Part shown: piece by piece, positions 1 to 32,000 of the stretch
Layout of the letters: each line of letters opens with the position of its first letter
Position numbering within the stretch: position 1 is the stretch's first letter
Source of the DNA: Haloquadratum walsbyi C23
Lineage (GTDB): Archaea > Halobacteriota > Halobacteria > Halobacteriales > Haloferacaceae
Assembly: GCF_000237865.1 (NCBI RefSeq)
Contig: NC_017459.1
Location: 1,020,001-1,052,000 of the forward strand
DNA length: 32,000 bases
Direction: 5' to 3'
Made by a program: the position numbers and the translations under genes
Notes under the pieces: model-generated
Told to the model about the DNA's origin: nothing
Seen by the model: the letters and a program-made list of their open reading frames with translations, nothing else
The model's database searches: none

Positions 1-425
1 AAATAAATATACTGACTGCTGGCGGTAATTACGGCTGGCCAATTGCAGATGAAAGTTGCCAGTACGGGAGTGATGAACCGATTGGTGTCTCACACGGTGA
101 CCGAGAGGATGTAATCGCACCAGTGTATTCATGGCCATGTGGAAGTGGTGGATTTCCGCCAAGTGGTATGGCGTTTTATGATGCTGAAACAGCCAGCAAA
201 TCTCGTGGTATTGTGGGGTGGCAGGGAGATCTTTTCGTTGGTGGATTAGCCTCACAGTCACTCGCGCGGTTCCGTATTGACAATCAACAGATTGAATTAA
301 TTGATCATCTTCTCACGAATCGTGGATGGCGCATTCGTGCTGTTTCTGCCGCTCCGGATACCGGAGCAATATATGCAGTAATTGACTCAGATGATGCAGA
401 ACTGATTCGGCTTGTGTCTGCTTGA
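1..425 (+). CDS. PQQ-dependent sugar (glucose/sorbosone) dehydrogenase family protein, C-terminal part; the 5' end lies outside the window
   Basis: Frame 3 is open from the window edge to TGA at 423-425. The translation ..ILTAGGNYGWPIADESCQYGSDEPIG.. carries the GGNYGWP motif typical of soluble PQQ sugar dehydrogenases. The tracked ORF 123..425 is only its tail. Confidence 0.7.
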   Translation, partial: INILTAGGNYGWPIADESCQYGSDEPIGVSHGDREDVIAPVYSWPCGSGGFPPSGMAFYDAETASKSRGIVGWQGDLFVGGLASQSLARFRIDNQQIELIDHLLTNRGWRIRAVSAAPDTGAIYAVIDSDDAELIRLVSA

Positions 426-426
426 T

Positions 427-1050
427 ATCCTCCTCCACGTTTAGTGATTCGACAAACTTCTGGGTGAACTGATTCACTAAATCGATGCGAGAGAACTATT
501 CTGACTGATGTATGTCTAGTTAAGCACCCACTTCTTCTGTGAACTACTACACGCGGAGGAATTCCACGGCACCACACGCACCGCTGAGTTGGGAGTTTCA
601 GGTGCAGGTTCACAGGCTGCCGAACTCACACGCCGTGCGAACCAGTGTGCGGTCGAGGAACGGACAGCCTCTTTGAATTGGGAGTATCACAGCTTAAATC
701 ACGGTACTCCTATCTTCACCCGAAAACGCGCTCCTGTGTTAGTTTCCCCACAGGAGCGGTGGTCGGTGGTCAGTGGTCAGTGGTCGGTTTCACCAGACTC
801 AGAGTTACTCACGTCAACGCTCGCCCGGTGCTTATTCTTTGTTTCCCACATGGGGCACACTCTGCTTCCAGCGTGGGCGGACACTCATACTTGAACCGCC
901 ACCTTTCGGGCGCTTGGCTACAGTGGGATCATAGTCAGTGCGCCGACAGTTATATATACATCATGTTTCGACCGTTCGGGAACCCCCGGCTGCGACGGCG
1001 CGTGTCCACGGTCTGAGACTATGTGGTATTGTACCTGTATTAGCTATAAT
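427..1050 (+). repeat. Type B GC-rich non-coding element, copy B1. Its 5' hairpin arms (431-439 and 552-560) are separated by about 110 nt.
   Basis: Shares ordered boxes with 9815-10353, 12300-12660 and 30646-31178: ATCCTCCTCC start, ACGGCACC..TTGGGAGT, GGTACTCCTAT, CCACATGGGGCACAC..GCGTGGGCGGACACTCA..AACCGCCAC, and a 3' box GACGGCGCGTGTCCACG..TGTGGTATTGTACCTGT. It starts immediately after TTGAT (422-426). Confidence 0.75.
758..785. repeat. Heptamer tandem repeat (RGTGGTC) x4 inside copy B1
   Basis: ggtggtc ggtggtc agtggtc agtggtc, read directly. The homologous site in copy B2 (about 10060-10075) has fewer units. Confidence 0.8.
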
Positions 1051-1106
1051 CCGCATGAATCGCTTCGGGTATTCGCCTCGACCGCCGATAAAATTTCAGC
1101 CAATGT

Positions 1107-1995
1107 ATCTCTGTTGAAATCCTCAGAGAGTTACATGTTCATCCTGTAATTCCACGAGATGAAGCCCCTCCCGAAGTCGCAAATTCTCCGTTTTACTGAG
1201 AAAGCGATCCGCCTGATCCGCCGAGTAGTCTCCCGGTACTTCTTGAAGTTCTCTAAACACCGCTATACACTTCCCCAACACGTTGTTCTGCTGTGTCTCA
1301 AAGTTCGGAAGAACACGATCTATCGTGGACCGCTTGACGAATTAATCGATATGCCACGCATCCGTCGTGTCCTCGTGTTAGCTGAACTTCCTACGCCATC
1401 AACGCCCTGTAAGACATTCTATCGACTTGATATGACCGTATGGCGTGTCTTATCGACTCTCTCCGTCACGCTACTTCAGACGAGCGGAGTTGTTGGGGTT
1501 GATACGTCAGGATTTGACCACAGTCACGCTTCGAAACACTACACGAAACAAGCCGAATTCACGATTTAGTAGCTCAAAGTAACGCTGCTGGTCGATGCGA
1601 AAGTGAACGCAATTCTCGACCTCCACGTGACGATGACTCGGAAACACGATAGCCAAATCGCTCCGTCGTTGGTTAAGGGCAACGCTGAGAGTATTGATGT
1701 TCTGCTCGGTAACAAAGGCCAGGACGACCAGAAAATCAGGCGACTTGCCCGGCAACACGAAGTTCGGTCACTGATCAAGCATCGTGAGTTCATATCGCTC
1801 CACAAGGCATGGAACACCTATTTAGACGCTGACGTTTAGGATTAACAGAGTCAATCACAGACGGTCAACTCTACGCTCAAGCGGAAATTTGATTCGTTCG
1901 CCCGCTCACGGCACTGGTGGAAATAGTTCCGTGAACTCACTATCGCTTGTCTCAGTCACAATATCGACCGATCACTCTGAATGGTCAAGACAGAT
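1107..1995 (+). mobile_element. Decayed IS5-family (ISH-type) insertion sequence; boundaries approximate
   Basis: Imperfect terminal inverted repeats: ATCTCTGTTGAAATCCTCAGAG (1107-1128) against the reverse complement of 1975-1995 (ATCTGTCTTGACCATTCAGAG). They enclose a transposase pseudogene. No clear target duplication was seen. Confidence 0.5.
1159..1980 (+). pseudogene. IS5-family DDE transposase pseudogene: one reading frame with five in-frame stops and no frameshift
   Basis: ORFs 1159..1569 and 1603..1839 and the following segment are all in frame 1. Stops are TAG TAG (1567-1572), TAG (1837), TAA (1843) and TAG (about 1924). The joined translation MKPLPKSQILRF..DTSGFDHSHASKHYTK..LKVTLLVDAKVNAILDLHVT..RKHDSQIAPSL..KHREF.SLHKAWN..TVNSTLKRKF..RHWWK*FRELTIACLSHNIDR matches, from memory, the common haloarchaeal ISH9-like IS5-type transposase. 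Confidence 0.8.
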
Positions 1996-1998
1996 CCT

Positions 1999-2358
1999 CT
2001 ACCGGTTACTGATCTGTTCACCGGCGTCTTGGATTTTACCATAGGCCGGTGCAAGCACGTAATCCGCGACACCGGGCGCAATAATAAATCCGACCAGCCG
2101 GAACCCATTGAATCCGGTGTCGGTCCCTACGTCGATGAGAGCGACCAGTCCAGCCACCCCGACTCCAACCCCGGTCCCAACAGTCAACTCCCAGCGATAT
2201 TCACCCCACCAGACGATGATACCAGCAACTAGAAGCACGATACCACTCACAACCGAATCGACGACAAACGACAGCCCATCAAAGGTCAGCCAATCAAGTG
2301 CCAGTCCGATTCCGACCCCACGAGATTGTTTAATTGGATCGAGTTTTTCTTCGCTCAT
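1999..2358 (-). CDS. Small integral membrane protein (hypothetical)
   Basis: ORF 1999..2370. ATG at 2358 (MSEEKLDPIKQ..) is preferred over the upstream GTG. There are three or four hydrophobic, Gly-rich segments (GIVLLVAGIIVWW, VGVGVAGLVALI, LVGFIIAPGV). The stop lies 3 nt outside the IS end. Confidence 0.55.
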   Translation of the reverse strand: MSEEKLDPIKQSRGVGIGLALDWLTFDGLSFVVDSVVSGIVLLVAGIIVWWGEYRWELTVGTGVGVGVAGLVALIDVGTDTGFNGFRLVGFIIAPGVADYVLAPAYGKIQDAGEQISNR

Positions 2359-2728
2359 ACAACACCTCACCGATCATTCAGAAAGCATCATGGGTGTTAC
2401 AAAGCCTTTAGTAATCAATACGTACTCTTCAGCGACGGGATGTCCCAGTCGATTATTCCGATGAGCAGGCGAAAAACCTCACCTACAATTAGGAATGACA
2501 CCACAAACGCAAACCCGCAGCGATGATTCATACTTTTGTTTAGTTTTGTTTAGTGTTGAAAGATATAGTAAGCTGTGTCGTTATGGCTACATGAGAAGAT
2601 TCTACAGATGGCTCTCAATGACCGGATGTTTCAGGTGAGCATATATCTGAAAAAGAGGATTTTAACGGAGCCGCCAATATATAATATGAATATTGATCAG
2701 GATAATCGCATCTTCAAGCGGGAGAATG

Positions 2729-3358
2729 TCAATCGTTGGAAGATATTTGACAAGGACAACCGTCACGTTCGAGCAGTTCTGTAACAGAATGCTGATCACC
2801 ACAAGCTTGACATAGAACTTGGACATCTAGCAGCACCTCAAATGCATCCAGCGCAATTCGGTCCGTCTCCCGAAGTTTTTCAATACGTTCTTCAGTTACG
2901 GATGTTGTCCGACTCATCAACCGCTGGATGCTTTCAAGATCTTTTTGAATCTTTGCCTCATCCGAGATTGTCTGATATTCTGCGCCACGCCAATCCTTGA
3001 GATATGAGCGGATTGCTTGATATGTAACAAAATCAGACTCAAGCGAATTAATATCAACACCACGCTGCTCAAGTCGAGAGCGTGTGTCCGTTCGAACACC
3101 AGAACTCACATTATCACTTGTCAATCGGGTATAAATCGTCTCGACAGTGTTATCAAGTGCTCCAGTGCCGTTATCAGCAGCAATTAATGCCTGACGAAGC
3201 AACTGCTGATTGAAGAACGTCGCAAGGTCGCGGAGACTCATGCGTTTATTATCATCACCGGTCCATCGCGCCTCAAGATCTGCACCAAGTCCTTCCAATT
3301 CATATTCCTCAATTAAGCGAGCGACCTTACTTGCAGGTCGGTTATCGTTCGTACTCAT
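2729..3358 (-). CDS. rdfA: Rod-determining factor RdfA-like protein
   Basis: 209 aa. N-terminus ..KVARLIEEYELEGLGADLEARWTGDDNKRMSLRDLATFFN.. and a C-terminal Cys cluster CQACGDQHSVTELLERDGCPC. It lies directly downstream of an SMC-like Sph gene, as in the Haloferax sph3-rdfA locus. Recognition is from memory. Confidence 0.65.
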   Translation of the reverse strand: MSTNDNRPASKVARLIEEYELEGLGADLEARWTGDDNKRMSLRDLATFFNQQLLRQALIAADNGTGALDNTVETIYTRLTSDNVSSGVRTDTRSRLEQRGVDINSLESDFVTYQAIRSYLKDWRGAEYQTISDEAKIQKDLESIQRLMSRTTSVTEERIEKLRETDRIALDAFEVLLDVQVLCQACGDQHSVTELLERDGCPCQISSND

Positions 3359-3575
3359 AACTATCTGTATCCTTTTTTCTGCCTTTTTGTTTTGCTCATT
3401 CTATCTAAACTCAAGTTTATGTCGTTCGAAAACATATGGTGACTATTTTATAAATTTACGTTTTGTTGATGCGAATTGGTATACTTATTTGCATTATAGA
3501 CGCCAATTTAGACAATTTTTATATTGTTACGATACTCAAAGCGCATATTGAGTTACAATTAATCAATAATTGTAT

Positions 3576-5570
3576 TTAAATATCTGTAATCCGATCATAT
3601 TCTTTATTAATTGATTGTGCATCCTCAGGAAGCAATGCAACAACGAGATATTCGACATATTCAGAGAAGTATGAAATAAGTGCAGCGATTCGATTAGAAT
3701 CAATTGCCTCCAGTGAATCCAATAGCATAAACGGTACAGTCTCATGGAGATCATGTACAAGATATCCTGCAAGGGCAAAAATAAGTCCGGTGACCTCTCG
3801 CTCACTCTCACTGAGATGTTCAACAGTGTCTTCATACGCGGTTCCGCTTGCAGTCGTTCGGATTACATGAAGTTCAAACACCGTCTGTTCGACTTTCTGC
3901 CGCCCTGAGCGAACTTTATTTTGGGTCCGTTCAATCCAAATCCGATCAAGATTTTCATATGCAAGAATATCAAGAATTGATTCCATGTGCGCATTGAACT
4001 GTTCGACAGCCTCATGCTCAATCTGATCAATCTTCGTCCGCTCGTCCTCCAGTTGATTGACAATGGTTTTCCGTTCAGACTCAAGCGTATCGATACGATC
4101 AATTGCTGCTTCGATTGACTCAATCTTATTTGATACCGACTGATGATCCGACTCAAGTCGATTAATTTCAAACTCAACTTCGTTTGCTTCACGATGAAGT
4201 GAGAGTATATCTTCAAAGCTTTCAGACTCAAGCTCATCAACTTCAGTCTCAAGTGTCTCAATTGTCGCTGTCAGATCTTTTCGTTGTTCTTTGAGCGTCT
4301 CCAATTGCTTTTTCCGTTGGTCTATCTCTTGGGTGATGCGATTAATCGTGCTCTCAAGATCTGATCGACGCGTCTGTTCTGACTCAATTTCACGTTTTTC
4401 ACTCTTCAGTGAGTCAAGATCTGATTTCACATCATTGAGTGATTGGACACGGTCTGCCCGAACTGATTTCAACTGGTCGACTGTTGCCTCAATTTGTTCG
4501 CGATCGACTGCTGACCCACATGTCCAACATGTAACTGTTTCAGATCCTGTATTCTCATCAGCGAGTAACCGATCGGTAATCGCATCTGCTCCACTAGAAC
4601 TTTCTTCAGTGTCTGTTTTTGAATTAACATCGTCGCTAATACGCCCAATTACATTATACTCTCCATCCTCAAGTTGATCCTCGTTATACTGGATAAGATT
4701 TTGAAGTTGTGAAATCTCGGCATTGAGAGCCTGTCGGTCATCCCGAAGTGAATCAATCTGTTGTTCAAGACGTGTGAGTTTCGCTGCTGGCGTGCTTGAC
4801 AACTCTGAAAGTGCTGTTTTATTTTCTTCGTGTTCAGCCTGTAATGACTCAATACTCTCTCTTTGTGTCTCAATTTGTTGACGGATTGAATCTAGATCTG
4901 ACCGAGTCGATCGTAATTCATCCAATTTTGATTCCAGTTCAGCTTCTTTTTCTTGACTATCCGAAATATTCCGACTACTTTCATCAATTTCCGTCTCTTT
5001 TTTAGATAACTCTTCTCTTTTTTTAGATATTTTAGACTCAATATTCTTTTTTTGCTTTTCCAACTCAGGAAGTCCCTGCTTTTTCGACTCGATATCGGAT
5101 ATCTTCTCATCTATCTCCGACCTCTGTGATTCAAGCGACGATATTTTACGCTTAATTTCCTCGATGTCCACCGGCTCCATAATTATCTCGCGAAGGTCGG
5201 CGCTCCGAGAGACAGCACGGCGGGCATTATTTCCCTCAAGAAGAAATGCAAATCTTTCAGCAATATCCGGATCATCAAGATACGTATTACCGTCAAAAAT
5301 AACAGTATCATCGGTCTGAGACACAGTTCGTTGATATTCTGTTTCATCAAGCGTCAGTTCGACAATACCCTCATCAGCATCCGCCTTAAGAGTCGCTGCA
5401 TTGCTTCCCATCGCCGCCATTACCGCTTGTAAAAACGATGTTCGATTTGTTGCGTTCTCACCGGTTAACACAGTTACACCGGGTTCGATGACAACTGATG
5501 TTTCATCAATCCCACCGATATTCCTCACATGAAATTGTGCAGCGTCACTTACGGTCTGTGAAGTAGTCAT
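3576..5570 (-). CDS. sph: Archaea-specific SMC-related protein (Sph family)
   Basis: 664 aa. N-terminal head NIGGIDETSVVIEPGVTVLTGENATNRTSFLQAVMAAMGS. A long heptad-like E/K/S/L-rich coiled coil is interrupted by a CxxC hook-like motif (VTCWTCGSAVDREQIE). The C-terminal head is ..VPFMLLDSLEAIDSNRI... Confidence 0.85.
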   Translation of the reverse strand: MTTSQTVSDAAQFHVRNIGGIDETSVVIEPGVTVLTGENATNRTSFLQAVMAAMGSNAATLKADADEGIVELTLDETEYQRTVSQTDDTVIFDGNTYLDDPDIAERFAFLLEGNNARRAVSRSADLREIIMEPVDIEEIKRKISSLESQRSEIDEKISDIESKKQGLPELEKQKKNIESKISKKREELSKKETEIDESSRNISDSQEKEAELESKLDELRSTRSDLDSIRQQIETQRESIESLQAEHEENKTALSELSSTPAAKLTRLEQQIDSLRDDRQALNAEISQLQNLIQYNEDQLEDGEYNVIGRISDDVNSKTDTEESSSGADAITDRLLADENTGSETVTCWTCGSAVDREQIEATVDQLKSVRADRVQSLNDVKSDLDSLKSEKREIESEQTRRSDLESTINRITQEIDQRKKQLETLKEQRKDLTATIETLETEVDELESESFEDILSLHREANEVEFEINRLESDHQSVSNKIESIEAAIDRIDTLESERKTIVNQLEDERTKIDQIEHEAVEQFNAHMESILDILAYENLDRIWIERTQNKVRSGRQKVEQTVFELHVIRTTASGTAYEDTVEHLSESEREVTGLIFALAGYLVHDLHETVPFMLLDSLEAIDSNRIAALISYFSEYVEYLVVALLPEDAQSINKEYDRITDI

Positions 5571-6463
5571 TATCTTATATATCTGATAGACAAGTAAAAA
5601 ACTATTCTCTTTGTGATTTATTGTTAAATTATGGCTAAATGATTCAATGCGTGCTCACGTATTGTTTAGTATCAAACATAATGTAATATAATTGTGATTT
5701 GTCTCGGGATTAAGCCCCGTGGCAGTTGGTTTATATCGGATGTAAACATCAAGATGATTCATAAAACAACTGTAATGCTTGGAGAACACATATGATATTA
5801 AATACATATCGACAGAAGTATTTAGCGCTGATTATGAAACATGTGATATTATTATAATTAAACACATCATCATATCAATCCTGTCACTATCTGTGCAATT
5901 CGATTAAAATCTTATAACATACGTACTGTCGTTATTCCACCGTATAGAATGGACATCACGGATATTAACTGAAATAAATGAAACGTCTGGTCAAAAAATG
6001 GTATGAACATCTAATTTCGGGTAGAATTTATATATTATATCATGAAAATTAATATGAGATTCAGATGTGAATGTTATATCTATCCCTTAATCTATTATAT
6101 TTATGCAACTATCGAGGAAATAGCGAAAAATCCATGGGTCGCCCGATCTGTGGTCGTTTACTGCAATTTCATATCTAATGTGGTGGAGGAAAATCTGACA
6201 CATCGGAATAGACAGTCACGGAAAATAAACTCATAGTGATTACTTCGAATAGTTTCACTGACAGTGTCGAATGACGCGGGTTCAGCGGCTCCCATCGCCG
6301 ACACGGATAATCACGGCGGTAAAGACTTGCACTAATTACTATCAGTCGGTTACCCTCTCAGCATTCACAAAAGCGACCTTCCCACACAGTTAATTAGATA
6401 TCAAAGAGTCTTAACGATGTGAATATCCCACCACCACGCTCTAAACGAAAAGCAGCGCGAGTT

Positions 6464-6855
6464 CCCCGCCCCACCGTGGGCGGGGGTGAAGCTCGTACGC
6501 TCGGCTGCGTCCCATTTTTTTACTATCGGGACGCCCTACTATAGTTTGGAACCCACGTTATCGGCCTCGCAAAACCCGCGCACCCATTTTGGGGTAAGAC
6601 GCTGTGCGCCGGGTCTGTATCGCGCCCATGTGAAGGGGCGGACGCCCACGGACACGCCCGCCACGGCAGCAACAGACGACCTCTGTTGCGGTGGCACTTT
6701 TGGTGTGTTCGGGTGTTACTGGTTCCACGCGAGTCTCGCCAGAGACGAGCGCGGGCGGAATTAAAATTCGCCACCGGTCGTTTCGCTGGCTTCCCGCCAG
6801 AGACCACGGCGAAGCCACGGGCCACCGCGCCCGTGGTACTTCACATGGGTAACGG
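6464..6855 (+). repeat. Type A GC-rich hairpin-bounded non-coding element, copy A1
   Basis: 5' hairpin ccccgccc-caccgt-gggcgggg (6464-6485) followed by GTGAAGC. The 3' module is TTCGGGTGTTA, a stem-loop, GGAATTAAAATTCGCC, GAAGCC plus hairpin ccacggg-ccaccgcg-cccgtgg (6815-6836), then TACTTCACATGGGTAAC. This matches 29550-29718. A sampled line at 6601-6660 is about 73 percent GC, against about 23 percent at 5581-5640. Confidence 0.7.
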
Positions 6856-7364
6856 AGTTAATCACTAGCGCGGAAAATTGAAAATAACATTGTCTATTCT
6901 ATTAGCGTAGGGCGCAATAAGAATAAAAAATAGTAATGTTTACCTCACATTTGATATATTCAGAACGAATATCTCACATATAAACCTATTTTGACCTTAT
7001 TTATTAATCAATAGTGATTCTCACTCATAATTAATTAGCAATATCATAAAATAAATCACCTCAAGTCAATTAGACAGCTCAAATAGTTAGATTACATCCA
7101 AATATTGACATGCATAGCACTATATATTCAAAAAATGTTTGTATAAAGTGTTAAAGTAATTGCTGATCACGAATTATGATTATACGACCCTATCATGGGT
7201 GAATCACATCGGAGATTTACAGGATGCAGGGAGCATTCCATATAGATCTGATATGACCACAAGATGATGCATCCAAGATAGTTATGTTACTTTCACTGCA
7301 GATTCGACCCAACAAATTCACATTACCAACAACTGATAATTCCTTCCAGTACTGAGCATATGAT

Positions 7365-8318
7365 ATGACTTCGACGCCAGAGCAACTTGCGGGCGTTGCA
7401 GATATTGATTGCACCGGAATGCAAGCGCTCGTCACTGGATCAACGAGCGGGATTGGTCGGGCAGCTGCCATCGCGCTTGGTCGTCTCGGTGCTGACGTTA
7501 TCGTGCATGGACGTGATGCGACTGCTGGTGCCGATGTTGTTGATACAGTGACTGCATATGGTGCTGATGCAGAATTTATTGCTGCTGACTTCGCTGATGT
7601 TAGCGCCGTCCGTGAGCTCGCAGCGACTGTTCAATCGACAACAGACGGAATTGATCTTCTCTATAATAATGCCGGTGGGGTCTTTCGTGATGGACAGCTC
7701 ACTGACTGTGGCGTTGAGTATACATTTCACGTTAACCACCTTGCACCATATCTACTCACGACCGAACTTCTTGATCATCTCAATACGGATGCTCGAGTTG
7801 TGACGACTGCATCAGCAGCACATCAGGGTGCCTCTCTAGATATTAACCGAACTCGAACCGTTGATGATCATAGTGCGTTTTGGGCATACAATCACTCAAA
7901 ACTGGCAAATATACTGTTCACAACTGAACTTGCTAAGCGCGTTGATGCAAGCAAATACACAGCCACTGCAGTGTGTGTACATCCTGGCGCGATTCCTGGA
8001 AGTGGATTTACGCGATTCCTCCCTGGACCATTACCACGAATTATACAGTCACTCGAAGCAGTTCCGGGTGTCACAACTGTCAACGATGGTGCTGCTGAAT
8101 TGTTATTTGCTGGAATATCATCACAGGCGACTGATTACTCAGGGCAGTACCTCGCCAGTCAACAGTTGAAGAAACCATCCTCAGATGCGCGAGATGAGGC
8201 AAGTGCACGGCGGTTATGGCAGGAAAGTGCGAGTATACTGGATATCACTGAGCCACTCAATAATCTACCTGATAATCAACAGAGTAACTCAGGAGTCGAT
8301 ATTGATGTCACTGGATAA
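7365..8318 (+). CDS. Short-chain dehydrogenase/reductase (SDR) family oxidoreductase
   Basis: 317 aa with a Rossmann motif ALVTGSTSGIGRAAA, NNAG, and a catalytic YNHSK. Confidence 0.85.
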   Translation: MTSTPEQLAGVADIDCTGMQALVTGSTSGIGRAAAIALGRLGADVIVHGRDATAGADVVDTVTAYGADAEFIAADFADVSAVRELAATVQSTTDGIDLLYNNAGGVFRDGQLTDCGVEYTFHVNHLAPYLLTTELLDHLNTDARVVTTASAAHQGASLDINRTRTVDDHSAFWAYNHSKLANILFTTELAKRVDASKYTATAVCVHPGAIPGSGFTRFLPGPLPRIIQSLEAVPGVTTVNDGAAELLFAGISSQATDYSGQYLASQQLKKPSSDARDEASARRLWQESASILDITEPLNNLPDNQQSNSGVDIDVTG

Positions 8319-8438
8319 ACAGAGGTAATGCGAATACAACCTATCGGTACTCATATAAGACCCAATACTAGTACTGAAAGACGACTTGGAATGGACGAAG
8401 AGGGTCACAGCTATGTGGTGGCTACATGTGTATCGAAT

Positions 8439-9668
8439 ATGAACTGCAGACGACTCCAATTGGTGGTGGTTGTATTGATTATCCTTACTGCTGTTCCTCC
8501 TGTGGCGGCACAGGAAAGTAATCTTACGACAATAACGGTCGAAGTCATTGATGAGGAACGTGAGCCTATCCAAGGTGTCACTGTCATAGCAGAATGGGGA
8601 GCAGACTCAGTTTCAGCAGACACAGCAAGCAATGGAATGGTGTTAGTGGACGTGCCAAGGGGTGAGCAAATTGAAATCACCATCAATCATCCCGATTATG
8701 TTCGGAACTTCCCTTATGTGATTGATAATGCGGATCAACAACGCGTTGAATTAGATGTCTCCGAGCGGTCCTCGCTAAGTGTCGGTGTCGACACGAATAG
8801 TGGTCCTATTGCAGATGCCCGTGTCACATTAACGATGGATGACCGAACCGTCGCAAGTGGAAATACATCACAAGAAGGAATATTCTCGGTTGAGACGCTT
8901 GAAGCCGGTGAGTATACGCTCACAGCTGAGAAACGGACATATTATACAATTAATCGAACCATTGACGTCGATGGTGAGACAAATATTAATCTTAATCTTA
9001 ATACTGGGGGCGTGACGACTGAATTTATTATTGTTGATCCTCACTTTTCGCCCCCAGAATCAGTCTCCGGCGCGACAATAAGTATCTCTGGTATTGGTGA
9101 TGTACAAACGCTTGGTGATGGACGTGCTGTGGCGCGTATTCCAATCAATACCGAAGTACCAGTGACGGTGACGAAACCAAAGTATGAGGATATTAATCGA
9201 ACACTCATGGTTAATGAAAGTGGACAGACAAGAACATATGAGTTGACACGGCGACCACAACTAAATATTACAACTGCGAGCGATCGAATTATCGCTGGTG
9301 AGTCAGTCTCTATCGAGGTTACAAACGCCTATGAGGAACCTGCCCCAGATGTCATCATAACGCGCAATGCCGAATCTGTTGGTCAAACTAACGAAAATGG
9401 TGAGTTAACAGTTTCAATTCCAAACGCAGAGTCATATAGCCTAATCGCGAGCCAGGACTCAATTGAATCAGAACCGGTCTCGGTGCGTGGTGTGAACGTT
9501 GTTGGGTCAACTCCAGAGCCAACGTCAACCACCACACCAACACCATCAGCCCCATCTCTGATTCCAGATATTATGAATGCAGGTGCTCTTCCGATTATTG
9601 GTGTTATTGCGACAATTTCAGTTATTATCGCACTTATTGTCGCTGGAATATTCACATTCCGGCGGTGA
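8439..9668 (+). CDS. Secreted surface protein with carboxypeptidase-regulatory-like beta-sandwich repeats and a C-terminal membrane anchor
   Basis: ORF 8328..9668. The ATG at 8439 gives a signal peptide MNCRRLQLVVVVLIILTAVPPVAAQ. Repeated units resemble ..GVTVIAEWG..TASNGMVLVDVPRGEQIEITINHPDY and ..ARVTLTMDDRTVASGNTSQEGIFSVETLEAGEYTLTAEKRTY. There are many N-x-S/T sequons and a Thr/Pro linker (PEPTSTTTPTPSAPS), followed by a TM helix ending FRR. Confidence 0.7.
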   Translation: MNCRRLQLVVVVLIILTAVPPVAAQESNLTTITVEVIDEEREPIQGVTVIAEWGADSVSADTASNGMVLVDVPRGEQIEITINHPDYVRNFPYVIDNADQQRVELDVSERSSLSVGVDTNSGPIADARVTLTMDDRTVASGNTSQEGIFSVETLEAGEYTLTAEKRTYYTINRTIDVDGETNINLNLNTGGVTTEFIIVDPHFSPPESVSGATISISGIGDVQTLGDGRAVARIPINTEVPVTVTKPKYEDINRTLMVNESGQTRTYELTRRPQLNITTASDRIIAGESVSIEVTNAYEEPAPDVIITRNAESVGQTNENGELTVSIPNAESYSLIASQDSIESEPVSVRGVNVVGSTPEPTSTTTPTPSAPSLIPDIMNAGALPIIGVIATISVIIALIVAGIFTFRR

Positions 9669-9766
9669 GTGCTTCTCGCGGATTTCGACTCTCTTCACCT
9701 ATTGGTAGTTTTCGCTTCAAACTTGAGATTCACGTATTAATCGGATCGTATAAAAAACAACTTGAC

Positions 9767-9795
9767 ATTTTCCCCGCCCTGAAGGGGTGATTTAA
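9767..9795 (+). repeat. Solo 5'-end hairpin remnant of a type B element
   Basis: cTTGAC|attttccccgccctgaaggggtga aligns with tTTGAC|atcctctccgccctgaagggcgaaga at 12295-12325. The rest of the element is missing. Confidence 0.55.
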
Positions 9796-9814
9796 TACAT
9801 GCAAGTTCTTTAAT

Positions 9815-10353
9815 ATCCTCCTCCGGCTGAAGCCGGGAGGAATCCTACGGCACCGCACCGCTTCGCTGGGTTGGGAGTGTCAGCTTTGGATTTGGGTTTG
9901 AGTTTGGGTTTGGGTTTGCAGACTCCCAATACCAAGCCAGTCCACCGTCGGAATCGGTGTGTGACCGGTCACTGGGCAATCTCCAGGGAGTGCCACATCT
10001 CAGCCCCCGGTACTCCTATGCTCAACCGAGGTGAAGTCCCTGTATTGTTTTTTCCACAGGGGCTTCGGTCAGTGGTCGGCACTCGGGTTCACCGGACTCG
10101 GAGTTACTTGTATTGGTGACGAGAGCCCGACGGTTGTTGTTTGATCCCCACATGGGGCACACCCTGTTTCCAGCGTGGGCGGACACTCACACTCAAACCG
10201 CCACTTTTCGGGCACTCGGCTACATCGGGGTCAGAGCCAATACGACAATACTAGTACATACGCCGTTGTCAAAAAGCGGTTGGAAACCACAGTATGACGG
10301 CGCGTATCCATGCCGTGAACAGGTGTGGTATTGCGCCTGTACCATCTATACTA
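9815..10353 (+). repeat. Type B GC-rich non-coding element, copy B2 (the most complete copy)
   Basis: 5' hairpin cctccggc-tgaa-gccgggagg followed by GGAATCC. All family boxes are present and it is preceded by TTAAT (9810-9814). About 100 nt (10147-10235) are nearly identical to 846-935. Confidence 0.8.
9885..9920. repeat. Hexamer microsatellite (TTTGRR) x6 inside copy B2
   Basis: tttgga tttggg tttgag tttggg tttggg tttgca. It is enclosed by an 8-bp helix, ttgggagt (9871-9878) with actcccaa (9922-9929). Confidence 0.85.
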
Positions 10354-10411
10354 AAAGCGTTGATTGAGTTATATCTCAATTGTCGGTGGAAATACCATTT
10401 TTTAATTTATT

Positions 10412-12094
10412 TTACTCTGGGGACGGCTCAACTTCGAATACCCCGATTGTTCCACTGAGCTCAAACCCGACACAGAGGAGCGGCATATCGGTCGGGCTAT
10501 CCTCAATGGGGACGAAGTCGAGCCCCTCTGGTGCGAAGTCTCCTGCTCTGGCTGGGGAGTCAGTATCGGGGTTTGCCTCAGCAGCAGCCTCGAGATCATC
10601 CTCAGTCACTCCATAGTCCCGATTAACCACCATTTGAATGTACTCTGACCCCCCTGGTGAGGTAACGTCGTACACTGTAATTCCACTTCCCTTTTCTTGT
10701 CCGACGAACGCATATGTTTGATTACCAATCTCCCCGAGTGTGACACTTTCAGTTTCTGGACCACTCTCGACAGTATTTTGATGTCCACCCGGATACTTTC
10801 GGGCAAAGACTTGCTCAAATTTGCTCCCGCTGTCAAATACTCGTTCCAGTCCGCTACTAGTATGATGCCACACAGAAAATGAGCGACCACCGATGGCATA
10901 AATGTCGCTGTATGCACCATCTCCATTTGTGTCAGCAAATTCACGCATTGCCGCCTCATTGACCTCCATATTCCCGAGATGTGTCGGCTGTTTCAGTTCC
11001 TCGACGGTATCAACGTATGCATTCTCTGAGAGATCAAATCCAGCCGGATCTAATGAAAGGTTTTTCAAAATTCCAACTTCGAAATCCTTGGCATCGCCCT
11101 CATTAGCGGTAACAACGAATGTCTCACCACCCACTTGGTATGTATCAATCGCGTCCGGCTGATACATTCCCTTAATCGGCCATGACTGAAGACTAATATC
11201 GTCAACATCACTCGTGTCAAGTTCATTCCCTGGGAGCGAGAAATCCTTGAATCCAAGCCCATCGACGCTCGTAATGTCTCCTGATGCAAGATCGATCGTT
11301 GCGATAGCATTGTTCTCTTGCAGTGAAACGAATGCGGTCGTCGAATCGGGGGTGACGGTTGTATACTCAGGCTCAAACGCTGTCGATGCTGATGCCGGTG
11401 CATCCCCGGCTGATGCGATATGTACACCCTCTGCGCGAAGTTGCGCTTCTTGTCCATCATATTGCTCAAATGTGCTTGTCGTCACGGTTGCGTTCTCAGC
11501 ACCATCAGCGATATTGACTACACTGACAGACCCTGCAGGGTCCGACTCACCAGGCTCACCCTCATTGGCGACGACAACATAGTTACCATTTGGACTAAAT
11601 GTTACCTTATCAGGGAGCGGACCGACCTCAACTGCGGTGACAAGCTCAAGCGAAGCAGGATCATAAAACGCAACCGCACCATTGTCTGTTGCTGGATCAG
11701 CCTCGATAGCTGCGGCGACCAATGTATTACTGACATCAACGCTATTTGTCCCACCAACTGTGTCGACTGCAAGGTCTGTCGATGCAAGCGCATCACTTGC
11801 ATCAAGAACTGTGTCTTGACTTGGTGTCGTCGGATCAGAAAGATCAAGCACTTCAACTTGACCAGCACCTGAATTAACGGCAAATAATCGAGCCTCTGGT
11901 GGGTGGAATGCAACAATTTCAGCCCCACCAAGAGCTTCACCGGTTGCATATCGACCGATTCGTTGCATATGCACTGTCTGCATGTCCCTTGCACTTTGAT
12001 CTGAAAGTTGTGCGAGGATACCTGAAGGAATTGCGGCTGCTGCAATAACTCCTAATGCGTTTCGGCGACTCAACGTGAATTCATCAAGCACCAT
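10412..12094 (-). CDS. Tat-secreted beta-propeller protein, choice-of-anchor I / phytase-like esterase family (tentative)
   Basis: 560 aa with a twin-arginine signal, LSRRNALGVIAAAAIPSG. Repeated blade-like segments end in ..VVANEGEPG.., ..VTANEGD.., ..SFSVW.., ..YQPDAI... The family name is recalled, not searched. Confidence 0.65.
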   Translation of the reverse strand: MVLDEFTLSRRNALGVIAAAAIPSGILAQLSDQSARDMQTVHMQRIGRYATGEALGGAEIVAFHPPEARLFAVNSGAGQVEVLDLSDPTTPSQDTVLDASDALASTDLAVDTVGGTNSVDVSNTLVAAAIEADPATDNGAVAFYDPASLELVTAVEVGPLPDKVTFSPNGNYVVVANEGEPGESDPAGSVSVVNIADGAENATVTTSTFEQYDGQEAQLRAEGVHIASAGDAPASASTAFEPEYTTVTPDSTTAFVSLQENNAIATIDLASGDITSVDGLGFKDFSLPGNELDTSDVDDISLQSWPIKGMYQPDAIDTYQVGGETFVVTANEGDAKDFEVGILKNLSLDPAGFDLSENAYVDTVEELKQPTHLGNMEVNEAAMREFADTNGDGAYSDIYAIGGRSFSVWHHTSSGLERVFDSGSKFEQVFARKYPGGHQNTVESGPETESVTLGEIGNQTYAFVGQEKGSGITVYDVTSPGGSEYIQMVVNRDYGVTEDDLEAAAEANPDTDSPARAGDFAPEGLDFVPIEDSPTDMPLLCVGFELSGTIGVFEVEPSPE

Positions 12095-12299
12095 ACCCTA
12101 GCGTCGCTGGACGCATATATTATAACTTATATGACCTGCATATATCAGTCTGTACGGGTATAAGTAACATAATGACGACAGCGAAAAAAATCCTGCTTTA
12201 GGCGTTAATTATGAGTTCAGGCGACCTTCGAGAGCAGAGAAACTAGTGCAACTTAATTAAGCCACAGTTGCTTCATGAGCGTCCGCGCCTATATTTGAC

Positions 12300-12660
12300 A
12301 TCCTCTCCGCCCTGAAGGGCGAAGATTCCCACGGCACCGCGCCGCTGGATTGGGATGTTCAAGGTTTGTAGCCGCCTCGATGACGGCTCCTGGCTGTGCC
12401 AGCCAGCCGTTACTCCTATTCCGGCATGGGATTCGGAGGTACTTCTTACTGCACCCTGAGTTCCACAACAGAAAGGGGTGCTTTCTGCATGGAATCGGGG
12501 AATCCCGATATTGTCCGATTAGTGGGGCGGGTAGACCGCCTCGGTTATGTATCGATACGGCATCTCGTCAGTTAACCCATCCGTTCGACACGTCGAACGT
12601 GGTTCACGCAGGGGTTGTCGGATTCATCCCCGCCGTGTGGTGCTCCTGAAAACTTATTGA
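12300..12660 (+). repeat. Type B element, short rearranged variant (copy B3)
   Basis: Preceded by TTGAC (12295-12299). 5' hairpin tctccgccc-tgaa-gggcgaaga followed by GATTCC, then CACGGCACCGC..GGATTGGGATG, GTTACTCCTAT, and a 3' end GTGTGGTGCTCCTGAAAAC. It lacks the CCACATGGGGCACAC block. Confidence 0.6.
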
Positions 12661-13400
12661 GGAATTCAATCCAAAATCTTGTTATAGAGTAGCTGCTGAT
12701 ACCATTGCGTAGGACCTGTGATTCAAAATGTTTCACGGAGTACTAAACGGCGGGGCTTTCTCCTCGCACCGCCGTAAGCACGGGTCTTACCTGTGGAACT
12801 CTCGCTGTGTTGTTCAGAATAAATCTGTATTGTGACGTCTATTCTGCTTAATTTTGCATGTGATCAGCTTGCTCACTCAAAACGGATTAGCAATTAACGG
12901 GCACTTACCCTGTCCTCAAGCAATAAACTAACTGGAAGCGGGTGGCAGAGGCAGTCCGCTGAGAAGTACTTACTCGACCTGAAATGGATTTCGACTCTTG
13001 AGTTTTCAACGTTCGGCAATCACTGACCACATATCACGGCGACACAGTTCCTGATAGTCTCATGTTCCGGTTTGACAATTTTATATAGCGTTATTTGATT
13101 TATATATTGAATTTGATCATCAACTATCCCTCCAACTATATCGAATCTGTCTGGAGGTGATAACTTTAGTACCTAAGAGGCGCTAAGTCTCTGTCCTCAA
13201 GGGAAGAGCGAAGCGAGTGAGTAGGGTGGGAATACAGCGCCGTCATCACGCTATCATACAGTTCAACCAGTATATGTACTATCTTGTGTGCTTTCTGTGT
13301 TCCACACGATGCTCGCCACATTTTCAACAGTGTTCGAGTGCGACACAAAACACGTACTGATGGGTATGGTGGAGTGGCTATCCATGAGTGGGACACTTCG

Positions 13401-13541
13401 AACCACGCGTGAAGGGAACTCGCCTGTGAAGTCTGGAATTTCTGTGCCCTCATTATGATTCTGACATCGAAGCAGGAAATACCGTCCCCAACAAATGAGG
13501 GGCGAGCAGAGCCCCGAGCGTGGTAGGGCAGGGTAGTTCAC
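13401..13541 (+). repeat. Possible degenerate type A 3' module (A3)
   Basis: The order ccacgcg..ctcgcc..ggaatttctgtgcc..hairpin ggggc-gagcaga-gcccc..tagttcac parallels A1 (ccacgcg..ctcgcc..ggaattaaaattcgcc..hairpin..tacttcac). Similarity is weak. Confidence 0.3.
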
Positions 13542-13680
13542 AATACAATCTGGCAAATACACTACGGGGTTACCGCTTTCAGTTAATTTATTTTTTTAAC
13601 ATTTCACTCGCGGTTGTACAAGTGGTTTGAGACAACTGCCTCGGGGCTTGGTCCTGGGGTGAGTTCACTAGCTGAGAACC

Positions 13681-14265
13681 TCATGTTACCGTTGTCACCA
13701 TCAGCAGGGCTGTTGAGAGCGCAAGCCAAAGGATTGTTAGGGTCTGAATATCGACCTCATCAAAGAATCGTTCAATTAGGCGAACATTTGTGCGATGAAT
13801 TGCCCAAAGTAATGATAGCGAGAGCGAATGAATCGAGAGAATTGCTCCGAGAACTCCCTCGTTTTCGCCGATGCGTGGAGGTGTCCATGAGACAGCGGAT
13901 GCCCGCCGAGACTGACCAGAGTTATCATGACTGTTCCGGGTTGGATTTTCAGAGATTGCTGATGAGTTCAGTATCGCATCTGAGAGCCGATATGTGCCTT
14001 CAGCATGGTCATCGTCATACAATTCTTTTTGAGTATTAATCTGATCTTGTTCAGACTCATCAAATAACGAGTCAGCGCAGTATGGACAAAGAGAATCATC
14101 ACTTATCTCCGTTGAAATCGCCACTAGTTGAGAGGGTGCAAACTCCTGCTCACATAGTGCACATTGATACGCTTCCTCCGTTGATGATGACTGAGTGTGT
14201 ATTTGCTCTCGTGATTCTGTATCCTGTTTAATACTTAATTTTGTATTCATGTGCTGATTAGTCAT
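13681..14265 (-). CDS. Hypothetical protein with an acidic zinc-ribbon N-terminal part and a hydrophobic C-terminus
   Basis: 194 aa with CALCEQEF..(24 aa)..CPYCADS. The C-terminal hydrophobic stretch is ILWLALSTALLMVTTVT. The overlapping + ORF 13614..14039 looks less protein-like. Confidence 0.45.
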   Translation of the reverse strand: MTNQHMNTKLSIKQDTESREQIHTQSSSTEEAYQCALCEQEFAPSQLVAISTEISDDSLCPYCADSLFDESEQDQINTQKELYDDDHAEGTYRLSDAILNSSAISENPTRNSHDNSGQSRRASAVSWTPPRIGENEGVLGAILSIHSLSLSLLWAIHRTNVRLIERFFDEVDIQTLTILWLALSTALLMVTTVT

Positions 14266-15130
14266 TATTAGATGTTATCTGGACGAGATGCGTGTTCGGG
14301 ATGTATCATCAAATAATTTATGTAATATCACTATCAAGAAGTATATCTGTGTAATCTTATTGATTGATAACTTGCGGTAGACACCTATGTATACTTTTTC
14401 TCTAGTATGTGAATATACATCTTCATGCCACTGAACCCTACCCACATTATTACGGGAGCATGACCCTCAAAGCTCGAATCAGCGGGTCTATACTGAGTTT
14501 CCTTTCGCAATAGTGCATCAAGAGACGTCAGAAGTGAAGTACCTGGGGAAAAGTCCCTCAAGACACTCGCCTCGATCATTTATAGATGAGTTATCATTAC
14601 AAACGGCGAGCTTTCTCGGACGTATTTCAGTGATTCGGGACTGAGATTACAGAGAACCAGGGAGAAAGTCTCTCGACTGAAACACAAGGATATCGGCATT
14701 TTATATCACTGTTAGGAGCAATCGATTCATGCAGTAATGAATAAAAAAATATACTGCCCGATTTCAGCGCTTATTATGATCTATGCTTACTCGATAGTAC
14801 AGCTTTAGAGCGAGAAGTGTTGATGCGACCAGTTCATTATAGATAATAAGATTCTCTGTCATAAACTGTATATCGCGATATCAATTTGACCCGATCAGTC
14901 ATTGAGACTGATCTTCTCAATGCGTACGGATCCGACACCGTAGATGTTGATTTCTTCGCAGAGAAACTCCCGATCAGTTGAGTTCAATTTTCAATTTGAG
15001 TGCGTGGTGTATCTTAGCAATTGTTGAGTCGGCAAGACTATTATTCATCAAATAGATTCATTCCTTTACAGACACGAGTGAAAAAAGAAGTTCTGGAGCT
15101 TGATCCTGAAGCAGTTCACTCACCATTACA

Positions 15131-15604
15131 TCATGATAATAAAAGTGAAACGCCACCAATCAATGGTACAAGCACTCCAAGATATCCTCCGGCGGTGAGT
15201 GCCCAGTCACGACGAATTGTATTTACTCGTGATGCCGAAACTCGTGATTGTGGCAGGACGATAATCATAAAGAATCCAATCATAAGAGCGTACAGGATAA
15301 TCGCGGAGACAGCAACTGACAGTGCCGTATCACTGAGAAGCGCCTCAACAGAAAAAATCAGCCAGACAAAAAGTGGACCGGTTAACAAAGCTGCAACATA
15401 GTGTACAACCCATGCAAGCCGACGCGGAGCGTCCTCAGGCCGTAACATGGTTAACACACCAGCAGCGACTCGTGGTGGTGTGTTTCCTTCAGGAAGCTCT
15501 GCCATGACATAGTTCATCACAATCGTTGCGATAGCGGCCGCGATAATGCCAAGAAGAAATCTGAGCGAAACAGTGAGTTCGCTTATAACCAGGATTGTAT
15601 TCAT
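15131..15604 (-). CDS. Integral membrane protein (hypothetical, about four TM helices)
   Basis: 157 aa with hydrophobic helices LLGIIAAAIATIVMNYV, VHYVAALLTGPLFVWLIF, VAVSAIILYALMIGFFMIIVL and GGYLGVLVPLIGGVSLLL. Confidence 0.6.
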   Translation of the reverse strand: MNTILVISELTVSLRFLLGIIAAAIATIVMNYVMAELPEGNTPPRVAAGVLTMLRPEDAPRRLAWVVHYVAALLTGPLFVWLIFSVEALLSDTALSVAVSAIILYALMIGFFMIIVLPQSRVSASRVNTIRRDWALTAGGYLGVLVPLIGGVSLLLS

Positions 15605-15718
15605 ATCAGTGTCTCACGCTGACTATTGATACCTCTTCATACTATCAACAGTGAATATGATATCGAATTGGTATAAAGTGCAGGAATTCTGCTGAGATGT
15701 TATACAGTTTTATTCGGA

Positions 15719-16138
15719 TCACCGAGGGTTAAGTCGACCATCATACCAGTGGACTCCATCGACAGTGTTACTGTAGGTATATGCTGTCGGTGGGTCAATC
15801 CCCCAGGATCTCAGACGTGAATCAATCGCATCAACAATTGTTGTCACAAACGATCCACGGTCACGGAGTGTTGGTGGCGCGTGAGTGTGCACCGTCTCAT
15901 ATCGGCAGTAGATGATATATGCAGTTGAGCTTTGAGCTGATTTAGCATGTTTGTTACAATTATCTTCACTGGCATCGATAGAGGCATTATCCATTTGCGT
16001 CGATGAACCTCTTGTCTGTCTGATTTTAATCGAAAGATCATCCCGAAGCTGCTCATTGACTTGCTCTGGATTCCCAAAAAGACGAGATTTACCAAATGTA
16101 TCGATTGCTTCAACAGCAGCATCAGGGACGTGATTCAT
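15719..16138 (-). CDS. Hypothetical protein
   Basis: 139-aa ORF with acidic composition, in the same orientation as its neighbours. No motif recognised. Confidence 0.4.
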   Translation of the reverse strand: MNHVPDAAVEAIDTFGKSRLFGNPEQVNEQLRDDLSIKIRQTRGSSTQMDNASIDASEDNCNKHAKSAQSSTAYIIYCRYETVHTHAPPTLRDRGSFVTTIVDAIDSRLRSWGIDPPTAYTYSNTVDGVHWYDGRLNPR

Positions 16139-16174
16139 ACAAATATGATTATACTCATTCTCTTGAGAGTACGC

Positions 16175-16567
16175 TCACGACATCTCATTCAATTCAGCTA
16201 CCGTCGCGGAATCGCGATTATCTGTTGATATCATCTCAGATTGATTTGCTGATTCTTCATTAATCAACTCTGTCACACGACGCAGTTCAGCCGTCACACC
16301 ATCTACAGCAGCCTCAACTGACTCATAATATCGTGTTTCACCGCTGCTACATCCACGCTTTGGGTCAACGCGAACGGCATCAGATCCAAGTAAATCAGGA
16401 CGAATACTTAATTTTGCAACTGCACAGACACCATCATCGCCTGCATACCGATACTCAGTAATTCCACCAGTTGCATCACTCCGTTGCCATCCTGCTGGTG
16501 GATCTGGAAGCTTATCAGCGAGCGTTGATGGGTCAGCGGCGGCGTTGTTTGGACGCATATATCTCAT
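16175..16567 (-). CDS. Hypothetical protein
   Basis: 130-aa acidic ORF lying 36 nt upstream of the previous one. No motif recognised. Confidence 0.45.
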   Translation of the reverse strand: MRYMRPNNAAADPSTLADKLPDPPAGWQRSDATGGITEYRYAGDDGVCAVAKLSIRPDLLGSDAVRVDPKRGCSSGETRYYESVEAAVDGVTAELRRVTELINEESANQSEMISTDNRDSATVAELNEMS

Positions 16568-16713
16568 AGTTAGTCGATGCGTCTACAAGGGTCCTTTGGC
16601 GAAGACAGTACTCAAAGCACCACGTCTAATTGATACGATACTGATGTGTATAGACTAGCCTGTGGAAACTGGTGAAAAAACAATATTGATACATGTAGCC
16701 ATGAATATGTGTA

Positions 16714-17268
16714 TTGATGACCGTATCACTCACGCAATCAGTCACAGAATTGATGACGACACCAGTCCACTCAGTAAGTGCTGATACATCCGTTGTCAAC
16801 GCTGCAGAGATCCTGTTGGATGAAGATATTGGATCTGTTATCGCGAAAGAGCCTGCTGGAATTCTCACAAAAACCGATCTTGTCAGTGGCATCCACACAG
16901 TAGATAGTCTTGAAGAGACGACAGTTGCTGAATTAATGACACAACCGGTCATTTCGGTCATGTCTGATGCGACCGTGCAGCAGGCAGTTGATAAGATGGA
17001 AGATCATAACGTCAAGAGGATTGCCGTTGAACAGCATGAAAATGCTGACGAGCGATTTATTGGCATCATATCAGTGACTGACCTTACCGGTGCACTCTCA
17101 GAATCGCATGAAACAGCCATTGGTATGTACGTCGGACTCGCATCAGCGGATTCACCTTATATGTATGAATGTGTTGAGTGCGGCAATCGAATAACCTCTG
17201 ATCATCAACCGGAGTCATGTCCAGAATGCGGTGGTCCAACGCGGAATCTCAGCGTGTCTCGCGATTAA
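16714..17268 (+). CDS. CBS domain pair protein with a C-terminal zinc ribbon
   Basis: 184 aa. Two CBS-like units (ELMTTPVHSVSADTSVVNAAEILLDEDIGSVIA and ELMTQPVISVMSDATVQQAVDKMEDHNVKRIAV), then YECVECGNRITSDHQPESCPECGG. Confidence 0.8.
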   Translation: MMTVSLTQSVTELMTTPVHSVSADTSVVNAAEILLDEDIGSVIAKEPAGILTKTDLVSGIHTVDSLEETTVAELMTQPVISVMSDATVQQAVDKMEDHNVKRIAVEQHENADERFIGIISVTDLTGALSESHETAIGMYVGLASADSPYMYECVECGNRITSDHQPESCPECGGPTRNLSVSRD

Positions 17269-17424
17269 TGATGACCTGTCTAGCGGATTCTAACCGCAAA
17301 TAATAATTCAACGTATGAGAGCAGTTCAAAATCTCGCCCTAGAAAATCCTTGCTGAGAGGCGGAGAGGAAGTCAAGATTTCGGAATCACACGTACATGAC
17401 CGTATATGACCGTACATGATACTA

Positions 17425-18789
17425 TCATGAGCGTACTCTCTCAATAAAAGTATCAAATGCACCACTCGCTGGGTGAAGATGGCAGTATGTAGCAAGTGTT
17501 TGATACTCAATTACACCGTCATGTGTCCCGTCGATTCCATCACCACGTTCAACGGTGAATGCAAATCGCGCATCTGAGTCGACTGTTGCTGCAGAGTAAT
17601 GAAACTCATGTCCTTTGCGGGCTTCCCCTGTATCTGCAGTAAGCGTTGAATGGTCTGCTCGCAACTTGACATGATCAAGTGCTTGGTACCTATCTTCCAT
17701 CTGTACGCTCAGCGGAAGAACGCCCGCCATTTCATATGTATCACCGTCAGTCGTGGTGAGTGAGTCAGCAAGCGTCATTAATCCACCACACTCGGCAAGC
17801 ACAGGGAGTCCATCAGTCGCACGATCGGCGAGTGAACGCAATGCTTGACTTTCAGCAAGTGCAGCCCCATGCAACTCCGGATAGCCGCCCGGAAGATATA
17901 CACCGTCACATATTGGTAAAGGATCATCCGCAAGTGGTGAAAACGTAATTACATCAGCACGGTTATTTAGCCGTTCCACTGTTGCAGGATATCGAAAACA
18001 GAACGCAGAATCATCGGCAATGGCGATACGTGGATGACTTACTTCGGTATTTGGAGTCGAATTGAACCCAGAATTGGCCTTTGAGATTGACGACTGCGAT
18101 TGAACATCTTCAGAAGGCGCTTCAGGACGCGGTGGAGCGCGTGCAGCAGCAATGATCTGTTCAGTATGAATCGTCTCTGCCGCTTCGGTGAGCGCTTTGG
18201 TATCCAGCGGCGATTCTGAACCCATCTCAAGTCCAAGGTGTCGGTCAGGGATTGACAGCGATGATTGTGGTGGAATCCGACCGAAATACTGGATTTCGTC
18301 CGGTAATGCATCGCGGATCCCCTCAGCATGTCGTCCGCCATGTGCTCGTTGTGCAAGGATACCAGCGACGTCTATATCACGACCAGCATGAGATGCATAT
18401 GAACGGAATCCATGTGCTGTTGCAGCAACGCTTTCCATACCAGCTTTCGCATCGACAACAAGTATTATCGGAAGATCGAGTGCCTCAGCTATCATTGCAG
18501 TGCTTGAGCAGTCTCCATCATATAGTCCCATAACACCCTCAACAACGCAAAAATCGCCATTTCCACGATAGTAGTTTCGACGTACTCCATCAACACCCTC
18601 AAGCCATATATCAAGTGTGCGCGAAGGACAATCAGCAATGGCAGTATGATGACTCGGATCAATAAAATCTGGACCAGCTTTTGCCGGCTGAACGGAGTGT
18701 CCATCTTGATCAAACGCCTGAATAATTGCAAGTGCTGCAACGGTTTTGCCAACACCAGATTGGGTCCCTGCAAGCACAGCACCTTTCAT
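17425..18789 (-). CDS. cbiA: Cobyrinate a,c-diamide synthase
   Basis: 454 aa. N-terminal nucleotide-binding loop LAGTQSGVGKT and a C-terminal amidotransferase-type domain (LAECGGLM, GHEFHYS). It sits within the cbi gene context. Confidence 0.85.
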   Translation of the reverse strand: MKGAVLAGTQSGVGKTVAALAIIQAFDQDGHSVQPAKAGPDFIDPSHHTAIADCPSRTLDIWLEGVDGVRRNYYRGNGDFCVVEGVMGLYDGDCSSTAMIAEALDLPIILVVDAKAGMESVAATAHGFRSYASHAGRDIDVAGILAQRAHGGRHAEGIRDALPDEIQYFGRIPPQSSLSIPDRHLGLEMGSESPLDTKALTEAAETIHTEQIIAAARAPPRPEAPSEDVQSQSSISKANSGFNSTPNTEVSHPRIAIADDSAFCFRYPATVERLNNRADVITFSPLADDPLPICDGVYLPGGYPELHGAALAESQALRSLADRATDGLPVLAECGGLMTLADSLTTTDGDTYEMAGVLPLSVQMEDRYQALDHVKLRADHSTLTADTGEARKGHEFHYSAATVDSDARFAFTVERGDGIDGTHDGVIEYQTLATYCHLHPASGAFDTFIERVRS

Positions 18790-19130
18790 CTGTCTTCTCC
18801 TATCGACTGCCCATCGTGTCTTGAATCGGTCTTCTCGTTATCATCGCTTGCATCCCCACTCGAAGGTGGATATACCGTAATCGCGTTTGGAGGACATGCT
18901 GTTGCGGCGAGTTCTGCCGTGTCAGCGTCTTTGGAGAGTACAGCCACAATATGATCGGCTGTCCGTGATACCGAAACAACGCTATCGGCTGTCACATCGA
19001 TTGTTGCGAGTCCATCTGGTCCCTCAATAAACCGATCATCGCGGGTGAGACATGCAAAAATCCCATCACATGCAGTAAGATCTATCTCCACGCGATATCG
19101 CGACTGTGTCTGTGATGATTGCTTACTCAT
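18786..19130 (-). CDS. Small ferredoxin-like protein (single Fe-S cluster type) embedded in the cbi operon
   Basis: 114 aa with Cys pattern ..CDGIFAC..(about 60 aa)..CPPNAITV, as in CxxGxC...CP single-cluster ferredoxins. It has 4-nt overlaps with both neighbours. Confidence 0.5.
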   Translation of the reverse strand: MSKQSSQTQSRYRVEIDLTACDGIFACLTRDDRFIEGPDGLATIDVTADSVVSVSRTADHIVAVLSKDADTAELAATACPPNAITVYPPSSGDASDDNEKTDSRHDGQSIGEDR

Positions 19131-20116
19131 TGTCCAACCGCTACTGTCACTGCTTCATCATATTTCAGCTTTTCAACGAGTAGTTCATGATTACGCCCTC
19201 CTGCAATAGCGCTTGCCTCTGCAATTCCTGGCCACCCGATGAGTTCTTTTGAACGCGATGGTGTTGGACCTTCAAATTCAAACAGTGTTTCTTTGCAAAA
19301 TGAAATAACACCGACATTGATATCATTAGCTGCTGCAAGCAGTCCTGGTTCAGTTTCTTTTCGCGTGCCTGTGGCAATAAAATCGACATCATCCCAGGTG
19401 CACTCTGCTGTTGATAGTGCACGCTCCCATGCGGTCAGGAACTGTGACGTATCAGCCCCAGAAACGCTTCCGGTGCCAAGAACGATGCCGTCGTTTCCGT
19501 TTCGATTAAGAACAGTCACTGATTGGTCTGCAATCACCGCTGTCGGATCATCAATTCGACTTACCGGGTCAAGTGTCTCATCAAGAACAGCAAGATTCGT
19601 CGCAACAGTCGATTTGCCATTGATAACATGTGAATTAAGTGCCTTTGCTCGGGTTTCGACACCTTGCTTGCCCGCTGCTTCTGAGGCAGTTGTCATTGCT
19701 GGGACAGCACCTAATGCGGTCAGGTCGTCTGCAACTTGATTTGCACCGTGGTGACCACCTGTAATTGGAATTGCCCATGTGAGATTTGAATCAACAACAA
19801 CAACAGCAGGATCATCCCACTTGTCATCAAGCAATGGTGCTGTCTGTTGAGTTACGGTATCACTTGGAAGAACACCAATAAAACAATCATACACCCCCCA
19901 GTGATCGGCAAATGCATCAGTATGATATTCAATAAGATCGATACGGTCATACGCAGACGCAAGTGTTGTCTGAATATTGTCTGCGGTATCGTTAGCATGT
20001 TCCGGGGCGATTACAGCAATCTCTGTTGCGACCTCTCCATCACTATCCGGTGTACTACAATGACCGCTTGTTTCTTCATTCGTATTCTCAGTATCACTCA
20101 TTTGATTCACCACCAT
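19127..20116 (-). CDS. cbiG: Cobalt-precorrin-5A hydrolase
   Basis: 329 aa containing ..PITGGHHGANQVADDL.., ..IVLGTGSVSGA.. and a C-terminal ..IATGTRKETEPGL..GWPGIAEASAIAGG... An alternative ATG is at 20101. Confidence 0.8.
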   Translation of the reverse strand: MVVNQMSDTENTNEETSGHCSTPDSDGEVATEIAVIAPEHANDTADNIQTTLASAYDRIDLIEYHTDAFADHWGVYDCFIGVLPSDTVTQQTAPLLDDKWDDPAVVVVDSNLTWAIPITGGHHGANQVADDLTALGAVPAMTTASEAAGKQGVETRAKALNSHVINGKSTVATNLAVLDETLDPVSRIDDPTAVIADQSVTVLNRNGNDGIVLGTGSVSGADTSQFLTAWERALSTAECTWDDVDFIATGTRKETEPGLLAAANDINVGVISFCKETLFEFEGPTPSRSKELIGWPGIAEASAIAGGRNHELLVEKLKYDEAVTVAVGQ

Positions 20117-20981
20117 TTGTACCTATATTGGCATCAATAGGAGATGACTCCGTGGTTGTCTCAGTCTCATCACTGCTGTTGTCTCCGCTTTCACTCCCGC
20201 TTGCCCAGTCACCATAGAGATATGACCGCTCATATGCAGAACCGGTGATAGCGTCTCCAATGATAACCAGTGCAGAGGCTCGATAACCGGCTGATTCAAT
20301 TTTCTTAGCAATTGACCCGATTGTCCCCTTAATCACATCTTCATCAGGCCATGATGCATGATAGACAACAGCAACAGGTATCTCAGGATCGTGACCAGCG
20401 TCAAGCAACCGATCCATCGTCTCGGCAACAGCGTGTGTCCCAAGATAAATGCACACCGTTGTATCACCAAAGCCAACGAACTCATCAATATGATCTTCTT
20501 CGGCTGAAAGCGTCTTGCCCTGTGGTCGTGTGAACACAACATGATTTGAAACCTCATTCAATGTTAGTTGCGTTCGGAGAGAAGCGCTTGCGGCAAATGC
20601 TGAGGTAACGCCGGGGACAAGATATGTTGGGACATCCTCAGCAGCGAGAGCATCCATCTGCTCTAATGCCGCCCCATATATAGCTGGATCACCGCTATGT
20701 AACCGAGCAACTGTTCGACCATTAGTATATGCCTCTGTCATGAGCGGGATTAATTCTTCAAGATCCTTACCGATACTATTGACCTGTTCTGCGTCTGCAC
20801 AGAACTCATCAAGTAGCTCGCTATTGACAAGCGATCCGGCATGGACAACGAGATCGGCTTCTGTTACAAGTTGCCGACCGGCAACCGTCAATAGCTCTGG
20901 GTCTCCTGGACCGGCACCAATAAACGGAATCCCTTCACGCTCTGTGTAGTCAGGTTGTTCTGATGATGTTGGCGATGTCAT
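20094..20981 (-). CDS. cbiF: Cobalt-precorrin-4 C11-methyltransferase
   Basis: 295 aa with IGAGPGDPELLTVAGRQLVTEADLVVHAGSLV (tetrapyrrole methylase; the xxAGSLV signature is characteristic of CbiF/CobM). It carries an extra Ser/Glu/Thr-rich tail of about 45 aa. Confidence 0.8.
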   Translation of the reverse strand: MTSPTSSEQPDYTEREGIPFIGAGPGDPELLTVAGRQLVTEADLVVHAGSLVNSELLDEFCADAEQVNSIGKDLEELIPLMTEAYTNGRTVARLHSGDPAIYGAALEQMDALAAEDVPTYLVPGVTSAFAASASLRTQLTLNEVSNHVVFTRPQGKTLSAEEDHIDEFVGFGDTTVCIYLGTHAVAETMDRLLDAGHDPEIPVAVVYHASWPDEDVIKGTIGSIAKKIESAGYRASALVIIGDAITGSAYERSYLYGDWASGSESGDNSSDETETTTESSPIDANIGTNGGESNE

Positions 20982-21682
20982 ACTGATTCCTCCGATGATG
21001 TGTTGAACGCCGCAGTCGGAACTGTTTGCTCAATGCCCTCACGCTCAGCGTATGCAAGTGTGTAATAGTCACGTTCAGCAATTTCCGTTGGGTCGGTTGT
21101 GATCATCGTTTCACCTTGTTCCATGAACAATCGACGACCAAACTGAACATTATATCCTGCAGCAGTGAGTTTCTCATGTGTCTCGACAGCGTCTGTGACT
21201 TTGAATAGAATCATCCGATCAGGACCGGTCGGTGCTGACCCATTTGCCGCCTCACGGAGCGATAATCCAGTCCCAGATTCAATCTCGATATCTAGTGCCG
21301 TTGCAAAGGCAGTCATTGCACTAACTCCAGGAATAACCTCGACACTAATTGCCGGGTGAAACGCTGATAATGTTCGTCGAAGGTGTCCAAAGGTTGAATA
21401 AACATTTGGGTCACCAAGCGTGACAAATGCAACATCATCACTCACTGCTTTCTCAGCAACAGCATTTGCTGCGTCTTTCCACGCCCGTCGAAGTTTATCA
21501 GGATCACGAGTCATCGGAAAATCAAGATCACCGATTCGTGAGGATGGAACGTGCTGTCGAGCAACTGTCCGTGAGAGCCGTCCAGGTGAGTACACCGTTG
21601 TGACAGAGTCAAGAATATCACGTCCTTTGACTGTGACTAACTTTGGATCACCAGGACCAAGACCGACACCATATACCGTCAT
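20978..21682 (-). CDS. cbiL: Cobalt-factor II (precorrin-2) C20-methyltransferase
   Basis: 234 aa with VYGVGLGPGDPKLVTVKGRDIL and VTLGDPNVYSTF. It overlaps cbiF by 4 nt. Confidence 0.8.
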   Translation of the reverse strand: MTVYGVGLGPGDPKLVTVKGRDILDSVTTVYSPGRLSRTVARQHVPSSRIGDLDFPMTRDPDKLRRAWKDAANAVAEKAVSDDVAFVTLGDPNVYSTFGHLRRTLSAFHPAISVEVIPGVSAMTAFATALDIEIESGTGLSLREAANGSAPTGPDRMILFKVTDAVETHEKLTAAGYNVQFGRRLFMEQGETMITTDPTEIAERDYYTLAYAEREGIEQTVPTAAFNTSSEESV

Positions 21683-22239
21683 CAGGTCAGCCCCCCTGCG
21701 TCACGCCGCCCGACGATAACATAGACTGGATTATTAGCGTTGAAACTTGTCGCACCAGCGAGTTCATATCCGTCATTGACCTGTACTTGTAATACCGCTG
21801 AAAGTAACTCGCGCTCTCGAAATGCCTCAATTGCATCACCCGCAGGCTCAACACGTGAGACATTCATAACGACTCGATCAACATCTGTCTCAACAGCATG
21901 ATCAAGGACCGACTCGAAGTTTCGACTCCCACCAAGGAATAATACATCAGCATTTCTCGGCAGCCCATCGGGTGCCTCAGCCTCCTCAACACTCACTGTC
22001 TCGGTCTGATTATTTGCGGCGATATTTTTCTTTGCTGCTGTGACTCGCTGTGACTTTCGTTCAATTGCTGTCACATGAGTGACGTATGGGGCTGCTTCGA
22101 TACTAATTGCACCTGTACATGTACCAACGTCGACAAAGTGGTCATCGGGCTGTAATTGGAGTTTTTGAATAGTTATTGCACGTACTTCCGGTTTCGTTGG
22201 ACCGGCTCGCGCGTCATGAGGAAGCGTGATCTGTGTCAT
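21682..22239 (-). CDS. cbiT: Cobalt-precorrin-6B C15-methyltransferase (decarboxylating)
   Basis: 185 aa with GPTKPEVRAITIQKLQLQPDDHFVDVGTCTGAISIEAA (SAM-methyltransferase fold). It overlaps cbiL by 1 nt. Confidence 0.8.
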   Translation of the reverse strand: MTQITLPHDARAGPTKPEVRAITIQKLQLQPDDHFVDVGTCTGAISIEAAPYVTHVTAIERKSQRVTAAKKNIAANNQTETVSVEEAEAPDGLPRNADVLFLGGSRNFESVLDHAVETDVDRVVMNVSRVEPAGDAIEAFRERELLSAVLQVQVNDGYELAGATSFNANNPVYVIVGRRDAGGLT

Positions 22240-22262
22240 TCGAGTATACTATTTTGATACCA

Positions 22263-22271
22263 GATAAAAAC
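22263..22271 (-). promoter_or_regulatory. Candidate TATA box for the cbiT operon
   Basis: The minus strand reads GTTTTTATC, centred about 28 nt upstream of the cbiT ATG (22239). This fits a leaderless haloarchaeal transcript. Confidence 0.3.
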
Positions 22272-22359
22272 AATTACGCTTGCTCTACATCAAATATGAT
22301 TTCATGGATGAGCCAGTAAGTAAATTTGATGCAGTACAAGCAAAATTGTTTTATGAGAG

Positions 22360-22368
22360 TATTTAAAT
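22360..22368 (+). promoter_or_regulatory. Candidate TATA box for cbiMNQO
   Basis: TATTTAAAT, centred about 29 nt upstream of the cbiM ATG (22393). This fits a leaderless transcript. Confidence 0.35.
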
Positions 22369-22392
22369 CGGCGAGTAGGGAGTGATGGATGA

Positions 22393-23055
22393 ATGCATAT
22401 CATGGAAGGGTTCCTACCACCACGGTGGGCTGCCGCATGGACGCTCGCAGCAGCACCCATCGTTGTGTATGGTGCGAAGCAAACTATTGATATCATCCGT
22501 CAGGATACCCGAGTAAAGGCACTTGTTGCTATTGGAATTGCGTTTGTCTTTATTCTTTCAGCATTGAAGTTCCCCTCTGTCACCGGGAGCACATCACATC
22601 CGACTGGAACAGGATTACTTGTTGTGCTGTTTGGACCTGCGGTGACGGCTTTTACTGCAACAATTGTGCTTCTGTATCAGGCTCTTTTGTTAGCGCATGG
22701 TGGTATCACAACTCTTGGAGCCAATGTCGTTGCAATGGGGATTATTGGTCCGACGGTTGGATGGACCGCCTATCAGATCATTCGTCCATATACATCGCTT
22801 GAACGAGCAACATTTATTGCTGCTGTACTGACCGATTGGACGACATATCTTGTGACATCGCTCCAATTAGGCGCTGCTTTTCCCGCTGGGGACGGGCTTG
22901 ATGCGATTATCATCTCGGCACTAGATTTCGCAGCGATATTCACGCTGACACAAGTACCAATTGGAATCCTTGAGGGAATCCTCGCAGCTGCTGTGATCGG
23001 ATACCTCACTCGTCTTGGTTCCGAGACAATAGAGTCTCTCGAGGTGGCAGCATGA
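22393..23055 (+). CDS. cbiM: Cobalt ECF transporter substrate-capture component
   Basis: 220 aa, polytopic, with the hallmark N-terminus MHIMEGFLPP. Confidence 0.85.
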   Translation: MHIMEGFLPPRWAAAWTLAAAPIVVYGAKQTIDIIRQDTRVKALVAIGIAFVFILSALKFPSVTGSTSHPTGTGLLVVLFGPAVTAFTATIVLLYQALLLAHGGITTLGANVVAMGIIGPTVGWTAYQIIRPYTSLERATFIAAVLTDWTTYLVTSLQLGAAFPAGDGLDAIIISALDFAAIFTLTQVPIGILEGILAAAVIGYLTRLGSETIESLEVAA

Positions 23056-23348
23056 ATAAACAACATTATCGATCACTTCTTGCCGCAGTTGCTATTGCTA
23101 CTCTTGTTGCTGGATTGAGCTTTACGACTGGTGGACTCGATGCAACTGATCAACAGGCTGTTGCAATGATTGAAACCAACGAACCAGTGTATGACCGGTG
23201 GACTGACCCAGTATTACAGCCACCTACCGCAGTGGGTGAGACAGTACTGTTTGCAGTTCAAGCTGGCATTGCGGGACTCATATTCACTCATTACCTCCAG
23301 CGACTGACTGAGGCCGACCAGTCGGAGACGGATGCATCAGACGCTTGA
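23052..23348 (+). CDS. cbiN: Cobalt transport protein CbiN
   Basis: 98 aa with two TM segments. It overlaps cbiM by 4 nt and occupies the canonical position between cbiM and cbiQ. Confidence 0.7.
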   Translation: MNKQHYRSLLAAVAIATLVAGLSFTTGGLDATDQQAVAMIETNEPVYDRWTDPVLQPPTAVGETVLFAVQAGIAGLIFTHYLQRLTEADQSETDASDA

Positions 23349-24063
23349 GCGCGTCCAAGCGGAGGCGGCACCGATAATCAGTGGACCACTCGCAGTGTAT
23401 CTCACTGGTATTTCTTTGATACTCACAATCACAACGAGTCATATTACAACACATATCCTTGCAGCGGTTATCTTTGCCAGTTTAACTGCACATGCAATTG
23501 GTCGAGAATATGTCTCACTCATTCAATATCCGATTTGGTTCCTTGCTCCAAGCATTATACTCATCGCAATCATAACTCCTGGGAAGGCAATCATTACACT
23601 GTGGAGTATCTCTATCTCTACAGCAGGTGTCCAGCTTGCGTTTGAAACTGGTCTTCGATCAATTGCTTCGTTGACAGTTCTATTCTTTCTTGCTTTCACC
23701 ACAACCGTTCCACAGTTAGTCACTGCGCTGAATCGCCTGTGGATGCCAGATCCAATCATTGAACTACTCCTATTGAGTTATCGTGCTGTACAAGTCCTTA
23801 TGGATGAGACACTCCGGTTATCAACAGCAGCAACGCTTCGAGGTGGACAGACATCTCGATATGCACTTTTTCGAACGACAAAGCGCCTGGCAGCATCACT
23901 TCTTATTCGATCGGTCGACAGAGCAGAGCAGGTTGAGATGGCAATGCAAGCACGGGGATATCATGGCGAATTTCCAATGCACACAGAATCAAATAATGGA
24001 TATATGTATTCAATTATCATCATCGCACTGCTTGTTATCACTGGTTTTGGAGACCTCCCATGA
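23332..24063 (+). CDS. cbiQ: Cobalt ECF transporter T component
   Basis: 243 aa, polytopic, with a conserved-looking ..LSYRAVQVLMDE..RG.. region. It overlaps both neighbours. Confidence 0.75.
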   Translation: MHQTLERVQAEAAPIISGPLAVYLTGISLILTITTSHITTHILAAVIFASLTAHAIGREYVSLIQYPIWFLAPSIILIAIITPGKAIITLWSISISTAGVQLAFETGLRSIASLTVLFFLAFTTTVPQLVTALNRLWMPDPIIELLLLSYRAVQVLMDETLRLSTAATLRGGQTSRYALFRTTKRLAASLLIRSVDRAEQVEMAMQARGYHGEFPMHTESNNGYMYSIIIIALLVITGFGDLP

Positions 24064-24788
24064 TTGAACTCACTGAGGTACAGTTCGCGTATGATACTGA
24101 ATCGGTCCTCGCTGATGTTACTCTTCGTGTGCCAAAAGGGTCAATTACGGTCTTACTCGGGCGCAATGGTGCTGGAAAATCAACACTCTTGCGTCATTGT
24201 AATGGGCTGTTGAAACCGGATAGTGGTGATGTCAATATTGACGGAAGCTCACTTACCAGTGAAACGACGTCTATGCGCGCAATCCGACAACGTGTTGGAT
24301 TTATATTTCAACGACCTGCTGATCAACTTGTTGCACCAACGGTCAAACAGGACGTCGCATTTGGACCTGCTAATTGGGAGAAAAACATGCCCCCTGACGA
24401 CATTGATACGATTGTCACACAAGCACTTGAGCGGGTTGGGTTAGCTGGATTCGAAGATCGATTATGTAGCCGATTGAGCGGTGGCGAACGAAAGCGCGTT
24501 GCCCTCGCCGGAGTGCTTGCAATGGATCCAGAGTACATTGTGGCTGATGAACCAAGCGCCGGGCTTGATGGTGATGGCGTTCGGGGATTTGCAGAGCTAT
24601 TGAAACAACTTGCCACTGATGGAATCGGTGTGATCGTCTCGACACATTATCCAGATTTTGCATCGGCTGTTGGTGACCGTTTTCGTGTTCTTGAGGATGG
24701 TCGCATTGTTCATTCATCAGACCAACTAGAATCAATCCCCCTTCGTGAACATGGAATTCGGACTTTGGGAACCATATCTGATACATGA
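24060..24788 (+). CDS. cbiO: Cobalt ECF transporter ATPase
   Basis: 242 aa with Walker A GRNGAGKST, ABC signature LSGGERKRV and Walker B YIVADEPSAGLD. Confidence 0.85.
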   Translation: MIELTEVQFAYDTESVLADVTLRVPKGSITVLLGRNGAGKSTLLRHCNGLLKPDSGDVNIDGSSLTSETTSMRAIRQRVGFIFQRPADQLVAPTVKQDVAFGPANWEKNMPPDDIDTIVTQALERVGLAGFEDRLCSRLSGGERKRVALAGVLAMDPEYIVADEPSAGLDGDGVRGFAELLKQLATDGIGVIVSTHYPDFASAVGDRFRVLEDGRIVHSSDQLESIPLREHGIRTLGTISDT

Positions 24789-25069
24789 CCGACTAGCGAG
24801 TGACTATTACACATATGAGTTCATGCGACATGCTCACTCATTGCGACGAGAGAGAGCACATTCAGATCAAATAAGATGCTTTGTGACTCATCTGCGATAT
24901 CAGGTATAAAAAAGAATCACAGTTTATATCGAGTGTATCCCCTTGGTTCTCCACTTCTCAGTTAGCTCCGCCCTATTATTCGGGGGCATCTTCCACTGCA
25001 GTGGAATAAAAGTATACACTTGGTTGAGCACCCTATCACTCAAGTATCGGGAGAATAGATGATTGTATA

Positions 25070-25309
25070 ATGCCAATTGTTGAAGTGACGCTGCCAGACG
25101 AGTTGCTTAGTGAGTTTGAACAACTAGTTGAAGAGGAGTTTGTGACTGAAGAGCAAGCGGTCGAAGACCTTCTTACAATGGGAATTGATGCATACAATGT
25201 AAATATCGTTGATGATTCACAACCTGGCGATGATATCATTGAGGGTGCAGAAAATAATCTCTTTGATACGGCGACTGATCCTGGTGGGCTTGAAGACGAC
25301 CGACTATAA
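25070..25309 (+). CDS. Small, very acidic protein, possibly ribbon-helix-helix-like
   Basis: 79 aa. MPIVEVTLPDELLSEFEQLVEEEFVTEEQAVEDLLTMGIDAY has a beta-strand, helix, helix pattern. The C-terminal half is disordered and acidic. Confidence 0.5.
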   Translation: MPIVEVTLPDELLSEFEQLVEEEFVTEEQAVEDLLTMGIDAYNVNIVDDSQPGDDIIEGAENNLFDTATDPGGLEDDRL

Positions 25310-25383
25310 TCGTATTCCTGTCAATAATACCACTGCTTCGCATTGAGTGACGGATTGATACTCAGAGTAGTGCATCATCATCT

Positions 25384-25418
25384 AATCGAAAATCGAAAAT
25401 CGAAAATCGAAAATCGAA
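25384..25418. repeat. Perfect heptamer tandem repeat (AATCGAA) x5
   Basis: Five exact units, read directly, about 145 nt upstream of the SDR gene at 25563. Confidence 0.9.
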
Positions 25419-25562
25419 ACGAGTATCTGTGAGTCATATAAATCCCTGAGATGAATCCGAGAGCATAGCGAATATACCGACTCATTCATATCAGATTTAT
25501 TCACATAATAAACCGACCACGTAACCATTTTACTGGCTCCCTGGTAGACTAGATATAGGTCA

Positions 25563-26360
25563 ATGGATCTTGAACTCACCGATAATGTTGCACTTGTGAC
25601 CGCTTCAAGCAGTGGTCTTGGAAAGGCTTCTGGGCGAGCTCTTGCATCTGAGGGTGCCAATGTCGTTTTAAACGGACGTAATCAGGATCGACTTGATGCG
25701 GCTGTTGAAGAGGTACGTGAGGCTGCAGCCGATACTGCAAGCGTCATCGGTCATGCAGGTGACCTTACTGATCCTGATGATATCGCTGATCTTGTTGAGC
25801 GTCCGGTTGCAGAATTTGGCGGGCTTGATCATCTCATTTTATCAGCTGGAGGACCACCGTCAAAACCATTTCTTGAGACGACAGACGAAGAGTGGTATGA
25901 AGCCTTTGATCTGCTTGTCATGAGTGCTGTCCGAACCGTCCGCGCTGCAGAGCCACATCTCACAGAAAGCGAGCATGGCACAGTTGTGAATATCACCTCT
26001 GCAAGCGTCAAGGAGGCGATCGATGGACTCGTTCTCTCAAATGCAGTTCGAATGAGTGTCATTGGACTTGAAAAGACCATCTCAAAAGAACTCGCACCCG
26101 ATATTCGTGCGAATGCTGTTTTACCGGGAACTCATGAAACGCCCCGGATTGAAGAATTAGTCGAGCAAGGTGTCGAACGTGATGAGTATGAGAGCTATGA
26201 GAGTGGTCTTGAGGAGTGGGCGGATGGAATCCCGATTGGCCGGGTTGGTGATCCAATGGAATTAGGCCGCACCGTTGCATTCCTCTCGTCGCCTGTGTCA
26301 ACATACCTCGATGGGGTTGCAATCCCGATCGATGGCGGATCTGGCGCATCCAATCTCTGA
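25563..26360 (+). CDS. SDR family oxidoreductase (FabG-like)
   Basis: 265 aa with ALVTASSSGLGKASGRALASEGANVVLNGRN, and with length and layout typical of classical SDRs. Confidence 0.8.
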   Translation: MDLELTDNVALVTASSSGLGKASGRALASEGANVVLNGRNQDRLDAAVEEVREAAADTASVIGHAGDLTDPDDIADLVERPVAEFGGLDHLILSAGGPPSKPFLETTDEEWYEAFDLLVMSAVRTVRAAEPHLTESEHGTVVNITSASVKEAIDGLVLSNAVRMSVIGLEKTISKELAPDIRANAVLPGTHETPRIEELVEQGVERDEYESYESGLEEWADGIPIGRVGDPMELGRTVAFLSSPVSTYLDGVAIPIDGGSGASNL

Positions 26361-26447
26361 CGTGTCAATTCAATCCCGTTGCATTGTATTATTACATGCA
26401 CATTAATCAGCTACAATGAAATCACTACGACAGCCGATCAAAGATAC

Positions 26448-27638
26448 GTGAGTGAGGATGCTCATGACCAGTATGCAACACGAATGCTTGCAGCGGTATC
26501 GCTTGGATGGGCTGTGTTGCAATTTGGTCGAATGCTACTTTCACCATTACTGCCGGCTATTATTACAGACTTAGGAATTACAGAAGCAACAGCTGGCATT
26601 GTTCTTGCGGCGTTTCAGATTGTTTATGCAGTCACACAGTACCCAAGTGGAGAATTTTCAGATCAATGGACGCGTGCAACACTTATTGTGCCTGCTTTCG
26701 CCGTACTTGTCATTGGATTTGCTCTATTTGACATCGTCAATGGACTCGGTATGTTCGTTGTTGCTGCGGTCGTTACAGGAATTGGGAAGGGATTATTTTC
26801 AATCCCCTCACGAGCACTTCTTTCTGATTTATTCACGACGAATCGTGGTCGCGCACTTGGAATTTACGCAGCTGGGACAGATGTTGGTGGTATAGCAGCT
26901 GCTGGTGTCGCGACAGTAACTGTGACGTATGCATCATGGCGAACGCCGTTTCTTCCGGTTGCAATTTTGTTAGGGATATTAGCAACATGGTATGTATTCA
27001 TGAATCGTGAGCGCTACGCACTCGAACGCACGACGCTTGATATCGGGGGAACAGTGAGTGGGCTCATACAACACTCTCGACAGCGAGAGACGCTCATTGC
27101 GTTTGCCTTGTTTTATTTCATGGTTGGTGGTGTGGTTAATTTCTATCCAACATACCTGACACAGACGAAGGACTTCTCAGCAGAGCTTGCGAGTCTCACA
27201 TTTGCGCTTATTTTTATTGTTGGACTGATAATCAAACCGAGTGCCGGAATGCTTGGCGACCGGCTTTCGCGGATTGGCATTGCTATCACTGGACTGCTGA
27301 TTGCAGCCGTTGCACTCAGTGTGGTGACGGTTATTTCAACCCCAATATATATCTGGATTATCACGTCAATCCTCGCAATTGGATATAAAACTGGGTTTCC
27401 GCTTGCAGATGCGATTATTCTCGATGGTGCACCGAGTGATGGAATGGGTGCGGACCTTGGGGCTGCACGCGCACTCTTTCTCGGTGCAAATGCAATCGGA
27501 CCTGCTTATGTTGGTATTGTTGCGACTTACGCCAACTATGAGATTGCATTCGGTGGACTCGCAGTGTGTTTACTTTTTGCAGCAGGAATACTTGCTCGAC
27601 AGCGAATCAATTCGACAGATGGGGTCCGGGCTGATTGA
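26448..27638 (+). CDS. MFS transporter
   Basis: ORF 26379..27638. The start is uncertain: GTG 26448, ATG 26484 or ATG 26379. About 12 hydrophobic helices, with MFS loop motifs GEFSDQWTR and GMLGDRLSRIG. Confidence 0.75.
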   Translation: MSEDAHDQYATRMLAAVSLGWAVLQFGRMLLSPLLPAIITDLGITEATAGIVLAAFQIVYAVTQYPSGEFSDQWTRATLIVPAFAVLVIGFALFDIVNGLGMFVVAAVVTGIGKGLFSIPSRALLSDLFTTNRGRALGIYAAGTDVGGIAAAGVATVTVTYASWRTPFLPVAILLGILATWYVFMNRERYALERTTLDIGGTVSGLIQHSRQRETLIAFALFYFMVGGVVNFYPTYLTQTKDFSAELASLTFALIFIVGLIIKPSAGMLGDRLSRIGIAITGLLIAAVALSVVTVISTPIYIWIITSILAIGYKTGFPLADAIILDGAPSDGMGADLGAARALFLGANAIGPAYVGIVATYANYEIAFGGLAVCLLFAAGILARQRINSTDGVRAD

Positions 27639-27820
27639 TTCCTCGCTTGAATCAGGATTCTCTCTCAAAAATCGAGTCTATCTTTCTGCAAGGAGAGAAT
27701 CCCGCCGTTTTCCACGGGAGTAAATCCGATACTTCCCACACAATCCACCGTTGATGGCAGGCTAGATGTTCAACGCTAATCCACATCATTAAACAATTCT
27801 ACAGATTAACAGGCAGAGTG

Positions 27821-27899
27821 CCTCGGGGCTTGACCCCGAGGGTGAATGCCGTCACTATATGCCACAAATTTAATTATTTCTAGCGTTTCATACGGTGAC
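27821..27899 (+). repeat. Type A element copy A2, left part (interrupted by the IS4-family element)
   Basis: Hairpin cctcggggcttgaccccgagg (27821-27841) followed by GTGAATGC. The same 21-mer recurs at 29679-29699. Confidence 0.65.
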
Positions 27900-29409
27900 C
27901 TGTCGCGTTCTAAGTTCATAAAGCCCGGCGAAATTCTCTCCTAACGAACTGCTGGGTAAGAATCGTATGGGAGTTCACTCATCGAACAGTTGTCGGTGAA
28001 ATCCGTGTTGAGCCAAGAGAAGTAGCAGTTCAGGGAAAGAAATGATCAATGATCGCGGCACAGGCGACAGCCGTCGCTGGTGGGTGACGGCTGTCGCCGG
28101 GAAGTGAAGATTGATTAGCCGAATGAATCTAGCGTCTCATTCCAGAAGGTTCGAACTTTCTGGATAGCACGCGCCACGCCACCCCTGACTGGGTGGCGTT
28201 GGCGAAACCATACGACCAGCATATATCCAATCAATGCACAGAACAGCTCGAATAACACGCCGTTCAGCGATTTCGAGTGAAAGTTCTCGATGTTGAGGTA
28301 CTGTTTCCACTCTCGGAAGAGGATCTCAATTACTGTCCGTAGTGTGTATATGTTGATCACGTCGATTGGATCGTACTCTGACGACGCCAGCGTCGTCAGG
28401 TACTCAATCTCTTCTCCATCGGGTGTTTCCAGCACAATCCTGCGGAACTCTTCACCAGTCTCAGCTAATTCAATTCGTTCATCACGAACCCGTCGCGTTG
28501 ATTCCTCATCTGAGTGAGTCGGCTGAGCGGCGTTGTTCCCTGAGACGGTGACCTCGAACTCTTCGAGTGTCTCAATGAGTTCAAATCGAGCGTCTGAGTG
28601 CATCAGTGTGACAAAATCATTGTCACTATGCTTGATCTCACAGAACCGTAGATATCGCGTGTATGCGCGGTCAAAGACCCAGATTACCGAGTCGAGGTCT
28701 GCAAAGACCTCGACATCTTCCTTGAGGAGATCGAACTGCGGGCTTTCGTGGGTGTCGCCCTCTGTAACAGTAGCGTCGAGTGGATGTTTATTTTCTCCAT
28801 CCACACGTGCTGCGCAGTGAAGTTCGAGACCACCATCGTCTGTGTCGATCTTGTAGACCTTGTCGTCGTCTCCGACGAACTCGTCTGAGACGACAACAGA
28901 GCGCGTAAGTTCGAGGTTTGTGGCATCAACAGCGACGACATCTCGTGTCATCCACTGCAGTCGTTTTCGTTGAACTCCACGTTGATGATACAACTGTGGT
29001 GTGTGCAGTACTTCGAAGAGGAGCTGAACGACCGCGCAGTAGTCGCGGTCGTTCGTGAGTTCTGAAAACCGTGATTTAGGCATGTGTTCGAGTGAGTCGT
29101 CGACAATGGTCTTATCCTCAAGTTCAGCGAGTGAGCTGGAGGGGTCAAGACCCTCACGAACAGCCGTCTTGACGTGGTTCGTGAAGTCGTGTTTGTCGGA
29201 ATGGAGCCCAATCTTGAATTCATCGGCAATCGACTCGCTGTCGACTTCGTCGAGCAGCGAGTACATTTCGTCAGCGACGAGATCAGTAGAATTGATATTA
29301 GAGGCGTCCGTTACGTCTTCTGACGGCCTGTTTGGTGAATCAAATTGCACAGACATTACGGGCCGTCACTAACGGCTCACGCCGTTTTTATATACTCAGA
29401 ACGCGACAG
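27900..29409 (-). mobile_element. Intact IS4-family insertion sequence (1510 bp) with a 9-bp target site duplication
   Basis: Terminal inverted repeats CTGTCGCGTTCTAAGT (27900-27915) and the reverse complement of 29394-29409 (CTGTCGCGTTCTGAGT). Direct repeat TACGGTGAC at 27891-27899 and 29410-29418. Confidence 0.85.
28115..29356 (-). CDS. IS4-family DDE transposase
   Basis: 413 aa with D regions VVAVDATNL and VIWVFDRAY, and the IS4 signature Y(2)R(3)E(6)K in YTLRTVIEILFREWK. Confidence 0.85.
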   Translation of the reverse strand: MSVQFDSPNRPSEDVTDASNINSTDLVADEMYSLLDEVDSESIADEFKIGLHSDKHDFTNHVKTAVREGLDPSSSLAELEDKTIVDDSLEHMPKSRFSELTNDRDYCAVVQLLFEVLHTPQLYHQRGVQRKRLQWMTRDVVAVDATNLELTRSVVVSDEFVGDDDKVYKIDTDDGGLELHCAARVDGENKHPLDATVTEGDTHESPQFDLLKEDVEVFADLDSVIWVFDRAYTRYLRFCEIKHSDNDFVTLMHSDARFELIETLEEFEVTVSGNNAAQPTHSDEESTRRVRDERIELAETGEEFRRIVLETPDGEEIEYLTTLASSEYDPIDVINIYTLRTVIEILFREWKQYLNIENFHSKSLNGVLFELFCALIGYMLVVWFRQRHPVRGGVARAIQKVRTFWNETLDSFG

Positions 29410-29718
29410 TACGGTGACAACGACCAGACACAACCCATCAAAGTATGGAAATGAAGATCTCATTTCCTTCGCTGGTCGTTTGACAGTTTGGAAATGTGGC
29501 CCCTCTCAAAATCCGCTACTATGGTGGTGCGACGGGGGTTTCAACGGGCGGAGTGAAGCCGCCGACCTCCACGGACTCCTCGCGGAGTTCGGGTGTTAAT
29601 TCCAGCCGACCCCTCACGGGGAAGGTCGGAGGGAATTAAATTCGCCTGCGGGTGCTGTGCAGACCCCAAACGGTGAAGCCTCGGGGCTTGACCCCGAGGT
29701 ACTTCACCTGGATAACCC
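29410..29718 (+). repeat. Type A element copy A2, right part including the conserved 3' module
   Basis: TTCGGGTGTTA, stem-loop ccgacc-cccctcacgggg-aa-ggtcgg, GGAATTAAATTCGCC, GAAGCC plus hairpin (29679-29699), TACTTCACCTGGATAAC. Collinear with 6700-6855. Confidence 0.7.
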
Positions 29719-29768
29719 GTGTATGGCGATTCAGGTCACTCGCACCTGAACGCACCCCGCGGTAGACG

Positions 29769-30030
29769 ACTGTCTCTTACCCACAAATCGAGTCAGTGTT
29801 TTAGCGGAACGTGATCGGGATCGGCGAGCACGACTGAAATTCTCGGTATCTACAGTTTCAACACCTTTTTGAAACAATTGTAGTGGAGTTGATTACCGGC
29901 GTTCTGTCACCCCCACAGCCGGTATCACTGTCTGAGTCGCTTCTCGCTTCGATTTTTTACGTTCAAAATACCTCTGAGAGCGTCTGAAACGTCCGGTTAC
30001 GACTCCACGAACTTATGGGTAAAAGACAGT
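29769..30030. repeat. 262-bp element bounded by 18-bp inverted repeats (candidate MITE)
   Basis: ACTGTCTCTTACCCACAA (29769-29786) against the reverse complement of 30013-30030 (ACTGTCTTTTACCCATAA), 16 of 18 identical. There is an internal palindrome gtttcaa..ttgaaac at 29855-29875. Confidence 0.5.
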
Positions 30031-30155
30031 GTATGCGGGGAGGATGTCACACACAGGTATACTTCCTCGATATCCTCCCAACAGAATCTTCTTTCCAGTG
30101 CTTGGTGAATCGGCGAGTATTTTTATACCATACACGTGAGTGATGATGAAGAGAG

Positions 30156-30638
30156 ATGGAATTCACTTCTGTTGCTGCACTTGCAGATAACTATGTTATC
30201 GGTCGTAATGGTGATCTTCCATGGGAAAGTCTTCCCGCGGACAAACAGCAGTATCGCGAACGGGTCAGTGGATTCCCAGTCATACTGGGTCGACGGACAT
30301 ATGAATCGATGCGATCGGACCTCCCTGGTCGTCGACAAATTGTCCTATCACAACAAAAGCAGGGATTTCATATTGAAACTGTTACTCATGCGCCAGATAT
30401 TGACAGTGCAATCGAGATTAGTAAACAAACTGACACAAAAACTGTATATATTCTTGGTGGTGCTGCGATCTACAGCCTATTTCAATCGCATATCGACCGA
30501 ATGGTGCTTACTCGAGTCCCAGGGATCTATCAGGGTGATAGCTATTATCCCGAGTGGAATGACGATGTGTGGACACTCATATCAACAGAGGATTATGCTG
30601 GATTCACCCTCGAGGAATGGACCCGTCAAAGCGTATAA
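30156..30638 (+). CDS. folA: Dihydrofolate reductase
   Basis: 160 aa with ..NYVIGRNGDLPW.., ..PVILGRRTYESM.. and ..YILGGAAIYSLF... The longer overlapping ORF 30136..30897 is rejected. Confidence 0.85.
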   Translation: MEFTSVAALADNYVIGRNGDLPWESLPADKQQYRERVSGFPVILGRRTYESMRSDLPGRRQIVLSQQKQGFHIETVTHAPDIDSAIEISKQTDTKTVYILGGAAIYSLFQSHIDRMVLTRVPGIYQGDSYYPEWNDDVWTLISTEDYAGFTLEEWTRQSV

Positions 30639-30645
30639 TCTTGGC

Positions 30646-31178
30646 ATCCTTCTCCGCGTGAGTGCGAAGGAATCCCGGAGCGTGAGTGATGGAGATCGCA
30701 GGGTTGCAGTCTCATCAGGTATCCAGATGGTGAGAATCCGTCCGGACTTCTGGACCGTGGCGAGTGGGGATGGACTGCTGGGAGTGCCACATCTCAGCTC
30801 TCGATACTCCTCTCCTCAATCATATCTACACTCCCGAAGTTGTTTGTGCCTTTGGAGGGGGCTGGCAGACTTCGACGGACTTGGGTTTACATTTTGATAT
30901 TTAGAGTAGTCAAGCACAGCATCGATTCAGTATCAGAACCGACCGTTCATATGACTGGCTCCGATTATCGTCCCATTGCTCGGAGCGGACAGAACTTCAC
31001 CGTCGGACGGGGTGGGAATCGCTCTACTCTCGCCTGATTCCTACTTTGTCAATATGTTGCCTGTCTACTCCATAGCACTCAAATCTCAGTTTAGCTGCAT
31101 CACGTGGATAGGTTCCCACGTGACGGCGCATATCCACGACTCGAAGACCGTGGTATTGTGCCTGTCCATCATATAATA
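30646..31178 (+). repeat. Type B GC-rich non-coding element, copy B4
   Basis: Begins 8 nt after the folA stop and is preceded by TTGGC (30641-30645). 5' hairpin ccttc-tc-cgc-gtgagt-gcg-gaagg followed by GAATCC. Contains GGGAGTGCCACATCTCAGC..GATACTCCTC (nearly identical to 9986-10018) and a 3' box GACGGCGCATATCCACG..CGTGGTATTGTGCCTGT. Confidence 0.7.
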
Positions 31179-31233
31179 AATCTTAATTCACGCTCGCGTC
31201 AGGTACATTGCTCTCTAGATTAAATTATATCAT

Positions 31234-31758
31234 ATGAGCGAAACAGCGACCGTTGGCGGTGGATGTTTTTGGTGTACCGAGGCGGCGATGAAAGAGCTTG
31301 CTGGCGTTAACACAGTCACCTCAGGTTATGCTGGTGGCGATATCGATAATCCAACATATAAACAAGTCTGTTCAGGAACGACGGATCATGCCGAGGTTGT
31401 GCAGATTGAGTATGACCCAACGAAAATTGAATACAGTGAATTACTGGAAGTGTTTTTTGCAACGCATGATCCAACGCAATTGAATCGACAGGGTCCTGAT
31501 GTCGGCACACAGTATCGATCAATCATACTCACACATACTGTCGAGCAACGAGCGACGGCTGAAGCATATATTGAAGCACTCAATGATCATTATGATGATG
31601 CAATTGTCACCGAGATTGAATCACTCGAACGATTCTGGTCGGCTGAGGAGTATCATCAAGATTACTTTGAAAAAAATCCATCAGACGCATACTGTCGAAT
31701 GCACGCACAGCCGAAAGTTGAGAAAGTTCGTGAGACATTCACTGAGAAATTGACATAA
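31234..31758 (+). CDS. msrA: Peptide-methionine (S)-S-oxide reductase
   Basis: 174 aa with the active-site motif GGGCFWCTEA and ..DHAEVVQIEYDP... Confidence 0.9.
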   Translation: MSETATVGGGCFWCTEAAMKELAGVNTVTSGYAGGDIDNPTYKQVCSGTTDHAEVVQIEYDPTKIEYSELLEVFFATHDPTQLNRQGPDVGTQYRSIILTHTVEQRATAEAYIEALNDHYDDAIVTEIESLERFWSAEEYHQDYFEKNPSDAYCRMHAQPKVEKVRETFTEKLT

Positions 31759-31913
31759 TAATAAAAGAGTATCGCATCTTTGTATATAATCTATATAGGT
31801 GTCAAAAAGTGGCAGTCAAACCTTGTGTCCTCGCATTAATTAGTTGCTTCAATCAACGCTGAATCAAAAACATACCTCAAATACCGAGTCCGCTGTTCTC
31901 AGTGACACATGAT

Positions 31914-32000
31914 TCACCCATCGTCATTCCTTATTGGCCATGTCTCATCAAACTCGGCATGATCAAACGGTTTGGCGTCTGAGCCAGCGTATGTTGCGAC
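31914..32000 (-). CDS. 3' end of an unidentified minus-strand CDS running in from the window edge
   Basis: The reverse strand reads ..VATYAGSDAKPFDHAEFDETWPIRNDDG then TGA (stop at 31914-31916). The peptide is acidic and plausible, but too short to identify. Confidence 0.3.
   Translation of the reverse strand, partial: VATYAGSDAKPFDHAEFDETWPIRNDDG

Follow-up and report, generated by a model that had tools for sequence, protein, structure and literature searches.

Gene-less IS200/IS605 derivatives in the window

The window analyzed here is a stretch of 32,000 nucleotides of the Haloquadratum walsbyi C23 genome (NC_017459.1, positions 1,020,001 to 1,052,000). It contains gene-less derivatives of IS200/IS605 insertion sequences (PATEs), and all of the PATE copies in the window are in minus orientation. 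They are listed here with the positions of their left ends (LE) and right ends (RE).

422 to 1044, minus strand: B1, an HqIRS56-type PATE without tnpB (RE end at 422, LE start at 1044)
1045 to 1049, minus strand: TTATA target/TAM motif 5' of the B1 LE (LE-flank survey and PMC3119063 Table S9)
9810 to 10346, minus strand: B2, a PATE that belongs with B1 in one subfamily (its RE ends at 9810 and its LE starts at 10346)
12295 to 12773, minus strand: B3, a fourth PATE, from a TTAC-targeting family, with canonical P1 and P2 helices and matches to the covariance model CM R1 and to RF02656
30641 to 31171, minus strand: B4, a degenerate member of the major PATE family of about 520 nt (TTATA at 31172-31176)

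The initial annotation had placed a "5' hairpin" and a "3' box" at the two ends of B1, B2 and B4 and had proposed a plus strand RNA, which might ride on a mobile element. The link to a mobile element was borne out, since the three copies are IS200/IS605 derivatives; the two ends had been read in reverse. The "3' box" is the LE, with TTATA in its flank, and the "5' hairpin" is the RE hairpin. More than 120 haloarchaeal loci share the LE box, and at 27 of them a full-length TnpB, carrying the Pfam domains OrfB_IS605 and Cas12f1-like TNB, is encoded on the opposite strand with its start about 80-100 nt from the box. Read as reverse complements, B1, B2 and B4 share with these full-length elements the RE hairpin and the terminal GATGTCAA. 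One tnpB-carrying relative with the same LE box and RE, L024, is found in H. walsbyi J07HQW2. Another 34 loci hold tnpB-less elements of about 520 nt, bounded by TTATA on one side and a terminal ...GATGTCAA on the other.

B1, B2 and B4 each retain an LE with a hairpin of the type recognized by TnpA and an adjoining target motif TTATA (GTATA, at 10347-10351, in B2), the region where full-length elements have the tnpB promoter, a structured segment specific to PATEs, the ~200 nt with which the parent element ends (the omega-RNA/sotRNA scaffold), and an RE hairpin with terminal ...GGAGGAGGATRTCAA. The LE hairpin (CCACGG..CCGTGG, with outer stem GGCGC/GCGCC) and the RE hairpin (CCTCCGCG-loop-CGCGGAGG) are present in all three and in 34 PATEs. 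Both ends thus carry near-end imperfect palindromes, and inverted terminal repeats are absent, as in the HqIRS56 type. The B1 termini agree with those of full-length IS1341-type elements and with the published HqIRS56 termini, and a B1 orthologue was found in syntenic metagenome contigs. A Halovenus copy is 72% identical to B2 over 529 nt, and B4 can be aligned with 23 PATEs from other genera. B3 is adjoined by TTAC at 12774-12777, and its termini nearly match those of one PATE in PMC3119063 Table S9. Among the 113 LE flanks examined, 104 had TTATA 5' of the LE.

Neither tnpB nor tnpA was found in the window, and tblastn with two TnpB queries gave no significant match in the window or in the PATEs; borderline matches (E~0.1) placed TnpB residues ~366-422 on the 3' part of PATEs. 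A small protein encoded in the PATE interior was ruled out, as 24 PATEs show no conserved open frame. Scans of viral contigs with two patterns returned 0 matches and 5 unrelated matches.

Elements of this kind are already known from H. walsbyi, where HqIRS56-type PATEs were described by Dyall-Smith et al. 2011 (PLoS One 6:e20968; PMC3119063). The window elements share with them the organism, the length class (532-574 bp), the 5' end (TTATA followed by ...CAGGCGCAATACCACG...CGTGGATACGCGCCGTCA), the 3' end (...GGGATTCCTCCGCG-loop-CGGAGGAGGATGTCAA), the lack of an ORF and of inverted terminal repeats, and the entry of ~110-bp SMR-A repeats into near-terminal palindromes. The termini in Table S9 of that paper, TTATA plus TGCTGAGCAGGCGCAATACCACG... 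and ...GGGATTCCTCCGCGTGAACCCGGAGGAGGATGTCAA, are matched by the window elements, and the table names TTATA as the targeting sequence of HqIRS56. B1 and B2 differ in belonging to a divergent subfamily ("heterogeneous") whose middle part is shorter, and B1, B2 and B4 bear additional lesions. Taken together, we consider it highly probable (roughly 85%) that B1, B2 and B4 are HqIRS56-type PATEs, non-autonomous derivatives of IS1341-type (tnpB-only) IS200/IS605 elements, and that their conserved RNA module is an omega-RNA/sotRNA scaffold in the sense orientation of tnpB.

A probable omega-RNA scaffold on the minus strand

In the PATEs, the region homologous to the scaffold adjoins the RE on the strand set by the LE-to-RE polarity, which in the window is the minus strand. 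We searched for it with Rfam and with our own covariance model (CM R1), built solely from PATEs of other genomes. At the gathering threshold, Rfam gave no match anywhere in the window (88 bits for RF02656). When E-values were used instead, RF02656 matched B3 on the minus strand (69 bits, E=1.2e-17, under the gathering score), while B2 and B4 gave chance-level matches only, with none to RF02656 at E<=10. RF02656 (sot0042) also matched the tnpB-sense 3' ends of full-length elements above the gathering score (141 bits for L033 and 118 bits for L024 of H. walsbyi), as well as one PATE, L005 (E=3.5e-11). CM R1 matched all four copies on the minus strand: B4 with 71.8 bits (E=1e-21), B3 with 69.4 bits (E=6e-21), B2 at 9816-10081 (E=2.5e-13; at 9811-10106 in a further search, E=1.9e-18) and B1 with E=1e-4 (intervals 540-800 and 525-822). 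No match to CM R1 under E=0.05 was obtained on the plus strand of the window.

The stretch of B1 on which the initial annotation had focused was assigned by aligning B1 to the PATE covariance model, by homology to tnpB 3' ends and from the RF02656 consensus structure. It is homologous to the terminal ~200 nt of full-length IS1341-type elements, and on the minus strand it extends from the P1 3' arm GGAGU (706-710) to the P4 5' arm ACUCCCA (590-596).

583 to 720, minus strand: flagged stretch, with the P1 3' arm first, then a degenerate P2 region, the P3 region and last the P4 5' arm
801 to 805, minus strand: P1 5' arm of B1, ACUCU, which pairs with GGAGU at 706-710 by four Watson-Crick pairs and one U.G

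In B2, the minus strand forms P1 from ACUCC (10100-10104) and GGAGU (10013-10017) and P2, which includes one G.U, from GGGGG (10005-10009) and CUCCC (9987-9991); the RE hairpin is present as well. B4 keeps 2 of 4 P1 pairs, a P2 with one A.C and an imperfect RE hairpin. B1 has P1, with its one U.G, but no longer P2, and an insertion interrupts its RE hairpin. The likeness to the RF02656 sotRNA/omega-RNA family extends to the position of the module (the final ~175-230 nt before the RE), its orientation relative to LE and RE and, to differing degrees in the individual copies, P1 (ACUCC/GGAGU), P2 (GGCNN-NUUGGCA-NNGCC), P4 and the RE hairpin with its UUCA-type tetraloop. The window PATEs differ from that family in having no overlapping tnpB ORF and a larger P1 insert; B1, B2 and B4 do not reach any RF02656 threshold, and their P2 either deviates, with a CUCCC arm and a 13-nt loop, or is missing, as in B1.

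Covariation was tested family-wide on about 70 related copies. The sense-strand helices P1, P2, the P1 insert, P4 and the RE hairpin covary, P1 and P2 strongly: double-sided changes occur at 22 pairs of the PATE alignment, a number reached by 0 of 500 shuffles. Among 46 distinct copies of the Haloquadratum lineage, P1 and P2 are 94.6% paired and 6 of their 10 pairs show compensatory changes (0 of 500 shuffles equal this). P3 was modeled by hand as P3a/b/c with a GAAA tetraloop, in place of the P3 and the long-range pairs (A2 columns 111-116 with 552-557) that RNAalifold had proposed; the hand-built helices are 75-84% paired and moderately supported. One alignment, A4 (MAFFT, PATEs plus full-length elements), misplaced the P1 5' arm and was left out of the model.

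Wobble pairs were used to compare the strands, as G.U on one strand reads as A.C on the other. The P1 and P2 cells contain 49 G.U and 7 A.C when read on the minus strand, and the scaffold structure as a whole has a G.U:A.C ratio of 76:31 in favor of the sense strand. Restricted to pairs predicted on both strands, the counts are balanced (24 G.U and 25 A.C), and RNAalifold energies barely differ between the strands (-114.5 versus -107.6). Overall, the wobble counts do not favor the plus strand. Judging from homology and the literature, the window copies are probably expressed, where they are expressed, from the minus strand.

The balance among strand-symmetric pairs suits DNA as well as RNA, and the internal helices might act in single-stranded DNA, within a TnpA-bound transposition intermediate. 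IS200/IS605 elements do move as single-stranded DNA, with TnpA reading the LE and RE hairpins as DNA (PMC3119063). Both of these hairpins covary. However, the internal helices overlap the curated RF02656 family and experimentally detected sotRNAs, and the scaffold prefers G.U over A.C on the sense strand. TnpA is not known to need more than the subterminal hairpins. A role of the internal helices as DNA is thus highly unlikely, and the tnpB-sense scaffold is the reading that we retain.

The flagged helices are alternative pairings of scaffold motifs

The helices that had been attributed to a plus strand RNA could for the most part be read directly at the positions given for them. Helix 1 of B1 pairs GGAGTATC (681-688) with GGTACTCC (703-710) around a 14-nt loop, and helix 1 of B4 pairs GGAGTGCC (30781-30788) with GATACTCC (30803-30810) with a single C.A mismatch. 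Helix 2 pairs TTGGGAGT (9871-9878) with ACTCCCAA (9922-9929) in B2 and, at 7 of 8 positions, TGGGAGTT (590-597) with AACTCACA (623-630) in B1. Coordinates were right for helix 1 of B1 and B4 and for helix 2 of B2; the arms of helix 1 in B2 exist, but one base to the right, at 9988-9995 and 10010-10017. Stems of this size in one sequence are not above chance, as 583-720 contains two 8-bp stems where dinucleotide shuffles contain 0.59 ± 1.0, and two or more occur in 15.5% of the shuffles.

The proposal built on these stems was a structured plus strand RNA of 350-550 nt, with a guide beyond the "3' box" and TTGAY as TAM. Several observations speak for it. On the plus strand of B1 and B2, helix 1 forms an 8-bp stem without mismatches and with one G.U each, which on the minus strand becomes one A.C; the wobble argument holds for these two copies but fails for B4, where the strands are equivalent. 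Across 46 copies, helix 1 is paired at 89% on the plus strand and 77% on the minus strand. Two helix 2 substitutions between B1 and a related copy (L163) are wobble-tolerant on the plus strand only. B2 also folds with z=-2.9 on the plus strand against -1.3 on the minus strand, although B1 folds slightly better on the minus strand, and whole-element z-scores for B1 and B2 on both strands (-1.3 to -2.9) are unremarkable and do not separate the strands.

Against this, the larger alignment contains 0 compensatory pairs in helix 1, and its covariation score lies under that of shuffles. Helix 1 is not maintained in other copies: it is confined to one Haloquadratum lineage and is missing from B3 and, in other genera, from 23 PATEs and ~24 full-length elements, where the bases form P1/P2. 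Nor is the structure "readable only on the plus strand", since the same nucleotides form the covarying P1 and P2 on the minus strand. In one copy (L144), where the shared GGAGU arm has undergone a G-to-A change, the P1 partner (ACUUC) makes up for it and the helix 1 partner does not. Helix 1 exists because, in this Haloquadratum lineage, the P2 3' arm (CUCCC) repeats the sequence of the P1 5' arm (ACUCC), which lets the P1 3' arm GGAGU pair with either. It is a by-product of two real helices with a common 5-mer. In both helices, scaffold motifs are paired in an alternative way, and the complementary segments are not evidence of a plus strand RNA. It is the opposite strand that carries the tnpB genes of the 27 full-length relatives, the RF02656 matches and the sotRNA and PATE transcripts in the literature. 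TTGAY is the RE terminal motif (R)TCAA read on the other strand, and the real TAM is the TTATA that adjoins the LE. The proposed plus strand RNA is extremely unlikely, and a "new large ncRNA class" is unnecessary to account for the flagged region.

Lesions and present state of the copies

Several lesions interrupt the window copies, two of which are placed here.

442 to 549, no strand assigned: SMR-A-type insertion of 108 nt, splitting the tetraloop of the B1 RE hairpin between TG and AA
9885 to 9918, no strand assigned: (TTTGGG)5.7 microsatellite within the B2 scaffold, forming the loop of helix 2

A related copy (L163/L140) has the uninterrupted hairpin CCTCCGCG-TGAA-CGCAGAGG without the insertion. 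The B1 insert has inverted termini (TAGTAGTTCACA... and ...TGTCGAATCACTA), and its size class of ~110 bp, the lack of a target duplication and the near-terminal palindrome that it entered are those of SMR-A. A second SMR-A-type insertion (~12638-12745) sits in the LE hairpin loop of B3; the 108-nt inserts of B1 and B3 resemble SMR-A (HqIRS42/43/55) in inverted termini and near-terminal palindrome site, and both were assigned by size, termini and insertion site only. At the position of the B2 microsatellite, full-length relatives have GGGAGTCTGCAAACCC a single time, and B2 also has the variant terminus ATATTAA. In B4, the TATA-like box is gone, P1 retains half of its pairs, and the LE and RE are no longer fully paired.

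These lesions raise the alternative that B1, B2 and B4 are pure fossils, neither mobilized nor used as RNA, in which the complementarity is inherited or accidental and drifting. The split RE hairpin of B1, the microsatellite and terminus of B2, the losses in B4 and the failure of RF02656 to match B2 and B4 are consistent with this. B1, B2 and B4 were at identical sites in every related contig retrieved, whether from strains or metagenomes (B4 also in H. walsbyi HBSQ001), and no empty site was seen; there is therefore no sign of recent movement. Insertion of SMR-A has been proposed as an inactivating mechanism, and most H. walsbyi tnpB and tnpA genes are reported to be pseudogenes (PMC3119063). 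On the other hand, PATE-specific helices covary, for example in the 5' domain and in the P1 insert with its GGCAAAAACAAC loop, which implies selection on structure after the PATE family arose. Compensatory P1 and P2 changes are still seen among Haloquadratum-lineage copies, and a PATE-derived RNA of Halobacterium is expressed and has a growth phenotype. We judge the fossil alternative to have an even chance of being correct. B1, B2 and B4 look partly decayed, and for this reason we put present RNA function of these three copies at about one in three. The PATE family as a whole has moved, given that its flanks differ at 34 loci in other genomes.

Guide side, TAM and a possible mechanism

Under the tnpB-sense reading, the polarity of the initial annotation is inverted throughout: RNA strand, guide side and TAM had all been reversed. 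Its description of an "orphan omega-RNA-like" scaffold captured the kind of RNA, a scaffold with no adjacent tnpB, but not its polarity. A transcript of ~400-450 nt, covering the length of an element, is also plausible. Since the scaffold lies on the tnpB-sense strand, the guide would derive from the minus strand flank past the RE, to the left of 422, 9810 and 30641, and not from beyond the LE.

The following steps are drawn from established TnpB and IS200/IS605 biology. An intact element would be excised and inserted as single-stranded DNA by TnpA acting in trans. Transcription on the tnpB-sense (window minus) strand would run past the RE into the flank and yield an omega-RNA with a guide of ~16-20 nt from the flank 3' of the RE; the guide of B1 would be 5'-GCAGACACAAGCCGAAUCAG. 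TnpB supplied in trans and programmed by this omega-RNA could then cut empty sites consisting of TTATA plus the guide sequence, leading to retention of the element. The scaffolds of the window copies may be used by TnpB in this way. The omega-RNA of TnpB was reportedly described by Karvelis and by Altae-Tran in 2021.

Parallels to such an arrangement have been published. PMC3119063 treats PATEs as DNA repeats and does not discuss RNA. The sotRNAs were described as tnpB-sense transcripts by Gomes-Filho et al. 2015 (PMC4615843), who also found the PATE-derived RNA VNG_R0052 of Halobacterium salinarum to be expressed, with a growth phenotype, and sotRNAs have since been equated with omega-RNAs (PMC12558985). 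Omega-RNAs are often encoded by PATEs and act in trans (Meers et al. 2023 preprint, PMC10055086). Like the window elements, VNG_R0052 and the omega-RNA-encoding PATEs of Geobacillus stearothermophilus derive from IS200/IS605 elements, have no genes and preserve the LE, the RE and the RNA module, with a proposed reliance on TnpA and TnpB in trans. Hosts and sequence families differ, and VNG_R0052 is described as a fusion of LE and RE, whereas the window elements keep ~500 nt including the PATE-specific 5' domain. The elements are thus already known, HqIRS PATEs having been catalogued in 2011 and the sotRNA/omega-RNA family described in 2015-2021, and gene-less PATEs with omega-RNAs were noted in 2015 and 2023. 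As the flagged helices lie in described PATEs and the scaffold is on the opposite strand, the finding itself is ordinary. It also illustrates that wobble reasoning from three related copies is unreliable.

The wider PATE family

A modest residual interest attaches to the covarying domains that the wider PATE family shares across genera, rather than to the flagged region. PATEs of ~520 nt, which vary little in length, occur in 15 or more haloarchaeal genera. They contain two covarying, PATE-specific modules that neither Rfam nor the parent insertion sequence has: a 5' domain of ~170 nt and an enlarged P1 insert whose GGCAAAAACAAC loop is conserved. Covariation of these domains across genera suggests a guide-only element under selection. 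That the family is a selfish element in its own right with an enlarged omega-RNA, and not just debris, is a tentative proposal that we hold to be rather unlikely. If true, the enlarged omega-RNA could hijack TnpB in trans for homing, or could alternatively modulate TnpA or TnpB activity. Within the window, B4 is a decayed member of the ~520-nt family, and B1 and B2 represent a shortened subfamily.

Identity of the elements

Three of the copies considered here, B1, B2 and B4, were named type B in the initial annotation.

Palindrome-associated transposable elements (PATEs) in the window
422-1044, minus, B1
9810-10346, minus, B2
12295-12773 (up to 12777 including flank), minus, B3, a fourth PATE found as a covariance model match
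30641-31171, minus, B4

A search for the "3' box" pattern of these copies (GACGGCGCNTNTCCA...GTGGTATTG) across prokaryotes, with each species represented by one genome, recovered more than 120 loci, nearly all of them in Halobacteria. The sole non-haloarchaeal match, on a Sphingomonas MAG contig (L030), has an atypical 42-nt span and probably reflects chance or contamination. Beyond the box, 27 loci encode a full-length TnpB with Pfam OrfB_IS605 and Cas12f1-like TNB domains. Because TnpB always lies on the opposite strand and starts about 80-100 nt from the box, the latter is the left end (LE) of an IS1341-type (tnpB-only) IS200/IS605 element. In tnpB orientation the full-length elements finish with ...GGGATTCCTCCGCG-UUCA-CGCGGAGGAGGATGTCAA, and the "5' hairpin" and "TTGAY" of B1, B2 and B4 are the reverse complement of this terminus. 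At 34 further loci from many genera, with unrelated flanks, we found tnpB-less elements of ~520 nt bounded as TTATA/...GATGTCAA/ (slashes mark the boundaries); TTATA directly precedes LE at 104 of 113 loci. Exactly these elements were described in H. walsbyi as PATEs by Dyall-Smith et al. 2011 (PMC3119063), whose Table S9 has an entry HqIRS56 (532-574 bp) that shares both ends and gives TTATA as targeting sequence, and who related it to ISHwa21. The elements are members of a published family, the HqIRS56-type PATEs. Between the window and H. walsbyi HBSQ001, DHFR is identical and the DNA is 97.5-99.4% identical.

The flagged region as a probable omega-RNA-like scaffold

Minus-strand reading shows homology between the left ~250-380 nt of B1, B2 and B4 and the final ~200 nt of the full-length elements, a stretch consisting of the TnpB C-terminus codons (...GDRSTGWLAQP...) and the right end (RE). 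This stretch is the known sotRNA/omega-RNA region. The Rfam family RF02656 (sot0042) matched the tnpB-sense strand of two related loci, L033 (141 bits) and L024 of H. walsbyi J07HQW2 (118 bits), and matched a typical PATE at E=3.5e-11; at gathering thresholds Rfam gave no match anywhere in the window. A covariance model of our own, built solely from 23 PATEs of other genomes, matched the minus strand at B4 (E=1e-21), B3 (6e-21), B2 (2.5e-13) and B1 (1e-4), and found nothing below E~0.05 on the + strand of the window. The RNA module descends from the RF02656 sotRNA/omega-RNA and works in the same way; since the window copies fall below that family's score threshold, we do not file them as members. 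The flagged region (583-720) holds nothing new.

The proposed helices compared with the scaffold

Two stems in this region had been put forward as a + strand RNA. By direct reading, helix 1 pairs GGAGTATC (681-688) with GGTACTCC (703-710) in B1 and GGAGTGCC (30781-30788) with GATACTCC (30803-30810) in B4, as described; its B2 arms also exist, at 9988-9995 and 10010-10017, one base to the right of where they had been placed. Helix 2 was likewise found as reported, in B2 (9871-9878 with 9922-9929) and in B1 (590-597 with 623-630, 7 of 8 positions paired). Dinucleotide shuffles of the flagged 138 nt yield 0.59 +/- 1.0 8-bp stems where the real sequence has two; stems of this kind are not unusual within a single sequence, and whole-element folds on either strand were not clearly better than shuffles. 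Helix 2 of B2 encloses a microsatellite, (TTTGGG)5.7 at 9885-9918, and in L163, the nearest non-orthologous relative of B1, 5 of its 8 Watson-Crick pairs are left.

The curated RF02656 structure and our own alignments agree on P1 (ACUCC paired with GGAGU around a variable hairpin) and P2 (GGCNN-NUUGGCA-NNGCC). Read on the minus strand, helix 1 joins the P1 3' arm (GGAGUACC) to the P2 loop end and P2 3' arm (GGCACUCC), a pairing open to a single Haloquadratum lineage only, where the P2 3' arm has become CUCCC, the 5-mer of the P1 5' arm. Pairing across the full scaffold structure stands at 92% in the PATE alignment; double-sided changes occur in 22 pairs, a number that none of 500 shuffles attains and that compares with 3-11 in slid controls. 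A metagenome scan whose anchors left the variable helix 1 positions free supplied 35 extra Haloquadratum-lineage copies, which were aligned to our model. In this alignment, which leans towards the model's structure, P1 and P2 are 94.6% paired and 6 of 10 pairs are compensatory (0/500 shuffles reach that), and helix 1 has no compensatory changes and a covariation score below shuffles. Copy L144 is informative: it has a G-to-A substitution in the GGAGU arm common to both pairings, and the compensating change is found in its P1 partner (ACUUC), with none in its helix 1 partner. P1 and P2 persist in B3 and in every copy from another genus, none of which has helix 1.

Strand of the predicted RNA

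Wobble cells that count as G.U on each strand
P1 and P2: minus 49, + 7
Whole scaffold structure: minus 76, + 31
Helix 1: minus 3, + 38
Pairs predicted on both strands: minus 24, + 25

The RNA had been described as readable only on the + strand by its wobbles, which the counts do not support. One fixed position accounts for 35 of the 38 helix 1 cells favouring the + strand. Wobble pairs are therefore a weak guide here, and the strand call was not rested on them. sotRNAs are sense-overlapping RNAs at tnpB 3' ends, and a PATE-derived RNA is expressed in Halobacterium salinarum (PMC4615843); sotRNAs were later equated with omega-RNAs (PMC12558985). Most PATEs keep a TATA-like box (GTTTAAGTGAC) at the tnpB promoter position. 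From the LE-to-tnpB-to-RE polarity, RF02656, the published transcripts and this box, we infer a minus-strand RNA and its expression at these loci. The suggestion of an orphan omega-RNA was right in kind, with strand, guide side and TAM all reversed.

Proposed mechanism and state of the copies

The steps proposed here draw on IS200/IS605 and TnpB biology as reportedly established by Karvelis 2021, Altae-Tran 2021 and the Ton-Hoang/Barabas work on IS608. TnpA supplied in trans would excise the top strand and insert it 3' of TTATA, and minus-strand transcription would continue past RE into the flank. The scaffold with a flank-derived guide of ~16-20 nt could then load TnpB, also supplied in trans, which would cut empty TTATA-plus-guide sites and so favour retention of the element. 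A further basis for this scheme is PMC10055086.

Predicted guide starts
B1, minus, GCAGACACAAGCCGAAUCAG
B2, minus, AGAACUUGCAUGUAUUAAAU
B4, minus, GAUUAUACGCUUUGACGGGU

All three copies look damaged. B1 carries a 108-nt insertion (442-549) exactly within the RE tetraloop of a hairpin that is intact in L163, which is the behaviour of SMR-A in PMC3119063; the lesions of B2 are the microsatellite and a variant terminus; and in B4 the TATA-like box and half of P1 are gone, and the LE and RE stems contain mismatches. The copies also occupy identical sites in related strains and metagenomes. Given these lesions and shared sites, we put the chance that B1, B2 and B4 function at present at roughly one in three, and their being fossils is a serious rival explanation. 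A second tandem array, (CGGTGGT)4.6, lies inside B1 at 757-788, and relatives have a single unit at the positions homologous to the B1 and B2 arrays.

The wider PATE family

Outside the flagged finding, the ~520-nt PATE family may merit follow-up. Its length hardly varies across the 15 or more haloarchaeal genera that carry it (34 loci, L002-L113), and its architecture is constant across many genera. A PATE-specific 5' domain (GGAATCGGTCGGAACGGAGCGGATTCCGAACCGTCC...GGCGGCCTGTCCGCC...; window 30904-31090 in B4) forms covarying hairpins with double-sided changes in 9 pairs, which 0/500 shuffles reach, and the P1 insert likewise covaries in the PATE alignment. Rfam covers neither the domain nor the insert. 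Loci L003, L032 and L065, from three genera, have in common a ~56-nt insertion right after the P2 hairpin (CGTCCTCAGAAATC..TTCTCGTGAA), and L003 and L065 share a second one ahead of P4; both may represent further small mobile inserts.

B3 and neighbouring features

B3 belongs to a different, TTAC-targeting PATE family that is also in PMC3119063 Table S9, and its termini nearly match one PATE listed there. Its P1 and P2 are canonical, and it gives the best RF02656 match of the window (69 bits, E=1.2e-17, minus).

Other features
about 12638-12745, SMR-A-like insert of ~108 nt, splitting the B3 LE hairpin loop (TT/CA)
28115-29356, minus, ORF for a DDE transposase (Pfam DDE_Tnp_1, 413 aa), within a ~1.5-kb stretch at ~27900-29410

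Both SMR-A-like inserts sit in the exact middle of a 4-nt TnpA-type hairpin loop, that of RE in B1 (TG/AA) and that of LE in B3, which suggests that structure directs the insertion very precisely. All four PATEs in the 32 kb share the minus orientation. IS200/IS605 insertion is biased towards the lagging-strand template, and the shared orientation would fit this bias, four copies being too few for a test. H. walsbyi HBSQ001 lacks the ~1.5-kb stretch with the transposase gene in its syntenic region; the stretch is a strain-specific IS insertion. Finally, a glucose/sorbosone-dehydrogenase-like ORF (123-425) takes its stop from the right end of B1, because its TGA (423-425) lies inside the terminal TTGA.

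Follow-up and report, generated by a model that had tools for sequence, protein, structure and literature searches.

The window analysed here, a 32,000-nucleotide stretch of the genome of Haloquadratum walsbyi C23 (NC_017459.1, positions 1,020,001 to 1,052,000), carries two gene-less elements of one general type (type A), designated A1 and A2. A1 is intact and has no open reading frame (ORF), terminal inverted repeat or target duplication, while A2 is split by a foreign insertion sequence (IS) and amounts to 386 bp when joined across the interruption. Their features, in window coordinates, are as follows.

6440-6444, + strand: target pentanucleotide TCTAA, directly 5' of A1
6445-6844, + strand: A1, complete PATE of the HqIRS44 type, 400 bp, with boundaries from a 14-copy alignment
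6464-6492, + strand: left-end subterminal hairpin CCCCGCCC-CACCGT-GGGCGGGG (6464-6485), then GTGAAGC, as read from the sequence
6507-6534, + strand: hairpin GCGTCCC/GGGACGC with an AT-rich loop, ATTTTTTTACTATC (6514-6527)
6555-6844, + strand: structured region homologous to omega RNA, with the first-hairpin motif CTCGCAAAACCC at 6566-6577
6623-6640, + strand: second hairpin, CGCCC/GGGCG with loop ATGTGAAG, in which GTGAAG (6630-6635) is the 5' partner of a pseudoknot
6708-6718, + strand: linker TTCGGGTGTTA, the 3' strand of helix CGGACAC/GTGTTCG and the start of the module of the first-pass annotation
6723-6760, + strand: stem-loop 1, CGCG-A-GTCTC ... GAGAC-GAG-CGCG (6728-6753), closed by TTCC/GGAA
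6757-6772, + strand: linker GGAATTAAAATTCGCC, whose TTCGCC (6767-6772) pairs with GGCGAA (6808-6813)
6776-6805, + strand: spacer hairpin GGTC..CTGGC-TTCCC-GCCAG..GACC, variable in sequence and length between subfamilies
6815-6836, + strand: stem-loop 2, the right-end subterminal hairpin CCACGGGC-CACCGC-GCCCGTGG
6837-6844, + strand: tail TACTTCAC, the last bases of the element, where similarity between copies ends; CTTCAC at 6839-6844
27798-27802, + strand: target pentanucleotide TCTAC, 5' of A2, as in Table S9 for HqIRS46
27803-27899, + strand: 5' part of A2 (HqIRS46 type), with the left-end 22-mer hairpin (27820-27841), GTGAATGC and an AT-rich patch
27900-29418, - strand: foreign DDE-transposase IS splitting A2 (IS 27900-29409, second duplication copy 29410-29418)
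29419-29707, + strand: 3' part of A2, structured from 29491
29553-29558, 29588-29707, 29678-29699 and 29702-29707, + strand: within that part, loop GTGAAG, the first-pass module, the right-end 22-mer and the TEM CTTCAC, respectively

Judged by their termini, both elements are palindrome-associated transposable elements (PATEs) that have already been published, A1 being of the HqIRS44 type and A2 of the HqIRS46 type. The two types are listed among the PATEs of H. walsbyi in Tables S8 and S9 of Dyall-Smith et al. (2011; PMC3119063), with termini given as TCTAA / ACGAAAAGCAGCGCGAGTTCCCCGCCCCACCGTGGGCGGGGGTGAAGCTC ... GCGAAGCCACGGGCCACCGCGCCCGTGGTACTTCAC for HqIRS44 and as TCTAC / AGATTAACAGGCAGAGTGCCTCGGGG ... 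TACTTCAC, including an exact 22-bp repeat, for HqIRS46; Table S9 names TCTAA and TCTAC as the respective targeting sequences. Comparison with that table shows agreement letter by letter at the termini of A1 and A2. The published elements are of similar length and likewise lack inverted terminal repeats and target duplications, and apart from length (400 bp for A1 as against 405-406 bp for published HqIRS44) the elements do not differ. They were, however, filed as separate families with similarity noted only 'at the very 3' end', and neither a shared internal fold nor a relation to omega RNA was described. The first-pass annotation had taken the pair for hairpin-ended, non-autonomous, PATE-like elements, which is correct; the observation is thus of a known kind of element, read here in slightly more detail.

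The extents first assigned (6464-6855 for A1, 27821-27899 plus 29410-29718 for A2, with TGG-TAAC as the terminus) do not hold, since the similarity among 81 aligned copies extends precisely to ...GGTACTTCAC and no further. TGG-TAAC is therefore flank, A1 occupies 6445-6844 and begins 19 nt before its 5' hairpin, and A2 comprises 27803-27899 plus 29419-29707. Two short coincidences, TGG-TAAC on the downstream side and CTTCCCACACA some 77 nt before each element, are accompanied by no wider similarity and were treated as chance; otherwise the sequences around the two elements are mutually unrelated. The hairpin said to be identical at both ends of A2 is indeed repeated there in direct orientation, although it measures 22 rather than 21 nt (GCCTCGGGGCTTGACCCCGAGG, at 27820-27841 and 29678-29699). 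The GC content of A1 is 63%, as compared with 41% and 31% in its 400-nt flanks and 47% in the window; the contrast of about 73% with 23% first given was too sharp. The IS within A2 is 1510 bp long, with a 23-nt inverted repeat, a 9-bp duplication (TACGGTGAC) and an ORF on the minus strand (28115-29356) whose product, its transposase, matches Pfam DDE_Tnp_1 (2e-20).

The genome-wide search for copies that had been suggested returned 86 sharply bounded loci, distributed over genomes of at least 25 haloarchaeal genera. Over its full length A1 is 90-92% identical to copies in Natrinema, Salinibaculum, Haloarcula, Halococcoides and Halovenus, and the joined A2 is 92.7% identical to a copy in Natronomonas aquatica, other A2-type copies being 75-82% identical to it. 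TCTAA lies immediately 5' of 11 of 14 A1-type copies, and the remaining three carry one-base variants (TCTAT in L074, CCTAA in L039, and TCTAA-C for TCTAA-A in L066); further upstream, and on the 3' side, the flanks are unrelated. Most A2-type copies are preceded by TCTAC. TCTAA is the IS200/IS605 insertion site and presumably the TAM. At the 86 loci the genes upstream are mutually unrelated host genes that end at the 5' boundary of the element, and one copy interrupts a histidine kinase gene; strain-specific insertions have been documented (PMC3119063). The module was absent from a scan of viral contigs, and Rfam at gathering thresholds reported nothing within the window.

The elements have the properties by which PATEs are recognized. 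At 400 and 386 bp they are too short for a transposase and contain no conserved ORF, indels between copies are not multiples of three, and near-terminal palindromes are present (6464-6485 and 6815-6836 in A1) without terminal inverted repeats. They are found at multiple unrelated sites, as expected of mobility, 3' of a short conserved oligonucleotide that is not duplicated, and IS200/IS605 elements have related ends. The left end of L087, an IS605 element of Natronorubrum aibiense with tnpA and tnpB, shares 98% identity with the first 56 nt of A1, and the tnpB elements L172 (ISNph8-like) and L175 have exactly the right-end hairpins of A1 and A2, respectively. Both subterminal hairpins of A1 are presumed TnpA sites, the right-end one (stem-loop 2) presumably doubling as the last scaffold stem of an RNA. 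A MITE was rejected because the ends are not mutual inverted repeats and the flanks are not duplicated, and an IStron or self-splicing intron because no intron family appeared among Rfam matches even at E values up to 10. Core deletions that turn IS605-type elements into PATEs are frequent, and reportedly almost every tnpA gene and the majority of tnpB genes of H. walsbyi are disrupted (PMC3119063).

A 150-nt 3' module had been described in the first-pass annotation, in which A1 (6708-6844) and A2 (29588-29707) share, in order, TTCGGGTGTTA, stem-loop 1, GGAATTAAA(A)TTCGCC, a spacer, GAAGCC, stem-loop 2 and TACTTCAC. This order is borne out, GGTACTTCACNTGGNTAAC occurring twice against 0.05 occurrences expected by chance, but the module, while real and shared, is only the 3' half of a structured region of 220-290 nt. 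Its two hairpins had been said to covary between copies, with stem changes that are compensatory and not random. Both statements hold in 74 distinct copies of all three subfamilies: 97.7% of the cells are paired as against 84.5% in shuffles, and 122 cells show two-sided changes as against 24.5 (a value reached in 0 of 500 shuffles), affecting six of the nine pairs of stem-loop 1 and four of the eight of stem-loop 2. When the partners are slid by 1-3 columns, pairing falls to 38-58%. The outer register first drawn for stem-loop 1 of A2, CCGACC/GGTCGG, was set aside because GCC/GGU plus CC/GG better fits the variation at column 146.

Over the whole fold of 58 pairs, 98.4% of cells are paired compared with 93.4% in shuffles and 41-50% in slid controls, and 20 pairs change on both sides compared with 11.1 (0 of 500 shuffles). 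From 5' to 3', the fold consists of a first hairpin with the CUCNCAAAACCC motif, a second hairpin bearing the pseudoknot loop, a junction with stem-loop 1, a helix UUCGCC/GGYGAA enclosing the variable spacer hairpin, the right-end hairpin, and an 8-nt tail. The loop of the second hairpin is nearly invariant while its stem covaries. At one pair of the helix CGGACAC/GTGTTCG, AU (29), GC (16) and UA (2) replace one another, and in TTCGCC/GGCGAA an alternation of GU (39) and GC (8) fits RNA pairing. TTCGGGTGTTA is invariant in the retrieved copies, although it formed part of the search pattern. Roughly 14% of paired cells are G-U, which assigns the fold to the sense strand, and the folding z-score of the structured region is -3.1 in sense and -2.1 in antisense. 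The top strand is also the one handled by TnpA, so that strand specificity by itself cannot tell a fold of RNA from one of single-stranded DNA.

The loop GUGRAG of the second hairpin pairs with the terminal CUUCAC in 49 of 49 sequences, forming a pseudoknot of the loop-to-TEM kind described for haloarchaeal (Halobacterium) omega RNAs (PMC12558985). The L093 family is uninformative alone, because its loop and tail hardly vary. Between families the pairing does covary, cognate loops and tails matching 6/6 in four element families. Of 4096 conceivable hexamers only 4-16 match any given tail 6/6, so chance is an improbable source of a full match at the aligned loop position. When loops and tails of different families are combined, 3-5 pairs form, with the exception of ISNph8-like loops and the sot2652 tail, which attain 6/6 through a G-U pair.

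Profile comparison relates the structured region by homology to the 3' end of tnpB together with the right end in ISNph8-like IS1341-type elements, which carry tnpB only, and more weakly to the haloarchaeal omega RNA sot2652 of Rfam (sotRNA; RF02657, PMC4615843, PMC12558985). An nhmmer profile of the last 260 nt matched the tnpB 3' coding end and right end of such elements collinearly, at E = 3e-8 in Natrinema thermotolerans (L172; CP031304, 843103-844415) and 2e-6 in Natronorubrum aibiense (L173). In the former match some 95 nt of the coding end correspond to the first and second hairpins of the PATEs, and the counterpart of TTCGGGTGTTA in L172 is GTGTCGCGGGTGT, just before the tnpB stop codon. 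The ISNph8-like elements have a related left-end hairpin followed by GTGAAGC, the right-end hairpin of A1, and a pseudoknot of the same logic (loop GTGGAC or GTGAAC, tail GTTCAC). Unlike type A elements, they encode a 423-aa TnpB, end in GGTTCAC and lack stem-loop 1, the AATTAAATTCGCC linker and the spacer hairpin. The sot2652 model aligns with hairpins 1 and 2 of A2-type PATEs at 28-29 bits (E about 0.006-0.008) and with A1 at 19 bits, below its gathering score of 61 bits, and gives 169.5 bits on L087; the spacer hairpin resembles its penultimate hairpin in a sub-threshold match. Like the type A region, sot2652 lies at the 3' end of its element and stops at the right-end boundary, with the CUCNCAAAACCC first hairpin, a second-hairpin loop that pairs with the TEM, a small penultimate hairpin and the same right-end loop. 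It differs in its TEM, GUUUAC instead of CUUCAC, in its overlap with a tnpB ORF, and in lacking the extra junction formed by stem-loop 1, GGAATTAAATTCGCC and UUCGCC/GGYGAA. The layout expected of a right end or omega-RNA scaffold, proposed earlier, is thus supported by the profile match, the sot2652 alignment, the pseudoknot and the G-U pairs.

The expectation that some copies would be attached to the 3' end of tnpB was disappointed: no same-strand tnpB adjoins the module at the 86 genome loci or at eight inspected plasmid matches. Type A elements are by definition tnpB-less derivatives. In Natribaculum luteum a TnpB gene lies 140 nt upstream of a module copy (L090), but 79 metagenomic relatives of this TnpB (86-93% identical) have a right end at ...GGAGGATGTCAC, 70-110 nt past the stop codon, after which their flanks diverge, and sister species carry the truncated module without the IS; the adjacency was accordingly rejected as that of two neighbouring insertions. 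The viral contig collection held no relative of this TnpB. A TnpB annotated under the match in L174 proved to be a convergent gene on the opposite strand, and near three more partial plasmid matches there is no tnpB. As to whether the module is part of a coding gene in intact relatives, the 5' half of the structured region does correspond to tnpB coding sequence, an overlap that appears benign, being as expected for omega RNA, while the module itself belongs to no real protein family. Matches to its translated frame were limited to 40 'hypothetical proteins', all of them short orphans without a domain in common and none fused to TnpB, and a protein-coding reading was rejected; no TnpB in a collection of 5.8 billion proteins has a C-terminus matching the translated module. 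Stem-loop 1, the GGAATTAAATTCGCC linker and the spacer hairpin are absent from every tnpB-linked relative examined, L172 and L173 among them, and look specific to type A. Because the module proper is missing from these closest tnpB-linked relatives, compatibility with TnpB is only putative.

Two other groups of PATEs offer comparisons. Those of Geobacillus stearothermophilus are likewise gene-less IS200/IS605 derivatives with the ends of autonomous elements, but are bacterial, of IS605 type and unrelated in sequence; they 'often encode omega RNAs', which, as those authors also inferred, would be used in trans by the TnpB of other elements (Meers et al., 2023; PMC10055086). VNG_R0052 of Halobacterium salinarum is a haloarchaeal PATE with a right-end-like hairpin and is itself transcribed, demonstrating that PATE-derived RNA is expressed in that genus, but its 99 nt join left and right ends without the internal scaffold that type A elements keep in full (Gomes-Filho et al., 2015; PMC4615843).

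A1 and A2 are probably best understood as tnpB-less PATEs of IS200/IS605 (IS1341-type) origin that keep the omega-RNA region and depend on TnpA and TnpB in trans. On this reading, such elements of 386-400 bp would have arisen by loss of the tnpB ORF from an IS1341-type element, retaining the entire 3' region that specifies omega RNA (sotRNA in haloarchaeal nomenclature) together with the left end and a patch that is probably a promoter. The Y1 transposase TnpA of a full-length relative would excise and insert the top strand through both end hairpins. Transcription may start at the element's own AT-rich patch (6514-6527 in A1), a candidate archaeal TATA box that is kept at this position in all A1-type copies and has a comparable counterpart upstream of the structured region in the A2 type, and would continue through the right end into the flank. 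Because conservation stops at the right-end boundary, that flank could serve as guide, which in A1 would be the sequence from 6845 onward. The RNA would then be loaded by the TnpB of a related IS and direct it to empty sites adjacent to a TAM, where cleavage would allow the PATE to be retained or copied back.

The same fold might instead be purely a single-stranded DNA structure used by TnpA in excision and integration. IS200/IS605 transposition does use top-strand hairpins near both ends, and the fold lies on that strand; moreover, Table S9 of PMC3119063 draws an alternative partner for CTTCAC, the GTGAAG immediately before the right-end hairpin, and RNAalifold on the isolated module draws the inner four of these pairs, GAAG with CTTC. 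The covarying helices, however, extend over 220-290 nt, far past the end hairpins, it is the distal loop and not the hairpin-adjacent bases that covaries with the tail between families, and several G-U pairs are kept in nearly all copies. In Halobacterium the region homologous to the interior is transcribed, as sotRNA/omega RNA. Terminal-only, strain-specific insertions of 52 bp occur in Haloquadratum, and their describers considered that so short an element may be mobilized (PMC3119063), in which case the interior would be dispensable for movement. A function at the DNA level only is improbable on these grounds. It is also unlikely, though slightly less so, that the region is a structured RNA that does not guide TnpB, whether a decoy titrating TnpA or TnpB or a small RNA domesticated by the host, with stem-loop 1, the linker and the spacer hairpin as its functional domain. 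Gomes-Filho et al. (PMC4615843) proposed a decoy and observed a growth effect on overexpression of sotRNA and a PATE-derived RNA, and the type-A-specific domain, with invariant single-stranded linkers absent from tnpB-linked relatives, together with the lack of any copy linked to tnpB, would suit such a role. Conservation that ends exactly at the transposon end and a preserved TEM pseudoknot are, by contrast, features that position a guide, and insertion at unrelated loci, once inside a gene, is the behaviour to be expected from a selfish element, unlike a host gene. That the region is a decaying tnpB 3' remnant without function of its own, its copies alike only through recent spread, is most improbable. 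The 90-92% identity of A1-type copies across genera does suggest recent horizontal spread, and the core deletions noted above supply a ready origin, but A2-type copies are only 75-82% identical and nonetheless keep 98% of paired cells paired with many two-sided changes, and loop and linkers are invariant while stems vary.

A bolder version of the guide-RNA reading, itself unlikely, takes the part confined to type A (the stem-loop 1 junction, invariant single-stranded UUCGGGUGUUA and GGAAUUAAAUUCGCC, and the UUCGCC/GGYGAA helix with the variable hairpin inside it) as a PATE-specific RNA domain. The elements would then be self-promoted 'guide-RNA-only' parasites whose expanded scaffold out-competes resident omega RNAs for TnpB or recruits some other partner. 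This would account for how they spread through at least 25 genera of haloarchaea although no nuclease gene is linked to them.

The present result refines annotation without revealing a system of a new kind. HqIRS44 and HqIRS46, catalogued in 2011 and then regarded as 'non-coding repeats', are connected by it with the current biology of IS200/IS605 elements: across haloarchaea, purifying selection maintains in these abundant gene-less elements a complete guide-RNA scaffold together with its pseudoknot. If TnpB does use the RNA in trans, these PATEs would hitch-hike on two enzymes, moved by TnpA and retained through TnpB, natural TnpB targets could be read from their flanks, and their compact scaffold variants could inform the engineering of archaeal TnpB guides. 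Of the two copies in the window, A2 is probably silent, because the foreign IS lies between its putative promoter and the body of the RNA.

The two gene-less elements A1 and A2, which the first-pass annotation had described as PATE-like, hairpin-ended and non-autonomous, agree letter for letter at their termini with HqIRS44 (A1) and HqIRS46 (A2), two published palindrome-associated transposable elements (PATEs) of Haloquadratum walsbyi, and are therefore, judged by these exact matches, elements already catalogued in 2011. Together with the GC content, the matches make Haloquadratum very probably the source of the window. The genome paper describes PATEs as gene-less repeats with near-terminal palindromes, without inverted terminal repeats or target duplication, that are relatives of IS605-type transposons, and its Table S9 gives the termini of HqIRS44 and HqIRS46, their targeting sequences (TCTAA and TCTAC), an end at ...TACTTCAC and, for HqIRS46, a 22-bp repeat (PMC3119063). 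A full-text literature search found HqIRS46 by name in the 2011 paper only. That PATEs carry omega RNAs was an idea already known in 2023, and is stated in general form by Meers et al. (PMC10055086). What appears to be new is that HqIRS44- and HqIRS46-type PATEs, which are filed apart, have one homologous omega-RNA-like fold with a pseudoknot, that these type A PATEs contain an extra domain absent from the tnpB-linked relatives examined, and that, with no tnpB linked to them, they are spread over at least 25 haloarchaeal genera.

The motif order claimed to be common to A1 and A2 is found in both, and the 3' motif GGTACTTCACNTGGNTAAC has two exact occurrences in the window against 0.05 expected by chance. 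Both ends of A1 are fixed by the alignment of copies. Its 5' boundary lies 19 nt ahead of the 5' hairpin, as near-identical A1-type copies inserted at unrelated loci show; 11 of these 14 copies have TCTAA directly 5' and the other three a one-base variant of it. On the 3' side similarity ends exactly after ...GGTACTTCAC, so that the TGG-TAAC previously taken as the 3' end of the module is flanking sequence outside the element.

Elements A1 and A2 and the insertion sequence (IS) that splits A2
6445-6844: A1, 3' of TCTAA at 6440-6444; boundaries from copy alignment
27803-27899 and 29419-29707: A2, 3' of TCTAC, in two parts split by the IS
27900-29409: IS of 1510 bp, transposase on the minus strand, 23-nt inverted ends CTGTCGCGTTCT...
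27891-27899 and 29410-29418: 9-bp target duplication TACGGTGAC of the IS

The 5' hairpin of A2, reported to recur as an identical 21-mer at the 3' end, does so, the same 22-mer (GCCTCGGGGCTTGACCCCGAGG) standing near both ends. A1 is indeed richer in GC (63%) than its 400-nt flanks (41% and 31%; window average 47%), but the earlier figures of 73 against 23% were too sharp. The IS within A2, a case of one mobile element landing within another, encodes a DDE_Tnp_1 transposase of 413 aa on the minus strand. Because it parts the RNA body from an AT-rich patch that is conserved among type A copies (6514-6527 in A1), A2 probably does not function as an RNA gene.

An exact three-anchor pattern search of representative genomes retrieved 86 loci, all from Halobacteria and spanning at least 25 genera, with no Haloquadratum record among the 86 genome matches. 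Type A copies fall into three subfamilies (A1-like, A2-like and a third). Over its full length A1 is 90-92% identical to copies from Natrinema, Salinibaculum, Haloarcula, Halococcoides and Halovenus. For A2 the best match is a copy in Natronomonas aquatica (92.7% identity), and the A2-type copies that come next reach 75-82%. At one locus in a Haloarcula MAG (L046, about 4223-4359, minus strand, and upstream) a histidine kinase gene is broken by an A1-type PATE, and a PAS/histidine-kinase reading frame of 781 codons continues from the gene into the PATE.

Sequence comparison relates the conserved interior to the omega-RNA (sotRNA) region of IS1341-type elements, since a nucleotide profile of the PATEs' last 260 nt matches the 3' coding end of tnpB in elements of Natrinema thermotolerans (L172, E = 3e-8) and Natronorubrum aibiense (L173, E = 2e-6), with strand and order in agreement with the right-end match, and since sub-threshold alignments to the haloarchaeal omega RNA sot2652 (Rfam RF02657) are obtained. 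In A2-type copies the first two hairpins align with sot2652's own structure at 28-29 bits (E about 0.006-0.008) and in A1 the last two hairpins align at 19 bits, all below the gathering score of 61. The proposed right-end or omega-RNA scaffold layout is supported by homology to the tnpB 3' end and by the presence of a pseudoknot. The 150-nt shared module is present and is the 3' half of a larger conserved region, which is about 220-230 nt long in A2-type copies and about 290 nt long in those of A1 type. Type A PATEs have several features not present in L172 and L173: stem-loop 1, the GGAATTAAATTCGCC linker, the helix TTCGCC/GGYGAA and the spacer hairpin.

The interior has a fold that is under selection. 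In 49 sequences of A2 type, the nine helices (58 pairs) have 98.4% of cells paired (93.4% in shuffles), 20 pairs show two-sided change where shuffles give 11.1 ± 1.6 (none of 500 is as high as 20), and sliding the partners by 1-3 columns, as a control, leaves 41-50% paired. The two hairpins said to covary do so in 74 distinct sequences drawn from the three subfamilies together, with 97.7% of cells paired (84.5% in shuffles) and 122 two-sided cells (24.5 in shuffles). The fold belongs to the sense strand, because G-U makes up about 14% of paired cells in the 49 sequences and several G-U pairs are nearly invariant; the thermodynamic z-score is -3.1 for sense and -2.1 for antisense. The second hairpin keeps its loop (UGGUGGAG) almost unchanged while its stem covaries, and the loop sequence is complementary to the element's final six bases (the tail).

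Second-hairpin loops and tails in four families
Type A PATEs: loop GUGRAG, tail CUUCAC
ISNph8-like elements (L172, L173): loop GUGGAC or GUGAAC, tail GUUCAC
sot2652-type elements (L087, L088): loop GUAAGC, tail GUUUAC
L090/L093 family: loop GUGGCA, tail UGUCAC

Cognate loops and tails pair 6/6 in all four families and non-cognate combinations form 3-5 pairs, except that ISNph8-like loops pair 6/6 with the sot2652 tail via a G-U pair; between 4 and 16 of the 4096 hexamers are able to match a given tail 6/6. The Rfam structure of sot2652 has a 4-nt loop, and two of the six pseudoknot pairs would need its closing pair to be opened.

Autonomous elements share the ends of these PATEs. In Natronorubrum aibiense, a plasmid-borne tnpA/tnpB IS605 element (L087) has a left end 98% identical to the first 56 nt of A1, lies 3' of TCTAA as A1 does, and ends in a full Rfam sot2652 match (169.5 bits), while the tnpB-only ISNph8-like element L172 has a right-end hairpin identical to that of A1, and a Haloplanus tnpB element (L175) a hairpin identical to that of A2. 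Copies attached to the 3' end of a tnpB gene, for which a search had been proposed, were absent from the 86 loci and the inspected plasmid matches: no same-strand tnpB lies upstream of the 86 loci, where the same-strand ORFs are unrelated host genes (permease, ATPase, histidine kinases), each terminating at the PATE 5' boundary, and the other plasmid matches are PATE-sized with no tnpB on the same strand. One candidate, in Natribaculum luteum (L090), has a TnpB gene 140 nt upstream but proved to be a pair of neighbouring elements, because 79 metagenomic relatives of this TnpB have their right end at ...GGAGGATGTCAC, shortly past the stop codon, after which flanks diverge, and because sister species have the truncated module and lack the IS.

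In IS200/IS605 elements, TnpA binds top-strand subterminal hairpins, with insertion taking place 3' of a short target sequence, and TnpB uses an RNA whose end is a guide sequence from the flank. On the likeliest mechanism, the type A PATEs would be moved in trans by TnpA and transcribed from the AT-rich patch as a candidate promoter, and their RNA would serve a TnpB whose gene lies elsewhere in the cell. Expression of one PATE-derived RNA has been shown in Halobacterium (Gomes-Filho et al., PMC4615843). A role other than guiding, with the RNA acting as a decoy or as a domesticated small RNA, is unlikely, although it would account best for the type-A-specific domain. We consider it rather improbable that the fold serves TnpA purely at the DNA level, as it is far longer than the end hairpins, its distal loop rather than the hairpin-adjacent bases covaries with the tail, and strain-specific insertions of 52 bp consist of termini only, so that, according to the authors, so short an element may be mobilized (PMC3119063). 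Compensatory changes in the stems leave very little room for neutral decay of a tnpB remnant, and a protein-coding interior is contradicted by frame-breaking indels between copies and by the frame that is open throughout, whose sole matches are 40 short predicted proteins, all orphans, with no shared domain and no TnpB fusion among them.

Other sequences of this kind in the window
12295-12775, minus strand: HqIRS54-type PATE, target TTAC, left end GGCGGTGCGAGGAGAAAGCCCCGCCG, right end ...GGGCGGAGAGGATGTCAA
about 540-1048 and 9812-10346, minus strand: further PATE family with HqIRS56-like ends (left end ...GGCGCAATACCAC...GGATACGCGCCGTCA), present twice at about 79% identity; tail of the 9812 copy degenerate (GGATATTAA)
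30775-30819: fragment of the same family
13612-13675: degenerate terminal-only remnant of ~55 bp, hairpin GCCTCGGGGCTTGGTCCTGGGG then TGAGTTCAC
27687-27745: HqIRS54-type left-end-like sequence GGAGAGAATCCCGCCGTTTTCCACGGGAGTAAATCC, upstream of A2
30035-30050: right-end-like ...GCGGGGAGGATGTCAC, downstream of A2
6378-6388 and 27733-27743: 11-mer CTTCCCACACA, 76-78 nt upstream of the A1 and A2 5' hairpins

In the HqIRS54-type PATE the second-hairpin loop (CTGGCA) and tail (TGTCAA) form just 5/6 pairs, and an unrelated insert of ~110 nt splits the left-end hairpin, recalling the 'small mobile repeats', for which PATE palindromes are reported as targets. The terminal-only remnant is similar to core-deleted PATEs of 52 bp that have been described in Haloquadratum. 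A2 may sit within an older decayed element marked by the two end-like sequences around it, in whose presumed interior no recognisable scaffold was seen. The common 11-mer is probably due to chance, since no wider similarity was found between the flanks of A1 and A2. Among the retrieved loci, hairpin-rich inserts of ~47-60 nt (e.g., TCGTACGGAAATCGAAGATTTCCGTGATGACGAGA...TCTCGAACCAC) lie precisely in PATE hairpin loops in many genera, namely in the left-end loop (L001, L020, L023, L024, L040, L052, L060, L063, L077) or the A1-type left-end loop (L032, L039), and elsewhere in the interior (L071, L074) or a linker (L092); the SMR-A repeats of Haloquadratum are reported to behave in the same way. 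Ends of IS200/IS605-type elements also seem to cluster: at L005 the 3' end of an A2-type PATE is immediately adjoined by a sot0042-like right-end/omega-RNA remnant (1076-1245, minus strand; 33 bits and E = 2e-5, which is under the gathering score), and at L174 a convergent tnpB has a PATE directly against its 3' end.

Follow-up and report, generated by a model that had tools for sequence, protein, structure and literature searches.

Six families of palindrome-associated transposable elements (PATEs) are known in Haloquadratum walsbyi from the catalogue of Dyall-Smith et al. (2011, PLoS One 6:e20968, PMC3119063). They are non-coding, lack inverted repeats and target duplications, and carry near-terminal palindromes akin to those of IS605-type transposons. 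Two of these groups are of particular relevance here: 1) the HqIRS56 group, with about 80 copies per genome and lengths of 466-688 bp, where Table S9 of that study gives HqIRS56 itself (532-574 bp) the termini 5'-TTATA TGCTGAGCAGGCGCAATACCACG...GGAGGAGGATGTCAA-3'; 2) HqIRS54, of 370-381 bp, with the termini 5'-TTAC GGCGGTGCGAGG...GGCGGAGGGGATGTCAA-3'. [quoted passage not shown] The sot0042 RNA of Halobacterium salinarum (RF02656; Gomes-Filho et al. 2015, PMC4615843) is a transcript that overlaps IS1341-type tnpB genes in the sense direction. Omega RNAs are frequently encoded by PATEs, and ORF-less derivatives that keep the guide RNA are known from G. stearothermophilus; the study in question also defined the TAM and the TEM, the TEM of ISGst2 being TTCAC (10.1101/2023.03.14.532601).

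We analysed a stretch of 32,000 nucleotides of the H. walsbyi C23 genome (the window), in which an initial annotation had recognised a family of GC-rich non-coding elements, termed type B, comprising four copies (here called 427, 9815, 12300 and 30646) and a solo end with common sequence boxes. All of these lie where they had been placed, and the common motifs recur far above chance: ATCCTYYYCS occurs six times in the window against 0.88 expected, with none of 100 shuffles reaching six, and the motif GTGGTATTGYRCCTGT has three exact occurrences against 0.73 expected at up to three mismatches. We put the probability that type B represents gene-less IS200/IS605-family PATEs of the HqIRS56 type, with one copy of the HqIRS54 type, at about 0.88. 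This assignment rests on the match between the reverse complements of the window sequences and the published termini. Copy 30646 is identical to the HqIRS56 5' end at 47 of 56 positions, and copy 12300 agrees with HqIRS54 at 48 of 50 positions at the 3' end and, at the 5' end, over the initial 32 bases; copies 427 and 9815 have diverged further from the published termini, yet can be aligned throughout. Type B thus breaks down into three PATEs of the HqIRS56 type, one of the HqIRS54 type and a solo right end, the last being similar to the HqIRS54-type right end of Table S9 (Table 1). The DHFR gene of the window is identically encoded in H. walsbyi HBSQ001 (AM180088.1), where the surrounding DNA is 96-99% identical; the window is thus H. 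walsbyi-like without belonging to strain HBSQ001.

Table 1. PATE copies, their parts and other elements in the window, by position
Feature	Position	Strand	Remarks
Copy 427, HqIRS56-type PATE, subfamily 2	422-1045	-	624 bp
Copy 427, terminal motif	422-426	-	ATCAA (TTGAT on the plus strand)
Copy 427, insertion in loop of right-end hairpin	440-551		~112 nt, foreign
Copy 427, flanking target	1046-1049		reverse complement TTAT
HqIRS44	6440-6844	+	published termini match 51/51 and 36/36
Solo right end	9762-9796	-	hairpin remnant, then GTCAA (TTGAC at 9762-9766 on the plus strand)
Copy 9815, HqIRS56-type PATE, subfamily 2	9810-10347	-	538 bp
Copy 9815, guide-RNA-like right third	9810-10107	-	decayed terminal motif ATTAA at 9810-9814
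Copy 9815, GGGTTT-type hexamer expansion	~9889-9918		within the right third
Copy 9815, left-end hairpin	~10287-10347	-	two stem mismatches
Copy 9815, flanking target position	10348-10351	-	GTAT (consensus TTAT)
Copy 12300, HqIRS54-type PATE	12295-12773	-	terminal GTCAA; right end of the same class, left end different
Copy 12300, predicted guide-RNA scaffold	12304-12444	-	Rfam sot0042 match
Copy 12300, insertion in left-end hairpin loop	~12638-12745		~108 nt; inverted termini GTGCTCCTGAAAC / GTTTCACGGAGTAC; bounds +/- a few bases
Copy 12300, flanking target	12774-12777		reverse complement TTAC
HqIRS46	27798-29707	+	published termini match 56/56 and 37/37
DDE transposase	28115-29356
Copy 30646, HqIRS56-type PATE, subfamily 1	30641-31172	-	532 bp; terminal motif GCCAA
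Copy 30646, flanking target	31173-31176		reverse complement TTAT

The window copies share with the HqIRS56 and HqIRS54 PATEs of H. walsbyi the organism group, the termini and the size range, as well as the lack of ORFs, inverted repeats and duplications. Imperfect subterminal hairpins are present at both ends of every copy and no inverted repeat joins the ends, in line with what had been claimed for type B. With lengths of 479-624 bp the copies have no coding capacity, the ORFs that cross them being GC-rich artefacts. As had also been said, the window encodes neither TnpA nor TnpB; tblastn with 22 TnpBs of the family found nothing in it at E<0.01. The hairpins have been struck by ~110-bp repeats in the same manner as in the published PATEs, and the insertions in copies 427 and 12300 both look like SMR-A elements. 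Unlike HqIRS56 proper, whose members are >90% identical, the window copies are diverged, "heterogeneous" members. Copy 12300 is real, but its earlier end at 12660 was set too short, and it lacks the box that had been taken as the 3' end of the family.

A profile built solely from ORF-less copies of other genera matches the minus strand of the window at 30641-31176 over the full length (profile 1-520, E 2.5e-49), at 9810-10107 (E 5e-17) and 10287-10350 (E 2e-12), and at 548-807 (E 2e-08) and 994-1049 (E 2e-06). Copy 30646 is thus a full-length match to a pan-haloarchaeal ORF-less element, the PATE-specific core (see below) included. The window copies are most likely old, largely immobile relics, since their target, terminal motif or hairpins are off consensus or they are split by insertions of ~110 nt. 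Copy 9815, in which stem, target and terminal motif all depart from the consensus, is probably an immobile relic. The initial annotation further stated that all copies point the same way and saw in this the strand bias of single-strand transposition. The five copies do share one orientation, but HqIRS44 and HqIRS46 lie on the other strand, and with five co-oriented copies expected by chance at about 1/16 the window lends the argument no support.

Relatives of these elements are widespread in Halobacteria. A degenerate pattern of the supposed 3' box is found at at least 120 loci across many genera of the class, with one chance bacterial match, and similarity among these loci ends directly after TATAA. 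From them 53 complete elements could be delimited, namely 29 ORF-less ones (351-624 bp), 23 long ones (1456-1584 bp) and one of 987 bp. The long form, found in 12 other named haloarchaeal genera, has the same two ends, and in 22 of its 23 members contains an ORF of 418-458 aa on the strand opposite to that on which type B had been read. The one ORF of this set that was scanned shows the OrfB_IS605 and Cas12f1-like TNB domains, which identifies it as TnpB. The tnpB gene starts ~100 nt from the supposed 3' box and stops (...CKP*, which is TTAGGGTTTGCAG on the complementary strand) ~50 nt away from the hairpin TTGAC/ATCCTCCTCCGC...GCGGAGGAATCC. As tnpB occupies the opposite strand, the ATCCTCC hairpin, formerly the "5' hairpin", is the right end of the element and the "3' box" its left end. 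Hence both ends are common to the window PATEs and to transposons that carry tnpB only. This agrees with the earlier placement of type B as a non-autonomous IS200/IS605-like class, which is also supported by the subterminal hairpins, and the full-length relatives encode TnpB instead of a DDE transposase. A full-length relative with tnpA or tnpB had been anticipated; only the tnpB part was found, as a motif search detected no tnpA within or beside any fetched element with these ends, and the single IS200-type ORF (locus L066) sits elsewhere in its locus, not at the element. Among plasmid records, 65 haloarchaeal replicons contain the element; copies from different genera reach 95% identity, and it almost always goes unannotated. 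A scan of viral sequences returned no family member. A second subfamily, to which copies 427 and 9815 belong together with the copies at loci L081 and L010, has a different core and is also present in Halovenus and a Natrialbaceae genome.

Profile comparison between the two forms divides the ORF-less element into three segments: 1) positions 1-100, similar to the left end plus 5' UTR in the tnpB elements; 2) positions ~100-330, about 230 nt without any counterpart in the tnpB elements; 3) positions ~330-515, which match the last 170-195 nt of the tnpB elements. The third segment is a predicted TnpB guide RNA (omega RNA, sot0042 RF02656), on the basis of sequence and covariance-model matches. 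On the tnpB-sense strand the full sot0042 model aligns to window positions 12304-12444 in copy 12300 (69 bits, E 7e-16) and to a Halorubrum copy (L090; 55 bits, E 1.6e-13), both scores falling short of the gathering score of 88; HgcC (RF00062) is a weaker second match at the former position (32 bits). The alignment to the sotRNAs of Halobacterium salinarum (Gomes-Filho et al. 2015, PMC4615843) extends over the full model and includes the same terminal hairpin, whereas the putative RNA gene of the PATEs, at 55-69 bits, stands without an overlapping tnpB ORF. For copies 427, 9815 and 30646 Rfam returned nothing at E<=1; copy 9815 yielded chance matches only in permissive scans, and at gathering thresholds there was no match in the whole window. 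The guide-RNA-like region occupies the right end, in the tnpB sense, and extends as far as the element boundary, which makes the flank the predicted source of the guide.

Could the ORF-less elements simply be tnpB pseudogenes in decay, left over from IS1341-type elements by internal deletion and without an RNA function of their own? Repeat-mediated core deletions do turn IS605-type transposons into PATEs (Dyall-Smith 2011, PMC3119063), some PATEs retain weak tblastn traces of the TnpB C-terminus (E 0.002-0.07), and the window copies look degraded. However, random deletions would not yield a fixed length and a conserved core, and this origin is therefore unlikely. The length is nearly fixed, with 22 of the 29 ORF-less elements measuring 506-538 bp and the form occurring in at least 14 named genera, and an alignment of 20 ORF-less copies (11 named genera and two MAGs) shows a mean column identity of 84%. 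The most invariant part of this alignment is precisely the PATE-specific segment that is unlike the tnpB elements. Its predicted helices are 94.7% paired, one hairpin shows four compensatory pairs, and near-invariant G-U pairs favour the tnpB-sense strand, although folding energies did not tell the strands apart. A conserved TTTAAG box lies ~25 nt upstream of the conserved core. Moreover, the second subfamily is likewise conserved across genera.

The initial annotation had placed the elements on the plus strand, inserted 3' of a TTGAY pentamer like ISDra2, with the ATCCTCC hairpin at the left and the GACGGCGC box at the right. In favour of this geometry, TTGAC precedes the hairpin in 51 of the 53 complete elements, and at least 16 ORFs end at the TGA of the pentamer, which makes it look native at first sight. 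TTATA (TATAA on the plus strand) is in turn present at all 53, and because both motifs are near-invariant, empty sites were needed to identify the target. Three independent ones are available, all from relatives of the window copies. In Natrinema thermotolerans the empty allele reads ...GCCGGCGC/ATAAACGGG and the filled one ...GCCGGCGC[TTGACATCC...CAGCCT]ATAAACGGG. Shown by codon, DSM 11552 and two further assemblies have ...GAG TAC GCC GGC GCA TAA ACGGGTTTCGAGG, and the near-isogenic strain A29 has ...GAG TAC GCC GGC GC[TTGACATCC...517 bp...CAGCCT]ATAAACGGGTTTCGAGG. The inserted DNA thus begins with TTGAC and stops before ATAA, and nothing is duplicated, which bears out the claim that target duplications are absent; the empty sites lack TTGAC but keep ATAA. 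At the gene of a DUF7474 protein in Halorubrum, the empty allele is CAT ATA TAA CGCGGAGCC and the filled one CAT TT[TTGAC...]ATAA CCTCGGAGCC (extended: CAT ATA TAA CGCGGAGCCGCC and CAT TT[TTGAC...GCGT]ATAA CCTCGGAGCCGCC, respectively), the empty site keeping TATAA beside the homologous right flank. The terminal Phe codon that the insertion creates from TTGAC is found in none of 120 DUF7474 homologues, and in the closest ones the last residue is Leu, the one that a native TTA TAA would encode. Lastly, for a copy inside another tnpB (L104), the frame of the homologue and the residues GANNLVA are restored only with four native bases, ATAA; this locus formed, with L069, the one cross-genus pair recovered by joined-flank BLAST among the fetched loci, and the pair could be interpreted only once the target was known to be 4 nt long.

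The N. thermotolerans and Halorubrum DUF7474 empty sites refute the plus-strand geometry for the family, and for the window copies we regard it as highly improbable. With tnpB and the sot0042 match on the other strand, it would also leave TnpB without a constant motif beside its target. Insertion occurs exactly 3' of TTAT, without duplication, and the element ends in GTCAA. On the tnpB-sense strand the first bases of the element after TTAT are A(C/G)GCTGAAC, and GGAGGAGGATGTCAA forms its other end. GTCAA is hence an element-encoded terminal motif, and the supposed TTGAY target is its reverse complement, i.e. the first five plus-strand bases of the element itself; the likeness to the TTGAT target of ISDra2 is a coincidence of letters. 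In comparison with the targeting sequence TTATA given by Dyall-Smith 2011, the empty sites show that the host contributes TTAT only and that the fifth base belongs to the element. The bounds of copies 427, 9815 and 30646, which shift by several bases relative to the initial annotation, were set in Table 1 by the empty-site rule from relatives.

The apparent nativeness of the pentamer has an explanation in the new boundaries. The complement of the target, ATAA, holds a TAA stop; after insertion, the T-TGA-C that complements the terminal motif offers a new one, a base further along and in frame. Genes that terminate on the target are therefore neither lengthened nor shortened, and in their last codon the third base alone is altered, from A to T. 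Many genes end in the pentamer because the element swaps the TAA of the target for its own TGA: among 78 hairpin-motif matches scanned, the ORFs (>=100 codons) that end exactly at this TGA, at least 16 in number, include genes for MoaA, MgtC/SapB, BioB, a HEAT-repeat protein and the DUF7474 protein. In the window, the GSDH gene that enters from the window start ends at TGA 423-425 inside TTGAT, and the stop swap applies to it.

An empty-site comparison had been proposed at the outset, and such sites exist for the relatives (N. thermotolerans, Halorubrum) but were not recovered for the window copies. Copy 30646 is present in all eight contigs that carry the neighbouring DHFR gene, and all DHFR-MsrA contigs are filled; around copies 9815 and 427 the contigs break inside repeats. 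Database searches with three flanking proteins returned no records, metagenome scans for joined flanks found nothing, and no empty allele emerged when two flanked copies were searched against plasmids. Mobility is accordingly shown for relatives only, where strains of a single species differ by the presence of the element.

That the elements are MITEs of a DDE transposon or belong to another structured RNA family (group I/II intron or IStron remnants) is hardly credible: although their bodies are GC-rich, structured and non-coding and a DDE transposase is present in the window, they have neither terminal inverted repeats nor duplications, the DDE element is unrelated to type B and is bounded by inverted repeats and a duplication of its own, and two copies scanned even at E<=10 matched no Rfam intron or ribozyme, their ends not being intron-like. 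HEARO/IsrB RNA, group I/II introns and IStrons were rejected on the lack of matches and the wrong boundaries.

For the PATE reading, the best mechanism we can infer is mobilisation by TnpA in trans combined with a stand-alone guide RNA for a TnpB that likewise acts in trans. Each element, on the minus strand, has at its left end a long imperfect hairpin, GGCGC-AATA-CCACGGCC...GGCCGTGG-ATAC-GCGCC, followed by the non-coding body and the right third, which is homologous to the 3' end of tnpB elements and is predicted to encode the TnpB guide RNA. The right-end hairpin comes next, with GTCAA ten bases later as the last bases of the element. By analogy with IS608, ISDra2 and ISGst, a Y1 TnpA from elsewhere would excise and insert the top strand as ssDNA. 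The guide RNA would run past the right end into flanking sequence and load a TnpB made elsewhere, which would cut the empty site (TTAT plus flank), and repair would restore the element. The order of parts is that of IS608, ISDra2 and ISGst2: target, left hairpin, body, guide RNA, right hairpin, and a terminal motif ~10 nt further on, again without duplication. The terminal motif of IS608 is TCAA and that of ISGst2 TTCAC, compared with (G)TCAA here. In contrast to IS608 and ISDra2, the target is TTAT and not TTAC or TTGAT, and there is no linked tnpA. Furthermore, the ORF-less form differs from all three in its extra conserved segment of ~230 nt, which is absent from the tnpB form.

A more specific proposal, which we advance tentatively and consider possible rather than probable, is that the ~0.5-kb form represents a distinct, horizontally spreading lineage that carries only a guide RNA and has its own promoter, an extra RNA domain, TnpA and TnpB acting in trans, and a replacement stop. 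The right third may be a stand-alone omega-RNA gene with the TTTAAG box as its putative promoter, and the PATE-specific segment may be an additional conserved, structured RNA domain of ~200 nt that is missing from the tnpB relatives. The terminal motif, read as T-TGA-C, may serve as a replacement stop that renders insertion harmless at the TAA stops of host genes.

The PATE family is already known from the work of Dyall-Smith et al. (2011, PMC3119063), which predates the discovery of omega RNA; the guide-RNA content and the cross-genus conservation of the ORF-less form are not described there. The conserved PATE-specific RNA core and the stop-codon swap at insertion sites may be new. Several GC-rich non-coding islands of the window are catalogued mobile elements whose strand, boundaries and target motif are now corrected, and the corrected ends matter for annotation and for predicting both the motif of the TnpB nuclease (predicted TTAT) and its guide. 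Beyond Haloquadratum, gene-less IS605 derivatives with a guide-RNA module have kept their size and sequence in many haloarchaeal genera. If their RNAs are functional trans-acting guides, these would be natural guide-only mobile elements that rely on TnpB from elsewhere.

The target of these gene-less IS200/IS605-type elements (PATEs) is TTAT, which reads ATAA on the complement, and insertion can fall on the stop codon of a host gene. Comparison of related loci (L141 versus L148-L150, all from Natrinema thermotolerans strains, and L111 versus L147) shows that a host TAA stop codon lying within ATAA is replaced upon insertion by the TGA of the element end (TTGAC), leaving the length of the protein unchanged. 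A scan of 78 matches to the hairpin motif recovered 16 ORFs, each 100 codons or longer, that stop exactly at this TGA, at least six of which are clearly real genes; the GSDH gene in the window also stops in this manner. Just past the Natrinema insertion site, 3' of moaA, lies a ~23-nt tandem repeat (GCTGCTCGGTACGCGGTTTGGTG) whose copy number varies among the strains (L148/L149/L141).

The most conserved part of the elements across genera is a ~230-nt segment (columns ~100-295 of alignment A3) that is confined to ORF-less elements; it has no match in Rfam, and no similar sequence is present in the elements carrying tnpB. Compensatory changes occur in a hairpin of this segment, and upstream of it is a conserved GTTTAAG box, potentially an archaeal promoter. 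In copy 9815, an HqIRS56-type PATE, an expanded run of GGGTTT/GAGTTT hexamers (window 9889-9918) was also observed, at the position where tnpB elements retain what is left of the tnpB stop (GGGTTTGCAG).

Features in the window and in fetched haloarchaeal loci (L-numbers)
Feature	Location	Strand	Remarks
End of GSDH gene	window 420-426		stops at the TGA of the element end
ORF-less-specific segment, ~230 nt	e.g. L090:6480-6680; window ~30860-31070
Insertion, ~110 nt	window 440-551		in loop of PATE terminal hairpin
Insertion, ~110 nt	window ~12638-12745		in loop of PATE terminal hairpin; clear inverted termini
HqIRS44 PATE	window 6440-6844	+	GC-rich island (60% G+C) amid AT-rich stretch
Right-end-like termini, HqIRS71/44/46 class	window 13532-13541; 14534-14543	+; -	finish in TTCAC
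HqIRS46 PATE	window 27798-29707		interrupted by DDE insertion sequence
ISH8-type DDE insertion sequence, 1.5 kb	window 27900-29409		within HqIRS46 PATE
ISH8-type transposase	window 28115-29356
ISH8-type inverted ends	window 27900-27922; 29387-29409
Segment ending GGGGAGGATGTCAC, ~280 nt	window 29767-30050; L123:1700-2013; L126:200-515	+ (window)	right-end-like terminus
PATE, 515 bp	L104:4843-5362		in RuvC-I region of unrelated tnpB; Halosimplex halobium

Both termini of the HqIRS44 PATE are identical to the published sequences (PMC3119063), and further right-end-like termini of the TTCAC type suggest additional IS605-type remnants at 13.2-14.6 kb.

PATEs also receive insertions. The two ~110-nt hairpin-loop insertions are unrelated to each other, and no further copies of either were found in the window or the fetched loci; they are consistent with SMR-A repeats, whose reported target is PATE palindromes (PMC3119063). 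A further palindrome of ~55 nt (e.g. GTCGTTCGAAAATCGGAGATTTTCGTGATCACGAGAGATACAGTCTCTCGGAC) is inserted in several ORF-less copies (L033, L042, L016, L030), at two different internal positions (columns ~190-320 and ~520-580 of alignment A2), and looks like a tiny mobile hairpin. The ISH8-type element is flanked by a ~9-bp duplication and is not present at the corresponding site of H. walsbyi HBSQ001.

The ~280-nt segment adjoins a different upstream partner in each of three Haloquadratum contigs: in one the 3' end of an HqIRS46, in another an HqIRS56-like left end that is truncated, and in the third a left end of a different type. This pattern suggests that the PATEs containing it are mosaic or recombinant. 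In Halosimplex halobium, the PATE within tnpB is a case of a mobile element that targets another mobile element.
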